Source of the DNA: an uncultured Acidobacteriota bacterium
GTDB lineage: Bacteria; Actinomycetota; Acidimicrobiia; Spongiisociales; ZC4RG35
Direction of reading: 5' to 3'
Length of the DNA: 64,000 nucleotides
Assembly: GCA_963828465.1 (NCBI GenBank)
Contig: CAWHEU010000020.1
Coordinates: forward strand, 192,001-256,000
Program-made: the position numbers and the translations under genes
Shown here: positions 1 to 64,000 of the stretch, one piece after another
Layout of the letters: the number at the start of each line of letters is the position of its first letter
How positions within the stretch are numbered: the stretch's first letter is position 1
The notes under the pieces: model-generated
Told to the model about the DNA's origin: nothing
Database searches by the model: none
What the model saw: the letters and a program-made list of their open reading frames with translations, nothing else

Positions 1-250
1 GGGCTACCTGCAGTGGGTGCAGGGCCTCGCCGCCGGATTCGGCGATGCCGAGGTCTCAGGCGACTGTGAGACGGATATCTCGGCGCTCAGGGCGATCATC
101 GAGGAGAGCAGTTCGATGTCCGACCTCACGATGACCGAAGTGGTCCAAGTGGGCAGCCTGGTGGCTTCCGTCTCCACCGCATGCACCCCGGAGAGGGCAG
201 AGGAGTTCTTTGCCGAGCCAGACGTGGCGGCCTTCCTGGAAAGCCAGTAG
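1..250 (+). CDS. Hypothetical protein, 5'-truncated C-terminal part
   Basis: Open frame from the window edge (GYLQWVQGL...) to TAG at 248-250, followed by a strong hairpin. Confidence 0.6.
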   Translation, partial: GYLQWVQGLAAGFGDAEVSGDCETDISALRAIIEESSSMSDLTMTEVVQVGSLVASVSTACTPERAEEFFAEPDVAAFLESQ

Positions 251-253
251 GAC

Positions 254-279
254 GAGCGGCAACCCTGAGGTTGCCGCTT
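254..279. terminator. GC-rich hairpin terminator GAGCGGCAACC-CTGA-GGTTGCCGCTT
   Basis: Near-perfect 11-bp inverted repeat directly after the stop at 250; could also end the minus-strand sRNA candidate. Confidence 0.65.
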
Positions 280-406
280 GGAGGGGTTCCCGCATTGCCC
301 TGTGAAGCCGGGGAAGCTTCTAGAGGGGGGACTCAATTAGGGCTTTGAGGGACCTGAATCCAATTCTGTACACCCCGAGCCCCCTTGGACGGGCAGAACC
401 GGACTC
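254..406 (-). ncRNA. Candidate small RNA with two C-rich loops (F6/6C-like)
   Basis: TATAGT -10 at 419-414; 13-bp stem GAGUCCGGUUCUG/CAGAAUUGGAUUC; GCCCU/AGGGC stem enclosing GAG-UCCCCC-CUC and GAAGCU-UCCCC-GGCUUC; ends in a terminator hairpin. Confidence 0.6.
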
Positions 407-444
407 ATTTCGAACTATACGCAGTCGCGCTAGTTCGCGAAGAA

Positions 445-1011
445 TCAGGTCTCGAAGTCCTTGTGGGACCTGCTGGCGGTGGGCCCGGTCTGACCCTGAT
501 ACTTGGAGCCGAGCTCGGGCGAGCCGTAGGGGAGGTCGGCCTCGGTCGTCATCTGATAAAAGCTGACCTGGCCGATCTTCATCCCCGGATAGATGGCGAT
601 GGGGAGGGTGGCGACGTTGGACAGCTCCAGGGTGATGTGGCCCTCGAAGCCTGGGTCGATGAAGCCGGCGGTGGAATGGATGAGGAGGCCGAGACGGCCC
701 AGGGACGACTTTCCCTCGAGACGGGCGACCACGTCGTTGCCCAGCTTGACTCTCTCCAGGGTGGATCCCAGGACGAATTCCCCGGGATGGAGCATGAATG
801 GCTCCTCGTCACCCACCTCGACCAGCCTGGTCAGGTCGGACTGGGGGTCGCGTGGGTCGATGAGGCTGTACCGGTGGTTGACGAACACCCGGAACCCGTC
901 ACCCACCCGCAGGTCGACCGAGGACGGCTGGACATACGACGGCTCGTAGGGGTCGATCTGGATCAGACCCGATTCGATGGCCTCACGTATTGAGCGGTCG
1001 GAGAAGATCAC
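445..1011 (-). CDS. dcd: dCTP deaminase
   Basis: [35 protein letters not shown] and KYQGQ motifs. Confidence 0.95.
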
Positions 1012-1023
1012 GGGAAGATGGTA

Positions 1024-1100
1024 GAGCGGGTGAAGGGAATCGAACCCCGCTCCGAGCCATGGGCACTCGCTCGTTGTGAAGCGGGTGAAGGGAATCGAAC
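1024..1100 (-). repeat. Two truncated direct copies of the tRNA-Gly 3' end
   Basis: AGCGGGTGAAGGGAATCGAAC occurs at 1025-1045, 1080-1100 and in the tRNA at 1104-1124; the first copy extends to about 1063. Confidence 0.9.
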
Positions 1101-1174
1101 TGGAGCGGGTGAAGGGAATCGAACCCTCGCTCCGAGCTTGGGAAGCTCGTGTTCTACCATTGAACTACACCCGC
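1101..1174 (-). tRNA. tRNA-Gly (anticodon CCC)
   Basis: GCGGGTGTAGTTCAATGGTAGAACACGAGCTTCCCAAGCTCGGAGCGAGGGTTCGATTCCCTTCACCCGCTCCA: cloverleaf, TTCGA T-loop, encoded CCA. Confidence 0.97.
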
Positions 1175-1223
1175 GATCGCCCCGAGATTACCGGATTCAG
1201 GTGCATGCCAGAAGGCCGCCTCA

Positions 1224-1928
1224 TCAGATCCCGAGCACCGACTTCCTCAATTCCGGGTTGTTGGCCATCCCGGCGGCATCGCCTTCCATCACGACGCGGC
1301 CCTCGGCGAGCAGGTAGGCGCGTGAGGACACGTCGAGTGCCCGTTGCACATTCTGCTCCACCAGCAACACGCCAACACCCTCTCCACGCACAGCCTCGAT
1401 GACGTCGAACACCTCGTCGACGACGACGGGCGCCAGTCCGAGAGAAGGCTCGTCCATGAGAAGCAGGCGTGGTCGGGCCATGAGCGCCCGGCCGATCGCC
1501 AGCATCTGCTGCTCGCCGCCACTGAGACTCCCGGCGAGCTGGTCTTTCCTCTCGGCGAGACGAGGGAAAAGGGTGTGGACCCACTGCAATGACTCGCCGT
1601 GATGCTCTCTGGCGACACGGTTGAAGGCACCGAGGTCGAGATTGCCCTCCACGCTCATCGCCGAGAACAACCGTCTGCCCTCGGGGACGATGGCGACTCC
1701 GGCTCGGCACACCCGATGCCCCGGAATGCCGGTCATGTCTTGGTCGTCCAGCACGATCCGCCCCTGGCGTGGCCGGAGGATGCCCATGATGGAGTTGACC
1801 AATGTCGATTTCCCGGCCCCATTCGGCCCGACGATGGAGACCACCTCACCGCTGCCGACGGTCATCGATACCCCCCAGAGGGCCTGGGCGTCGCCGTAGA
1901 AGACGTCGAGGTCAATCACCTGGAGCAT
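1224..1928 (-). CDS. Branched-chain amino acid-type ABC transporter ATPase (LivF-like)
   Basis: GPNGAGKST, LSGGEQQMLAIGRALM, DEPSLGLAP, LLVEQN. Confidence 0.93.
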   Translation of the reverse strand: MLQVIDLDVFYGDAQALWGVSMTVGSGEVVSIVGPNGAGKSTLVNSIMGILRPRQGRIVLDDQDMTGIPGHRVCRAGVAIVPEGRRLFSAMSVEGNLDLGAFNRVAREHHGESLQWVHTLFPRLAERKDQLAGSLSGGEQQMLAIGRALMARPRLLLMDEPSLGLAPVVVDEVFDVIEAVRGEGVGVLLVEQNVQRALDVSSRAYLLAEGRVVMEGDAAGMANNPELRKSVLGI

Positions 1929-3822
1929 CGGCCTGCCTTCCCAGATACGCCTTGACCACGGCCGGGTCCCTCATGACCACCGCCGGCTCTCCTTCTGCCA
2001 GCTCGAGGCCATGATCGAGGACCACGATCCTCGTGGCCAGCTGGTTCACCACCCTGAGCAGGTGCTCCACGAGCACGATGCTCACCCCCGACTGGCGGAT
2101 CCGGCGGACGACGTCGACCGCGTTGTCGATCTCCACCGGATTGAGGCCGGCCAGGGCCTCGTCGAGGAGCAGGAGCGACGGCCGCGTGGCGATTGCTCGT
2201 GCCATCTCGAGCAGCTGGCGTTGGTGGAGGTTGATCTCTCCTGGCAGGGCGTCGGCGCGGCCACCAATGCCAACCAGGTCCAGGTACTCGACCGCAGCGC
2301 GTCTCGAGGCATCGAGGCCGAGGGGCTCGCGGCCGAACATGATCGCCATTGCCACGTTGTCCAGGACGGTGAGGGATGTGAAGGGTCTTGGGATCTGATA
2401 GGTGCGAGCGATGCCGAGATGGGCGATCCGATGCGGTCTCGATCCGACGATCCCTTCCCCGTCGAGCGAAATGGTCCCTGTGGTCGGTTGGAAGGCACCC
2501 GATATCAGGTTGACCAGCGTGGTCTTGCCCGAGCCGTTGGGCCCGACAAGACCAACCAGCTCACCCTCGTGGACGGTCAACGAGACGCCGCGCAGCGCCC
2601 GGACCCCGCCGAAGGTCTTCACCACATCCTGAGCCGCCAGCAGTGGTCGGCCTGTTACCGCCCTCTCGGCTGTCGCCTCGTCGCCGACCGGCGCATGATG
2701 CTCTTCGGGCGGTCCGGTGTCGCTTTCGCTCTGTGACGGGCGCGTTCGCCCGCCAGGTATGAAGGCAATGACCGCCGTCACTCCGAGCGCCAGAGCCAGC
2801 GACGTGACCGGGTCGGTCGTGACTCCCAGAAGCCACAGCCCGAGGAAGATCACCACGAACACACTCGCTGAGAGCCATGGTCGCCGGCGAAATCCGGCCA
2901 TGAGGCCCTGAGGGGCGAGCAACATGACAAGAACCAGGATCACACCGAGAACGATCAGGCTCCAGCCCTCGAAGCCTCCGGATGCGAGGCGGTTCTGGAG
3001 GGTGTAAACGTAGATGGCGCCCACCATCGGGCCGGCCCAATGGCCTCGACCTCCGAGCACGCTCATCACGATGACGAAGAGGGGGACGTCGAGGTTGAAC
3101 GTTCCCTCGACGCTGACGAATCCCAGCTGCAGGGCGGCGACCGCGCCGGAAATCCCTGCGATCAGCCCGGTGACCCCGATCGCGATCATCTTGTGGAGGA
3201 AGGTGGGCACACCGAGGCCCTCGGCGACGTCCTCGTCGTCCCGGATCGTGAACAGAGCCCAGCCGTAGCGCGTGTGCTGCATCACGTAGGCGACGGCCAG
3301 GGCGAACAGGGCGACGACTCCGCTCACTACGAAGACGAACTCCTGGAACTGGCTCAAGAAAGACGGCGCCTCAGGCACCGGGATGACGATTCCCTGCCCG
3401 CCGTCGATGGTTTTCGAGAGCCGTGCCACCGAGGCGAGGATGAAGGGGATCGCCAGCGTGAGCAGGGCGAAGATCTCGCCCCGCAGCGATCTGAGCCGGA
3501 AGGCGATTGTGCCGATGGCCAGACCGAGCAGCATGGAGGCGACCCCCGCAACCACGGCGGCCACCCACCAGCTCATCCCTTGACGGCCGAAGAGGACCGC
3601 CATCGTGTAGACCCCAACGCCGAAGAAGGCGCCCTGGCCGAAGCTGAAGTATCCGCTGTAGCCGGAGAGGATGTTCCAGCTGGTGGACTGAGCGGTCCAG
3701 AACAGAATCCCCGAGAGGAAGATCAGGTAGAACATGGGGAATTCTGTGGCGTGACGTATCGCGGGCAGGGCTACCAGAGCCACCGCGATCCCGACCAGAG
3801 CCATCCATCCCTTGTGGCGCAC
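1912..3822 (-). CDS. Fused LivM-like permease and LivG-like ATPase
   Basis: N-terminal WNILSGYSGYFSFGQ permease; C-terminal GPNGSGKTT, IARTYQ, DEALAGL, LVEH. Confidence 0.9.
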   Translation of the reverse strand: MRHKGWMALVGIAVALVALPAIRHATEFPMFYLIFLSGILFWTAQSTSWNILSGYSGYFSFGQGAFFGVGVYTMAVLFGRQGMSWWVAAVVAGVASMLLGLAIGTIAFRLRSLRGEIFALLTLAIPFILASVARLSKTIDGGQGIVIPVPEAPSFLSQFQEFVFVVSGVVALFALAVAYVMQHTRYGWALFTIRDDEDVAEGLGVPTFLHKMIAIGVTGLIAGISGAVAALQLGFVSVEGTFNLDVPLFVIVMSVLGGRGHWAGPMVGAIYVYTLQNRLASGGFEGWSLIVLGVILVLVMLLAPQGLMAGFRRRPWLSASVFVVIFLGLWLLGVTTDPVTSLALALGVTAVIAFIPGGRTRPSQSESDTGPPEEHHAPVGDEATAERAVTGRPLLAAQDVVKTFGGVRALRGVSLTVHEGELVGLVGPNGSGKTTLVNLISGAFQPTTGTISLDGEGIVGSRPHRIAHLGIARTYQIPRPFTSLTVLDNVAMAIMFGREPLGLDASRRAAVEYLDLVGIGGRADALPGEINLHQRQLLEMARAIATRPSLLLLDEALAGLNPVEIDNAVDVVRRIRQSGVSIVLVEHLLRVVNQLATRIVVLDHGLELAEGEPAVVMRDPAVVKAYLGRQADAPGD

Positions 3823-4689
3823 TCAGCCCCCCTTCTGCGGGAAGAGGCCCTTGGGGCGGAACACCAGGGCGAGGACCACCAGGGAGAAGACGACAAACGG
3901 CGATGTGGACGGGGTCCACACCACCGCCACCAGCCCCGATATCGCGCCGACGAGGAGCCCGGCGTACAGCGTGCCCGTGACATTGCCGATGCCACCGAGG
4001 ATGACGATGGCAAAGACCAGGCCGATCCACTCGAAGGGCAGGTCCGGGGTGAGCGTGCCGCCGATCGGGAACAACATCCCGGCGATCGCGGCGCTGGCAC
4101 CCACTGCGCCGGCGAGCAGCACCCCCAGGAGGCGATGGTCGATGCCGAAGGCCGAGGCGATCTCCCTGTCCTGACCGAAGGCCTGCAGAGCCCTCCCGGC
4201 GTACGTTCGCCCGAGCACCAGTTCCGCCGCTGCGACCAGGACGACAGCGAACCCGGCGGCCAGGAGCGTGGGAACCGGGAACCTGAGTGAGCCGACCCCC
4301 ACCGACTTGGCCGAAAAGGGGTTTAGCTCGGCCGGTAGCCGCAGGAAGTCTGCTGTCCAGATGTTGGTCACGACCTGCACCGTGATGATCAGCAGCCCAT
4401 AGCTGATGAGGAGGGAGTTGAGCTCGGAGACATCGAACCGCTCGTAACCGAGTTGGATCATCGCTCCGACCAGGAACATGAGGGGGGCGGTGATCACGAT
4501 CGTGGCAATCGGGCCCAAGCCGATAGATGTCGCCAGTTCGAAGGTGAGATAACCCGAGAGGAGGATCATCGCGAAATGGGCCAGATTGATGACCTTGAGG
4601 AATCCCCAGGCGAGGGAAAGCCCCAGGGCCATCAGGGCGAACAGGCTGCCATTGAGAGCGCCTGAGACGGCCGCCTGCAGCTCGATCAC
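3823..4689 (-). CDS. LivH-like ABC permease
   Basis: ALGLSLAWGFLKVINLAH, ILGGIG, FRPKGLF. Confidence 0.92.
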   Translation of the reverse strand: MIELQAAVSGALNGSLFALMALGLSLAWGFLKVINLAHFAMILLSGYLTFELATSIGLGPIATIVITAPLMFLVGAMIQLGYERFDVSELNSLLISYGLLIITVQVVTNIWTADFLRLPAELNPFSAKSVGVGSLRFPVPTLLAAGFAVVLVAAAELVLGRTYAGRALQAFGQDREIASAFGIDHRLLGVLLAGAVGASAAIAGMLFPIGGTLTPDLPFEWIGLVFAIVILGGIGNVTGTLYAGLLVGAISGLVAVVWTPSTSPFVVFSLVVLALVFRPKGLFPQKGG

Positions 4690-4777
4690 CAGGTAGTCAC
4701 CCGGGAACGTCGAACACCGACAGGAGCCCCGGATCTCCGTTCAGAGGAGACCCGGGGCGCCTGTGCATCCGCTCTGC

Positions 4778-6122
4778 TCAGCCCGCGGGTCCGGCCAGCG
4801 TGCCCGCCGCGATGTCCTCCGGCCAGACCATCACCCATTCGGAGCCCTGGATCTGCTTGAGGCCCTCGGTGGTCTCCCAGAAGTTGTTCACCGCCGTATC
4901 GAAGGTGACCGCTCCGCTGAAAGTCAGGTCGGCACCGGTCGAGTGCAGCGAGTCGCAAATCCCTTGTCCGTCGGTCGAGCCGGCCCCTTCGACACCCTGG
5001 ACCAGGATCTCCCATGCGTTCCAGGAGGCGGCGGCCTGGGTCTCGAAGACCGTGTAGGGGATCTGTGCGGCGGTGGCGCGCTCGGCGAACTCGTCGACGA
5101 TCTCGCCCACCTCGGGATCCATTTGCTCGAGGATCGGCGCGTTTGGCTCGAAAATCGAAACCGAGAGCGTCCCCTGAGCCGCGTCGCCCAATCCGAGCAG
5201 CGGGCCCGGCGCCGGGAAGAGAGCGAACATCATCGGCGGCGCGTAATCGAGCTGCTGCATCGCGTCGATCAGTGAGTTGGCCTCGACACCGAGCCCGTTA
5301 ATCAACACGAGATCAGCGTTGGCGTCACGGACCTGGGCCGCGGTCGAACCCCAGTCCTCGTATCCCGGCGGGTATGGGATGTCGGCCACGATCTCGTAGC
5401 CACGCTCAGGCAGGATGTTGAGCGTCGACGGGTCATCGGGGTCATCCGCGATGCCGTAGCTCACGAATGCGGTCGAACCCGACTCGTTGGTGAGGAGCGC
5501 CACCGTGCTGACGGCACCGTCGAGGCTGTCGAGTGCGTCGGCAATCTGATTCGGGATGAATGAGTTCGGCTCGGGTCCGATCGACCAGCCCGGGAACTGA
5601 CAGGCATAGGTCATCAACGGAGCCAGCACCGCGGTGTGCTGGGGGAGTGTGTACCCGTAGCGCTCGGCTACGGGCATGGCAGCGAGGATGTTCGGTGTCG
5701 GCGTAGGGCCCCATGATCAGGTCGACCTGGTCCTGGCTTATGAGCTGTTCGTAGAGGGGGGCGACGTTGGCGGTGTCTGACTCATCGTCGAGCAGGTTCC
5801 ACTGAACCTCCCGGCCCAGCAGGCCGCCCGCGGTATTGAGCCGTTCGACAAACATGTCACCGGCGAGCTTGTGGATCGCTCCGGTCGCGGCGAACGCTCC
5901 GGTGAGCGAAAGGGTCCCGCCGACGACGATCGGGTCACCAGATCCCTCTGCCGTGGTGCTCGGGGCGCCTGTGGTGGACGGTGCCGCCACCGTGGTGTCG
6001 GACGCTGCCGTCGTGCCCGGCGTTCCTCCGGCAGTGGTGGTGGCAGCGCTGTCGCCGGCGCAAGCCGTGGCCACGAGGGCCAGGACAGACACAATCGCCA
6101 GGATTCGTGCTCGTCTCCTCAC
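4778..6122 (-). CDS. LivK-type ABC substrate-binding lipoprotein (+1 frameshift near 5699)
   Basis: Lipobox LALVATAC, Thr-rich linker, GGTLSLTG, GGLLGREV; ORFs 5442-6122 and 4778-5677 join as GPYA-TPNILAAMP after removing one base. Confidence 0.85.
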
Positions 6123-6314
6123 GTTCTCCTCCTCGTCAGTCGACGGTGCCGCCCCAGCTCATTCCCGGTGCGACCGGGGGGAGCCTGGTGCGACAACTGC
6201 GAGGTTCGACCATATACGAATACTGCACACCGTGCCCGCCACCCGGTCAGAACTTCAGTGTCACTGGACATCGCAAGCGCCACCCGAACAGTGACGCTTG
6301 CAAGTGTGTCGAAT

Positions 6315-9300
6315 TCAGAGGGTGCTGGTCGAAACCGCCTCAGCCGGTCGTCCGGGCTCGATCGGGTCGATGCTGTGGTCCTCGCGGCTGAACCGTCGCT
6401 TGAGCCCGTCGAACAGGGAGTAGACGGCGGGGATCACGAACAGGGTCAACAGTGTCGAGCTGAACAGCCCGCCGATCACCACGGTTGCCAGACTCGCTGA
6501 AAGGAGAGCGCCGTCGCTCAGGCCCAATGCCAGCGGGGTCAGCGCCAGGATGGTGACGATCGCTGTCATGAGTATGGGCCGCAGCCGGGTCTCCGCGCCC
6601 AGCTTGAGGGCCTCCATCGTGTTGAGCCCGTCCTCTCGCTTCAATCGCTCGACGAACTCGAGCATGACGATGGCGTTGGTGACCACGATCCCGATCAGCA
6701 TCAACAGTCCCAGCATCGAGGGCAGACCCAGCTCCCGACCGGTGACAGCCAGGGCCGGGAAGGCGCCGATTGCGGCCAGGGGGAGTGTCAGCAGGATGAC
6801 GAACGGAGTGAGGAGGCTGCCGAACGTGATCACCATCGACAGATAGACCAGTGCCACGGCGATCGCCATGGCCGTCAAGATGCCGGCGAAGCTCTCCTGC
6901 TGCTGCTCGGCTGCCCCGCCAAGACTGGCCTCGACGCCCGCCGGAAGCTCGAGCCCGTCGAGCATGGTCTGGACTTCCATGTTCACGGCGCCAAAGTTCG
7001 GGTCGGTGATAGCGGCAGACACTTCGGCCGATCGGTTGCCGTCGAAATGGGTGACTGCGATTGGGCTGGAGCCCTGCGAGACCACAGCCACATCACCCAG
7101 GGCAACGCCGGGGCCCAGGGGAAGGGCGGCCAGCGCTTCGGGAGTAGCGATTGCTGCCGGGTCGGTTCCCACGATCACGCTGAGCGTGGCGTCGTCGATG
7201 ACGATGTCCGTAGCGGGAATGGGAGTGAGGTAAGCCCTCACCGCACCGGCCAGCGTCGCCGCGTTGAGCCCGGCGCTCGTTGCGGCCGCGTTGTCGACCT
7301 CGATGACGATCTCGGGTCTCTCCCCGAGCAGATTGGACTCGATCCCCTCGATTCCGTCGATATCGGCAAGAGCCTCCTGGACGGCGGCCGAGCCTGCTTC
7401 CACATCCTCGAAGTCGGATCCGGTGACGTTGATGTTCAGGTTCGAGCCTCCGAAATCGGACATGTCGCCGACTTCTGCCACGGTGCCCGACAGACCGGAG
7501 GCCGGGATGAGCGTCTCGATCTCGGTGGTCAGCGTGTCGATGTCGGCTTCTTCGCCGAGGTCGATGACGATCGAAGCACTGTTTGCCCCGCCACCTCCGC
7601 CGCCGATGAGGGCGGCCAAGGGATTGTCTGTGGAGGTTCCAACGACGGTGGCTACTCGCTCGACACCTTCGAGTTCTAGGATCTCGGCCTCGACCACGGC
7701 TACCTGCTCCGACATGGAATCCAGGCTGGTACCTGGCGCTCCTGTGAGGCTCACCGAAAGCGAAGTGGCCTCCTCCGAGGGGAACAATGTCACCGGCACG
7801 GTGGCCAGGGTGGCCATCGAGGCGATCAACAACACGAAGGCGACGATCACGACTGTCCACCTGTGATCGAGGGCCCAGGCAAGGGGCTTGCGGTATACCC
7901 GGCGGAGAGCGGTGTCGTCAGCGCCCAGCTCCTCCTCGGCCTCACCTTCCTTGCGGTGCGACCGCTTGAGGAGGGTTATGGCGAGAACCGGGACCACTGT
8001 CACGGCGACGATCAGACTGGCCAGCAAGGCGAAGGTCACGGTGAGGGCGAATCCCACGAACACCTGGCCGACCAGACCGCCAATGAAGGCGAGCGGGAGG
8101 AAAACGGCAACGGTGGTGATCGTGCTGGCGGTGATGGCTGGGACCATCTGGGTCGTGCCCTTAAGCACCGCCTCACTTCTCTCATAGCCCTCATCGAGGA
8201 GCCGATGGATGTTCTCGAGCACCACGATGGCGTCGTCGATCACCCGCCCGATCGCCACCGACAGGGCGCCCAGCGTGAGGATATTGAGGGTGATCCCCTC
8301 CAGGTTCATAAGGATGAAGGCGACGAGCAGGGAGAGGGGGATCGAGATGCCGGAGACGAGAGTGCCCCGGAAACTGCGGAGGAAGACCAGGATCATGAGG
8401 ACGGCAAGGATCCCGCCGATAACCGCGTCACGGGTCATCTCACTGACCGAGTTCTGGATCTCAGGCGCCTGGTTGATCACTGGAGTGACTGTGATCCCAG
8501 CGGGCACGGTCACCGTCTCGATGGCCTCGGACACGGCGTCCACCGTGTCAACTGTGTTCTCGCCCTGAGCCTTGATGATCTCGACCGACATCGCCGGCTG
8601 GCCGTCGAGGCGGCTCACGGTAGAGCCGCTCCCGTTCTCGACCAGGCTCACGTCGGCGATCTGGGAAAGGGCTACCGGAGGCGTGCCGGGCACCATTCCC
8701 GGCACCAGCAGGTTCTCGATGCCTTCGACTCCGTCGAGCTCGGCGACGACGCGAGCCGGGAGCTGGAAGCCACTCGCGCTGACGCTTCCCACCGGAACAG
8801 ACACCTGGGCTGAGCCGAGAGCGGTCATGACACCTGCAGTGGTGACACCGGCCTGCGACATCGCTTCCGGATCGAGAGTCACCGCAACTGCCTCGTTGCT
8901 CCCACCCGCGACGCGGATCTCGGCAACTTCGCTGACGCGTTCGATTGCCGGAGCCAAAGCGGTGGTAACGAAGTCCTCGAGCGCAGCCGGATCATCTCCC
9001 GACACGGCGACCGAATACACCGGGAAGGCATCGAGGGAGATGCGCTGAACTTGGGTTTCCGCTCCGACAGGAAGATTCAGGCCGGCGACAGCCTCACGGA
9101 TCTCGGTATGGACCTCGTCCATGTCGGTCCCGAACTCATAGGAGGCCGACACGATGGCCACACCCTCGAGATTGGTCGATTGGACATGCTCCAGATTGCT
9201 GGTGGAGAGGAAAGCGCCCTCGATGGGGACTGCAAGGTCCTCGGCAACCTCGTTCGGGCCCGCCCCGGGCATAGTGGCGGTCACGACCAGGTTGGGGATC

Positions 9301-9425
9301 TCCAGCGACGGGAACAGCTCCCGGTTGAGTTGGCCGACCGAGTAGACACCGGCGGCGATCAGCATCGCCACCACCAGCAGGGTGACGGTGCGATAACGCA
9401 GGGAGATTCGGGCGAGGCGGGTCAA
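6315..9425 (-). CDS. RND-family efflux transporter (AcrB/SwrC-like)
   Basis: 1036 aa, two large extracellular loops, GRVIDDAIVVLEN, VVTNAIV, RLRPILMT. Confidence 0.93.
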   Translation of the reverse strand: MTRLARISLRYRTVTLLVVAMLIAAGVYSVGQLNRELFPSLEIPNLVVTATMPGAGPNEVAEDLAVPIEGAFLSTSNLEHVQSTNLEGVAIVSASYEFGTDMDEVHTEIREAVAGLNLPVGAETQVQRISLDAFPVYSVAVSGDDPAALEDFVTTALAPAIERVSEVAEIRVAGGSNEAVAVTLDPEAMSQAGVTTAGVMTALGSAQVSVPVGSVSASGFQLPARVVAELDGVEGIENLLVPGMVPGTPPVALSQIADVSLVENGSGSTVSRLDGQPAMSVEIIKAQGENTVDTVDAVSEAIETVTVPAGITVTPVINQAPEIQNSVSEMTRDAVIGGILAVLMILVFLRSFRGTLVSGISIPLSLLVAFILMNLEGITLNILTLGALSVAIGRVIDDAIVVLENIHRLLDEGYERSEAVLKGTTQMVPAITASTITTVAVFLPLAFIGGLVGQVFVGFALTVTFALLASLIVAVTVVPVLAITLLKRSHRKEGEAEEELGADDTALRRVYRKPLAWALDHRWTVVIVAFVLLIASMATLATVPVTLFPSEEATSLSVSLTGAPGTSLDSMSEQVAVVEAEILELEGVERVATVVGTSTDNPLAALIGGGGGGANSASIVIDLGEEADIDTLTTEIETLIPASGLSGTVAEVGDMSDFGGSNLNINVTGSDFEDVEAGSAAVQEALADIDGIEGIESNLLGERPEIVIEVDNAAATSAGLNAATLAGAVRAYLTPIPATDIVIDDATLSVIVGTDPAAIATPEALAALPLGPGVALGDVAVVSQGSSPIAVTHFDGNRSAEVSAAITDPNFGAVNMEVQTMLDGLELPAGVEASLGGAAEQQQESFAGILTAMAIAVALVYLSMVITFGSLLTPFVILLTLPLAAIGAFPALAVTGRELGLPSMLGLLMLIGIVVTNAIVMLEFVERLKREDGLNTMEALKLGAETRLRPILMTAIVTILALTPLALGLSDGALLSASLATVVIGGLFSSTLLTLFVIPAVYSLFDGLKRRFSREDHSIDPIEPGRPAEAVSTSTL

Positions 9426-9458
9426 GGTTTCCTCCGATGGGGATGAGTGGAAGGCTCT

Positions 9459-9524
9459 AATTTAGACTGGAACTGTCATTTGTCAATCCCTGACAATTGA
9501 CAGCGGGTGCCAAACGACTATCTT
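9459..9524. promoter_or_regulatory. Divergent sigma70 promoters overlapping a TetR-type operator palindrome
   Basis: CTGTCATTTGTCA-N5-TGACAATTGACAG at 9473-9503 (12 of 13 bp inverted); + strand TTGACA-N16-TATCTT; - strand TTGACA-N16-TAAATT. Confidence 0.8.
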
Positions 9525-9531
9525 GAGGTCT

Positions 9532-10152
9532 GTGACCACCCAAACTGCCCCTGAGATCGGTCTCCGGGAACGCAAGAAGCGGCAGACCCGGGACCGTCTC
9601 GTCGAGGCGGCTTTCGCCCTGTTCGCCGAGCGCGGCTTCGACCATGTATCGGCCGCCGAGATCGCAGCTCGAGTGGATGTTTCCGAGCGCACGTTCTTCC
9701 GATATTTCCCTACCAAGGAAGATGTGATCTTCCCCGACACCGAGGAGCTGCGCGGGCGTGTCGACGAGCTCGTGGCCAACCTGCCTACCGAGCTGTCCGT
9801 CATCGAGGGCTTGCGCCGGGCCTTGCAAACCATCTCCCACGAGTTCGAGGATTCGAAGGATCTCCAACTCGCCCGGGCCCGACTGGTCGAATCCACGCCT
9901 TCGCTGCAGACGCTCGTCCTCCAACACGAGCAGGAGTGGGTGGAGTCGTTCGCCAACGCCGTGGCCGACCGTCTCGGGTTGGACCCGGATGAGGATCTTC
10001 GACCGGAGCTCACCGCGGCTGTGGTCGTGGCTGCCTTCCGGGCTGTGATGAACCGTTGGATCAGGTTAGGGGGAAACGCCGACGTCGATCAGATGCTCGA
10101 CCAGGCACTCGTCTTTCTCGGATCCGGCCTCGGCTCCTCCGATTTCGATTGA
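9532..10152 (+). CDS. TetR-family regulator
   Basis: GLRERKKRQTR...LFAERGF...VSERTFFRYFPTKE HTH; GTG start 7 nt after the -10 element (leaderless). Confidence 0.92.
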   Translation: MTTQTAPEIGLRERKKRQTRDRLVEAAFALFAERGFDHVSAAEIAARVDVSERTFFRYFPTKEDVIFPDTEELRGRVDELVANLPTELSVIEGLRRALQTISHEFEDSKDLQLARARLVESTPSLQTLVLQHEQEWVESFANAVADRLGLDPDEDLRPELTAAVVVAAFRAVMNRWIRLGGNADVDQMLDQALVFLGSGLGSSDFD

Positions 10153-10156
10153 GGGC

Positions 10157-11122
10157 TCAGTGCCCTCCGCTGCCCGCTCCGGTCGGGGGGCCGTCGGGGT
10201 TGGGCACGTGGTCGCCCCGCCATATGTCCGGTTCCAGGTAGATCCGGCCTGCCAGAGGAACGGCGAGACGAATCGAGGTCTCCGCCGCGTCGATGGCCCC
10301 GGCGATCTCGGAGGCGGTGAGCGAGGGAGTGAACTCCAGCTTGCCTGCGACCAAGAGCTCCTCGGGCCCGATGTGCTGGGTCTTTAGATCGATGATCCTG
10401 ACCACGTCCGGTGTCCCCTCGATCGCACCACGTATCGCGTCGATATCGCTGGCCATTGCGGCTTCCCCGATGAGGAGCGACTTCATCTCGACGGTGAGAA
10501 AACCGGCGATGACCAGCAACAGAGTGCCGATGCACAGCGTCCCGACCGCGTCCCAGACCTCGTTCCCGGTTATGGCGGCCAAACCCACACCGATCATCGC
10601 CAAGAAGAGCCCGATCAGGGCTCCTGCGTCTTCGAGGAGGACGACGGGCAGCTCCGGGGAGCGGGAAGTGTGGATGTACTCCCACCAGCCGCGTTCGCCT
10701 TTTACCTTCCTCGACTCGTCGATGGCGGTGTGGAAGCTCCACGACTCCAGCCCTATTGCCACGACCAGCACACCGATCGCCCAGCCGATCGAGGTCAACT
10801 CATGGGGATGGAGGAGCTTGCTCACGCCCTCGTAGATAGAAAAGAGCCCACCGAGGGTGAACAGGACCATCGCCACGACGAAGGACCAGAAGTAACGCTC
10901 CCTCCCATAGCCGAATTGGTACTGGTCGTCGGCGACCTTGCGCGCCCGCTTGCCACCGAGCAGCAAGAGCCCTTGGTTGGATGTGTCGGCGACCGAGTGG
11001 ATCGACTCGGCGAGCATCGAGGCGGATCCGGTGACCACATATGCGACGAACTTGGCCACCGCGATCCCGGCGTTGGCCAGCATCGCGGCGATGATTGCCC
11101 TTGTTCCGCCGCTGGTCGCCAT
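10157..11122 (-). CDS. Cation diffusion facilitator (CDF) transporter
   Basis: SMLAESIHSVADTSNQ, FGYGRERYFW, LLEDAGAL. Confidence 0.9.
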   Translation of the reverse strand: MATSGGTRAIIAAMLANAGIAVAKFVAYVVTGSASMLAESIHSVADTSNQGLLLLGGKRARKVADDQYQFGYGRERYFWSFVVAMVLFTLGGLFSIYEGVSKLLHPHELTSIGWAIGVLVVAIGLESWSFHTAIDESRKVKGERGWWEYIHTSRSPELPVVLLEDAGALIGLFLAMIGVGLAAITGNEVWDAVGTLCIGTLLLVIAGFLTVEMKSLLIGEAAMASDIDAIRGAIEGTPDVVRIIDLKTQHIGPEELLVAGKLEFTPSLTASEIAGAIDAAETSIRLAVPLAGRIYLEPDIWRGDHVPNPDGPPTGAGSGGH

Positions 11123-11132
11123 GAATCGGATG

Positions 11133-11351
11133 CTAGGTGAGCAAGGAGACCGCTCCCCAGGTCGTCATCAGGACTCCGACGAGCACAAGAAACGCGACAC
11201 GACCGGCGCGGTATTCGGGGTTCTCCACTCCCGCCGGGGCCTTTCCCTGGCGATGCCGCCACCAGGCGAGCCCGTTGCCGACGAGGAGGGCCAGGCCGAG
11301 ACCGAGGATCAGCTCAGGGAGCAGGTTCTCGAAGTCGAAGATGTCGCCCAC
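11133..11351 (-). CDS. Small two-TM membrane protein
   Basis: 72 aa, two hydrophobic helices, TAGCGT -10 just upstream of the GTG. Confidence 0.7.
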   Translation of the reverse strand: MGDIFDFENLLPELILGLGLALLVGNGLAWWRHRQGKAPAGVENPEYRAGRVAFLVLVGVLMTTWGAVSLLT

Positions 11352-11385
11352 TCCCGGTCACGCTAACCCTGAATAGTCTGCGTGG

Positions 11386-12246
11386 GTGAGTCAGGACCTT
11401 CACTCTGCGTCTGCCTCGGCACCGGCGACCTCGGCCAATTTGGGCCCAGGCTTCGATTGCCTGGCATTGGCAATCGAGATCCGCTGCGCGGTGAAGGCCA
11501 GTCGTGCCGATGCCTGGAGCGTCGACCACATCGGGAGGTATCAGCCCGGACCCGAAGAGGGTGACAGGGTCATCAGTGCTGCCCGCGGTGTCGTGGGCGA
11601 CGAGTTCCCGCTCGCACTCCAGGTCGATGCCGAGATCCCGATCGGGAAGGGCCTTGGCTCATCTGCGGCAGCCTCCGTCGCCGGCATCGCCGCAGCTCTT
11701 CGCCTGACCGGGGAGAAGCCAAGTCACGATCGTGTCTACCGGCTTGCTGTGGAACTGGAGGGTCATTCAGACAACGTTGCCGCTGCCGTATACGGCGGCC
11801 TGGCGCTGGTGCCGGCGGAGGGCATGCCGCTCCGACTCCCGATCCACCCCGGGCTCCAGGTGGTGCTCGCGGTGCCCGACCGTCATCTCCCCACGGAGCA
11901 GGCGCGGCGGGTCATCGAACACTCTCATCCCCAGGACCGGGTCCTGCGCAGCCTGTCACGAGTCTCTGCCCTCACTGCCGGGCTCATCACCGGCGACCCG
12001 GACCTTCTCGGGGCGGCTCATGGGGACGAGATCCATGAGCAACCCCGAGATGAGATCTCACCCGAGGTGGCAGGTTTGATCGAGGTCGGGAAGCGTGCCG
12101 GCGCCCTTCATGCCGCGCGGTCCGGGGCCGGGCCGTCTGTCATCGCCTTCTGTACGAGCGACTCGAGGGAAAAGGTCGCCGCCGCCTTCACCGAGGCTGG
12201 CGTGGATGCACTCACACCGCAGCTGGCCACTACCGGTCTGGTCTAG
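11386..12246 (+). CDS. thrB: Homoserine kinase
   Basis: APATSANLGPGFD, IPIGKGLGSSAAA, EGHSDN, SGAGPS. Confidence 0.93.
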   Translation: MSQDLHSASASAPATSANLGPGFDCLALAIEIRCAVKASRADAWSVDHIGRYQPGPEEGDRVISAARGVVGDEFPLALQVDAEIPIGKGLGSSAAASVAGIAAALRLTGEKPSHDRVYRLAVELEGHSDNVAAAVYGGLALVPAEGMPLRLPIHPGLQVVLAVPDRHLPTEQARRVIEHSHPQDRVLRSLSRVSALTAGLITGDPDLLGAAHGDEIHEQPRDEISPEVAGLIEVGKRAGALHAARSGAGPSVIAFCTSDSREKVAAAFTEAGVDALTPQLATTGLV

Positions 12247-12286
12247 TCGGCGAAGAACGCCGCTAGGAGTGAGGCGGAAAGCAGAC

Positions 12287-12360
12287 GAACCAGGTGCGGG
12301 GTGGTGGCACCACACCTGGTTCTCAGGGAGGATCCCGGTCGGGGGGAGCCGAGCGGGTCC
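12287..12360 (-). ncRNA. 6C-like small RNA (two hairpins with C-rich loops)
   Basis: Hairpin GGACCCGCUCGG-CUCCCC-CCGACCGGGAUCC, then GAACCAGGUGUGG-UGCCACCACC-CCGCACCUGGUUC, in an intergenic region. Confidence 0.65.
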
Positions 12361-12439
12361 GGCACTTGGCCTTGCTGCTGATCGATGTTTTCGTCAGGGG
12401 AACGATCGACCTGCATGGGTCCGCGGACCTATGAACGGT

Positions 12440-12465
12440 GACAGAATCCGCCCTATGCCGGACAC
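12440..12465 (+). promoter_or_regulatory. Putative ECF promoter GACAGAATCC-N8-CCGGACAC (second copy at 12965-12990)
   Basis: Same bipartite motif and spacing in front of the sigma gene and in front of its partner gene. Confidence 0.65.
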
Positions 12466-12468
12466 TGG

Positions 12469-13026
12469 GTGGTAGTGAGCTCCGAAGGCGAGCGGCGAGA
12501 CCGCTTCGAATCGCTCGTCGCCGATGTGTACGACCCGTTGCAGCGCTATATACGTCGTCGCGTCACGGCCGACGAAGCGGGCGATGTCCTCTCCGATGTC
12601 TTGCTCACCGTGTGGCGTCGTCTCGAGGATGTGCCCGAGGGCGCCGTCCTGCCGTGGTCCTACGGCGTTGCAAGGCGAACAGTCTCTAATCACCGCCGCG
12701 CCGCCTCGCGGCACCTGAAATTGGTTGAGCGACTCGAGGCGGAGCGATCCCCGGCCGTGGACGACGACCCGGCGCGGCAACTGGAAGATCCTGAGCTGGC
12801 CGAGGCGATGGCAGGCTTGCCTGCCGCCGACCAGGAGATCCTCCGTCTCTGGGCTTGGGAGCAACTCGAGCCGCGGGAGATCGCCCTGACACTGGGCAGC
12901 ACGGCCAACGCGGTGAGTCTTCGGCTCAGCCGTGCTCGGAAGAAGTTGGCCGATGCGATGGCTCGACAGGATCCCTCCGCTCCCGGACACATAGGGGATG
13001 AAACCGCCGAGGAGAATCGACGATGA
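12469..13026 (+). CDS. ECF sigma factor
   Basis: Region 2 (DVLSDVLLTVWRR, WSYGVARR) and region 4 (EIALTLGSTANAVSLRLSRAR). Confidence 0.9.
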   Translation: MVVSSEGERRDRFESLVADVYDPLQRYIRRRVTADEAGDVLSDVLLTVWRRLEDVPEGAVLPWSYGVARRTVSNHRRAASRHLKLVERLEAERSPAVDDDPARQLEDPELAEAMAGLPAADQEILRLWAWEQLEPREIALTLGSTANAVSLRLSRARKKLADAMARQDPSAPGHIGDETAEENRR

Positions 13027-13616
13027 CAGACCAGCTACGTGAACGGCTAGCCCGTCTCGATCCGATGCACCAAGGCGTGGGCACAGAACCACCGTCCAAA
13101 GAGCTGTTGGAGGGCATCATGAGTACACCAGTCGTAGAACAACCTGAGACCGGGCCGGAACAAAAGTCCAACCGCTGGCTCGTCGGCATCGCGGCCGCTG
13201 CCGCGCTCGTTCTGGCCGTTGGGGGCGTGATCGCGCTCACCGGTGGTGGGACGGACCCGGTGGCTTCCGAACCCCCGCTGGAGCTGACCGCGGGAGGCGA
13301 AGATCTCACGGCAATGTGCATTGTCTTCAGCGTCGAGGAGCTGGCCAAGGCGCCACTCGCCTTCGAGGGAACCGCTACCGCGGTCGACGGAGACACCATC
13401 ACTCTCGATGTCGACCACTGGTTCAAGGGTGGCGACGCCGGCCAGGTCGTGCTCAACGCACCACCCGGCATGGTGGCACTCATCGGCGGGATCCCGTTCG
13501 AGACCGGCGGTCAGTACCTGATCACCGCCTACGACGGGAACGTCAACTACTGCGGGTTCAGCGGTCCCTCGAACCCTGAGCTGAGATCCGCCTACGAGCA
13601 AGCCTTCGGAGCCTGA
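13023..13616 (+). CDS. Putative single-TM anti-sigma factor
   Basis: ATGA overlap with the sigma gene, cytoplasmic N-terminus, one TM, extracellular domain with two Cys. Confidence 0.7.
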   Translation: MTDQLRERLARLDPMHQGVGTEPPSKELLEGIMSTPVVEQPETGPEQKSNRWLVGIAAAAALVLAVGGVIALTGGGTDPVASEPPLELTAGGEDLTAMCIVFSVEELAKAPLAFEGTATAVDGDTITLDVDHWFKGGDAGQVVLNAPPGMVALIGGIPFETGGQYLITAYDGNVNYCGFSGPSNPELRSAYEQAFGA

Positions 13617-13632
13617 ACCCCTGCTCGACTGT

Positions 13633-13666
13633 GAAGGGGAGAGGCCGGTGAGGGCCTCTCCCCTTC
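13633..13666. terminator. Bidirectional hairpin between convergent genes
   Basis: GAAGGGGAGAGGCC-N6-GGCCTCTCCCCTTC, perfect 14-bp stem. Confidence 0.8.
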
Positions 13667-13689
13667 CGCGATTCCATCGCCTCGTCGTT

Positions 13690-14970
13690 TCAGTTGTTGG
13701 CCTGGTACCAGGCGGCCCAATCGTCGAGGTTGTCCATCATCAGGTTGGCGCAGTCGGGTGAGAATGAGTAGGCACATCCGGCCGCCGCATATTCGGTGCT
13801 CAGCTCACCACCCTCGGCAAACGCCTGGAAGCTCTCATTGAGCTCGGCGTCCTCCGGGTATCGGTCTTCGTGCCAGCCACGGGCACCTATCGTTGAGATG
13901 ACTCCGAACGTCCTGTTGATTACCGCGGCCGGCTTGCCCACTGCCTCGTTGAGTGCGTTCGAGTAGTGGACGTCGCATCGGACGAGCGCTTCATCCGCGG
14001 TTTCACAGTTCTCCAGCGACACCTGGGCCCCCAGGATCGATTCGTACTGGACTTTGAGGGTCAATGGGTCGGTCGGGTCCGAGCAAGCACCAAATTCGGC
14101 GCTCAAGACCGCCGCTGCCACACAGTCCCCGCCGTACCAACTCGAGATCACGTCCTGGACGGCAGCCAGATCATCTCGCGATTGGTACCAATCCGCCCAC
14201 GCCTCGACGTTCTCCAGTTGGATCGCGGCACACGATGTGGGGAACGGACCCGCGCCGATGCACTCGTCGTAGCCGTCGTACGACCCCTCCAAGGCGAGGA
14301 ACGACCCCATCGATAGGAGCGCCCCGTGGTGGACGGGGAACGCGAACTCAACGATTTGCCCGTCGCTGACCCTCACTTCAAATGTCTCGCCGGGATCGAC
14401 GAACCCGATGGCGTCGGTCAATGAGTTTCCGTAACGGTAGATGCAGTCGATTGCATCGCCACTGGTCCCCGGCTCGGTGCAATCGAGGTCCACCTGCCCT
14501 CCGATGGCTTCCTGATATGCGGCCTCCGTGGCTATCTCCTCGTCGTTGGGCCATGCCAGGTCGAACAGCCCCGCTGCCGTCGTGGCGTCTCCGGAGTACA
14601 GGGCGGCGGCACCAGCCTCGATGATCTCGCCATCAGACATGGCCTCGGGCTCGAGGACCGTGGTCGGGGTGGGGACGGTGGTTTGATCGACCACCTGGCC
14701 ATCATCTCCACTGAAGGCGAAATACAACCCACCTATGGCGAGGACGACGGCAAACGCCGCCAAAGCCCAGGCGAGACCTCGCCCCGGACCGGGACTCTTC
14801 GTCGTCACCGGTTGATCTGTCTTGGTCATGAAAACTCCCTCTCGTCGTTTCGTAGCAACGACCAGGGGATCGCCGGCCAGTTCGGCCTCGATACGCTCGA
14901 TCAACTCCTCCGCGCCGACAGGGGTTCCTCTCTCACTGAGCTGGTGCAGCTTGTTCGTGAAGTCAGCCAC
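13690..14970 (-). CDS. Putative anti-sigma/membrane sensor with a duplicated Cys-containing extracellular domain
   Basis: Overlaps the ECF stop; one TM; internal repeat YQEAIGGQV..C..C.Y.Y.NSL / YESILGAQV..C..C.V.YSNAL. Confidence 0.7.
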   Translation of the reverse strand: MADFTNKLHQLSERGTPVGAEELIERIEAELAGDPLVVATKRREGVFMTKTDQPVTTKSPGPGRGLAWALAAFAVVLAIGGLYFAFSGDDGQVVDQTTVPTPTTVLEPEAMSDGEIIEAGAAALYSGDATTAAGLFDLAWPNDEEIATEAAYQEAIGGQVDLDCTEPGTSGDAIDCIYRYGNSLTDAIGFVDPGETFEVRVSDGQIVEFAFPVHHGALLSMGSFLALEGSYDGYDECIGAGPFPTSCAAIQLENVEAWADWYQSRDDLAAVQDVISSWYGGDCVAAAVLSAEFGACSDPTDPLTLKVQYESILGAQVSLENCETADEALVRCDVHYSNALNEAVGKPAAVINRTFGVISTIGARGWHEDRYPEDAELNESFQAFAEGGELSTEYAAAGCAYSFSPDCANLMMDNLDDWAAWYQANN

Positions 14971-15472
14971 TGGCCACCTCCAATGCGAGCCGCGCCTGCT
15001 TCCTGGCTCTACTCGCCATCGCTCTCGCCGCCATCGTGGTCATCCCCAACTGATCCGCCGCCTCCGCGTAGGGCACACCCTCCACCTCGACGAGATAGAG
15101 GATGGCCCTGTGCTTTGGAGGAAGATCGAGAATCGCCTCGATATCGGCCGGATAGCTGGGCGACCAGCTCTCCTCGACGGTTAGCCGAGCTACGGCCTTC
15201 CGCCGACGACCGAGGCTGCGCCGTTGGTTAGAGGCCAGGTTCACGATCGTCGTCCGGAGGTAAGCCAGCGGATTGTCGAGGTCGGATATGGACCCTCTCC
15301 TCAACACCTTCACTAGCGCCTCCTGAACCAGATCGTCCGGCTCGACATCAACGGAGCCCGCCACCGCGGCGATCCTCCGCAAGGCCGGGTAGAGAGCCGT
15401 AATCAGCTCCCTCTCCCCATCCCCTACCGAAGATCGCTTTGGCAATCGAAGTTTCTCCCTGTCGTCACGCAT
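14963..15472 (-). CDS. ECF sigma factor
   Basis: DDLVQEALVK, AYLRTTIVNL, EGVPYAEAADQLG; start uncertain. Confidence 0.85.
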   Translation of the reverse strand: MRDDREKLRLPKRSSVGDGERELITALYPALRRIAAVAGSVDVEPDDLVQEALVKVLRRGSISDLDNPLAYLRTTIVNLASNQRRSLGRRRKAVARLTVEESWSPSYPADIEAILDLPPKHRAILYLVEVEGVPYAEAADQLGMTTMAARAMASRARKQARLALEVASG

Positions 15473-15538
15473 AAAGACACCGCTTCACCACGTTGTGTGA
15501 CACACATTCGTGCCGGTTCCGTCACTATGCACCGAGGT

Positions 15539-16444
15539 TCACGACTCCAGCGCGGCGGCGATCAGCGCCGTATGTCGCAGGCGGGCCTCGTCAACACTGA
15601 TCTCGACCCCCATCGACTGCCAAGCGGGCACCCAAATTTCGATATCGGGCATCGGGCGACAGAGGGCCAACAGTTCCCAATAGTGCAGATCCTCGAGGGT
15701 TCGGCCGGAATGTTGCCGGTAAACCTCGACGAAAACCTCGGCCGCCCCGGTCAGACCCAGCAGCTTCATATCGAGGGCGCAGTAGGCGACATCCAGTGCG
15801 GGGTCGGCGATGGCGCCGCCCTCCCAATCGATCACCGCGGCCAGCTTCTGCTCGGTCCAGAGGGTGTTGCCCGGCCAGAAGTCATGGTGAACGTAGACCG
15901 GAGCCTCGGGCTTCAGGGAGGCGAGGATCTCCTCACGTTTTGCCCAAAGCTCCATGCCGAGCGGGTGCCGGCGCAACGCGGCCAGGGTGTCCGCATCGGA
16001 TTGGTGACCGTCCGTGTGGGCCAGCACCGGGAAGAGGTCCCGATCCGCGGACGCAGGCTGGATCCGATGGATCTCGATGAGCGCGTCTGCCAGTTGAGAG
16101 GCCCAATCGTTCGGATCGGTCGGATCCAGAAGCACGGCTCCTTCGACGTAGGAGATGACGATGGCGCGTTCCGGGAAAAGCCCCGACCTATCGATCCATA
16201 TTGGAGATGGAGCACTAATGCTGCGGTCAACCGCCAAGGTGAGGGCACGGAATTCGCTTTCCGCAGGACTGGTCTCTCCAGATTCGGGAAGCCAATAGCG
16301 CTTCAGCACTACTGGCTCGCCGGGCTCGTTCCCGACGATGAGCACGTCGACTGTCCCACCGAGACCGCCGACGATTCGGCGGTCGAAGCGTGTGGGTCGC
16401 CCGAGCTCTCGCCCGAGGGCGTCCAGCTGCTCGAGGGTGGGCAT
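15539..16444 (-). CDS. Aminoglycoside phosphotransferase/choline kinase-family protein
   Basis: HHDFWPGN catalytic loop, IDWE; start at 16444 or 16462. Confidence 0.85.
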   Translation of the reverse strand: MPTLEQLDALGRELGRPTRFDRRIVGGLGGTVDVLIVGNEPGEPVVLKRYWLPESGETSPAESEFRALTLAVDRSISAPSPIWIDRSGLFPERAIVISYVEGAVLLDPTDPNDWASQLADALIEIHRIQPASADRDLFPVLAHTDGHQSDADTLAALRRHPLGMELWAKREEILASLKPEAPVYVHHDFWPGNTLWTEQKLAAVIDWEGGAIADPALDVAYCALDMKLLGLTGAAEVFVEVYRQHSGRTLEDLHYWELLALCRPMPDIEIWVPAWQSMGVEISVDEARLRHTALIAAALES

Positions 16445-16498
16445 AGGCGCGTAGTGATCCATGCCGGTCAGGGTGTTCCCAGGCCTTTCGACCACGTC

Positions 16499-16527
16499 TT
16501 GACTATCCCGGCACCCGTTCCCATACT
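16499..16527 (+). promoter_or_regulatory. sigma70 promoter of the cimA leader
   Basis: TTGACT-N17-CATACT. Confidence 0.65.
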
Positions 16528-16537
16528 GAGCGACAGT

Positions 16538-16582
16538 ATGAGAGGAATGACCGAGCCGCGCACGCCCATCATCATTCCCTAG
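16538..16582 (+). CDS. Ile-rich leader peptide MRGMTEPRTPIIIP (cimA attenuator)
   Basis: ATG at 16538 or 16547, ATC ATC ATT at 16568-16576, TAG at 16580-16582, followed by alternative hairpins and a terminator. Confidence 0.8.
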   Translation: MRGMTEPRTPIIIP

Positions 16583-16616
16583 GGGCCCGCGCCGACTAGG
16601 CGCCCGCCCCTGCACC

Positions 16617-16649
16617 GGACCTCCGCAAGCCGCGGGGGTCCTTTCTATT
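16617..16649 (+). terminator. Attenuator terminator in front of cimA
   Basis: GGACCTCCGC-AAGCC-GCGGGGGTCC followed by TTTCTATT, 12 nt before the cimA ATG. Confidence 0.8.
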
Positions 16650-16661
16650 GGCAGGACGACC

Positions 16662-18236
16662 ATGAACAAGACAGCCGAGATCTACGACACAACGCTGCGG
16701 GACGGAACCCAGGCCGAGGGCCTCTCACCGACGGTGGGAGAGAAGCTGCGCGTCGTGCGGCTGCTCGACGAGCTTGGCGTCCATTTCATCGAAGGGGGAT
16801 GGCCAGGGGCGAATCCCAAGGACGACGAGTTCTTTGCGCGGGCCACCAAGGAGCTCGACCTGGAGCGAGCCCAGCTGGTCGCCTTCGGTTCCACACGGCG
16901 GCCACGTGGCCTGGTGGAGCGCGATCCCCAGCTCCAGGCGCTGCTCGATGCCGACACCGATTTCATCTGCATCGTCGGCAAGTCATGGGACCGCCACGTG
17001 ACCGATGCCCTCAATACCTCCCTGGAGGAGGGTCTGGACATGGTGGGGGAATCGATCGCCTTCCTTCGGGAACGAGGGAAACGGGTTTTCTTCGACGCCG
17101 AGCACTTCTTCGACGGCTTCCGCAACAACCCGGCGTACGCCCTTTCGGTGGTGGAGACGGCTGCGGGCGCGGGCGCCGAGCGGGTAGTTCTCTGCGACAC
17201 CAACGGTGGGGCCCTTCCCTCCGACATCGCCCCAGCGGTCGAGGCGGTCTCTGGGCAGGTCGAGACCGTTCTGGGAGTTCATTTCCACAACGACTCCGAC
17301 TGCGCAGTGGCCAACTCGCTCACGGCCCTCTCTCTCGGTGTGCATCAGGTGCAGGGCTGCATCAATGGATACGGCGAGCGCACCGGCAATGCCGATCTCT
17401 GCTCCGTGATCCCAAATCTCAGCCTGAAGTCAGGTGTGGAGACGATCCCTGCTGACTCACTGGCTCGCCTCTACCCGATCGCCCAGCAGATCGCCGACAT
17501 CCTCGGCTCCCCCATTGACTCCAAGCGGCCATACGTCGGGACCTCGGCCTTCGCCCACAAGGGGGGGCTGCACACTTCGGGTCTGGCTCGTCTCGAGGGT
17601 GCCTACGAGCATGTCAACCCCAGTGCCGTGGGCAACTCTGCTCGGATGCTTTTCAGTGAGCTGATGGGTCGAGCAACGGTGCTCACTGTCGCCCGGGAGA
17701 AGGGATGGGACCTCGATCCGGACCGCGCCCAGCAGCTGGTTGAGCAGGTAAAGCGGCTCGAGCATGCCGGATACCAGTTCGAGGCGGCCGATGGCTCATT
17801 CGAGATGCTGGTGCGGCGGGCCACCGAGGGATACGAGGAGTTGTTCGAACTTGATGCGCTCTCCGTCAGCATCCAGGCCAATGGCGAGGTGACAGCCCGA
17901 GCCAACCTGACGCTGACGGTGAACGGCGAGACCGTGGAGGTATCGGCCGAGGGTGATGGACCGGTCAACGCGATGGACCAGGCTCTGCGCAGCGCACTGG
18001 TCGACACCCATCCCGAGGTGAAGCGGCTCCGGCTGACCGACTACAAGGTTCGCGACCTCGACTCTTCCGACGGAACCGCCGCACGGGTGCGGGTCTTGAT
18101 CGAGACCACGAATGGAGAGTCGAGTTGGGGCACTGTCGGCGTCCATCAGAACATCATCGAGGCCTCATGGCAGGCCCTCAGCGAAGGAATCCTCATCGGG
18201 CTGTTGCGACACGGGATCGAGCCCGAGCTGGGCTAG
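16662..18236 (+). CDS. cimA: Citramalate synthase
   Basis: DTTLRDGTQAEG, IEGGWPGANPKD, DAEHFFDGF, YVGTSAFAHKGGLH, C-terminal regulatory domain. Confidence 0.92.
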   Translation: MNKTAEIYDTTLRDGTQAEGLSPTVGEKLRVVRLLDELGVHFIEGGWPGANPKDDEFFARATKELDLERAQLVAFGSTRRPRGLVERDPQLQALLDADTDFICIVGKSWDRHVTDALNTSLEEGLDMVGESIAFLRERGKRVFFDAEHFFDGFRNNPAYALSVVETAAGAGAERVVLCDTNGGALPSDIAPAVEAVSGQVETVLGVHFHNDSDCAVANSLTALSLGVHQVQGCINGYGERTGNADLCSVIPNLSLKSGVETIPADSLARLYPIAQQIADILGSPIDSKRPYVGTSAFAHKGGLHTSGLARLEGAYEHVNPSAVGNSARMLFSELMGRATVLTVAREKGWDLDPDRAQQLVEQVKRLEHAGYQFEAADGSFEMLVRRATEGYEELFELDALSVSIQANGEVTARANLTLTVNGETVEVSAEGDGPVNAMDQALRSALVDTHPEVKRLRLTDYKVRDLDSSDGTAARVRVLIETTNGESSWGTVGVHQNIIEASWQALSEGILIGLLRHGIEPELG

Positions 18237-18598
18237 GCCACATCGACCACGGTCACCATGCCTCTCATCCCCGAGTGCAGCGTGCACACATACGGATAGT
18301 CGCCGGCGTCCTCGAAGGCGTGGGAGAAGGTGCCCTCGGCCTGGACCTCACTCTTGAATCCATCGCCGGAGACGTCGTGTGACAGGCCGCCGTCCTCCCA
18401 TACCCAGGTGACGGTGTCGCCTTCCTCGATCGTCACGTGATCGGGATTGAATCTTTGGTCCTGAATACTGATGGTGGGGCTGGCGCCAACCGGTGGCGGG
18501 GCAGATGGCATGTTCGCGACACAGGCCGCGAGAGAGACCGCCAGAGCGAGCACGGCCACCGAAGCCACTGCTTTGTTCCGTCTCATGGTTTGTTCCAT
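18233..18598 (-). CDS. Plastocyanin/azurin-family blue copper lipoprotein
   Basis: Lipobox SLAAC; ligands H...YVCTLHSGM. Confidence 0.88.
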   Translation of the reverse strand: MEQTMRRNKAVASVAVLALAVSLAACVANMPSAPPPVGASPTISIQDQRFNPDHVTIEEGDTVTWVWEDGGLSHDVSGDGFKSEVQAEGTFSHAFEDAGDYPYVCTLHSGMRGMVTVVDVA

Positions 18599-18634
18599 GA
18601 GGCAAATTCGAACGCTTCATGGCCGGTTCATCAA

Positions 18635-18683
18635 TCGGGGACGACCCTGGCTTCACCCCCAAGCGTGTCGGGGATGACCCTGA
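18635..18683. promoter_or_regulatory. Two near-palindromic operator-like boxes upstream of the cupredoxin gene
   Basis: TCGGGGACGACCCTGG at 18635-18650 and TCGGGGATGACCCTGA at 18668-18683, 33 bp apart. Confidence 0.55.
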
Positions 18684-18714
18684 TCCCGACCTCCGATGGA
18701 AATCTGTGACCTGG

Positions 18715-19125
18715 TCAGCCGTCGCTCAGGAGAAACTCCACGAGTGCGTCCAACTCCTCGGTGTCGACCGGCAAGACCGGCATCTGTCCGCCATAGCCGC
18801 TGACGAGGTAAGCCTGAGGATCCAGCACCGACTGTCTCACGTACTCCTCGGCGGTCAGCCCTTCAACGCGATCACCGGCTCGATGGGCCAGGTCTGTGAG
18901 GTCGGGACCGATGAAACCCTCGGAAACACCCGCACGGGTGTGACAGCCCGTGCAGCCCTTGGTGAGGAACACGGTTTGTCCCTCGACTGACCCCGGTGCC
19001 GACCCGTCCGCTGCGGACGCCGCCTGTTGCGTACCCGGGTCGATGGCGTAGACCGCCACCGTGGCCCCGACCAGCAGGACCACGATGGCGGCGGTTACGA
19101 GCAGACCGAGGCGACTAGACCGCAT
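18715..19125 (-). CDS. Membrane-anchored monoheme cytochrome c
   Basis: CTGCH heme motif, GPDLT, distal Met in QMP. Confidence 0.9.
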   Translation of the reverse strand: MRSSRLGLLVTAAIVVLLVGATVAVYAIDPGTQQAASAADGSAPGSVEGQTVFLTKGCTGCHTRAGVSEGFIGPDLTDLAHRAGDRVEGLTAEEYVRQSVLDPQAYLVSGYGGQMPVLPVDTEELDALVEFLLSDG

Positions 19126-19627
19126 CGGTTGCGGTCGAAGGATGCCTCTCGGTCCGGGGCCTGTTCCTGATCTGGTCGACCAGCAGCACCAGTGCCAGCA
19201 AGGCGGCGATTGGCAGCGCGATCCGGAGCGTGTTGATCAGCCCGGTGGGGACAGGGGCCGGGGCAGAGAGGACCGGCAGCGTGCCCAGTGCCTGCACGAT
19301 CTGATCTCCTGAGAGGACTTCCCAGCGCCACTCACCCGCCTCGGGGAGGGTTACTTCGGCCGTCCACCGGCCACTGCCCGATGGCGCCGCCGGGAATGTC
19401 AGATCCTCACCATTCGGTCCCTGAAAGTGGAGGGAAGAATCGCTGAGCGGCATCGGCTCTTTGCCATGGGCCAGAATCGTGTAGTCGAGGGTGTAGGGGG
19501 TGCCGGCATCGAAGTCGGATGGGAGCTCTGCAAATGTGACTACCGCTACCGACCCGGCCAGAGCGGCCGGGGCCAGCGAGAGAAGGAGCAGAGTGGTGGG
19601 TAGGAGTACCCGGGTCAGGCGCTTCAT
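19115..19627 (-). CDS. Secreted, C-terminally anchored Ig-like protein (YtkA/FixH-like)
   Basis: Signal peptide MKRLTRVLL..ALA, GRWTAEVTLPEAGEW, C-terminal TM; GGAG SD upstream. Confidence 0.65.
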   Translation of the reverse strand: MKRLTRVLLPTTLLLLSLAPAALAGSVAVVTFAELPSDFDAGTPYTLDYTILAHGKEPMPLSDSSLHFQGPNGEDLTFPAAPSGSGRWTAEVTLPEAGEWRWEVLSGDQIVQALGTLPVLSAPAPVPTGLINTLRIALPIAALLALVLLVDQIRNRPRTERHPSTATDAV

Positions 19628-19658
19628 GTGATCTCCTCGGATCGTCGTCATCAGTCCA

Positions 19659-19722
19659 TACACCGAAGCCCTGCCCCGGGTTCCACGAAAATCGAGGGAA
19701 CCAATCGGGCACGGTCGGTGTA
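19659..19722. promoter_or_regulatory. Back-to-back ECF promoters GGAACC-N14-GGTGTA
   Basis: Minus copy 19684-19659 and plus copy 19697-19722, identical elements and spacing. Confidence 0.75.
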
Positions 19723-19741
19723 GGCAATAAGCGGAACGTCG

Positions 19742-20317
19742 GTGGAGGGCCGCCCACTGAACGAGCAAGACCTGATCCAGAATGCAAAGAGTGGCGATGT
19801 CGCTGCCTTCGAGGCATTGGTGCAGACCCATCGGCACATTGCCCTTCGGGTGGCATTTCTCGTCGTTGGTGACCGGACCGAGGCCGAAGACGTGACCCAA
19901 GAGGCATTCGTCAAGGCATATCACGCGATGTCTCGATTCCGGGTCGACTCTTCGTTCCGACCCTGGCTGCTTCGCATCGTCCGCAACGAGGCTCTGAATC
20001 AGCGACGCCGCCGCGGACGTCAGGAACGGCTCAGCCTGCGCCTGGCCAACGACCCCGTCTCGGGAGGTGCGGCCCCATCTCCCGAGACGACGGTCATCAC
20101 CGGGGTCGAGAGGCGGACGATCCTGGACGCGGTCAACGGGCTGCCCGATCGATACCGGGAGGTGGTGACGCATCGGTATCTGCTCGGCCTATCCGAAGCC
20201 GAGACCGCCGCAACGCTCCGAATCCCGGTGGGAACGGTCAAATCACGAACGGCCCGCGCCCTCGGGCGTCTCGAACATTCCCTGTCGAGTCTCAGCGGAG
20301 GAGGCCGCGATGAGTAG
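19742..20317 (+). CDS. ECF sigma factor
   Basis: AEDVTQEAFVKAY, FRPWLLRIVRN, GTVKSRTARA. Confidence 0.92.
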   Translation: MEGRPLNEQDLIQNAKSGDVAAFEALVQTHRHIALRVAFLVVGDRTEAEDVTQEAFVKAYHAMSRFRVDSSFRPWLLRIVRNEALNQRRRRGRQERLSLRLANDPVSGGAAPSPETTVITGVERRTILDAVNGLPDRYREVVTHRYLLGLSEAETAATLRIPVGTVKSRTARALGRLEHSLSSLSGGGRDE

Positions 20318-21071
20318 GCCTATCGAGCAGGCCCTCGTGGAGCTGGCCCACCACATCGACTGGCCGGAGCCGTCGGATCAGGCGATGGGACTCCGTGGGC
20401 GTCTGGAAGGGAGTCCACGGAGCCGCACCCGACATCGCTGGATACCGGTGACGGCCCTCATTCTCATCCTCGTGGCCTCATTGCTTCTCTTCTCGCCGAC
20501 GGCCCGGGAAGCCGTGGCCGATCTGCTCGGTGTCGCCGGTATCGAGATTCGATTCGACCCCGATCCGGCTGAAGTCGTGGGTGGTGAGCTCGACCTCGGC
20601 GAGGCCGTCACCCTCGAGGAGGCGGCGGAGGCGGTGGACTTCGAATTGTCGGTGCCAGGGAATCTGGGACCACAGGACGGCGTCTTCCTGTCTGACCGGC
20701 CATCGTCCGGCAGGGTCACGATGGTGTGGGAGAGCGATGAGGCACTTCCTGCATCAGGCGACACCGGGATCGGAGTGGTCTACAGCCAATTCGCACTCGA
20801 GCTGGCCGAGGAAGCGGACTTCGTGAAGAGCGTCATGCCGGATACATCGGTTCGGGCCGTGGAGGTCGACACCGCAATCGGGCTCTGGATCGAAGGGGCG
20901 CCCCATCTGATCTCATACGAGGACGCCGCCGGCAATCGGGTCGAGGAAGAGACGAGGCTGGCCGGCAACGTGCTGATGTGGGAGAGCGACGGTGTCACCC
21001 ATCGCCTCGAGACGACGGTGGGCCTGGGTCCAACGCTGGCGCTGGCAGGCTCACTGCAACCGGTGGACTGA
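20310..21071 (+). CDS. Putative anti-sigma factor (single TM)
   Basis: Overlaps the sigma stop, one TM, extracellular domain. Confidence 0.7.
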   Translation: MSRPIEQALVELAHHIDWPEPSDQAMGLRGRLEGSPRSRTRHRWIPVTALILILVASLLLFSPTAREAVADLLGVAGIEIRFDPDPAEVVGGELDLGEAVTLEEAAEAVDFELSVPGNLGPQDGVFLSDRPSSGRVTMVWESDEALPASGDTGIGVVYSQFALELAEEADFVKSVMPDTSVRAVEVDTAIGLWIEGAPHLISYEDAAGNRVEEETRLAGNVLMWESDGVTHRLETTVGLGPTLALAGSLQPVD

Positions 21072-21155
21072 GGTGAGACCGGCCGGCCCGGTTTGAATAG
21101 GGAACCGATCGGTGCGACCATGTGTCGTCTCCCCACTCGGAACAGAGGTTTTTGC

Positions 21156-21245
21156 ATGGGATCGTTGGTCAAGAAGCGTCGCAAGAAGATGTCGAAGCAC
21201 AAATACCGCAAGCGTCTGAAGGCGAATCGCCACAAGCGGAAGTGA
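21156..21245 (+). CDS. 30S ribosomal protein bS22 (AURKAIP1/COX24 family), 29 aa
   Basis: MGSLVKKRRKKMSKHKYRKRLKANRHKRK; GAGG SD upstream; not in the ORF track. Confidence 0.9.
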   Translation: MGSLVKKRRKKMSKHKYRKRLKANRHKRK

Positions 21246-21251
21246 CTTCGT

Positions 21252-21285
21252 GAAAGGGCCGGCGCGAGCCGGTCCTTTCGCTTTT
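21252..21285 (+). terminator. Intrinsic terminator after bS22
   Basis: GAAAGGGCCGGC-GCGA-GCCGGTCCTTTC followed by GCTTTT. Confidence 0.85.
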
Positions 21286-21330
21286 CTCCCCCCGAAGGGG
21301 GGAGTACCGCCGGAGGCGGGGAGGGGGGAC
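21286..21330. repeat. Short G/C-tract palindromic element
   Basis: CTCCCCCC-GAA-GGGGGGAG, CCGCC-GGA-GGCGG, GGAGGGGG. Confidence 0.5.
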
Positions 21331-21334
21331 CGCC

Positions 21335-22156
21335 CTATTGGCCCTTCAGGTACTTCTCGATCTCTTCGACGAGACGGTCGCCGCGGTCGTCGTCGGCTTC
21401 CTGTTCCAGCCGCTCTACGTATTCCTCGAGCTCGGCGTTTCCCTCGATGGCGGCGTCCACCGTCGACAGGAACTGACGTGAGGCCGAGGCGAGGTCACCG
21501 ATGTCGAGCGTGACACCGCACAACTCCGAGGCCTTGATCGCCAGTGCTTCAGTTGCCGGCGGATACTCCTGATTGGAGAGGTAGTGAGGGACAGCCGCCC
21601 ACACCGAGATCACATCGATTCCGACATTGCCCAGGGAGTGATTGAGCACTCCGAGGATTCCCGTCGGCCCTTCGTATCCCGACGGGAGCAACCCGTGAAT
21701 CGCCAGGTCGTCGGGCCGGTTCGCCGATCCCACCAACGGGACGGGGAGTGTGTGTGCCACCTGACCGATGAAGGCGCCCATGGTCACGGCCCGGCGAACC
21801 CCCATCACCTTCATCACTTCGACCACATCGTTGGTGAACGACTTCCACCGGTAGTGCGGCTCCTCGCCGAGGAGGATCACCATCTCCCGCTCCATGCCCC
21901 TGGCGACGTACAACTCGTTGCGCGGCCAGGAGATCGAACGGATCCCCGTGGCGTCGAGCTCGACTATTGGTCTCCGCACCTGGAAGTCGAAATGATCGTC
22001 AGGGTCGATGATGGCGAACAGCTCGGCATCGAGCTTGTCGAGAAACTCGGAAACTGCCTGACTCGCCGACTCGCCGGCGTCACCCCAGCCTTCGAAGGCG
22101 ACTAGGGCGACCGGGTCCTGGAGGACCGGACGGTCGAGCCATTGCAACGAGCCCAT
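21335..22156 (-). CDS. PAC2 (proteasome assembly chaperone) family protein
   Basis: AFEGWGDAG, DFQVRRP, GEEPHYRW, WAAVPHY, YVERLE. Confidence 0.9.
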   Translation of the reverse strand: MGSLQWLDRPVLQDPVALVAFEGWGDAGESASQAVSEFLDKLDAELFAIIDPDDHFDFQVRRPIVELDATGIRSISWPRNELYVARGMEREMVILLGEEPHYRWKSFTNDVVEVMKVMGVRRAVTMGAFIGQVAHTLPVPLVGSANRPDDLAIHGLLPSGYEGPTGILGVLNHSLGNVGIDVISVWAAVPHYLSNQEYPPATEALAIKASELCGVTLDIGDLASASRQFLSTVDAAIEGNAELEEYVERLEQEADDDRGDRLVEEIEKYLKGQ

Positions 22157-22267
22157 CGCTCCAACCTACTCCCCGTCCCTGGCTAGGGATTCACTCCGCG
22201 TGGGGGCGAAACCGCCTCAAACGCAGCGCTGAACTGCTGCCTTCACACGGCAAGGGAAGCGCCTCTG

Positions 22268-22477
22268 TCAGCCGAATACGGCGTAGCCCTGCCCCTCGAT
22301 GGCCTTCTTGATCGACCCGAGCTCGACGCGCGTGTCGTCGTACGCGACCCTCACCGTGGCATCTGCGATGCCGACCTCCACCGATTGCACGCCATCGATG
22401 ATCCCGACAGCGCCTTCGATGCTCGTCTTGCACTGATCGCAGTGGATCTCCGGAGCCTGCAGGAGAACCTCGCTCAT
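22268..22477 (-). CDS. copZ: CopZ-like heavy-metal-associated chaperone
   Basis: 69 aa, HCDQC metal motif, IEGQGY. Confidence 0.85.
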   Translation of the reverse strand: MSEVLLQAPEIHCDQCKTSIEGAVGIIDGVQSVEVGIADATVRVAYDDTRVELGSIKKAIEGQGYAVFG

Positions 22478-22519
22478 GACATCGAGGCTACTCGTTGCTT
22501 CCTATCGGTCACCAGACGC

Positions 22520-22599
22520 GCAAAACGCACCGGCATCGCCGATGCGTTTTGCATTTTCTGACTCGGAACGGGGAGGGGGAGAGGACCTGTCCCGGTCAG
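22520..22599 (-). ncRNA. 3' UTR C-rich-loop hairpin plus terminator hairpin
   Basis: CUGAC-CGGGAC [AGGUCCUCUCCCCCUCCCC] GUUCCG-A-GUCAG, followed by a GCAAAACGCA...UGCGUUUUGC stem. Confidence 0.5.
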
Positions 22600-22604
22600 A
22601 GTCC

Positions 22605-22802
22605 TCAGGCGTCTTGTCCGTCCATGATCTTGCCGCGGACCCGGGGGAACCGGACCGGGGCATGAGCATGGCAGTACTCCGCCTTGTTGTATTGGGAAAG
22701 CTTGGTGGTGCAGCCCTTCTTGGCGCAGACGCGGCCTTCGTTGAATCTCTTCGAAGGTCGGGTCATGCCCTTGATGGCGGCCCCTCTAACGATGTCTGTC
22801 AT
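22605..22802 (-). CDS. Small basic protein with a C-x4-C-x12-C-x2-H putative zinc finger
   Basis: Strong SD AAGGAGG, 65 aa, GRVCAKKGCTTKLSQYNKAEYCHAH. Confidence 0.8.
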   Translation of the reverse strand: MTDIVRGAAIKGMTRPSKRFNEGRVCAKKGCTTKLSQYNKAEYCHAHAPVRFPRVRGKIMDGQDA

Positions 22803-23081
22803 TTCAGTGGCCCTCCTTGACCTGGGCCGGTGATTAGTTCAAGTCTCTTGTGATCTCATTGTTTGCCGGTACGAGGATCCCGGAGGATTCTCGTGCGCAC
22901 CGTCACTGTGCGAGCCAGCCCTTAAAGCGGCGGTAAACAACCGCTCCCGGGATTGAGACGTCGGGAAGCCCGAATCGGTTCCCTGGATAGCCCAGTCTAT
23001 CTCCGGGTCACCGACCATCGCCAGACCAGCCTGCGGCGATGTACTCATGGTCATCGGCAGGGCGGGTCGGCGACCTGAGCA

Positions 23082-25047
23082 TCACTCGATGCCGAGCTTC
23101 CTCAGGAATGCGGTGTTGTCGGGCTCACGACCGAGAAAAGCGCTGAGCATCTCATCGGCATCGACCGAGCCGCCCTTCTCCAACACCTCCCGCCGGTAGG
23201 CCATTCCGACCTCCGGGTTGGTGACTCCCTCTTTCTCGAACCGGGAAAACATGTCGTCTCCGAACACTTCGGACCACATGTACCCGTAATAGGCGGCGTC
23301 GTAACCACCCATGAGGTGGCCGAACGAGGCAAGGGCGAAAGTGCCCTCGTGGAATGGGATGAGGCCCAGAGTCGCCCCTTCCCGGAGGACGATGGCGAGG
23401 TCGATCTCTGCGTCGGTCCCGTGGATCGTCTGGTCCCACCACCCGTATTGGAGCTGGCGGAGCTGGTGGATGGACACATTGAGCTGGCGAGCGGCGACCA
23501 ATTGCTCGACCAGGTGATCGGGGATGGGGTCACCGGTCTGGTGGTGGCGGGCGAAACGGCTGAGAACCTCGGCGCGCCACACCCAATGCTGCATGATCTG
23601 ACTCGGCGCCTCCACGAAGTCTCTCTCCACGCTGGTCCCCGCGAACCTGGCGAGCTCGGTCCTGCCCAGGTTCTGGTGGAGGACATGGCCGAACTCGTGG
23701 AAGAGCGTTTCGACCTCGCCGTGTTGGAGCAATGATGGAGCCGAAGCGGTCGGCTTGGTGAAGTTGGCGACCATGGCGCACACCGGGTTCTGATACGAGC
23801 CGTCCTCCAGTCGTCGGCTCATGACCAATGGGAACTCGGCGGCATGGCCGTACTTGCCCTCGCGGTGGAAGAGATCGAGATAGAAATGGGCGAGCTCCTC
23901 GCCGCTCCCGGCGTCGTGGATGCCGAACAAACGCACATCGGGATGCCAGACGTCCGGATCCTGGATTTCGCGGAACTCGAGGCCGAACGTCTCCTGGACC
24001 AGGTCGAACATCCCGCCGAGCACCGAGTCGAGCGGGAAGTAGTTGGCCACCTCGAAAGGATCGACGCCGTAGTCGGTGCGACGCTGCTGGGTGTCGTAGA
24101 AACGCCAGTCCCAGGTCTGGATCTGGCTGTCGCCTGTGTCGGCTTGGAGCAGCTCACCCAAGGCCGCCAGATCGATCTCGCCTTGCTTGGTGAGCGGTGG
24201 CACGAGGTCTTCATAGAACGCCGCCACCCGCTCCGGATCCTTGGCCATCCTGTCCTCGAGCCGATGATGGGACCAACTGGGGACGCCGAACTCCTCTGCA
24301 ATCTGATAACGCAAGTTCGCGGGCCTCCTCCAGGATCTTCCGGTTGGCCTCGACTGCCTGTGTGTTGAACTTGAACGACAACTCCTCGCGCAGATCGCGG
24401 CGCGTGGCGTTCTCGATGAAGGGGATGAGATGGGGGTAGGCGAGAGTCACCTTGAGCTTGCCCGTCTCCTCGTCGGTCTCGAGCGACTCGGCGAAGCTGG
24501 GAGGCAGGCCATCCAGCTCCTCCGGGTCGACGAGGATGTGGTCCTCCCATTCGTCGATGTTCTCTTGGAAGCGGACCCCGAGCTCGACCAGGCGCTGGGT
24601 CCTCTCCTTGACCCTGGCCCTCGCCTCGGGTGAGAGCTCGTGGCCGGCATGACGCAGATCTCTGAGGGTGAACTCGACCAGACGAGCCTTCTCGCCCTCC
24701 AAGCCCTCCGCCTCATCGGTGGCGGCGTATTCCTTGATGGCTGAATTGAGGTCGTCGCGGAAGACCATCTCCACGCCGAACGTCTCCAGTTTCTCCTCGG
24801 CGGCCTTGGCCTGAGAGCGGATCTCCTTCTCGGGGTGGACATAGCCCATGAAGGCGTGGGTGGCATTGGCCTTGGAGAGCACGTCCGCGATCTGGTCGAG
24901 GGGGAGCATGGTGTTCTCGAAGGTCCGGGTCTCTTTCGGTGCGACGAGAGCCTCGAGGATCTCTTGCGCCCCCTCGAGCGCCTCGTCCATCCCCGTGCTC
25001 ACCTTGTCCGCAGTCACCTGGGAGAACCCAAAATCCAAATTCGTCAT
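23082..25047 (-). CDS. M3 family oligopeptidase, thimet/oligopeptidase A-like (+1 frameshift near 24313)
   Basis: TLFHEFGH, DFVEAPSQ, GYDAAYYGYMWSE; two ORFs join by removing one base. Confidence 0.9.
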
Positions 25048-25098
25048 GCCTGGCACGGTAGCGAGGAGCCCAGTACCTACTTTCTAAGGTTCGGTTCC

Positions 25099-26250
25099 AT
25101 GTGGGCTCTGAACCCATACACCCGGCATCTCAACCATGGCTCGTTTGGGGCGGTGCTAAACGAAGTGCTCGAGTTGCAGACGGAGTGGCGGCGGAGGTTC
25201 GAGGCCGATCCCAGCCGTTTTGTGTGGCGGCAGTTGCAGCCCGCCATGGACCGTTCTCGGGAGGCTGTTGGCGAATTCGTGGGGGCCGACCCAGTCGGCC
25301 TGGCACCGGTGCGGAACGCGACCACCGGGATCGCATCGGTTCTTCAATCATTCGAGCCCTTGCTCCGGCCCGGCGACCAGTTGCTGACTACAGCCCATGA
25401 CTACAACGCGGTCCGTCAGATCCTCCGCTTCACCGGCGAGCGGACTGGGGCCGACGTGGTGGTGGCCCGGGTGCCGTTTCCCATCGAAGGCCCGGATCAG
25501 GTCACCGACGCGGTCCTCGCCGCCGTGACGCCGAAGACGAAGCTGGCCGTCATCGACCATGTCACGTCGCCTTCGGCGCTGGTATTTCCAATCGAGGACA
25601 TCGTCGCTGCTCTCGAGCCCGATATCCCGGTTGTCGTCGACGGGGCGCATGGCCCGGGACAGGTGCCATTGGCGATCGATGATCTGGGCTCGTCCTGGTA
25701 CACCGGGAACCTGCACAAGTGGGCGTGCGCTCCCAAGGGGGCGGCATTCCTCCACTCGAGAGCCGACCGGATCGAGATGACGGTGCCGGCTGTCATCTCC
25801 CACGGATACAACGCCGAGGTCGAGACATCAGAGGATCGGTACCACGCGCTGTTCGATTGGCTGGGCACGGACGATTTCAGCGCCTGGGCTGTGGTGCCCG
25901 ACGCCCTGCGTCTGGTGGGCGGGTTGGAGGCGGGAGGTTGGGACGCCGTGATGAAGCGCAACCACGACCTCGTCCTCTATGGGCGGGGTCTGATTTCGGA
26001 GACGGTCGGCACTCCTTTGCCGGCGCCTGATGAGATGGTGGGTTCCATGGCCTCCGTTGTTCTGCCCGATGCCACCGGCCCGGACCCCGGTGGCGAGCTA
26101 TCCCCGATGATGGATGACCTATTCGATGCCGGCTTTTCGACCATCGTGATGAACTGGCCGCGATGGCCCAGCCAGCTGCTGCGCATCTCCGCCCATCTCC
26201 ACAACACCGCTGACGATTATTCGGCCCTGGCCGCGATGCTGCGAACCTGA
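25099..26250 (+). CDS. Class V PLP enzyme (isopenicillin N epimerase/C-S lyase-like)
   Basis: LNHGSFGA, VDGAHGPG, GNLHKWACAPKG. Confidence 0.88.
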   Translation: MWALNPYTRHLNHGSFGAVLNEVLELQTEWRRRFEADPSRFVWRQLQPAMDRSREAVGEFVGADPVGLAPVRNATTGIASVLQSFEPLLRPGDQLLTTAHDYNAVRQILRFTGERTGADVVVARVPFPIEGPDQVTDAVLAAVTPKTKLAVIDHVTSPSALVFPIEDIVAALEPDIPVVVDGAHGPGQVPLAIDDLGSSWYTGNLHKWACAPKGAAFLHSRADRIEMTVPAVISHGYNAEVETSEDRYHALFDWLGTDDFSAWAVVPDALRLVGGLEAGGWDAVMKRNHDLVLYGRGLISETVGTPLPAPDEMVGSMASVVLPDATGPDPGGELSPMMDDLFDAGFSTIVMNWPRWPSQLLRISAHLHNTADDYSALAAMLRT

Positions 26251-26291
26251 GGTTCCTCGGCCCGGATACGGGCTGTAGTACCTGAGGTTCG
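26242..26291. repeat. REP-like imperfect palindrome between convergent genes
   Basis: CGAACCTGAGGT...GCCCG-GATA-CGGGC...ACCTGAGGTTCG. Confidence 0.55.
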
Positions 26292-26302
26292 GGGTAGCCC
26301 GC

Positions 26303-27541
26303 TCAGAAGCGGGGCGGTGGGGCGAAGAGGGCCTCGGCCTGGTCAGGGGTCAGGTTCTCTGACTGGTTGAATCCGGGCCGTCCGATCGCGGCGCTGATAC
26401 CGATGGCCGGGTCGGGCAGCTCGACAGGTGAGTCGCTCCCACCGATCACCTTGACCCCCGCCTCGAGCAACGACCGGAAGGGATAGACCCGGTTCATCCG
26501 GTCATCTCCGAGGCGCTTTTCCAGCCAGTCGCCCTCCGACGCGAGGAAGGCGGGCTGGACCGAGGCGGTGACGCCGAGCCGAGCCATTCGCTCGATCGCC
26601 GCGTCGGTCAAGAGCGAGGCGTGCTCGACTCGAAGACGCTCCGGATCCGCCCCCATGTCGACCAGCTCTTCGAACACATCGAGGACTCGGTCGTTGGCCC
26701 GATCCCCGATGGCGTGGATGGCCACCGAACCTCCCAGCATCATCGAGGCCCGGGCCATGTTCAGGGCGTGCTCTGAGTCGAGTCGATCGGTGCCGCTGGT
26801 ATCGGGTCGATCGGCGAATGGCTCGTGCATCGCCGCGGTATGGCCACCGAAACTGCCATCGGCGAAGTCCTTCCAGCCGAGGAAGCGGATCCTGCCCTGT
26901 GTGTTGCGGATCTTCTCGGCGGCTTCTGCCAGCTGATGGGTGTCGGAGGCGATGACCAGGACGTCGACATCGATGGGCAGGGCAGGGGCAAGACGACACA
27001 GGGCGTCGAGCTCGTCGCGGACCCCGCACCAGAGCGGCTCGCCCACCGAGACGATCCCGGTCACGGATCCGATGCCCATTCTGGTGAGGTCGCCTAGGGC
27101 GCGCAGGATGGCCGAGTCCGGGGGTCCGGTCACCAACGGGGCGATTGCCGACGAGACGGTCTGGATCGCCGTCTCTCGAAGCACCCCGTTGGGCGCACCC
27201 GCCACGTCGCGGTCGAATGACCCACCTTCCGGATCGGTGCTGTCGCTATCGACCCCGGCGAGCGACAACGCTGCGCTGTTGGCCACCGCGATGTGACCGC
27301 AGTACCGGTAGATCAGAACGGGTCGGTCACCGATGACATCGTCCAGGTCGTCCCGGGTGGGCAGCCGCCGTTCGGCCAACCCCTCGTCGTTGAGACGTTG
27401 GCCGATCACCGGGCCTTCCACCCGGCTGGCGAATTCGCCGACCCGACGCGCCACCGTGTCCAGATCGGGGGCGTCCATCAGCTCCAAACCGGTCACGAGG
27501 GCGGCGTAACCCAGCGGATGGAAGTGGTGGTCGTGATACAT
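26303..27541 (-). CDS. YtcJ-like amidohydrolase
   Basis: HDHHFH, GHIAVANS, FADGSFGGHTA, HAIGDRA, RVEHAS, GSDSP; TGATG coupling to the upstream gene. Confidence 0.85.
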   Translation of the reverse strand: MYHDHHFHPLGYAALVTGLELMDAPDLDTVARRVGEFASRVEGPVIGQRLNDEGLAERRLPTRDDLDDVIGDRPVLIYRYCGHIAVANSAALSLAGVDSDSTDPEGGSFDRDVAGAPNGVLRETAIQTVSSAIAPLVTGPPDSAILRALGDLTRMGIGSVTGIVSVGEPLWCGVRDELDALCRLAPALPIDVDVLVIASDTHQLAEAAEKIRNTQGRIRFLGWKDFADGSFGGHTAAMHEPFADRPDTSGTDRLDSEHALNMARASMMLGGSVAIHAIGDRANDRVLDVFEELVDMGADPERLRVEHASLLTDAAIERMARLGVTASVQPAFLASEGDWLEKRLGDDRMNRVYPFRSLLEAGVKVIGGSDSPVELPDPAIGISAAIGRPGFNQSENLTPDQAEALFAPPPRF

Positions 27542-28347
27542 CAGAGGAGATGCTCGGGCATCGAATCGTCGACGATCTGACGCAGTTCCTCGTGGATCTT
27601 CCCGTTGGTGACCACGAATGCGGACGGCTGGAGCTCGTTGGTCGATCCCTTGCTGTCCGTCGCCGATCCACCGGCCTCGGTGACCAGCAGCATCCCGGCC
27701 GCCGCGTCCCACGGCTTGACGCCGGCCGGGCCGCCATGCTCCCAGTAGCCATCGAATCGTCCACAGGCCACCCACGCCATGTCGAGGGCGGCAGCCCCCA
27801 TGCGTCTCGTGCCCCGTGATCGCGTCATCACTTGCTCCATGACGTGAAGATAGGCACGGGCATGCTCCTGCCGGTCGTAGGGGAAACCGGTGACCAGCAG
27901 GGAGTCCAGGAGTGATGCCGCTTCGGAGACGCGGATAGGCCTCCCATTCGATCGGGCTCCCTCGCCCTGGCTGGCGACGAACTCCTCATCCCGGGCGACA
28001 TCGATCACAACGCCGACCAGCGGTCTTCCCTCGTCCCAGAGGGCGACCGATACCGCGACTTGGGGGATGCGATTGACGAAATTGACCGTGCCGTCGAGCG
28101 GATCGATGATCCACACCCGGCGTCCGCGCCAGTCTGCTCCTCCCCCTTCTTCGGCCAGGATCGAGTCGTTGGGGAAATGCGATGCGATGACGCTCGTGAT
28201 GGCGTATTCCGCCTCGTGGTCGATCTCTGTGACCGGGTCCACCACTCCCTTCATCTCAGTGGTGAACTCCTCGTCGAAGCCACGGCGCACCACGCCGGCG
28301 CCGGCCCGCGCCGCACGCACCGCAACCCAAACATCACCTTCCCACAT
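27541..28347 (-). CDS. suhB: Inositol monophosphatase (SuhB family)
   Basis: WIIDPLDGTVNF, TGFPYD, GAAALD, PWDAAAG. Confidence 0.88.
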   Translation of the reverse strand: MWEGDVWVAVRAARAGAGVVRRGFDEEFTTEMKGVVDPVTEIDHEAEYAITSVIASHFPNDSILAEEGGGADWRGRRVWIIDPLDGTVNFVNRIPQVAVSVALWDEGRPLVGVVIDVARDEEFVASQGEGARSNGRPIRVSEAASLLDSLLVTGFPYDRQEHARAYLHVMEQVMTRSRGTRRMGAAALDMAWVACGRFDGYWEHGGPAGVKPWDAAAGMLLVTEAGGSATDSKGSTNELQPSAFVVTNGKIHEELRQIVDDSMPEHLL

Positions 28348-28438
28348 GGCTTCAGGATACGGGTCGGCACACGCCGCGTTCCCGATGCAAGGCGTCACGC
28401 GGTGCAGAAAGAATCAAGCACGGCATACTCTCCCGCCG

Positions 28439-29929
28439 GTGATCGGTGGTCTTCTCGTCCTCGCCGGTGCCGTTCTATCTGCCCTGGCCTTCCCCCGGAT
28501 CGGGCCGGGCTGGCTGATCCTGCCCGGCATCGCCTTGTTCCTGGCCGGGCTGCGGATGGCGAGGAGCCGGGCTCAGGGACTCCTCTACGGGTCCCTCTAC
28601 GGGCTTGCCTTCTTCGGTGGCCTGATCTGGTGGATCGGGGAGCTGGGCCTGGTCGCGGTGGTCCCCTTGGTGGTTGCGTTTGCCGCGTTCCACGTGCTCT
28701 ACGGATGGTGGCTGTCCGGATACAACGACCGGACTCCGGGGATATGGCTGGCGTTGGCAGTCGGAGGCTGGGCCCTCATGGAGTTGATCCGGTCCTACTT
28801 CCCTTTCAACGGCTTCGAGTGGGGAGCGCCGGGGTACGCCCTCTCGGACCAGGTCTGGGCCCGGGCGTTGGCCCCTCTATACGGGACCAGCGGAATCACG
28901 GTGCTGACGGTGTTGGTCGCGGCCACCGCGGTCGCCCTCACCTTTCGCCAGCGAAAGTGGATGCTCCTCGGAGTTCCGTTGGCTGCAATCGGTGTCTTCG
29001 CGGTTTGGTCGTGGTGGCCGAGCAGCTCGACGGAGGCACTCCCTGGTGTAGACGTGGCGATCGTCCAAGGATCCACTCCATGTCCCTTCGAGCATTGCCC
29101 CCCCGACGAGCGGTTGCGCACCTTCCTCCAGCACCTCGACCTGACGAGGACCATCGAACCGGGCTCCGTGCATTTGGTTGTGTGGTCCGAGGGATCCACC
29201 GGGGGCCTGAATGCCGATCCGGTGCAGAACCCCGAGGTGGGGAACGCGATCGCCGAGGAGGCACGACGGATCGGAGCCTGGTTCCTGGTCGGTAGCGATC
29301 GCCCGCTGAGTGAGACTCAATGGGAGAACGTCAATATCGTCTTCAATCCGGAGGGGGAGATCGTGGGTGAGTACCACAAGCAGCACCCGGTTCCCTTCGG
29401 GGAGTACATCCCGTTTCGGCCGCTGTTCGACTGGATCCCCGAGCTGGACCAAGTGCCCCGGGACATGATTCCGGGCACGGGTCCGGTGGTGTTCGATACA
29501 GGTCAGCTGCGGATCGGGTCCGTGATCTCCTTCGAGGGCGGGTTCTCCCGCTATCCCCGCCAACACGCCGGAGCGGGGGCGAATCTGATCGTGGTTGCCA
29601 CCAACGAGGGCTCTTATGGGACCACCCCCGGCACGGACCAGTTCATCGGCATGACCCGGATGCGCGCTGCAGAGCTCGGTCTCGACGTGGTTCACGCCGC
29701 GGTTACCGGGAAGTCGACGTTTATCGATGCATCCGGGGCATATGGCGAAACCACCGGACTGGGTACCGAGGAGATCATCTACGGGTCGGTCGCCGGTCGC
29801 ACACCGTCCATCTACGCCCGAACCGGCGACGTCGTCATGATCGCCGCCGCCCTGGTCGGGCTCCTCACCTGGTGGCGCGCTCGGCGGCCGCTGGTAGTTT
29901 CCGCCCCCGCGATCGACGAGGAGGAGTGA
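28439..29929 (+). CDS. lnt: Apolipoprotein N-acyltransferase with Ser at the catalytic Cys position
   Basis: Multi-TM N-terminus; VQGS, WSEG, YHKQHPVPFGEYIP, VISFE, RMRAAELG. Confidence 0.88.
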   Translation: MIGGLLVLAGAVLSALAFPRIGPGWLILPGIALFLAGLRMARSRAQGLLYGSLYGLAFFGGLIWWIGELGLVAVVPLVVAFAAFHVLYGWWLSGYNDRTPGIWLALAVGGWALMELIRSYFPFNGFEWGAPGYALSDQVWARALAPLYGTSGITVLTVLVAATAVALTFRQRKWMLLGVPLAAIGVFAVWSWWPSSSTEALPGVDVAIVQGSTPCPFEHCPPDERLRTFLQHLDLTRTIEPGSVHLVVWSEGSTGGLNADPVQNPEVGNAIAEEARRIGAWFLVGSDRPLSETQWENVNIVFNPEGEIVGEYHKQHPVPFGEYIPFRPLFDWIPELDQVPRDMIPGTGPVVFDTGQLRIGSVISFEGGFSRYPRQHAGAGANLIVVATNEGSYGTTPGTDQFIGMTRMRAAELGLDVVHAAVTGKSTFIDASGAYGETTGLGTEEIIYGSVAGRTPSIYARTGDVVMIAAALVGLLTWWRARRPLVVSAPAIDEEE

Positions 29930-29935
29930 GAATCG

Positions 29936-31885
29936 ATGTCCCAGGCCCTGGAGAACCTGCTCACCGAAGACCGCAAGTTCGAGCCATCTCCCGAGTTCGC
30001 AGCCAAAGCAAAGGCCAAGCCGGGGATCCATGAGGATGCAGCGGACGACTATCTCGACTTCTGGCATCGCCAGGCCCTACAGCGCATCACCTGGCACAAG
30101 GAGCCGGCTCAAGTCCTGGACGACTCCAACCCGCCCTTCTTCAAATGGTTCGCCGACGGCGAGCTCAACATCTCCTTCAACTGCCTCGATCGTCATCTGG
30201 AGGAGCACGGCGACCAGGTTGCCTATCACTGGGTCGGCGAGCCCGGCGACAAACGCACGCTGACCTACCGGGACCTCCACTCAGAAGTGTGCCGTTTCGC
30301 CAACGGGCTTCTCGGCCTCGGCGTGGAGAAAGGCGACCGGGTCGCCATCTACATGGGCATGGTCCCAGAGCTCCCCATCGCCATGCTGGCCTGCGCCCGA
30401 CTCGGTCTGGTCCACTCGGTTGTGTTCGGCGGGTTCTCCTCCGACGCCCTCTCCAGCCGGATCCTCGACGCCGATGCCCGGGTGGTCATCACCCAGGACG
30501 GCGCGTGGCGTGCCGGAAACGTGGTCCAGCTCAAGGCCAACGCCGATGTGGCCCTGGCCAGCACTCCGGATGTCAGCCACGTCGTCGTCCTGAAGCGGAC
30601 CGACCACGGAATCGACATGACCGAGGGTCGGGATATGTGGTGGCACGACCTCGTCGAGGGTCAATCCGACGAGTGTGAGCCGGCGGTCCTGGGCGCAGAA
30701 GACCCGCTGTACATCCTCTACACCTCGGGCACGACCGGGCGCCCGAAGGGGATCGTGCACACTCAGGGTGGCTACCTGACCGGAATCGTCACGACCCATC
30801 ACTACATCTTCGATCTGGAGCCCGACACAGACACCTATTGGTGCGGCGCCGACATCGGGTGGGTCACCGGTCACAGCTACATCGTGTACGGCCCGCTCTC
30901 CAACCGGACCACGAGTGTCATGTACGAGGGCGCCCCCAATTTCCCTGATCTCGACCGTCTCTGGCAGATCATCGAGGAGTACGGGGTCACCATCTTCTAC
31001 ACCGCCCCAACCGCGATCCGCACGTTCATGAAATGGGGCGACGAGCACGTGACCAAGCACGATTTGAGCTCGCTGCGACTGATCGGGACTGTCGGCGAGC
31101 CGATCAACCCCGAGGCATGGATCTGGTACCAGGAGACGATTGGTGGAGGCGGATGCCCTGTGGTCGACACCTGGTGGCAAACAGAGACCGGGGCGGCCAT
31201 GATCAGCCCGCTTCCCGGTGTCGTGGCCACCAAGCCCGGGTCTGCCACAGTCCCTTTCCCGGGCATCTTCGCCGACGTGGTCGACGACGCCGGAGAGTCG
31301 GTCCCGCTCGGCGGCGGGGGCTATCTCGTCATCACCAAGCCATGGCCGGCGATGGCCCGGACGATCTACGGGGACGATCAGCGCTACGCCGACACGTACT
31401 GGTCGAGGTTTCCCGGCCTCTATTTCCCTGGAGACGGCGCCAAACGCGATCTCGACGGGTACTTCTGGCTGCTGGGACGCGTGGACGACATCATGCTGGT
31501 CTCGGGTCACAACATCTCCACGACCGAGGTCGAGTCGGCGCTGGTCTCTCATGTGTCCGTCGCCGAGGCAGCGGTGGTTGGCCGCCGTGATGAGGTCACC
31601 GGTCAGGCCATCGCCGCCTTCGTGACCCTTCGCTCCGGTGTCGAAGGAGATGAGGAGCTCCTTCAGGAGCTGCGGGACCACGTCGCCAACACATTGGGGC
31701 CGATCGCCAAGCCCAAGTCGATCGTCTTCACCGACGACCTTCCCAAGACCCGGTCGGGGAAGATCATGCGGCGCCTGCTTCAGGACATCTCAGAACAACG
31801 TCAGCTCGGCGACGTGACCACCCTGGCCAACGAGGCCGTCGTTCACGAGATCGCGGAAAAGGCAGCCGAAACGTCAGAGGACTGA
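29936..31885 (+). CDS. acs: Acetyl-CoA synthetase
   Basis: YTSGTTGRPKG, DTWWQTETG, LPKTRSGKIMRR. Confidence 0.96.
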   Translation: MSQALENLLTEDRKFEPSPEFAAKAKAKPGIHEDAADDYLDFWHRQALQRITWHKEPAQVLDDSNPPFFKWFADGELNISFNCLDRHLEEHGDQVAYHWVGEPGDKRTLTYRDLHSEVCRFANGLLGLGVEKGDRVAIYMGMVPELPIAMLACARLGLVHSVVFGGFSSDALSSRILDADARVVITQDGAWRAGNVVQLKANADVALASTPDVSHVVVLKRTDHGIDMTEGRDMWWHDLVEGQSDECEPAVLGAEDPLYILYTSGTTGRPKGIVHTQGGYLTGIVTTHHYIFDLEPDTDTYWCGADIGWVTGHSYIVYGPLSNRTTSVMYEGAPNFPDLDRLWQIIEEYGVTIFYTAPTAIRTFMKWGDEHVTKHDLSSLRLIGTVGEPINPEAWIWYQETIGGGGCPVVDTWWQTETGAAMISPLPGVVATKPGSATVPFPGIFADVVDDAGESVPLGGGGYLVITKPWPAMARTIYGDDQRYADTYWSRFPGLYFPGDGAKRDLDGYFWLLGRVDDIMLVSGHNISTTEVESALVSHVSVAEAAVVGRRDEVTGQAIAAFVTLRSGVEGDEELLQELRDHVANTLGPIAKPKSIVFTDDLPKTRSGKIMRRLLQDISEQRQLGDVTTLANEAVVHEIAEKAAETSED

Positions 31886-31892
31886 GGCCCGC

Positions 31893-32372
31893 TTAGGCCA
31901 GCAGCACGGTTCCGAACCAGATGGCAGCGATCAGTAGGCCGGTGGCGAGCTCGATCCCGATCGAGGTTGCAACGGCCCCCAGACTCGTCTTGGTGGCCGG
32001 CCAGGCCTGCTCAGCACCCACCCTTATCCGTTCGAAGACGTAAATGGCCAGGACGAACCCGATCGGCGCCCCCACCACCGGGATCACGAAAAGGCCAACG
32101 ATGGCAACCGCTGTTGCGATCACCAAGGTCCGGTTCGGGATCCCGACCTCGTTGAGTTTTCGTTTGGGAATCGAGTACTTGATGAACGTCCCGATCCCGG
32201 CGAGGACCAGAGCCACGATCGCGACGGCCCAGGCAGCGGCGCCACCCTTCACGAAGGCCCATAAAAAGATGGCGATCACTTCCATCACCAGACCGGGGAT
32301 GATGGGGATGACGATCCCGAAGAGTGAGACGACGATTATCAGGCCAATGGCCAGCTCGCCGAGCTCATCCAT
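31893..32372 (-). CDS. DUF456-family membrane protein
   Basis: GIVIPIIPG, GLFVIPVVGAPIGF. Confidence 0.8.
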   Translation of the reverse strand: MDELGELAIGLIIVVSLFGIVIPIIPGLVMEVIAIFLWAFVKGGAAAWAVAIVALVLAGIGTFIKYSIPKRKLNEVGIPNRTLVIATAVAIVGLFVIPVVGAPIGFVLAIYVFERIRVGAEQAWPATKTSLGAVATSIGIELATGLLIAAIWFGTVLLA

Positions 32373-32412
32373 CGGCGGATCGTAGGCGGGGGCGGGCCGG
32401 GCCGCCCCGGGC

Positions 32413-33238
32413 TCAGCCCGCAGCCAGTGCGGCTACTGCAGCGGAGGCGCCCTCGGTGAGCGGTTCGCCGTGGCCGAAGAGGGCGATCTCGTAGGTGAAT
32501 CCGCCGAGTTTGAGGATCGTCTCCATCGCCACTGTCATGTCTTCGCTGAAAGAGGGATCGGGTGGGGCGACCCCGCCGTCTGTGCCGTTGAGGGCGTCGC
32601 CGGTCACCAGGATCCCGGCGGCGGCATCGAGGACACAGATGTGCCCTGCGGTGTGGCCAGGGCTATCGATGATCTCGAGACCGAAGACGCTGTCGCCGTC
32701 ACCCACGGACTGGGGAGCTGTGGCCGAGGCGATCTGAGGGATCTCGGCCGCCCCGGCGTAGAGGGTGGCGCCCGCGGCGCGGGTCATCACGTCGTCGACA
32801 CTGCCGGCATGGTCGGGATGCTTATGGGTGAGGATGACATGCCCGACGACACCCCAGTCCAGCCCGACCTCGCCCAGGGCCGCCTCGATGGCGTCGGCAC
32901 TCCCGTCGACCCCGGTGTCGACCAGCGCCGCCTCACTCCCTCTATAGAGGATGTAGGCGGAGACGAAATCGAGGTTCACCCGCTGATAGGCGGTCATGGT
33001 CGGGCTCGTGGTGCTGGTCGCAGCGGCGCTGGTGCTCGAAGCGGCCGATGTCGATGTGGACGTGGGCGCTTCGGTGGTGGTGGTGGTTGGGTGCTCCTGT
33101 CGGAGAACCCGCCGGGGTGGTGGTGGTCCCGCCTCCGTCATCCGTACAGGCAGCGGTCCCCAGCACCATGATGGCGAGGCCGGCCTTGCCCATCTCGGCG
33201 ATCGCCATACGACGATTGATCAGACGGTGTGCGGTCAT
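32413..33238 (-). CDS. Tat-type lipoprotein, MBL-fold hydrolase (+1 frameshift in the linker near 33089)
   Basis: INRR..LGTAAC signal, Thr-rich linker, THKHPDHAG, PGHTAGH, GDAL, GHG. Confidence 0.82.
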
Positions 33239-33303
33239 TGAGACCTCCGATTTGGAGCCGATCTTCAACCTACCGGAGGAATTGACTTGTGTAACTTCCC
33301 TGC

Positions 33304-34662
33304 ATGGTTACCAAGATCACGTTGTCGGAGACCGAACTTCCCACTCACTGGTACAACGTCGTCCCCGATCTGCCGGTGCCCCCGCCACCGGTCCTTCACC
33401 CGGGGACCCATGAGCCGGTCGGCCCCGATGATCTGGCTCCGTTGTTCCCAATGGATTTGATCCTCCAGGAGGTGAGCAGCGATCGGTTCATAGAGATCCC
33501 CGAGGAGATCCGGGAGATCTACCGCTTATGGCGCCCGACCCCGATGTACCGGGCCCACAACCTGGAGAAGGTGATCGATGGCCCGGCCCGCATCTACTAC
33601 AAGTACGAAGGGGTCAGCCCGGCCGGATCGCACAAGCCGAATACGGCTGTCGCCCAGGCCTACTACAACGCCAAGGCAGGGGTCAAGAAGCTCTCCACCG
33701 AGACCGGAGCAGGGCAGTGGGGCTCAGCCCTCTCCTTCGCCTGCGCCCTCTTCGGTCTCGAATGCGAGGTGTTCATGGTCCGGTCCTCGTATGACCAGAA
33801 GCCGTATCGCAAGGCGATGATCGAGACCTGGGGGGCCACGGTCCATTCCTCGCCATCGGAGCTGACCCAGGCCGGCCGCTCGATCCGGGAGGCCGATCCC
33901 GAAACGCCCGGGAGCCTCGGCATCGCAATCTCCGAGGCGGTGGAGGTGGCGGCGACCGATGACGACACGAAGTACTCCTTGGGCTCGGTTCTCAACCATG
34001 TCCTGATGCATCAGACAGTGATCGGTGAGGAGGCTCTCAAACAACTCGCACTGGTCGAGGAGACTCCCGATGTCATCATCGGGTGCGCTGGGGGTGGCTC
34101 CAATTTCGCCGGATTCAGCTTCCCCTTCGTCAGGGAGAAGTTGGCAGGGAAGATGGACCCCGTGATCCGCGCTGTCGAGCCGGCGGCGGCGCCATCCCTG
34201 ACCCGGGGCAGCTATCAGTTCGACTTCGGGGACACGGTCGGGATGACGCCCCTGGTGAAGATGCACACCCTCGGGCACGACTTCGTGCCCGATCCGATTC
34301 ACGCCGGCGGTCTCCGCTATCACGGGATGGCACCGCTGGTATCGCTGCTCAAGGAGGAAGGGATCATCGAGGCCGAGTCCCTACAACAGACGGAGGCCTT
34401 TGGCCGCGCCGTGCAGTTCGCCCGGGCCGAGGGGATCATCCCTGGTCCCGAGCCCGCCCATGCGGTGGCTTCGACGATGATGGAGGCGGAGCGGGCCAAG
34501 GAAGCGGGCGAGGAGAAGGTGATCGTCTTCAACTTGTCGGGCCATGGCCACTTCGACATGGCCGCCTACCAGGAATACCTCGACGGCGCCCTCATCGATT
34601 ACGAATACCCCGCGGAGCGCATCGCGGCCGCCATGGAGCGGGTGCCGGTGGTAGCCGGATAG
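33304..34662 (+). CDS. trpB2: Tryptophan synthase beta type 2
   Basis: [37 protein letters not shown]. Confidence 0.94.
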
Positions 34663-34701
34663 CTACCGTAAGTAGGTGGCGCCGTATGTGGCGTTGCACC
34701 G

Positions 34702-35485
34702 ATGGAGAAAGCGAGAGACATGCCCGGTCCAACCGATATATCCGGTGAAGAGCTGCAGAAAGTGCTCGACTTGTTGAGCGGAGCCGACAGCGTTGAGTTG
34801 AAGCTGACCCTGCTCGAAGGCCGCCGGGCAGGCGTGGCCCGGACGCTGGGGATCGATGCGATGGATGCCCAGATCCGTCAGGTCTTCTTCTTCGACACTC
34901 CCCAACTCGACCTCAACTCTGCCGGCGTCGTGGTTCGAGCGCGTCGACGTCAGAACGAGATGGGGGACACAGTCATCAAGATCAGACCGGTCGACCCTGG
35001 CGATCTCTCGAGTGATCTGCGGGCCGACCCCGAGTTCGGGGTCGAAGTAGATGCCATGCCGGGTGGCTACGTATGCTCAGCCTCGTTCAAGGGCGCGGCC
35101 GACAACGCCGAGATCCGGGAAGTCGCTGGTGGCGGGGGCAAGGTGCGCAAGTTGTTCTCCAAAGCGGCAACGGGCCTTCTACGAAGAGCACGCTCCCGCG
35201 GGTGTGGAGTTGGACGATTTGCAGATCCTCGGCCCGATCCTGACTCTGAGGGTGAAGTTTCAATCGGAGGGTTACAAACGCCCCATGGTTGGCGAGATGT
35301 GGCTCTATCCGGACGGGTCGCAGGTGATCGAGCTCTCCACCAAGACCAAGCCTTCCGAGGCATTCCAGGCGGGGGTGGAATGGCGGGGGTTCCTGGAGTC
35401 GAAAGACATCGACATTTCGGGGGAGCAGCAGACCAAGACCAAGATCGCTCTCGAGTTCTTCACCAAGGCCGGATCAGCGGCCTGA
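34702..35485 (+). CDS. CYTH-like (triphosphate tunnel) domain protein (+1 frameshift near 35161)
   Basis: VELKL N-terminal motif, FFDTPQLDL, RARR, ELSTK; two ORFs join. Confidence 0.7.
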
Positions 35486-36239
35486 AGTCGAGAAGTGCTG
35501 GTAGTCCTTGGCCGAGGACCAGGTGCCGCCCCAGGTCCACCCGTGGGCGGCAAACGCCTCCACCACCACGTCACCATCGTGGATCATCCCGGGTGTGTCG
35601 AGGCTTCGATCGGCGTAGGCGGCGCCCTCGGGCGGCAGGACCGTTCCCCCGACTACATACGGGTTGACCAGGGGGTTCATGTCGATTGCCGTCCCGTAGG
35701 AGTGCTCTGACCACGACGACCCGCCGGTCACGGGTCTGCAATTGAACGCGCTCGGTGTTGTTCGCCGCCATGCTCAGGTCGTCATCGCCCTCGTAGACGT
35801 CGACGGGTTCGATGCGTTCGATTGGGAAGCCGGCCCCGAACAGCTGGGCCATGACCTCGACGATGTCCTCTGCCACCTCGCCGGCAACGACCAGCCTCCC
35901 GGTGTGCACCTCGCCGTCGTATCCGAAATGAGAGACGTCTACCGCACGCAGAGATTCCACATCCAGCGGGCAGCCCTCTCGCCAGGATGAAGGGAGATCG
36001 GACGCGTCGACCGGGCTGATGGATGATTGAAAGACCGGAGAAGTTTCAGTGGTGACCACCGGTGTCGTGGTGGCCGCCGGAGCCATGGTCGTCGACGACG
36101 CGGTGGAAGGCGGCGCGGTGGTCGTGGTGGTGGAGGCCATCGTGGTGGCGGCAGGCCCGGATTCGGGTTGGAGCAACAGCACCACCAAGCCCACCAAGCC
36201 GATGGCGGCTGCGATGAGAAGCAGCCGGGTCCGGTTCAG
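35474..36239 (-). CDS. M15 family peptidase, D-Ala-D-Ala carboxypeptidase-like (+1 frameshift near 35753; start uncertain)
   Basis: N-terminal TM, NNT-SAFNCR, SEHSYGTAIDMNP..NPY, WGG.W...DYQHF. Confidence 0.82.
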
Positions 36240-37520
36240 CGGTCCTGGCCCTCCCAGCTGCTCAGACCCTCGTCGACCAGGTCGAGAGCCCAGTCGAGCT
36301 CCTCTCGGGTCGTGATCAGAGGTGGGATGAAGCGAATCACGTTGGCATCCGGACCGCAGTTGATGACGATCAGCTCACGGTCGAAGGCATGCTTCTCGAC
36401 GTGGGTGAAGGCGGTGGCGTCCGGGAGTGCGACTCTCCCGGTCGGTCACCAGCTCGACGCCGATCATCAGGCCGAGGCCGCGAACGTCGCCGATGGTGGG
36501 GTGACTGTCGGCCATCTCATTGAATCGCTCGAAGGTGCGCTTGGAAAGCTCACGGGCGTGTGGGAGCAGGCCTTCCATGGTGTCGATCACGGCGACGGAG
36601 GCCGCGGTCGATACCGGATTGCCGCCGTATGTGGTGCCGTGCGCCCCCCTGGGCCAGGCATCGATCGTCTCCCGCGAGGAGCCGTATGCCGAGAGGGGGA
36701 GGCCATTGGCGATTCCCTTGCCCATGGCCATGATGTCCGGCTTGGCGTCGTAGTGATCTGAGGCGAACCACTCGGCCGTCCGCCCGAAACCGGACTGCAC
36801 CTCGTCGTAGAGCAACTTGATCCCGTGCTCGTCCGCCATCTCTCGGAGAGCGTCGAGAAAGCGGGCAGGGGCGGGGTAGTAGCCACCCTCACCCTGCACC
36901 GGCTCGATGAGAAAGCAGGCGATGTTCTTCGGTGTCACCACGTGCTTGAACATCATTTGCAATTCGTTCAGGGAGAAATCGGTCGCCTCGTCCTCGGTCA
37001 TGCCCCATCGGTAGGGGTGGGGGTAGGGGGTCACGAACACCGAGCCGAGCACCGGGTGATATCCGTCCCGGTATTTCGCATTCGAGGTCGTGTAGGTGAC
37101 TGAGCCCATGGTGCGGCCGTGGAACGCACCCCGGAACGCGATGACACCCTGTCTGCCCGTGGTGTGCTTGGCCAGTTTCACCGCCGCCTCCACCGCCTCG
37201 GCCCCGGAATTGGCGAAGCTGAACTTCTCGATACCAGGTGGCGTGATCGCCCGCAGACGCTCGGCGGCCTCGACGATCGAGTCATAGCGGACGATGCAGC
37301 CCGAGTGCACCAGGTTGTCCAACTGACGATGCGCCGCCTCGATCACGGCCGGGTGGTTGTGACCCAGGTTGGTCACTGCGGTTCCGCAGGCGTAGTCCGC
37401 CCAGCGTCTCCCGTCGACGTCCGTGATCCAGATCCCCTCGGCCTTGGCGGCGTGGATATCCGTGTCGAAGGCGAGCACGGGGGCGAGAACTTCGTTGTGT
37501 CTGCTCAGGAAATCGGACAT
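36236..37520 (-). CDS. Class III aminotransferase, GabT-like (+1 frameshift near 36422)
   Basis: NSGAEAVE, FHGRT, EPVQGEGG, DEVQSGFGRT, GKGIANG; C-terminal VIRFIPPL in the shifted frame. Confidence 0.88.
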
Positions 37521-37569
37521 CGGGGGATGCTACCGGCTCGTTGGCGCCGGTAGAAGTGGCCAAACCGAA

Positions 37570-37601
37570 TGCAGGGCGTCATCTATCCGTGACGCCCTGC
37601 A
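37570..37601. repeat. Perfect 12-bp inverted repeat (REP-like or terminator)
   Basis: TGCAGGGCGTCA-N8-TGACGCCCTGCA. Confidence 0.65.
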
Positions 37602-37620
37602 CCAAATATGCAATCTGCGG

Positions 37621-38148
37621 CTAGCGGTTCTTGATCCCCAGATAGATCCCGGCCACGCCGTCGACGAGGAGCAGGACGGCGAACAGGGTTATGAGGAGCT
37701 CTGTGGAGAACTCGGCGTTGAACAGGATGAGGAGGCCGATCAGGACGCTGACGGCTCCGAACACGAAAGCCCCGACGCCTCCGCCACGGAACGCGCCGAT
37801 GATGGAGGTCACGCCGACCACGATCCCGATGATCCCGAGGATGACGCCGATCACTCCCTGGAACACGTCCGCCGCCTCGCCGGGGTTGGTCAGGACCAGG
37901 AAGCCGGCCACGACACCCAGAACGCCGATGATCAGCTTCCACCACATGTCGGTGCGGTCGACGAAGACGGCGAAGATCATGAAGGCGCCCTGGATCAGCC
38001 ACCACAACCCCAGGATCACCATCAGCAGGGATATCGCCTCATCCTGGCGGACGAGGAGGATTATCCCGAAGATCAGGGCGGTGACACCTCCCAGGACGAA
38101 GGCGTAGTTGATCGTCCGATCCGGCGGGCTGCTACTCACCGTCTCCAT
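37621..38148 (-). CDS. HdeD/DUF308 family membrane protein
   Basis: Six hydrophobic segments in a repeated Gly-rich pattern; AAGGAG SD. Confidence 0.8.
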   Translation of the reverse strand: METVSSSPPDRTINYAFVLGGVTALIFGIILLVRQDEAISLLMVILGLWWLIQGAFMIFAVFVDRTDMWWKLIIGVLGVVAGFLVLTNPGEAADVFQGVIGVILGIIGIVVGVTSIIGAFRGGGVGAFVFGAVSVLIGLLILFNAEFSTELLITLFAVLLLVDGVAGIYLGIKNR

Positions 38149-38247
38149 GGCGGCTCCTTTGGGTTAGGCGACGGCGATCACGCTACATACGACCTCGTTC
38201 GTCGGGACGGCAAGAAACGAAGCTTGCACCTGTAGCTTTCACTCCCG

Positions 38248-39565
38248 ATGTCAGTGATCGGCAGCACCCGGGTGGTCTTGGGCGAGGATGTGCGCCCGGC
38301 ATCGATAAGGATCGAAGAGGGCGTGATCGTCGATATCGGTGCCGGGCCGGGCCGAGGTCGACTTCGGTGACATGGTCGTGATGCCCGGGCTGGTCGACTC
38401 TCACGTCCATGTCAACGAGCCGGGTAGGTCCGAATGGGAGGGGTTCAGGACCGCGACACGAGCCGCAGTCGCCGGGGGGACGACGACGATCGTCGACATG
38501 CCTCTCAATTCGATTCCGCCGACTGTCGACGTCCGCGCCCTGTCGAAGAAGCGGGCGGCGGCCGAGGGGAAGCTGAGTGCCGACGTGGCCTTCTGGGGTG
38601 GCCTCATCCCCGGATCTGAAGATCAGATAGGCCCTCTGGTGGCGGAGGGCGTTTGTGGCTTCAAGTCGTTCCTGGTCGCCTCGGGAGTCGAGGAGTTCCC
38701 GCTGGTGAGCCCCTCGGAGCTCGCCTCGGCCCTGCCCCTCATGCGGGAGCTCGAGGTTCCCTCACTTGTGCACGCTGAGGACCCGGCCCGGATCCTTCGA
38801 CTATTGGGCGATCCGACCGACTACCAGTCGTATCTGGAGACCCGTCCCGCCGACGGGGAGGCTGCAGCGGTCACCACGGTCGCAGATCTGGCCCGGGCCA
38901 CCGGGGCCCGGGTTCATGTGCTCCATGTGTCGTCGGCCGAGGCGGTGAGAGCGGTGGCCGACGGGCCCGACTCGCTCACCGGGGAGACATGTCCCCACTA
39001 TCTGACCTTTTGCGCCGAAGAGATCGGCGCCGGCGCCACCTCGTTCAAATGCGCCCCCCCGATTCGCGCCGCCGAGCACCGCGACGCCCTTTGGGATGGT
39101 CTCATGGACGGGAGCCTGAACATGATCGTCTCCGATCACTCGCCGGCCCCGGCCGAGGTCAAGCGTCTCGACGATGGGGACTTCGGTGAGGCTTGGGGCG
39201 GGATCGGCTCGCTACAGCTGCGCTTGCCCGCAACGTGGACGGGGGCGGTGGAGCGTGAAATCGGGCTGCCGCAGCTGACTCGATGGATGGCCCTCGAGCC
39301 GGCGAGACTCGCCGGGCTCGACGACCGCAAGGGCTCGATCGAGGTCGGGATGGATGCCGACTTCGTCGTCTGGGATCCTGACGGCGTCACCCGCGTCCGG
39401 GGGGGCGACCTCGAACATCGTCACCCCACGACTCCTTACGAGGGGATGTCACTTCGTGGTTCGGTCGTGATGACCATCCTCGCCGGTGTCACCGTCTTCG
39501 ACGGGACGAGTGTCGGCCCCATTGGTGGCAGGATGTTGAGGCGCAATGACCGATCTGATATCTGA
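38248..39565 (+). CDS. allB: Allantoinase (+1 frameshift near 38345)
   Basis: PGLVDSHVHVNEPGR.EWEGF, DMPLNSIP, ETCPHYL, FKCAPPIR, SDHSP, WGGIGSLQ; the N-terminal strands start at ATG 38248 in the adjacent frame. Confidence 0.92.
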
Positions 39566-40980
39566 GGCGGTTGGTGGGCGGGTGGTTGCCTGCAACGACG
39601 AGTTCTTCGCCGAGGCGCACAACCTGCTCCAAACGGCAGATCCGGTGTGGAAAGAGGACGTCTACACCGAACGGGGGAAATGGATGGACGGTTGGGAGAC
39701 CCGGAGACGCCGCGAGCCGGGCCACGATTGGTGTGTTCTCGCCCTCGGAGTGGCGGGGCGGGTGCGGTCGGTAACGGTCGACACCTCCCATTTCACCGGC
39801 AATTACCCCGAATCCTTCTCTTTGGAGGCCTGCGGTGTGGGTGGGGATGAGCGACTCGAGTCGGCCGACTGGGTCGAGATCATCCCCCGTACCTCCCTCT
39901 CCGGTGACACCACGGCGAGTTTCGAGGTCGATGACCCGCATCGGGTCACCCATGTTCGTCTCAACATCTTCCCCGACGGAGGGGTGGCGCGGCTGCGCCT
40001 CGAAGGCGACCCGATACCTGCCCGACATGAGGTGTGTCTCGACGACGAAGGAATCGACCTGGCTTCGTCCGTTGTCGGTGGCGAGGCCCTCGATGCCTCC
40101 GATGTCCACTACTCACCACCCTCCAATCTCCTCCGCCCCACCGAGCCGGCTGGGATGTGGGACGGCTGGGAGACCAAGCGTCGACGTGGGCCGGGCAACG
40201 ACTGGGCCGTCTTCCGCCTCGGATTGCCCGGAACAGTGGACTCGCTGCGAGGTCGACACCCGGCATTTCAAGGGAAACGCACCGGGCTGGGTCTCGGTTC
40301 AGGTCTCGAACGACGGCCAGACTTGGGAGGAGGTGGTCGACCGGGCCGAGGTGAAGCCCGACTCGGTCAATCTCGTGACACTCGATGGCTCTGTTCAAGC
40401 CGGCTTCGTACGTCTCGACATCCATCCCGACGGCGGCGTGGCACGTCTCCGTGTCAAGGGCCGACCCAATCCTGACGGAGCCGAGCGGCTTCGGCTCACA
40501 TATCTGAACGCACTGTTCGACGAGGAGGCGCGGCGCTTCTTTCACACGGCCTGCGCTTCCACGAGCTGGGTCGACCGCATGATCGCGAACCGCCCATTCG
40601 CCGATGGCGATGCCGTGTTGGCCGCAGCAGCCGTCGCCTCCGATGGACTGGGTGAGAGCGACTGGCTCGAGGCCTTTGCCGGTCACCCCCGAATCGGCGA
40701 GAGGGGGAACCACCAGGCCAATCGCGAACAGAGTGGCACCGCCGATGCAGAGGCGTCATTGCTGACCGCGTTGGCGGAGGCGAACAAGGAGTACGAATCA
40801 ACCCACGGTTTCACGTACATCGTCTACGCCTCCGGCAAGACCGCCCAGGAGATGCTCGACATCGCCCGCAGCCGACTCGGCAACACGCGGGACGAGGAGC
40901 TAATCAACGCAGCCGCGGAGCAGCGGGCGATCACCGAGACCAGACTGCGTCGCATGCTCTGCATGGGAGATGCCCGATGA
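39546..40980 (+). CDS. alc: Bifunctional allantoicase / OHCU decarboxylase (+1 frameshift near 40247)
   Basis: Two allantoicase repeats (DGWETRRRR, PDGGVARLR) running in-frame into a UraD domain (RPF, EAFAGHPRIG, EQRAITETRL). Confidence 0.88.
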
Positions 40981-41294
40981 CCGGGCTCAGCACGCACGTT
41001 CTCGACACAGAGTCCGGTCAGCCGGCGTCAGGGGTGAAAGTGACGCTGGAGCGCTCATCGGACGGTGGCTGGCAGCACGTCGGCGAGGGAACGACGGACG
41101 GCGATGGGCGTGTCGCCACTCTCGGGGTCGCCTTGGGCTCCGGCATCTACCGTCTCGTTTTCGCCACGGGCGATGCAGGCAATCCCTTCTTCCCCGAGGT
41201 GCACGTCATCGTCGATCTCGACGATGATCGGGACCACTATCACGTCCCGCTTCTGCTCAGCAGCTACGGGTACACGACCTACCGGGGTAGCTGA
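40977..41294 (+). CDS. uraH: 5-hydroxyisourate hydrolase
   Basis: LSTHVLDT, DGDGR, FFPEV, YHVPLL, C-terminal YRGS. Confidence 0.94.
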   Translation: MTGLSTHVLDTESGQPASGVKVTLERSSDGGWQHVGEGTTDGDGRVATLGVALGSGIYRLVFATGDAGNPFFPEVHVIVDLDDDRDHYHVPLLLSSYGYTTYRGS

Positions 41295-42109
41295 TGGCTC
41301 GGCTCGGCGAGAACCGATGGGGCAAGTCCGATGTTCGGGTGTCGAAGATCCTCCGAACCGAATCGGGTGACGATTTCCTGGACCTGACGGTTCAGGTGCT
41401 GCTCCAGGGCGACGTCGAGGCGGCCCATGTCAGAGGTGACAACAGTGGTGTTCTGCCCACCGACACCATGAAGAACACCGTCTACGGTCTTGCTCAGAAG
41501 CATCTCACTCGAGACCTGGAGGCGTTCGCCGCCGTCCTTGGTGACCGCTTCCTGGAGCGTGAAGGCATCAGCGCAGCCGACGTCTTTGTATCCCAGCTCA
41601 TCTGGAACCGGATGGGCCCGTCGGGCTTCGTCGGTGGGGGCTCAGAGCGACGGTTGGGCCGAGTGGTCGCGGGGACCAATGCCGGGGTGTGGGCCGGAGT
41701 AGACGGATTGGTGGTGCTCAAGACCACGGGGTCGGCCTTCTCCGGTTTCCCCCGGGACGAGTTCACCTTGCTGCCCGAGACGGACGAGCGGATCCTGGCC
41801 ACGTCGGTGAAGGCGGTGTGGCGATATTCAGCCACCCCGGCCGACACCACGGCCACATGGGAGAGGGCGCGTGAGGCCATGATCGAGAGTTTCATGGCAG
41901 AACACTCGGAGTCTGTCCAACACCAGGGATGGATGATGGCCGAGGCTCTGCTGGGAGCGATTCCAGAGATCGAGGAGGTCGACTTTCGCCTCCCCAATCA
42001 GCATCACCTCAGCTACGACCTGTCCAGATTCGGGATCGAGGACGAGCACACGGTCTTTCAGCCGGTCAGCCAACCCTACGGCGACATCGGTTTCATCGTC
42101 ACGCGCTGA
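41294..42109 (+). CDS. pucL: Urate oxidase (uricase)
   Basis: WGKSDV, GDNS.VLPTDTMKNT, LKTTGSAF, SESVQ, PNQHH, PYG. Confidence 0.92.
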   Translation: MARLGENRWGKSDVRVSKILRTESGDDFLDLTVQVLLQGDVEAAHVRGDNSGVLPTDTMKNTVYGLAQKHLTRDLEAFAAVLGDRFLEREGISAADVFVSQLIWNRMGPSGFVGGGSERRLGRVVAGTNAGVWAGVDGLVVLKTTGSAFSGFPRDEFTLLPETDERILATSVKAVWRYSATPADTTATWERAREAMIESFMAEHSESVQHQGWMMAEALLGAIPEIEEVDFRLPNQHHLSYDLSRFGIEDEHTVFQPVSQPYGDIGFIVTR

Positions 42110-42112
42110 GCT

Positions 42113-43438
42113 CTATCCAGCGGTCCGGCTCTCCAGGATGTCGAGGAAGGAGCGGGTCTGGATCTCGTCCAGTGTGAGGCCGCTGCGTGTGGTGGCCTCC
42201 TTCTCGTCGATCGCACCACAGTTGATCGCTCGCAGAAAGAAGTTGAGAAGACCCTGGCCGGTCGCGGCGTCGTCGAACACCTCACCTACGAGGGTGGCCT
42301 GGGCCGCCGACTCGACGAAGTTGGAGAGCCGCTCGCCGGCCTGGTCCAGACCCTCGAGAAAGAAGGCGTAGACGGCGGCATAGCGAGTGGGGAACTGGGC
42401 GGGATGGAGGTCCCACCCCTGGTAGTAGGCGTGGGTCAGCGAATGTCTGATGTGGTCGTAATGGAGCCGCATCGCATCGTGGACGGTCTGGTGGTTCTCC
42501 TCTTCCTGACCCGAGGTCAACTCCTCGCCACGATGCGGTGGCACCGGCATCACGTTGGTCGCCCCGTCGGAGATCCAGACCCCAGTCCCGGCCAGGCTCA
42601 CCTGCAAGGCGTGTCGGGCGAAATCACAGGCCGGGTGCGTCATCGTCTGATAGGCGGCAGTGATGGTGAGCGATGCCGTGTAGTCGTAGGTCCCGAAATG
42701 GGCGCCACGCACGCGGCCCTGCCCGGCGTCGACGAACTTGCGCACCCCTGCTGTCCCGTCCCTGTCGATGACAGTCTGCGGGGTCTCCACCATGAGCTCC
42801 ACCGGGATGGGGTCGATGGCCAGTTCCTGCTCCAGCTCGGCCAGGGCCTCGCCGAGCACCAGGACCTGCTCGACGTCCTGGATCTTGGGGAGGGTCACGG
42901 TGAAGCCGGGTGGGAGATGCCCCCCCTTCTCCACGGCTGTGGTGACGAACAGGTCGAGGGTGCGCAAGGCGCGCCGGTGTAGCTCACCCGAGAGCGACTT
43001 GACCCTGATCCCGGTGAACGGAGGGAGCGTCCCGGCTGTCATGCCGTCGGCTAGCTCGGTGGCAGCCGATCGGGCGTGCCCGTCCTCCTCGTCATCGGGC
43101 CGATGCCCGTAGCCATCCTCGAAATCGACGCGGAAGTCCTCCACCGGCTCTCTTCTCAGTTTCTCGGCCACGAGACCGTGGACTGGCCCGGCCAGCGATT
43201 CGGGGAGGGCGAGAATCGAAGCCAGGTGCTCGGGGGCGGGGGCCCAGCGATCGAGGGCGGCCAGGGACAACTCGCCCAAGCGTTCCGCTGTGTTGGCCGA
43301 GAAGAGATGGGCGCCGCCGTACACGGTGTGCACCGGCTGGCGTTCGGGGCTCTCGCCGGGGAAGTCGGTGCCGAGACGGGTCGCCACCGCCTCGAGACGC
43401 TCACCCCAGCGAGTCATCGAGTCATCGCGCAAGGTCAT
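42113..43438 (-). CDS. DUF6986-type CitE/HpcH/malate-synthase superfamily enzyme
   Basis: RQPVHTVYGGAH, DFEDGYG, GIRVK, MVETPQ, HFGTYDY, DGATN, GWDLHPAQ. Confidence 0.8.
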   Translation of the reverse strand: MTLRDDSMTRWGERLEAVATRLGTDFPGESPERQPVHTVYGGAHLFSANTAERLGELSLAALDRWAPAPEHLASILALPESLAGPVHGLVAEKLRREPVEDFRVDFEDGYGHRPDDEEDGHARSAATELADGMTAGTLPPFTGIRVKSLSGELHRRALRTLDLFVTTAVEKGGHLPPGFTVTLPKIQDVEQVLVLGEALAELEQELAIDPIPVELMVETPQTVIDRDGTAGVRKFVDAGQGRVRGAHFGTYDYTASLTITAAYQTMTHPACDFARHALQVSLAGTGVWISDGATNVMPVPPHRGEELTSGQEEENHQTVHDAMRLHYDHIRHSLTHAYYQGWDLHPAQFPTRYAAVYAFFLEGLDQAGERLSNFVESAAQATLVGEVFDDAATGQGLLNFFLRAINCGAIDEKEATTRSGLTLDEIQTRSFLDILESRTAG

Positions 43439-43476
43439 GGCGGGCGACTCTAAGACAGCAGTTAGCTTTGGTGCCG

Positions 43477-44832
43477 ATGGGAACCCTGCTCGTCCGTCAT
43501 GCCGAAGTGCTGGTGACCATGGGCGGCGAGGAGATCGAGGACGGGGGTCTGTTCGCACGAGACGGTTGGATCGAGCAGGTGGCTCCTACGGCCGAGCTGC
43601 CTGGAGAGGCCGACGAGATGGTCGACCTCAGCGGCCATGTCGTCCTCCCCGGATTGGTCAACACCCACCATCACCTCTATCAGACGCTCACGCGGGTAAT
43701 GCCGGGTGCCCAGGATGCGGGTCTGTTCGATTGGCTTCTCACCCTCTATCCGATCTGGGCGGGGATGACGCCGGATCATGTGCGGGTCTCCACCCGTCTT
43801 GGTCTCGCCGAGCTTGCCTTGAGCGGCTGCACAACCGCCTTCGACCATCACTATTTGTGGCCGAACGGCTCGCGGGTCGACGATCAAATCGAGGGCGCCG
43901 CCCCGGTAGGAGTTCGATTTCATGTCTCGCGCGGGTCGATGAGCCTCGGGCGGTCGGATGGTGGGCTGCCGCCGGATTCTGTCGTCGAGACGAATGATGT
44001 GATCCTCGAGGACTCCCGGCGGGTGGTCGACCTCTTCCACGACCCGTCCCCCGGGTCGATGACGCAGGTCGTCCTCGCCCCGTGCTCTCCGTTCAGCGTG
44101 ACCACCGATCTGATGGAAGAGACCGCCGAATTGGCTCGCGACCTGGAGGTCGCCATGCACACCCATCTCGCCGAGACGGCCGATGAGGAGGACTTCTGCC
44201 TTGGCCGGTTCGGTCGCCGTCCGGTGGAGTACATGGAGGACCTTGGTTGGGCCGGTCCGGATGTGTGGTACGCCCATGCCGTGCACGTGGCCGAGGACGA
44301 AGTGAGACGGATGGGTCATTCCGGGACAGGAGTCGCCCATTGCCCGACCTCGAACATGCGTCTCGCCTCCGGGCTGGCCCCGGTCTCGCGGTATCTGGAG
44401 GCGGGTGTCAGGGTGGGCCTGGGTGTGGACGGCTCGGCTTCGAACGACGCCTCGCACATGATGGGGGAGGTCCGGCAGGCACTCCTGCTCAATCGTCTCG
44501 GTGTCTCGCCGGGGATCGGCGAGGGGCCGCAGATGACGGCGCGGCAGGCGCTCGGTCTGGCCACCATCGGTGGGGCGGGGGTGTTGGGCCGTGACGACAT
44601 CGGGAGACTCGCCCCCGGGATGTGCGCCGACTTCATCGCCTATGACCTGAATCGGGTCGACTTCGCCGGCGCGCTTCACGATCCGGTGGCGGCGGTGGTG
44701 ATGTGCGCCCCGGTGACGGTCGATCACTCCTGGGTCGGCGGTCGGAAGGTCGTCGAGGGCGGCCAATTGACCGGGGTCGACACCGCGTCTCTGGTCAGGG
44801 AGCACAACCGGCTTGCCGCGACACTTGTGTAA
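43477..44832 (+). CDS. 8-oxoguanine deaminase-like amidohydrolase (AtzB family)
   Basis: PGLVNTHHHLYQ, APCSPFSV, HTHLAE, HCPTSNMRLASG, GVDGSASND. Confidence 0.88.
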   Translation: MGTLLVRHAEVLVTMGGEEIEDGGLFARDGWIEQVAPTAELPGEADEMVDLSGHVVLPGLVNTHHHLYQTLTRVMPGAQDAGLFDWLLTLYPIWAGMTPDHVRVSTRLGLAELALSGCTTAFDHHYLWPNGSRVDDQIEGAAPVGVRFHVSRGSMSLGRSDGGLPPDSVVETNDVILEDSRRVVDLFHDPSPGSMTQVVLAPCSPFSVTTDLMEETAELARDLEVAMHTHLAETADEEDFCLGRFGRRPVEYMEDLGWAGPDVWYAHAVHVAEDEVRRMGHSGTGVAHCPTSNMRLASGLAPVSRYLEAGVRVGLGVDGSASNDASHMMGEVRQALLLNRLGVSPGIGEGPQMTARQALGLATIGGAGVLGRDDIGRLAPGMCADFIAYDLNRVDFAGALHDPVAAVVMCAPVTVDHSWVGGRKVVEGGQLTGVDTASLVREHNRLAATLV

Positions 44833-44860
44833 CGGAAACAGGCACTAACTTTGCCCGCCA

Positions 44861-45655
44861 GTGGAGATCGTGCACCCGAACTCGATCGATGAGGCCCTCG
44901 CCGGACTGGGCGAGGGAGCGATCCCACTGGCCGGGGGAACCGATCTCATGGTCGAGGTCAACTTCGGCCACACCCGCCCGGAGCGTGTCATCGGGCTGCG
45001 TCGGCTCGCCGAGCTGAAGGAGTGGGATGGCCAACGGATCGGGGCAGGTGTCACATGGCGCCGGATCGAGACACAGGGCCCCAAGGCCTTGGCCGAAGCG
45101 GCCCGCACCGTGGGCTCACCACAGATCCGGAATGCCGGGACGATTGGTGGGAATCTGGGGACTGCGAGCCCTGCCGGCGACGGGCATCCGTTCCTGGTCG
45201 CGGTCGACGCCTCCATCGAGCTCGCTTCGACGGCGTCACGGCGAACGCTGTCCTGGCAGGAGTTCTTCACCGGTGTCAAGGAGACGGCCCGACGACCAGA
45301 CGAGTTGATCGTGGCGGTCCACCTGCCCGCCGGCCTCCCCGAGCGGCAGTGCTTCGGCAAGATCGGGATCCGAAACGCCATGGTCATAGCCACCGTGTGC
45401 GCCGTGGTCACCCGGGCCGACGACGGCAAGACCACGGTTGCGCTCGGGTCAGTGGCGCCCACCCCGATCAGGGCCACCCGAGCCGAGAACATGATCTCGT
45501 CCATCGGTCATCCGAGCGCGGGAGATCTGGTCGAGTTCCAGCGGCTCGTCAGCGAAGAAGTGCGGCCGATAACCGATCACCGGTCGACTGAGGAGTACCG
45601 GCGCCACGGGGCAGGCGTCCTGGCCAGACGTCTCCTGGAGAGATGCCTCTCGTGA
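44861..45655 (+). CDS. Xanthine dehydrogenase FAD-binding subunit
   Basis: AGGTDLMV, GSPQIRNAGTIGGNL, PITDHRST..YR. Confidence 0.9.
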   Translation: MEIVHPNSIDEALAGLGEGAIPLAGGTDLMVEVNFGHTRPERVIGLRRLAELKEWDGQRIGAGVTWRRIETQGPKALAEAARTVGSPQIRNAGTIGGNLGTASPAGDGHPFLVAVDASIELASTASRRTLSWQEFFTGVKETARRPDELIVAVHLPAGLPERQCFGKIGIRNAMVIATVCAVVTRADDGKTTVALGSVAPTPIRATRAENMISSIGHPSAGDLVEFQRLVSEEVRPITDHRSTEEYRRHGAGVLARRLLERCLS

Positions 45656-46111
45656 TCGTCGAGTTATCGGTCAACGGAGAGCCGGTCACCGCCCGGGTCA
45701 CCAACCCCGGCAGCCTCCTCGATCTCCTGCGTGACGAGCTCGGCCTGCCCGGCTCGAAGAATGCCTGTGAGCAGGGGGAATGTGGATCGTGCAGTGTCAT
45801 CCTCGACGGGGAGCTGGTCTGCTCCTGCCTGGTGATGGCGGCGGATGCCGCCGGTTCGTCGGTGACCACGGTCGAAGGGGTCAGCCCCGACGACGGCCTG
45901 CACCCTGTCCAGGAGGCGATGCACCACGCTGGAGCTGTCCAATGTGGCTTCTGCACACCGGGCATCGTCGTGGCCGCGGTCGACCTGTTTGCCCGGAACC
46001 CTCATCCGAGCAGTAGACGAGATCAAAGAGGCCCTGGCCGGGAACATCTGCCGGTGCACCGGGTACGGCGCCATCATCCGCGCCCTGGAGGAGGTGGGGG
46101 ACGACCGATGA
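45652..46111 (+). CDS. Xanthine dehydrogenase 2Fe-2S subunit (+1 frameshift near 46010)
   Basis: CEQGECGSC, QCGFC, and GNICRCTGY in the shifted frame; stop overlaps the next ATG. Confidence 0.88.
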
Positions 46112-48334
46112 GCACTAGGACGGGACGCCGCGTCGGGGTGCCGCATGGTGTGATCCGGGATTCCCCGCTCCGGCCCGATGGCGTGCCCAAGCTCCGTGGC
46201 GAGTTCGAATACGCCCAGGACCTGAGGAGCCGAGGGGATGCTCTGGGCGGCCACGGTCCGTAGCCCCCACGCCCGGGCACGCATCGCCTCGATCGACCTG
46301 GCCCCGGCGCTGGCAATCGGTGGTGTGCACGCGTGTCTCACAGCAGACGATGTCCCGGGGAGGGCCACGTTTGGATTGGAGCACGCCGACCAGCCGGTTC
46401 TGGCCGGCGACGAGGTCAATTTCTGGGGAGAGCCAGTGGCCGTTGTGGCCGCCGAGGACGACGACACCGCCAGGAGGGCGGCGGCCGCCGTCGAGGTTCG
46501 CTACGAAGAGCTCGACGCTCTGACCGACCCCGAAGAGGCTGACGACCGTGACGACGTGTTTCGCCGGCTGAGCATCAGACGCGGGGACCAGGGCTTGCGC
46601 GGGTCCGTCGTGGTAGAGGGTGAGTACGAGGTCGGGATGCAGGATCAGGCGCCGCTGGGGACCGAGGCCGGGCTCGCCATCCCTGACGGCCAGGGCGGTG
46701 TCGACCTGTACGCGACGAGCCAATACGTGCACGTAGATCAAGAGCAGGTGGTGGCCAGCCTCGGACTACGACCGGATCAGGTGCGTGCCCACCCGACGGG
46801 GATCGGTGGCGCCTTCGGGGCCAGAGAAGACGTCAACCTGCACATCCATCTCTGCATGCTGGCCCTCCACACTGGGCGGCCGGTCAAGATGGTCTATCAC
46901 CGCTCGGAGTCGTTCACCGGGCACGTCCACCGCCACCCGGCGTGGCTCCGTTACCGCCACGAGTCCGATGAGGACGGACGTCTGGTCCGGGTCGAAGCGC
47001 GGGTGATGATCGACGGCGGTGCCTACGCCTCGACCACATCCGCCGTTCTGGCCAACGCCTGCTATTTCGCAGTCGGGCCATATCGCAGCGACTCGGTCGC
47101 GGTCGACGGGGTGGGAGCCCGCACCAACAACCCGCCGTGTGGGGCGATGAGGGGATTTGGAGCGGTACAGGTCTGCTTTGCCTACGAAGCACAAATGGAC
47201 CGGCTCGCCGCGGCCCTCGGGATGGACCCGCTCGATCTGCGCGAGCTGAATGCCCTCGGCACCGGCGACCCCATGCCGACCACAGGGCAGGTCATCGAGA
47301 CTCCGCTTCCCACGATCGAGGTGATACGGAGTCTGCAGGCGATGCCTCTTCCGGAACCGGCAACGACGGCTCATCACAGTGAGCTTCCTGGGGGCTCGGG
47401 TCTCACCACCGAGCCACATCACGTTCGGAGAGGGGTGGGATATGCCCTCGGTCTCAAGAACCTCGGCTTCTCTGAGGGATCCGATGACTACGCCCAGGCA
47501 AGGGTTCGGCTCACTCCTGATGGTGCCATGGTCGAAACCGCCGCGATAGAAGTCGGGCAGGGACTGGTCACCGTCCTGGCTCAGATCGTCCGCAGCGCGC
47601 TGGGGATCTCCGGCGTGGACGTGATCCACGTGGACACATCGAAGATCGACTCAGCCGGCTCCACCTCGGCTTCGAGGCAGACCCAGCTCTCCGGTGGGGC
47701 CACTCTCGAGGCCTCGGTAAAACTCCGGCAGAGGGTCCTGGACAGACACGAAGGCGAGGAACTCGACGATGACGGGGTCTGGAACGGCGATGAGCTTGTG
47801 GCCCCCTGGTCGGTCCTGGCTGAGGAAGGCTGGGAAGAGACAGTCACCTTCCGGCACCCGCCCACGACCGGCCCGGACGAGAACGGTCAGGGCGTGATAC
47901 ACGCCGACTTCGCCGTGGCCGGCCATCGGGCGGTGGTCGACGTCGACACCGAGCTGGGTCTGGTCAAGGTGGTCCGTGTCGACACTGCCCAAGACGTGGG
48001 TCTCGCCCTGAATCCGCTGTCGGTGCGGGGTCAGATCGAAGGCGGCATCCTCCAGGGGGTGGGTCTGGCCGTGATGGAGGAGCTGGTGATGAGGGATGGT
48101 GTCATTCTCAACCCGACATTCACCGACTACCTGCTCCCCACCATCCTCGATGCACCGGAAGTCGAAGCCCTTTTGATCGAGAGGGAGGGATCCTGGGGCC
48201 CCTTCGGGGCGAAAGGCGTGGGAGAGCCGCCGACCATCTCCTCGACGGCGGCGGTCGCGGCTGCGATTCGAAACGCCACGGGCAAGGAGCTCAACCGGGT
48301 CCCGATCCGCCCTCAAGACATCGCCCTCGAATGA
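46108..48334 (+). CDS. Xanthine dehydrogenase molybdopterin subunit, PucD-like (+1 frameshift near 46228)
   Basis: RPDGVPK N-terminus, IGGAFGARE, AMRGFG, GSTSASRQT, GQIEGG, AKGVGEPP. Confidence 0.9.
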
Positions 48335-48344
48335 GGCCCTGGTC

Positions 48345-49355
48345 ATGGATGATCTGATCACACGCATTCCCAAGGCCGAGTTGCACGTCCATATAGAGGG
48401 CACCCTGGAGCCGGACATGATGTTCCGCCTCGCCACCCGGAACGGGCTGTCGCTCCCCTACGAGGACATCGACGAGGTCCACGCCGCCTACCGGTTCTCC
48501 GACCTCCAGTCGTTCCTCGACATCTACTACCTGGGAAGCGAGGTCCTCCGGACCCCGGATGACTTCTATGACCTCATGACCGCCTACCTGGACCGGGCTG
48601 CCGACGACGGTGTGCGTCACGCCGAGATCTTCTTCGATCCCCAGATCCACACCGGGCGGGGGATCGGCTTCGAGGTGTTCATGAGAGGATTCCGGGACGC
48701 CATCTCGGATGGCCGCAGGCGGCGGGGGATCAGTGCCGCCCTGATCATGTGCTTTCTCCGTCATCTGTCGGGGGAGGAGGCCCTCTCCACGATCGAGGAG
48801 GCCGAGCCATTCCTCGACGGGGTGATCGGGGTCGGCATCGATTCGTCGGAGCGCGATCGCCCTCCGCAGCTGTTCGAGAGGGCCTTTGCCCGGGCCCGGC
48901 AGCTCGGTCTTCGCACCGTCGCCCATGCCGGAGAGGAGGGCCCGCCGGAGTACGTCCGAGCCGCCCTCGACGTCCTCGGAGCGGAGCGGATCGATCACGG
49001 TGTGCGCAGCCTCGAGGACCCGCAGCTGGTGGCGAGGTTGAGCCGCGACAAGGTTCCGCTCACGGTGTGCCCTTTGTCCAACGTGGCCCTGAAGGTCGTC
49101 GAGGACCTGGCACGACATCCACTTCCCGCGATGATCGAGGCCGGGCTGGTGGTGTCGGTCAACTCGGACGATCCGGCCTACTTCGGTGGGTACATCGGCG
49201 ACAATTACCGCGGTGTCCGGGATGATCTGGGCCTCGACGATGCCACGATCACCAACATCGCCCGCAACTCGATCAACTCATCCTTCCTCGATGACAGGAG
49301 GAAGACCGCGTTGCTCCTCGATCTCGAGTCCTTCTCAGCGGGGGACGAGGGCTAG
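48345..49355 (+). CDS. add: Adenosine/adenine deaminase
   Basis: PKAELHVHIEG, AHAGEEG, RIDHG, CPLSN, NSDDPAYF. Confidence 0.92.
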   Translation: MDDLITRIPKAELHVHIEGTLEPDMMFRLATRNGLSLPYEDIDEVHAAYRFSDLQSFLDIYYLGSEVLRTPDDFYDLMTAYLDRAADDGVRHAEIFFDPQIHTGRGIGFEVFMRGFRDAISDGRRRRGISAALIMCFLRHLSGEEALSTIEEAEPFLDGVIGVGIDSSERDRPPQLFERAFARARQLGLRTVAHAGEEGPPEYVRAALDVLGAERIDHGVRSLEDPQLVARLSRDKVPLTVCPLSNVALKVVEDLARHPLPAMIEAGLVVSVNSDDPAYFGGYIGDNYRGVRDDLGLDDATITNIARNSINSSFLDDRRKTALLLDLESFSAGDEG

Positions 49356-50129
49356 CTGACGGGATAGGGCGACGAGGTGGCCGGCCTCGTCCCATATCTC
49401 GCCGTCTTCCTCGAGCAGGCCGCCGGTCACGAAACGCGTCGTGAACTGACAACGCAGCCAACCCGGGACGGGCTCGCCGCGGATCTGGGTGGTCATCTCC
49501 AGGGTTGGGGTCCAGGCGAGGGGAAGGTCGGCGTTGAAGACCGCCGGTGGGAAGGAGTCGGCTGCGAGCAGCAGTGTGAAGGCATCCAGCGGCTCACCAT
49601 CGTGGAGTCGAAACCAACCGCGCATCTGGGCTGTGCCGCTGGGCTCACCTTGCAGCGGCCCGACGTCTTCGGGGTGGATTCGCTCTTCGAACTGGGCCAT
49701 CAGCGGTGGGGGCAGCGGCCCGTCCGCCGAGGGGAGGGCGCGGATGCACTCCTCTGGTGGCGGCATCTCCGGTGGAGCGGCAGCCGCATAGAGATCCTCG
49801 GCGCGGCCGAACTGTGGCTCGGCGAGGCTGCCCAGGAGGGAGATGGAGTCGGATTCGGCGGTCACTGTGGCCCTCAGGGTGGAGAACCTGCGTCCCTCTT
49901 TCACCGGGTCCACCGTCACCATGATGGCGCCGGCCGAGATAGGCCGTGTGAAATGAGCGGTGACGCTCACCGGTAGCCGGCCTCCGGCGGCGTCCGACAT
50001 CGCCCTCGACGCGATCGCCATCAGATAGCCGCCGTTGGCGATGCCGAAGATGTCCCAGTCAGGCTGGACCTCTGCCTTCCAGGCGCCATCTCCGGTGGCT
50101 GCCACCGCAGATGCGTCGGCGAACTTCAC
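49335..50129 (-). CDS. Double-hotdog acyl-CoA thioesterase family protein
   Basis: W.IFG.ANGGY, LAADSFPP, PTLEMT, SRQLA. Confidence 0.85.
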   Translation of the reverse strand: MKFADASAVAATGDGAWKAEVQPDWDIFGIANGGYLMAIASRAMSDAAGGRLPVSVTAHFTRPISAGAIMVTVDPVKEGRRFSTLRATVTAESDSISLLGSLAEPQFGRAEDLYAAAAPPEMPPPEECIRALPSADGPLPPPLMAQFEERIHPEDVGPLQGEPSGTAQMRGWFRLHDGEPLDAFTLLLAADSFPPAVFNADLPLAWTPTLEMTTQIRGEPVPGWLRCQFTTRFVTGGLLEEDGEIWDEAGHLVALSRQLALVPR

Positions 50130-51100
50130 CTGAGCACGACTCCTGGACCGGTGACGATCTTGCCGATGACCCGCCCTTCGTGGGCAGAGACGCTCGAGAT
50201 CACCGATTCCACGGCTTCTGGAGCCACCACCAGGCAGAAGCCGATCCCCATGTTGAAAGTGGACCGCATCTCGGCCACCGCGACACCACGTGACGCAATG
50301 GTCTCGAAGACCGGCGGCACGTTCCAGGCATCTGTGTCCAGTTGGGCGCCCAATCCGGAAGGGAGGGCCCTTGCCAGATTCCCGGCCAGCCCACCACCGG
50401 TGATGTGCGCCGCGGCCCGCACCCCGCCACTCTCTACCGCTCTCAGGACATCCGGTGAGTAGATGACCGAAGGTTCGAGAAATCGGTCGAGCTGGGATTC
50501 GATGTCGTCGCCAAACAGCGCGCGGACGAGAGAGAAGCCATTCGATCGCAGGTTGGGTGAGACGAGTCCCACGACGACGTCACCCTCGGCCACCAGGGTC
50601 GGGCCCAACTCCTGGCCTCGCTCCACGATGCCCATGACCGCGCCGGCCAGGTCGACGGCATCGGGCTCCATCACTCCGGGGTGCTCGGCGGTCTCCCCGC
50701 CCAGCAAGGGGCACCCGGCGATGGCACATGCCGCAGCCACCGATTCGACGATGGCCCGGTCGCGCGTCGCGTTCAGGGCGCCAACGGCTAGGTAGTCGAC
50801 GAATCCGAGGGGTCTCGCCCCGACCGCGGCGAGGTCGTCGACACACATGGCAACGAGGTCCTGGCCAACCCCATCCCAGCGACCGGCCCTCCTCGCCAGC
50901 TCCAGCTTCGTTCCCACCCCGTCGGTCGACATCATCAGCACGGGCTCGCGGTATCCGGCGGGAATGGTGACGCCCGCCGCGAAGCCGCCGAAGTTGCCGA
51001 TGACGTCTTCGGTCCATGTGGCGGTCACCGGATTGGCGATAGCCTCGACGTGCCGGTCGGCGCCTTCCAGATCTACCCCGGCCTCCCCGTAGGTGGTCAT
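50126..51100 (-). CDS. purM: Phosphoribosylformylglycinamidine cyclo-ligase
   Basis: TYGEAGVD, STDGVGTK, GGETAEHP, HITGGG, FNMGIG. Confidence 0.95.
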   Translation of the reverse strand: MTTYGEAGVDLEGADRHVEAIANPVTATWTEDVIGNFGGFAAGVTIPAGYREPVLMMSTDGVGTKLELARRAGRWDGVGQDLVAMCVDDLAAVGARPLGFVDYLAVGALNATRDRAIVESVAAACAIAGCPLLGGETAEHPGVMEPDAVDLAGAVMGIVERGQELGPTLVAEGDVVVGLVSPNLRSNGFSLVRALFGDDIESQLDRFLEPSVIYSPDVLRAVESGGVRAAAHITGGGLAGNLARALPSGLGAQLDTDAWNVPPVFETIASRGVAVAEMRSTFNMGIGFCLVVAPEAVESVISSVSAHEGRVIGKIVTGPGVVLR

Positions 51101-52530
51101 TAGGACCGCTCGAGCTGAAACTTGTCTGCTGCCTCCGGTACCTCGGTCGGATAGTTGCCGGAGAGACAAGCCGTGCAGAACCCGGCGTCGGCGACTCCAG
51201 TCGCATCGAGCAGGCCCTGCAGTGACAGGTAGCCGAGGGAGTCGGCCCCGATGTGCTCTCTGATCTCGTCGACCTCGAGGGATGCCGCGATGAGTGTGCT
51301 CCGGTCCGACGTGTCCATGCCGTAGAAGCAGGGCCAGCGGTAAGGAGGCGAAGACACGCGGAGATGGACTTCGGTCGCCCCGGCGTCGCGCACCATGTGG
51401 ACCAGCTTCCGGGTGGTCGAGCCGCGCACGATCGAGTCGTCGACCAGGACCACCCGCTTTCCCCTGAGATTGTCGGGGATGGGGTTCAGCTTGAGCCGGA
51501 TCCCTCGATCGCGGAGGCTCTGGCTGGGCTCGATGAAGGTACGGCCGATATAGCGGTTCTTGACCAGGCCGTCGGAGTAGGGAATGCCGCTCGCGGCAGC
51601 GAATCCCTGTGCAGCCGGTAGCCCTGACTCGGGTACCGGGACGACCACGTCGGCGTCGGCCGGGTGCTCGGCGGCCAATGTCTCGCCCATCTGCCGTCTC
51701 GCCGCGTGGATCCCACGCCCGTACATCTGGCTGTCGGGCCGGGCGAAGTAGACGAACTCGAAGAGACAGAGTGTCGGGTCTGTGGTCGAGAACGGGTAGA
51801 AGCTGTGCACCCCGACTGCGTCGATAACCACCATCTCCCCGGCCGCGATCTCGCGGACGAATCTCGCACCCACCAGATCGAGGGCGGCAGTCTCCGAGGA
51901 CAGAACCCATCCGCCATCGGGCAATGATCCGAGGCAGAGAGGGCGGAACCCGTTGGGGTCCCGCAACCCGATGACGTGGCCCTGATCCATGATCACCAGC
52001 GAGAAGGCGCCCTCCCAGGTCGGGGCGACCTCCATCACCGCCATTTCGAGGCCACGCTGGTCGGAGCGCTCGTCGTCGATGGCCCGGGCGATGCCTTCGG
52101 CCATGAGGTCCGAGTCGGTCGTCGCCCCCCGGATTCCGAGGCGCTCGGCCAGTTGGGGGGTGTTGGTCAGGTTCCCGTTGTGCCCGAGGGCGATGCTCGT
52201 GGCACCGACCTGTCGATGCGCCGGCTGGGCGTTGGCCCAATTGTTGGAGCCCGTCGTGGAGTAGCGGGTGTGTCCGATGCCGAGATGACCGTCCAGACCG
52301 GCGAGAGCGGGCTCGTCGAAGACCTGGGACACGAGGCCCAGGTCCTTGAACACCGTGACCGTCTCCCCGTTCGATGTCGCAATGCCGGCTGACTCCTGGC
52401 CCCGATGCTGGAGGCCGTAAAGGCCGAAGTAGATCAGACTGGAGACTCGTTGCCGGGGTGTGTAGGCGGCGAAGACCCCACACGCCTCGCGGGGGCCCTT
52501 GGTGAGCAGGACGGCTACCTCCTTGGCCAC
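51100..52530 (-). CDS. purF: Amidophosphoribosyltransferase (propeptide, Fe-S type)
   Basis: EACGVF, LQHRGQ, GHTRYST, VDDSIVRG, CTAC. Confidence 0.96.
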   Translation of the reverse strand: MAKEVAVLLTKGPREACGVFAAYTPRQRVSSLIYFGLYGLQHRGQESAGIATSNGETVTVFKDLGLVSQVFDEPALAGLDGHLGIGHTRYSTTGSNNWANAQPAHRQVGATSIALGHNGNLTNTPQLAERLGIRGATTDSDLMAEGIARAIDDERSDQRGLEMAVMEVAPTWEGAFSLVIMDQGHVIGLRDPNGFRPLCLGSLPDGGWVLSSETAALDLVGARFVREIAAGEMVVIDAVGVHSFYPFSTTDPTLCLFEFVYFARPDSQMYGRGIHAARRQMGETLAAEHPADADVVVPVPESGLPAAQGFAAASGIPYSDGLVKNRYIGRTFIEPSQSLRDRGIRLKLNPIPDNLRGKRVVLVDDSIVRGSTTRKLVHMVRDAGATEVHLRVSSPPYRWPCFYGMDTSDRSTLIAASLEVDEIREHIGADSLGYLSLQGLLDATGVADAGFCTACLSGNYPTEVPEAADKFQLERS

Positions 52531-52562
52531 GGTCTCATCGTAGGGCGCGGCGGGCGGTCGAC

Positions 52563-53087
52563 CTATTCAGTCCCTGATCCGGCTCCAAGGTGCCCTCGGT
52601 ACCTCTCCATCAGCTCCTGGTAGTGGTCGACGCCCTCGTCGGCTCTCTCGACCTCTGCCTCGGTCAGCTCCCGCACCGGCTTGGCCGGGATGCCCAACCC
52701 CAGAGTCCAGGGCGGTATCTCCTTGCCTTCAGCAAGGACGGAGCCCGAGGCGAGCCAGGCACCTTCGCCCAGACGTGAGCGGTTGAGCAGCTTGGCGCCG
52801 ATCCCGATGAGACACCTGTCCCCGACCAGGGCACCGTGGACGACGGCTGCGTGGCCGACTGTCACCCGCCTCCCGAGCAAGCACGGCACGTCGTCGTCAC
52901 AGTGGAGGACCGAGTTGTCCTGGATGTTCGTCTCTGCACCGACTTCGACACGATCGAGTTCCGCCCGAATCACCACCCCAAAGAGGACGAAAACCCCGGT
53001 GTCGAGGGTCACATCCCCGTAAATGTGGGCCCCCGGAGCCACGAAAGCCCCAGGATCGATCTTCGGCTCGGGCAGGTGGAGGGGCAC
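52563..53087 (-). CDS. Gamma carbonic anhydrase-family protein
   Basis: Hexapeptide repeats, NIQDNSVLH, VGHAAVVHG, GIPAK. Confidence 0.88.
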   Translation of the reverse strand: MPLHLPEPKIDPGAFVAPGAHIYGDVTLDTGVFVLFGVVIRAELDRVEVGAETNIQDNSVLHCDDDVPCLLGRRVTVGHAAVVHGALVGDRCLIGIGAKLLNRSRLGEGAWLASGSVLAEGKEIPPWTLGLGIPAKPVRELTEAEVERADEGVDHYQELMERYRGHLGAGSGTE

Positions 53088-53164
53088 GGGTGCGAGGTTA
53101 GGAGTCGACGCGGGGTCGTCGTGTACGACATCCTGGGTGATGCTGGCGACGAGACTTGGGAGGG

Positions 53165-54400
53165 ATGAGCTCGGTAGACCACAAGGACGTCATCGAGGCG
53201 GCGTTCAGGGAGTCGTATGCCGTGGTCCTCTCCGGGCTGGCCACTCGATTCCGCGACATCGACCTGGCCGAGGAAGCGGTTCAGGACGCCCTTGTCGAGG
53301 CGCTCCGCAGCTGGCCGGAGAAGGGAATCCCCGACAATCCGCCCGGCTGGATCTCGGCCGTCGCCCAGCGTCGGGGCATCGACCGCATCCGCCGCCAGGC
53401 CACGCTGGTGAGGAAGACCTCGATCCTGGCCGGCTACGAGAAGGCGGACCGTGACAGCCCTCCCGAAGTCGTGACCGACCTATCCCTCGGGGACGATCGT
53501 CTCCAGATGCTCTTCGCCTGCTGTCACCCGTCGCTGGCGACCGACAAGCAGGTCGCCCTGACCCTGCGCACCGTCGGAGGGCTCACGACATTCGAGATCG
53601 CTCACGCCTTTCTCGTGCCGGAGCCGACCATGGCCCAGCGATTGGTCAGGGCCAAGTCGAAGATCCGGGACGCCGGTATCCCGTTCCGGGTCCCCACCGG
53701 CGCCGACCTGGGCGACCGGCTCTCGGCGGTGCTCGCCGTGGTGTATCTCGTGTTCAACGAGGGCTACTTCGCCACGACCGGTGATGACCTGGTCAGGACC
53801 GACCTCGCCGAATCAGCCATCGGGCTGGGCTCATTGATGTCAGACCTGATGCCCGAGGAACCAGAGGTACTCGGGCTCCACTCCCTGATGCTGCTCCAGC
53901 ACAGCCGTCGTGATGCCCGGGTCGACGAGTTGGGCCGACTGGTCCTGCTTCGTGATCAGGATCGCTCACGCTGGGACACAGGAGCGATCGGCGACGGCCT
54001 CGACGTACTGGAACGTGCCCGGCGGCTCGGGCGACCCGGTCCCTATCAGTTGCAAGCCGAGATAGCCGCACAACACGCCATGGCGCCGTCGACAGATGCG
54101 ACCGACCGTGCCCACATCGTCGAGTTGTACGACCGCCTGACGTCCATCCACCCCGCCCCGGTGGTCCGGCTCAACCGTGCGGTCGCGGTGTTCGAGGCAT
54201 TCGGCGCCATCGAAGGCCTGGCCGCGTTGGGTGACCTGGCAGGAGAGCTCGACGGGTATCACGCCTTTCATCTCGCCCGAAGCGAGATGCTGCGCGAATT
54301 GGGCGACGAGACAGCGGCGCGTGCGGCACTGGATCGTGCCCTCTCGCTCACCGCCAACGAGACAGAAAGACGCTTCCTCGAGGAGCGGGCCGAACTCTGA
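53165..54400 (+). CDS. ECF sigma factor with C-terminal DUF6596/TPR extension (ECF42-like)
   Basis: [36 protein letters not shown]. Confidence 0.9.
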
Positions 54401-54407
54401 CCGAGGG

Positions 54408-54974
54408 TCAGGTGAAGCGACGCATCCCGGTGGCGAGGGCATCAGAGCTGTCCACCGAGTACCAGCTCCGGCCGTCCTCACCCCACGCCTCCCATTGTTC
54501 GGGCGTCACCGGGAGGAAGGAGACACGGTCGAGCAAGGTCTGGACCGAACCACCCGACTCCGCCTCCTCGAGGGCTTGGCCGGCGATCTGGCGCGGGTAT
54601 ACGGCACAAGTGACCTGACGCACCCCGCTGTGATCGACCGGCACCACGGGCAGGTCCGATTCGACGGATGCCAGATGAGCCAGGGTTCCAGCCTGGACGA
54701 ATGCGTTGTCGACCGCGACCACCAGGGCGCGGTCCTCGGTCATTCGGCTCAGGGCGGTCGCCAACCCGGCCAGGGGGCCGGAGCCGGGTGCCTCGTCGGG
54801 CCAGGTCTCATAGCCCTTGCGCTGCCCACCGAGGACCACCACCCGGTCAGTGACCTCCGCCACGGCCGACGTCACACGGTCGAGGAGGGTGGACCCTGAG
54901 ATCTCGACATCGGCCTTGTCCGTGCCCATGCGGCGACTGGCGCCACCGGCGAGGACAGCACCGAGCAGAGTCAT
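54408..54974 (-). CDS. mobA: Molybdenum cofactor guanylyltransferase
   Basis: LAGGASRRMGTDK, GPLAGL. Confidence 0.85.
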   Translation of the reverse strand: MTLLGAVLAGGASRRMGTDKADVEISGSTLLDRVTSAVAEVTDRVVVLGGQRKGYETWPDEAPGSGPLAGLATALSRMTEDRALVVAVDNAFVQAGTLAHLASVESDLPVVPVDHSGVRQVTCAVYPRQIAGQALEEAESGGSVQTLLDRVSFLPVTPEQWEAWGEDGRSWYSVDSSDALATGMRRFT

Positions 54975-54975
54975 C

Positions 54976-56091
54976 TCAATCTCCCAGGACGATGCCGAGG
55001 CTCCGGGCGGAGGCGACCCAGGGATGATCGAGTGGCACGAACTTGGTGATCCCCGCGATCTTCTTCAGGGGCACAGCCTCGGTCGATTGCCCTCTGGCCG
55101 CCACCAGCACCCCGTGCACGCCATCGGCGATATATGCAGCGGTGGCCGTGCCCAGCCTCGTGGCGAGGAGACGGTCGGCGGGGGAGGGTGTGCCGCCGCG
55201 CTGCACGTGCCCGAGGATCGTCACCCTCGATTCGAGCCCGGTGACCTCCTCGAGGGCGGCGGCGAGCTTCTCGGTCCGGGCCGACCTGGCGAGGGCCGCC
55301 AGCCTCTCCTTGATGGCGCGTCGCTCCTCACCTTCGGTGCCATCGATGTCCGCCCGCAGCGAGGCCCGGAGGCGGGAGTCCTCCCTGGAATATGCGCCCT
55401 CGGCCACGGCGATGATGGAGAAGGCGCTGCCCGCCGCCTTCCTCGCCTGGATAGACGAGGCTATGGCCTCGATGTCGTATGAGATCTCGGGGACGAGGAT
55501 CACATCGGCGCCGCCGGCGAGCCCCGCACCAAGCGCGAGCCACCCCACTTCATGCCCCATCACCTCGGCGAGGATGATTCGGTGATGGGAGTGAGCGGTC
55601 GAATGCAGCCGGTCGATGGCCTCAGTGGCAATCCCCATCGCGGTGTCGAAGCCGAACGTCACGTCGGTCCCCGTGACGTCGTTGTCGATTGTTTTCGGAA
55701 GGGCCAGGACCTTGATACCGACGTCCTCGAGCTTGAGAGCGTTGCGCATCGTGCCGTCGCCGCCGAGGACTACGAGGGCCTCGAGATCGTGTTGATCGAC
55801 GACGTCGCGCATCAGGGACCGCATGTCCATGCGTCTGCCGTCGCCCATCTCCATCTTGTCGACCTTGGCCCGGCTGGTCCCGAGGACGGTGCCTCCCCTG
55901 GTCAGGATTCCCGACAGCGAATCGGAGTCGAATCGGACGAACCGGTTCTGCATCAGGCCCAGGAAGCCGTCGTAGAAGCCGATGACGTGCATCCCGTAGG
56001 CGCGCTGGGCGGCTTTGCCCACGGCCCTGATGGCGGCATTCAGACCGGGGCTGTCGCCGCCGGCAGTGAGTATCCCGATGCTTCTCGCCAC
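54976..56091 (-). CDS. pfkA: 6-phosphofructokinase
   Basis: [34 protein letters not shown]; GTG start 6 nt after TACCAT. Confidence 0.92.
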
Positions 56092-56176
56092 GATGTGATG
56101 GTATCGGGTGGCATCGTCACGCAAATTGAGACGGTGAGTGCCGGATATGACACGTCACCGTCCCAATTACTCGCAC

Positions 56177-56947
56177 TCAGGCGGATTCCTTGCGGAAGAC
56201 CCGCCCTCCGTAGAAGACGCCGACCACCAGGAGACCGATGGTGAGAACGGCGCCGAGCCAGGCGTCGGTCGAGCCGAGCTCGCCGCGATACGCCGCCCTC
56301 ACCCCGTCGACGATATGGGTCAAAGGATTCACATCGGCCATGGTCTGCAGCCAGCCCGGGGCTAGGGACATGGGGAGAAGGATCCCCGACAGGAGCAGGA
56401 CTGGGAGGATCAGGCCGTTGACCACCGGAGCGAAGGAATCCTCGCTTTTCAGCTTCAAAGCAGCCCCGTAGGACAGGGCGCTGAAGGCACCGCCGAGGAG
56501 CCCCACGATGACGACGCCGATGGCCAAACCCTCGACGGGTGCTTCGAGCCCGAAGAACGCGACCGCCACAACGGAGAGGAGGGCGCCCTGGACGAGGATG
56601 ACGACGACGTCCCGGAGCACCCGGCCGAGGAGGAGCGAGCCGCGGCTCGCCGGGGTGACCCGCATCCGCTCGACTACCCCGGCCCGCCATTCGGCGATCA
56701 ACCCGAAGCCGGCGAAGGCCGCTCCGAAGATGCCGAGCTGGACGAGCAGCCCTGGCACGAACACCTGCCAGGCCGAGCCCGGCGGAAAACCGGGTGCGGA
56801 TGCAACCGGCTCCAGGAGCGGCCCGAACAAGATCAGGTAGAGGATGGGTTGCATCAACCCGAGGATCACCCAAACCGGGTTCCGCAGAGAGAGACGCATC
56901 GCACGGCTGAAGACCAGCCAGGTATCTGTCAGGAATCGCATGATCAT
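56177..56947 (-). CDS. ABC-2 type exporter permease (DrrB-like)
   Basis: Six TM segments, ERMRVTP, LLSGILLP, NPLTH. Confidence 0.9.
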   Translation of the reverse strand: MIMRFLTDTWLVFSRAMRLSLRNPVWVILGLMQPILYLILFGPLLEPVASAPGFPPGSAWQVFVPGLLVQLGIFGAAFAGFGLIAEWRAGVVERMRVTPASRGSLLLGRVLRDVVVILVQGALLSVVAVAFFGLEAPVEGLAIGVVIVGLLGGAFSALSYGAALKLKSEDSFAPVVNGLILPVLLLSGILLPMSLAPGWLQTMADVNPLTHIVDGVRAAYRGELGSTDAWLGAVLTIGLLVVGVFYGGRVFRKESA

Positions 56948-56955
56948 TCGTCCTT

Positions 56956-57951
56956 TCAGGCCGCGGCCTGGTCTGTGGTGCCCGCCATTGCCTCGTCGCG
57001 GAGTGAGCGGCCGGTCATGGTGAGAAACACGTCATCGAGAGTGGGCCGGTGCACCTCGACACCCGTGGCGTCGAGGTCGTGCTCGACCATCGCCCGGAGC
57101 AGCACAGGGAGCGCAGAAGCCCCATCGGGCACCTGGAATCGCACCTCGTTGCCCTCGATCGATGGGTCGGTGGCACCGTCGAGTCGTGAGACGAGCTCGG
57201 CAACGACCACGGTGCTTCTCTGCTGCTCGAAGCTCAGGATCACCGAGTCGCCGGCCACCCTTCGCTTGAGCTCGTCGGGAGTGCCCTGGGCCACGATGGC
57301 GCCATCGTCGATGACGAGGATGCGGTCGCACAGGACGTCGGCCTCGTCCATGTAGTGGGTTGTGATGAACACGGTTGTGGCCATTTCGGACCTGAGTCGT
57401 CCGACGTGCTCCCACAGGTTGGCCCGCGACTGCGGATCGAGACCCGTCGAGGGCTCGTCGAGGAACACCAATCTGGGCTGGTGGACCAAGCCCATGGCGA
57501 TATCGAGTCGCCGGCGCTGTCCGCCGGACAGGGTCTTGCATTGACGGGCCCAGAGACCTTCGAGGTCCAGCTGGTCGAACAGCGCCTGCCCGTTGCTCTG
57601 GGCGACTTTGGCATCGATCCCATACATGCGGGCGTGGTCGACGATCTCTTCTCCGGCTCGCGCCTCGGGGTCGGTCGAGCCGCCTTGAGCGACATAACCG
57701 ATGCCTCTCCGCACGCCGACCGGGTCGGTCCTCAGATCGCACCCGGCCACCGTGGCATCGCCGCCGGTTGGCTCGAGCAGGGTGGTGAGCATCCGCAGGG
57801 TGGTGGTCTTCCCGGCGCCGTTGGGCCCGAGGAAACCGACGATCTCACCGGCGTCCACTGTGAAGTCGACGCCGCGCACCGCCTCGATCTGTTCCTTTTT
57901 CGTCTTGTAGATCCTGCGCAGTCCGCGGGACTCGATCATGTTCTCCGGCAT
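56956..57951 (-). CDS. ABC exporter ATPase (DrrA-like)
   Basis: GPNGAGKTT, LSGGQRRRLD, DEPSTGLDP, TTHYMDEAD, PTLDDVF. Confidence 0.92.
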   Translation of the reverse strand: MPENMIESRGLRRIYKTKKEQIEAVRGVDFTVDAGEIVGFLGPNGAGKTTTLRMLTTLLEPTGGDATVAGCDLRTDPVGVRRGIGYVAQGGSTDPEARAGEEIVDHARMYGIDAKVAQSNGQALFDQLDLEGLWARQCKTLSGGQRRRLDIAMGLVHQPRLVFLDEPSTGLDPQSRANLWEHVGRLRSEMATTVFITTHYMDEADVLCDRILVIDDGAIVAQGTPDELKRRVAGDSVILSFEQQRSTVVVAELVSRLDGATDPSIEGNEVRFQVPDGASALPVLLRAMVEHDLDATGVEVHRPTLDDVFLTMTGRSLRDEAMAGTTDQAAA

Positions 57952-57991
57952 CGCACGCTCCTCGCGCTATACTTCGAATGGTGAGTATCTT

Positions 57992-58657
57992 ATGAATCAA
58001 GACATCAACTTGTCAAGAGATCAGCGAACGGCGGCGATGGGTCGGCTGGTCGAGTCACTCCGAGCCCTGCAATTGGCCAGTGACCTCATGGACCAGGCGT
58101 TCGCCGATTTCGTCGGCCTCAACCGAAACGATCTCCGCTGCATCGACATCGTCGATCAGCGTGGCCGCATGACCGCAGGTGAATTGGCCCGGGAGGCGGG
58201 CCTGACGACAGGTGCGGTCACGGCGCTCGTCGACCGGATGGAGGCAGCCGGCCTCTTACGCAGGTCGTATGACCCCAAGGACCGGCGAAAGGTCTGGGTC
58301 GAACTAACCACCGAGGCGCAGAAGTTGGGCGATGAGGTATACGGACCTCTGAACCAAACTGGCCAGTCGCACCTCGCTTCGCTGAGCGATGAGCAGCTCT
58401 TCACGATCATCAGCTTCCTCGACCTGAGCCGACGGATCACGATGGAGAGCGTCGAGGCGATCCGGGGGCGCACCGCCACCAAGGCGGTGCCCCTGCGCTA
58501 TCGCCTGGAGCAGGCCAAGATGCTCAAGAACGACGCCAAGACACTGCTGAAGACGATCAAGAACGAGGTCAAGGGCCTGACCGCGATCGTCATCGACCTC
58601 CATGGGTCGAAATGGGAGCAAGACGAGAAGGGCCGCTGGGTGGAGCGGTCCGACTGA
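57992..58657 (+). CDS. MarR-family regulator with C-terminal extension
   Basis: TAGELA...TTGAVTALVDRME..G...DPKDRRK; divergent from the ABC exporter; start uncertain. Confidence 0.88.
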   Translation: MNQDINLSRDQRTAAMGRLVESLRALQLASDLMDQAFADFVGLNRNDLRCIDIVDQRGRMTAGELAREAGLTTGAVTALVDRMEAAGLLRRSYDPKDRRKVWVELTTEAQKLGDEVYGPLNQTGQSHLASLSDEQLFTIISFLDLSRRITMESVEAIRGRTATKAVPLRYRLEQAKMLKNDAKTLLKTIKNEVKGLTAIVIDLHGSKWEQDEKGRWVERSD

Positions 58658-60820
58658 TCAGCCTGCCATCAAACGGGGAATAGCCCCTTCGAAGGTCTCG
58701 ATCAGCTTCTGGACATCGATTGGATCAGACGAGCCCAGGACGAGGGAGTCACCGCCAATGGTTCCCACTTTCCTGCTGAGGTCTTCGGGCAACTCGACAG
58801 TGTTCGCCTCGAGCACGGCGATCAACCGATGCGGATCCTCCGAGAACAACCTCCCCTTGTCACTCTCGGTGACGTTGGCCCCGATTTGGGACGCGATGCA
58901 CACCTCCGCGATGGCCACGGCCAGGCCACCGTCCGAGATGTCGTGGAGCACCGGAACTCGATGAGCTAGCTCGGCGCCGAGGGCAACGACCTGCACCGCG
59001 GCGTCTGGGTCCGGCGCGGTCGGGCGCCCGGTCAGCTCGTCGTGGATCACCCGTTGAGTGGCAGAGCCGGACAAATTGCCACTTGCTTGGGGACCGATCT
59101 CCCATATCTCCATGCCCTCCTCTGCCCGGGAGAGCCGGGGCGGGGCTGCCGGCATCGGATCGGCCAGTCCGATCAGCCCGACCACCGGCGTGGGGTGGAT
59201 GTCGACCCCGTCGGTCTCGTTGTAGAACGAGACATTCCCGCCCACGACCGGGATCCCGAGTGCTTCACAGGCCGCCGAGATCCCCTCGACGCTCTCCTTG
59301 AACTGCCACATGACCTCTGGCTTCTCCGGGTTCCCGAAGTTCAGGTTGTCGACCACGGCCAACGGCCGGGCGCCGGTCACGGCGATGTTGAGGGCGGCCT
59401 CGTAGACCAGCCTCGAGCTGCCCTCTCTCGGGTTCAGCTGGCAGAGCCGCCCGTTGCCATCGGTGGAGACGGCCAAGCCTTTGTCGGTTCCCCTGATCCT
59501 GATCAGGGCGCCGTCGGAGCCGGGGCCGACCACCGTGTTGAGGAACAGCATGTGGTCGTACTGCTCGTGCACCCACGCCGTCGAACCGAGGGCAGGGTCG
59601 TCGAGAAGACTCAACAGGATGTCGGCTGCGTCGCCATCGAGTGCCCGGGCCGGGGTGGCCCACAACCCATCCAACCAGTCCGGCCGGCGCATCGGGCGGT
59701 CGTAGATCGGTGCATCGTCGGCCAGTGAAGCGGCCGGCACCTCGGCCACGATCTCACCCCGGTGACGCACGGTGAGAGTGCCGCCGGCCCGGACGGTGCC
59801 CACCACGGCGGAGTCGATCTCCCATTTCGTGGCGATGGCCAGCACCTCGTCGACCAGGTCGGGGGGGACGAAGGCCATCATCCGCTCCTGGGACTCGGAC
59901 ATCAACAACTCGGGAGCGGTCATGCCGGTCTCCCTGACATGGACCGAGTCGAGATCGACGTCGAGCCCGACTCCCGCCCTTCCCGCCGGCTCCGAAGTGG
60001 CACAGGAGAGCCCGGCGGCACCCAGGTCCTGGACACCCGCCACCAATCCCCTGTCGTAGAGCTCGAGACAGGCCTCGATCAGCTTCTTCTCTTCGAAGGG
60101 ATCTCCCACCTGCACACTGGGCCGCTTCTCCTGGGACTCGTCGTCGAACGAGGCAGAGGCCAGCACCGAGGCACCACCGATCCCGTCGCGGCCGGTGGCC
60201 CTGCCCAAGAGCACCGCCACCGTGCCCGGTGACCCGGCGGTCCCCAGGACCAGCTGCTCCCGACGGAGGATGCCGAGACACATCACGTTGACCAGGGGAT
60301 TCCCCGAATAGCAGGGGTCGAATTCGATCTCACCACCGACCGTGGGCACGCCGACGGCGTTGCCGTATCCGGCGATCCCCGACACGACGCCGTTGAACAG
60401 ATACCTGTTCTTCGGGTCGTCTAGAGGGCCGAATCGGATCTGGTCCCAAAGGGCGATGGGCCGCGCGCCCATCGTGAAGACGTCGCGCAGAATGCCACCG
60501 ACACCGGTCGCGGCTCCCTGATAGGGCTCCACGAACGACGGGTGGTTGTGGCTCTCGATGCGCAGGGCGGCCAGCCAGCCATCACCAAGATCGACAACGC
60601 CTGCGTTCTCCCCTGGGCCGACCACCACCCAAGGCGCCTCGGTGGGGAAACGGCGAAGGTGGGCTCGGGACGACTTGTAGGAGCAGTGCTCGGACCACAT
60701 CACCGAGTACATGGCCAGCTCCGCGGGCCGCGGATCACGCCCGAGCAGGCCAAGGACCGACTCGTGCTCCTCGTCGGTCATGCCGAGCCGTCGGTGGAGT
60801 GGCTGGGTGTCGGTTGTCAC
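58658..60820 (-). CDS. purL: FGAM synthase subunit PurL
   Basis: [44 protein letters not shown]. Confidence 0.96.
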
Positions 60821-61461
60821 GCTGGGACCAGCGAGTGGAGGAACCCCTCGAGGAGGACCCGTCCATCACCGGAGCCGAGCAGCTCGTCGACGCCCCGCTC
60901 GGGGTGAGGCATCACCCCGACAACATTGCCTCCGTCGTTGGCCACGGCTGCCGCCGCGTGCTGGGAGCCGTTGGGGTCGTCGAGGTATCTGAGCACGATC
61001 CGCCCCGTCCTTCCGGGATCGACCCAGTTGCCCTCGTACGAGTTGAGCGGGATTCGGATCCGTTGCCCGATCTCAGCTGACCGGGTGAGGATGCTGTCGT
61101 TGTCCGTCACCTCGAGGTCCACGAACCGGCAGATGAAGGCCAGGTCGCGGTTGGCGATCAGGGCACCGGGCAGCATGCCGGCCTCGCACAGGACTTGAAA
61201 ACCGTTGCATATCCCCAGCACCGGCGACCCTCGAGAGGCCATGCGCTCGACCTCGGCCATGACCGGAGAGAATCGGGCGATAGCCCCGGTGCGGAGATAG
61301 TCCCCATGGGCGAATCCACCCGGCAAGACCACACCATCGAATCCGGACAAGTCGGTCTCCCGGTGCCAGACCAGTTCGACCTCGCCACCGAGTGAGGTGA
61401 GGGCATGCGCGACGTCCTGCTCGCAGTTGGTGCCGGGGAAGACCACGACAGCCGTCCTCAT
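60817..61461 (-). CDS. purQ: FGAM synthase glutaminase subunit
   Basis: [31 protein letters not shown]. Confidence 0.95.
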
Positions 61462-61700
61462 CCGGTGACCTCCACGCTGAAGTCCTCGAGAACGGGGTTG
61501 GCCAGCACCTTGCGGCACATCTCCTCCACCCGGCTCTGCACTATGGCGGGGTCGTCGCCGTCCACCTCGAGATGGATCACCCGGTCGACTCTCACCGACA
61601 TCACCTCATTGTTGCCCAGATCGTGGAGTGCCCGTTGGATCGTTGTCCCCTGTGGGTCGGCGATCTCGGGTCGTCTTGTGATCTCTACAGTGACCTTCAT
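61458..61700 (-). CDS. purS: FGAM synthase subunit PurS
   Basis: DPQG, LANPVLEDF. Confidence 0.94.
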   Translation of the reverse strand: MKVTVEITRRPEIADPQGTTIQRALHDLGNNEVMSVRVDRVIHLEVDGDDPAIVQSRVEEMCRKVLANPVLEDFSVEVTG

Positions 61701-62578
61701 CCGCCCCGGGCCAGGTAGTCGTCGAAATGCGCCCCTGTGATCCGCTCGTACGCCTCGACGTAACGCGAGCGGGTTCCTTCCACGATGTCGTCAGGCAGCT
61801 CGGGTGGGGGCGGGCTGTGGTCCCAGTCGGTTGTGTCCAGCCACTCCCTCACGTACTGCTTGTCGAAAGAGGGCACATCCTGACCGGGGACCCACTCATC
61901 TGCCGGCCAATAGCGCGAAGAGTCGGGAGTGAGGACCTCGTCGATGAGGAGGAGTTCGTCACCGGCGAACCCGAACTCGAACTTGGTGTCGGCCAGGATG
62001 ACGCCCTTCTCCGCGGCGTGCTCCGATGCCCTGAGGTAGATGTCGACCGACCGCTTCCGCAGCTCTTCGTACAGGTCGTCCCCCAGGAGGGACCGAGTCT
62101 CGGACTCGGTGATGTTCTCGTCATGGCCTGTAGTGGCTTTGGTGGCCGGGGTGAAGATCGGCTCCGGGAGGACGTCGGCCAGCTTCAGGCCGGAAGGAAG
62201 GTGCTCGGTGGTGGGTCCGCCGCCGTCCCGGTACTCCCGCCACGAAGACCCGTAGAGATATCCCCTGACCACGCACTCGACCGGGATCACTTCGGCCCGG
62301 CGCACCACCATGGCCCGGCCCGTCATGTCGTCGAGCTCTTCTGCACCCAGCCCGTCGACACCCGACAGGTCGGTGGTGACGAGGTGGTTGGGGGTGTCGA
62401 GTAGGTCGAAGAAGTGCAGGCTGAGTCCGGCGAGCACCTTGCCCTTGTCCGGGATGAGCTGGTCGAGGATGACGTCATAGGCCGAGATGCGGTCGGTGGC
62501 GACGAAGAGGAGATGGTCGCCGTCGACCTCATAGATCTCCCTGACCTTTCCAGATGCGATATGAGGAAGCGCCGGCAC
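61697..62578 (-). CDS. purC: SAICAR synthase
   Basis: SGKVREIY, DRISAYD, ECVVRGY, DTKFEFG, DEVLTPDSSR, FDKQYVR. Confidence 0.95.
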   Translation of the reverse strand: MPALPHIASGKVREIYEVDGDHLLFVATDRISAYDVILDQLIPDKGKVLAGLSLHFFDLLDTPNHLVTTDLSGVDGLGAEELDDMTGRAMVVRRAEVIPVECVVRGYLYGSSWREYRDGGGPTTEHLPSGLKLADVLPEPIFTPATKATTGHDENITESETRSLLGDDLYEELRKRSVDIYLRASEHAAEKGVILADTKFEFGFAGDELLLIDEVLTPDSSRYWPADEWVPGQDVPSFDKQYVREWLDTTDWDHSPPPPELPDDIVEGTRSRYVEAYERITGAHFDDYLARGG

Positions 62579-62615
62579 GTGGCGGCAGAGTAGTGCACGG
62601 CCGAAGCCGGTCGAC

Positions 62616-62750
62616 ACGGACCGCATCTGGTTCGCGCTGCAGTGCGTTGGCTACGGCCTAACCCTGTGCAACGCGGTCACCGAGCGACGGGCCGCATCTG
62701 GTTCGCGCTGCAATGCGTCGCTCTGCGTGCAACGCTCTGCAGCGCGGTCA
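62616..62750. repeat. Two tandem 71-bp-period REP-like hairpin units
   Basis: ACGG.CCGCATCTGGTTCGCGCTGCA.TGCGT...TGCA.CGCGGTCA at 62616-62679 and 62687-62750. Confidence 0.8.
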
Positions 62751-62806
62751 GTCGGTGTGCCGGAGCGATCGAGCGGAGGCGAAAGGGCGTCACCTAACGT
62801 GCCCGC

Positions 62807-63214
62807 ATGCCAGGGTTCTCCCCGTCCCGGGTCGCCGACCTGCTCGCGGCCGATCCATTCGCCGGCTCACTGGGTGTGGAATTGGTTGGGGTCACCGACG
62901 ACGAGATCGTGGTCGGGCTGACGGTGCTTCCGCACCACGTCAATTTCCTCGGCGTCGGCCACGGCGGCCTGGTCTTTTCCCTTGCGGACTGTGCTTTCTC
63001 CCTGGCCTCGAACAACGCGGGAGATCGAGCTGTGGCCATCGACACCCATCTCGTGCTGACCGCAGCGGCAAAGCCGGGGGACTTGCTCAGGGCATCGGTC
63101 GTCGAGACCTCGAGAGGCCGGACTCTCGGCACCTATCGGGTCGATGTCAGTCGCGAGGATGGGCGGAAGGTGGCCCTGTTCACCGGGACCGTGCACATCA
63201 CCTCTTCTGACTGA
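62807..63214 (+). CDS. PaaI-family hotdog thioesterase
   Basis: DPFA..LG, NFLGVGHGGLVFSLAD.AF. Confidence 0.88.
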   Translation: MPGFSPSRVADLLAADPFAGSLGVELVGVTDDEIVVGLTVLPHHVNFLGVGHGGLVFSLADCAFSLASNNAGDRAVAIDTHLVLTAAAKPGDLLRASVVETSRGRTLGTYRVDVSREDGRKVALFTGTVHITSSD

Positions 63215-63218
63215 GCGC

Positions 63219-64000
63219 CTACAGCTTCAAGTCGGCAAGCCTGTCGAAGACGATCTGCGCCGATTCGCCAACGCGCTCCAACGAGAAGCAGGCGGCGAGG
63301 GAGTCATCCGTGAGCGCGACCAAGGGTTCGGCCGCCAGCAGCTCCTGCAGCGATTGCCCGGTGTCCCATGCCGTCATTGCGTGAGTCTGGACGATGCGAT
63401 AGGCCTGGTCACGAGTCATGCCTTGGTCGATGAGGGCGAGCAGGACCGCTTGACTGAACACCAGACCACGCGTCGATTCGAGATTGGCGATCATCCGATC
63501 GGCGTCGACGACCAGGTCTCGGACGAGACCGTTGAACTTGACCAGCATGTAGTGGAGGGCGATCGAGGCATCGGGCAGCACCACCCTCTCCGCCGAGGAG
63601 TGAGAGATGTCCCGCTCATGCCAAAGGGCAACATTCTCCAGACCGACCTGGGCGTAGCCCCGGAGGAGCCGGGCCATCCCGGTCATGCGCTCGGAGAGGA
63701 TCGGGTTCCGCTTGTGGGGCATCGCGGACGAGCCCTTCTGCGCCTTGCCGAATGCCTCCCTGACCTCCGCCACCTCGGAGCGCTGCAGGTGACGGATCTC
63801 GGTGGCCATGCGCTCGATCGAAGCGCCGATGAGAGCGATCGTCTGCAGGTACTGGGCGTGGCGGTCTCGGGCCGTCACCTGGGTCGAGGCCGGCTCTGAC
63901 TCCAGGTCGAGGGCATCGCAGACATGACGCTCCACCTCGGGCGGGACGTGGGCGTAGGTGCCAACGGCACCCGAGATCTTCCCCACGCACACGGTCGATC
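63219..64000 (-). CDS. purB: Adenylosuccinate lyase (5' part lies outside the window)
   Basis: GKISGAVG, GSSAMPHKRNP, WHERDISHSS. Confidence 0.95.
   Translation of the reverse strand, partial: STVCVGKISGAVGTYAHVPPEVERHVCDALDLESEPASTQVTARDRHAQYLQTIALIGASIERMATEIRHLQRSEVAEVREAFGKAQKGSSAMPHKRNPILSERMTGMARLLRGYAQVGLENVALWHERDISHSSAERVVLPDASIALHYMLVKFNGLVRDLVVDADRMIANLESTRGLVFSQAVLLALIDQGMTRDQAYRIVQTHAMTAWDTGQSLQELLAAEPLVALTDDSLAACFSLERVGESAQIVFDRLADLKL

Follow-up and report, generated by a model that had tools for sequence, protein, structure and literature searches.

The window, that is, the whole 64-kb stretch of DNA analyzed here, contains a 194-nt gap (251-444) between two convergent genes, namely the minus-strand dcd gene, coding for dCTP deaminase, and a plus-strand ORF that ends at position 250. 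The gap is filled by a structured RNA element, which is the immediate 3' neighbor of dcd and lies on the same strand. In the window and in the related locus L001, dcd ends with a TGA (447-445) located 15 nt upstream of a conserved in-frame TAG (432-430), the equivalent of which is the stop used by most relatives. Upstream of dcd lies a tRNA-Gly(CCC) gene, as in 11 of 11 member loci of the family described below; it may be the first gene of the transcription unit of the dcd RNA. Between the candidate -10 box of dcd itself and the GTG start there are 6 nt, which implies that the dcd-RNA transcript is leaderless. The features of the locus are the following:

1101-1174, minus strand: tRNA-Gly(CCC), upstream of dcd (Rfam 15 match at 1104-1174)
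1018-1023, minus strand: TACCAT, candidate -10 box for the dcd gene (GTG start at 1011)
445-1011, minus strand: dcd coding sequence (ORF; Pfam PF22769 DCD, E 7.1e-50)
411-437, minus strand: hairpin H0 (single folds and RNAalifold consensus)
355-407, minus strand: P1, a long imperfect stem-loop, variable 5' domain (MFE and consensus fold)
285-354, minus strand: three-way-junction domain, P2-P5 (covariance-model alignment A9)
354-347 with 293-285, minus strand: closing helix P2, including GGUCCC (354-349)/GGGAACC (291-285)
343-339 with 301-297, minus strand: P3, GCCCU/AGGGC
334-323, minus strand: P4, hairpin GAG-UCCCCC-CUC with loop UCCCCC (331-326)
323-334, minus strand: C-rich motif 1, the P4 hairpin GAGUCCCCCCUC, containing CCCCUC
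320-304, minus strand: P5, hairpin GAAGCU-UCCCC-GGCUUC with loop UCCCC (314-310)
278-287, minus strand: C-rich motif 2, ACCCCUCC(AA), containing CCCCUC, between P2 and the terminal hairpin
256-277, minus strand: GC-rich terminal hairpin GCGGCAACC-UCAG-GGUUGCCGC, 9-10 bp (MFE, covarying)

The minimum free energy (MFE) fold of positions 250-420 on the minus strand, at -71.5 kcal/mol, is more stable than expected from composition (z = -3.44; 1 of 200 shuffled sequences folds as well), and it corresponds exactly to the architecture described in the initial annotation, which had been made from the sequence alone. Both parts of that description are present on the minus strand: the hexamer TATAGT (419-414) followed, 7 nt later, by a 13-bp stem with three G-U pairs, and the domain enclosed by GGUCCC/GGGAACC, with GCCCU/AGGGC and two hairpins with C-rich loops. 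The plus-strand fold is less exceptional, yet still below the shuffled mean (z = -1.87; 11 of 200 shuffles as good). Within P1, the lower stem consists of 13-14 bp, including the three G-U pairs, and is formed by GAGUCCGGUUCUG (406-394) and CAGAAUUGGAUUC (368-356); the upper stem, CCCG/CGGG, carries a G-rich apical loop, AAGGG. A kissing or pseudoknot contact between this loop and the C-rich loop of P4 was considered; the G-runs are present in the close clade and, by eye, are not conserved in L006 or L009.

Homologues were collected with the Dcd protein of the window as the query, and the best 80 of 593 confirmed Dcd-encoding stretches were kept (designated by L numbers). In ten of these best 80 (L001-L004 and L006-L011), blastn and nhmmer recover the intergenic sequence just after dcd. 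A covariance model of 186 positions and 58 pairs (R1), for which the window and its five closest relatives among the loci served as input, returned 26 matches at E ≤ 10 in a search space of 723 kb, comprising the window and the best 80 of the 593 loci. Eleven matches are strong (41-212 bits, E ≤ 1.4e-8); they occur once per source, in the window, L001-L004, and L006-L011, and all lie directly 3' of dcd on the dcd strand. The remaining 15 (E ≥ 0.0045) either hit the opposite strand or cover the terminator only, apart from L074 and a reduced form of the element in L005. Two second-generation models, R2 and R3, cover only the 3' domain. R3, built from 11 sequences, retrieves the same 11 matches at 72-123 bits, together with L005 at 31 bits (E 6e-4), L074 at 28 bits, and seven further matches at E ≥ 0.1. 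In L005, the junction is lost, while both C-rich motifs and the terminal hairpin are kept. The L074 candidate (E 0.004-0.03) was rejected as a member, since by eye it consists of a terminator-like hairpin only.

The family thus comprises 12 members, i.e., the window and 11 of the best 80 Dcd loci, including the reduced L005. The dual motif GAGTCCC-N11-41-ACCCCTC occurs once each in 11 of the best 80 loci and once in the 64-kb window. All members encode a Dcd protein at least 87% identical to that of the window; in the 69 other loci, where the element is absent, the identity is at most 77%. The element therefore appears to be confined, among the best 80 of the 593 loci searched, to one group of uncultured Acidimicrobiia. 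Second or dispersed copies were not found in the window or in the best 80 loci, and searches of plasmid and phage sequences gave no match to the element. A repeat or mobile element of the REP or MITE type was rejected as an explanation, the element being single-copy in each locus and in the 64-kb window.

The position of the element is equally constant. In all 12 members, the element begins at the dcd stop region irrespective of the downstream gene, and 75-79 nt separate the conserved dcd-stop TAG from the 3' domain in every case. Beyond the RNA, the next gene is always convergent and its identity varies: it is a lipoprotein-like ORF with no Pfam match in the window and L001-L003, Kup-like in L005, DnaB in L004, L006, L008, and L009, a small ORF followed by DnaB in L010, and TetR in L011. 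As this neighbor changes while dcd stays, the linkage of the RNA element is with dcd. The initial annotation had proposed a free-standing gene, and this does not agree with its distribution, as in the window and the best 80 loci the element is never found away from the 3' end of dcd. No conserved small ORF is present in the element; the longest ORFs on both strands span 9-46 codons and are common only to near-identical pairs of sequences.

The predicted structure is supported by compensatory changes. In the 11-sequence alignment A4, which like A9 is fitted to the model and whose sequences all come from one clade, six of them being close relatives, 94.3% of the 566 cells pair, vs 84.5% after shuffling (the observed value being reached by 0 of 500 shuffles) and 28-45% when the pairing partners are slid by 1-3 columns. 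Double changes affect 27 of the 58 pairs; shuffling gives 9.4 (the observed count being reached in 0 of 500) and sliding gives 4-8. For the 3' domain (A9), pairing holds in 94.4% of cells, with double changes at 13 of 31 pairs, vs 1-4 in slid controls. These 13 are distributed over P2 (5/8), P3 (2/5), P5 (2/6), and the terminal hairpin (4/9, with 100% of its cells paired); P4 is invariant (0/3). In P1, where 7-8 sequences can be aligned, double changes are observed at 6 of 13 lower-stem and 2 of 6 upper-stem pairs; this domain is not alignable in L007, L009, and L010. The junction linkers vary among members in both sequence and length.

A plain MAFFT alignment of the 3' domain gives, with RNAalifold, only P4, the terminal hairpin, and an alternative AGGG/CCCU pairing, which would sequester C-rich motif 2. 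Alignment-independent support is provided by the single-sequence MFE folds of the 3' domain. In these folds, P4 forms with all its pairs in 9 of 11 sequences, and the terminal hairpin in 10 of 11 (7 of 9 pairs in L008). All pairs of P5 are found in 9 of 11 sequences, with 5 of 6 in L009 and none in L010, and all pairs of P3 in 7 of 11; L006, L007, and L009 each lack one P3 pair, and L011 has 4 of 4. The strand is also indicated by the alignment: 48 G-U cells are counted vs 10 A-C cells, favoring the dcd strand, and of the 566 cells 534 pair on the dcd strand vs 496 on the opposite strand. Collectively, the element is a conserved, strand-specific folded RNA with compensatory changes, and the expectation of strand-specific structure with covarying homologues downstream of dcd is borne out.

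The 3' end of the element is formed by the GC-rich terminal hairpin, which is symmetric and lies 6 nt from the stop of the convergent gene. It is presumably a terminator, probably bidirectional, common to the dcd RNA and the convergent gene. The terminator expected after the structured domain is thus represented by a covarying GC-rich hairpin, although no U-tract follows it, so that the usual combination of an intrinsic terminator (GC-rich hairpin plus U-tract) is incomplete. The terminator scan called none, and its failure to detect the hairpin is due to the missing T-run. U-less terminators are often reported for Actinobacteria.

The strongest sequence conservation is found in the C-rich segments. 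GAGUCCC of motif 1 is present in 12 of 12 members, including the reduced L005, with the P4 loop itself conserved throughout the 11 sequences. The stretch ACCCCTCC is invariant. Motif 2 is invariant in 11 of 11 (alignment columns A68-C75), and its version in L005 is ACCCCUCU. Its last 5-7 nt (CCUCCAA) are predicted to be single-stranded between P2 and the terminal hairpin, and the motif resembles an anti-Shine-Dalgarno (anti-SD) sequence. The predicted unpaired probability of the motif 1 C-run is 0.65-1.00 in 11 of 11 sequences, and that of CCUCC in motif 2 is at least 0.54 in 10 of 11 (0.20 in L008); the overall mean is 0.30-0.44. What stays invariant are the exposed C-rich stretches, and this is the pattern anticipated if they pair with G-rich or SD-like sequences. 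The twin C-rich loops noted at the outset are retained in part: the P4 loop is conserved, whereas four of the 11 sequences (L006, L009, L010, and L011) have a P5 loop that is not rich in C. The conserved C-rich pair consists instead of the P4 loop and the single-stranded ACCCCUCC. The P5 loop, UUCCCCG, was also considered as a mimic of the anticodon loop of the neighboring tRNA-Gly(CCC), and this reading was dropped because the loop is not conserved.

Possible targets were sought within the window. The sequence GGAGGGGT occurs 4 times vs 4.7 expected, and AGGGGGGACT, with up to one mismatch, 6 times vs 7.2 expected, i.e., neither is enriched in the 64-kb window. No motif complements were found before ORF starts in the same 64 kb. 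Since the search covered only 64 kb of the genome, this null result weighs little in either direction. The dnaB gene was rejected as a 6C-like target: its ribosome-binding sites (RBSs) in six related loci are GAGAG or GAGGA, with no GAGGGG, and dnaB is absent from the window. In the related loci, CUUCCCC motifs recur in the conserved upstream region of dnaB.

The promoter assigned to the element requires closer inspection. Actinobacterial promoters follow the -10 rule TANNNT, which is applied here to Acidimicrobiia by carrying it over from other Actinobacteria and by internal controls. TATAGT (419-414) fits this rule, is followed after 7 nt by a G, and is invariant in all six close members, where this arrangement is a plausible actinobacterial promoter. 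On this basis, the element could be an independent sRNA gene driven by a sigma-A promoter of its own, starting near G406 and giving a primary transcript of some 155 nt, with H0 serving as the terminator of dcd, as an operator palindrome covering the -10 box, or as both. Lying directly after dcd, H0 could indeed end the dcd transcript, and 3'-UTR sRNAs of type I, with internal promoters, are a known class.

The same hexamer, however, is part of the 3' arm of H0, the 13-bp stem of P1 following after 7 nt. The 5' arm, (CG)AACUAGCGC, includes the conserved ACUAG of the dcd stop region, the loop is GACU, and the 3' arm is GCGU-A-UAGUU(CG). The six close sequences have invariant arms and differ at all four loop positions; the flanking A-U pair is replaced by C-G in L009 and by G-C in L005, and one pair is G-U in 9 of 11 sequences. 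Invariant arms, a variable loop, and a G-U pair represent the pattern of a hairpin and not that of a -10 box. Furthermore, as the H0 arms are nearly identical, the six TATAGT sequences amount to approximately one observation. A consensus scan of positions 1-1300 detects no promoter-like and no terminator-like sites; TATAGT has no -35 partner, no two-hexamer promoter is found, and H0 is not followed by a U-tract.

Comparison among members points in the same direction. Between the dcd stop and the 3' domain, TANNNT is found in 6 of 12 members, always as the same TATAGT, and in none of the six divergent ones. In the last 160 nt of dcd, it occurs in only 1 of 12 (L007, at -94), so that from 160 nt inside dcd to the 3' domain none of the six divergent members, apart from L007, contains the hexamer. 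The internal controls are positive: TANNNT lies 15-20 nt before tRNA-Gly in 9 of 12 loci, including all six divergent ones, and 8 of 12 have a TANNNT of the CTAC(C/G)AT type in the 60 nt preceding the dcd start. The promoter claimed for the element is therefore not upheld, and a free-standing sRNA gene is considered unlikely. The parsimonious reading is that the RNA is co-transcribed with dcd. More generally, a promoter may be simulated by a hexamer that resembles a -10 box and belongs to a conserved hairpin.

The conservation around the dcd stop is likewise informative. The sequence ACUAG, in the form (A/G)ACUAG, provides the stop as TAG in eight members; in two others a TAA stop overlaps it, just upstream, and in the window and L001 an earlier in-frame TGA is used. 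ACUAG being kept in three stop contexts, it is conserved as nucleotides and not as a codon. A mundane cause also applies, namely that an ORF of a GC-rich genome runs to the first AT-rich element. H0 could equally be a DNA palindrome.

With respect to known families, the only Rfam 15 match in the 64-kb window at the gathering thresholds is tRNA-Gly, and in the 11 related loci no family, 6C included, matches the element at these thresholds. At E ≤ 10, no family is found on the minus strand of positions 200-500, with 6C, F6, 6S, and Ms1 all absent; the plus strand gives five chance matches (E 7.1-8.7, 9-15 bits vs thresholds of 38-97). No match, 6C included, is obtained at E ≤ 10 in L011 (5540-5760) or L009 (5545-5760). 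The possibility of a new family raised by the initial annotation is consistent with these results. The resemblance to the mycobacterial F6 sRNA suggested in the initial annotation receives no support, as no Rfam match was found; in this comparison, made through the Rfam model, no likeness to F6 emerged.

The closest functional parallel is 6C RNA (RF01066; B11 in mycobacteria). It is an actinobacterial ncRNA with exposed C-rich segments that pair with G-rich RBSs (PMC6486639), and, like the dcd RNA, it has hairpins with C-rich loops followed by a terminator. It represses panD and dnaB by pairing of its C-rich loops with the G-rich RBSs, with no chaperone (PMC6486639). In contrast, the dcd RNA does not match the RF01066 covariance model, is about twice as long, and contains a three-way junction and a long 5' stem; one of its conserved C-rich motifs is a hairpin loop and the other a 3' single strand. 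It is also attached to the dcd stop, whereas 6C has its own promoter, described for Corynebacterium glutamicum as a strong SigA/SigB promoter (PMC5014011).

A second parallel is given by the 3'-UTR-derived sRNAs, such as MicL and UhpU. Like these, the dcd RNA lies directly after a stop codon on the mRNA strand, shares the terminator of the mRNA, and has a conserved seed-like segment near the terminator with a variable 5' part. Such sRNAs fall into type I, with an internal promoter, and type II, generated by processing. Hfq is not known from the phylum; the known examples differ in being mostly Hfq-dependent and enterobacterial. The RoxS/RsaE-type sRNAs of Firmicutes, in which several exposed CCCC motifs pair with SD regions, share the exposed C-rich motifs and differ in phylum and fold, in being free-standing genes, and in giving no Rfam match to the element. 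The dcd RNA is accordingly rated as a putative new family, which would act like the C-rich sRNAs 6C and RoxS and sits like a 3'-UTR-derived sRNA. A literature search for Acidimicrobiia sRNAs gave no regulatory-RNA paper, the matches being unrelated by title and beginning of the abstract, and none of the papers listed for dCTP deaminase together with sRNA or UTR-derived RNA contained the term 'dCTP deaminase'.

Taken together, the fold with its compensatory changes, the strand, the fixed position after dcd, and the two invariant CCCCUC segments, predicted to be exposed, define the element. With moderate confidence, positions 250-437 of the minus strand are read as a clade-specific structured ncRNA, approximately 185 nt long, with which a tRNA-Gly(CCC)-dcd-RNA unit ends on its 3' side, and which is probably a 3'-UTR-derived sRNA. 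It would be transcribed from the dcd and/or tRNA-Gly promoter as the 3' UTR of dcd and would end at the GC-rich hairpin 277-256. It may then accumulate as a 3'-UTR-derived sRNA, either uncut or cleaved within the AU-rich stretch that links H0 to P1; in the sub-lineage of the window, TATAGT in H0 may add an internal start. Both C-rich motifs would pair with G-rich, SD-like sites (GAGGGG/GGAGG) of mRNAs and thereby block translation. Judged by analogy, this trans-acting mode would be 6C-like, with no homology to 6C.

A simpler role in cis has to be weighed against pairing in trans. As a pure 3' UTR, the fold and its hairpin would shield the mRNA of dcd against degradation by 3' exonucleases and halt transcription from the convergent side, with no trans target. 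This agrees with the constant linkage of the element to dcd and its orientation toward a convergent gene in every case, with the symmetry of the terminal hairpin and its distance of 6 nt from the neighbor's stop, and with the fact that no targets were found, either as motif complements in the 64-kb window or among the dnaB RBSs of related loci. A stabilizer, however, needs structure and not sequence, and here the helices drift while two unpaired C-rich segments remain invariant; these survive even in L005, where the junction is lost. A purely cis-acting role is for this reason held to be rather doubtful.

The two copies of one exposed hexamer at fixed spacing, together with the recurrence of CUUCCCC upstream of dnaB in related loci, might alternatively reflect a protein-binding RNA, in which CCCCUC docks a C-rich-RNA-binding protein (e.g., of the KH-domain type) or Dcd itself, leading to autoregulation or sequestration. 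No candidate protein is linked in the loci, and RNA-RNA pairing by C-rich loops has direct precedent in the phylum (PMC6486639); protein docking is considered very improbable. Another alternative is a riboswitch-like three-way junction that senses a nucleotide and controls termination or the fate of the dcd mRNA. The junction does lie beside a nucleotide-metabolism gene; nevertheless, the element is located 3' of dcd and faces a convergent gene, which does not correspond to a riboswitch or cis-regulatory leader, its linkers vary, unlike ligand pockets, and no riboswitch family was matched. This option is regarded as extremely improbable.

A more speculative extension of the 3'-UTR-derived sRNA reading takes into account that H0 straddles the dcd stop, that ACUAG is found in three frame contexts, and that it is placed at a fixed 75-79 nt before the junction. 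The dcd 3' UTR could then be a translation-coupled riboregulator, in which the terminating ribosome melts H0 and thereby gates an anti-SD-like sRNA. Folding, cleavage, or release of the downstream sRNA would depend on the translation activity of dcd, and the flux of dCTP deamination would be broadcast to a regulon of mRNAs with GAGGGG-type RBSs. Such a coupling is considered decidedly unlikely.

Acidimicrobiia are abundant in soil and water and mostly uncultured. A covariation-backed, anti-SD-like C-rich family in this class would extend the '6C principle', by which high-GC bacteria use G-C pairing with no chaperone, to the setting of a 3' UTR and to a deeply branching actinobacterial lineage. 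The dcd RNA family is a candidate for submission to Rfam, and it ties a nucleotide-metabolism gene to possible post-transcriptional control. If the translation-coupled riboregulator proved true, it would be the first described sRNA system of the class Acidimicrobiia.

Three exact copies of a 21-mer, where none would be expected by chance, are found on the minus strand of the window at 1025-1045, 1080-1100 and 1104-1124. The repeated sequence corresponds to the T-arm/acceptor 3' end of tRNA-Gly(CCC), whose gene occupies 1101-1174 (minus strand), and two of the three copies are extra ones between this gene and dcd, the dCTP deaminase gene. These extra copies look like att-type scars of integrative elements. 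Across L001-L011, the related Dcd-anchored loci that carry the conserved structured RNA directly 3' of dcd, the distance from tRNA-Gly to dcd is shortest in L007 (2 nt) and L009 (32 nt) and longest in L003 (736 nt), L008 (~1 kb) and L002 (2.8 kb). This spread, from 2 nt to 2.8 kb, fits the tRNA-Gly 3' end being an insertion hot spot. The spacing of only 2 nt between the tRNA and the dcd start in L007 implies that the two genes are probably co-transcribed there.

The start of dcd in the window is preceded by a candidate -10 box:

1018-1023, minus strand: TACCAT, 6 nt upstream of the dcd GTG start

The closeness of this box to the GTG, together with the lack of a Shine-Dalgarno sequence before it, suggests that the dcd mRNA of the window is leaderless. 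Of the 12 members (window included), 8 have a box of the CTAC(C/G)AT type ahead of dcd, at two kinds of spacing: 12-15 nt before the dcd start in four members, for which leaderless transcripts are predicted, and 31-32 nt before it in four others, where a GGAG-type ribosome-binding site separates the box from the start.

At the other end of the gene, dcd terminates in the window and in L001 at a TGA (window 445-447, minus strand), 15 nt ahead of a conserved in-frame TAG (430-432), which serves as the stop codon in most relatives. The Dcd C-terminal tail beyond the conserved DF varies among members from 2 to 7 residues. L001 and L008, with Dcd proteins 97% and 88% identical to that of the window and both with the RNA, are MAG records titled 'Acidobacteriota', probably a labelling inconsistency; the remaining close records carry the title Acidimicrobiia.

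The search for complements of the C-rich motifs of the RNA also brought up a hairpin, CUCCCCCC-GAA-GGGGGGAG followed by GGGGAGGGGGGACC, at window ~21280-21335 (plus strand), which looks like a terminator.

In six related loci, dnaB is preceded by a conserved non-coding region that is absent from the 64-kb window:

L004 2843-3222, minus strand of the locus
L008 7308-7687, minus strand of the locus
L006 7094-7473, minus strand of the locus
L009 7095-7474, minus strand of the locus
L011 8517-8896, minus strand of the locus
L010 7784-8163, minus strand of the locus

The L009 copy, when scanned, gave no Rfam match at E <= 10. The region comprises, in order, TTTCGCG / CGCGAAAAAC motifs, a TANNNT box (TAAGTT, TATGTT or TAGGTT in 6/6 loci) and two CUUCCCC(C) motifs with hairpins, and it may serve as the leader of dnaB or encode another C-rich RNA.
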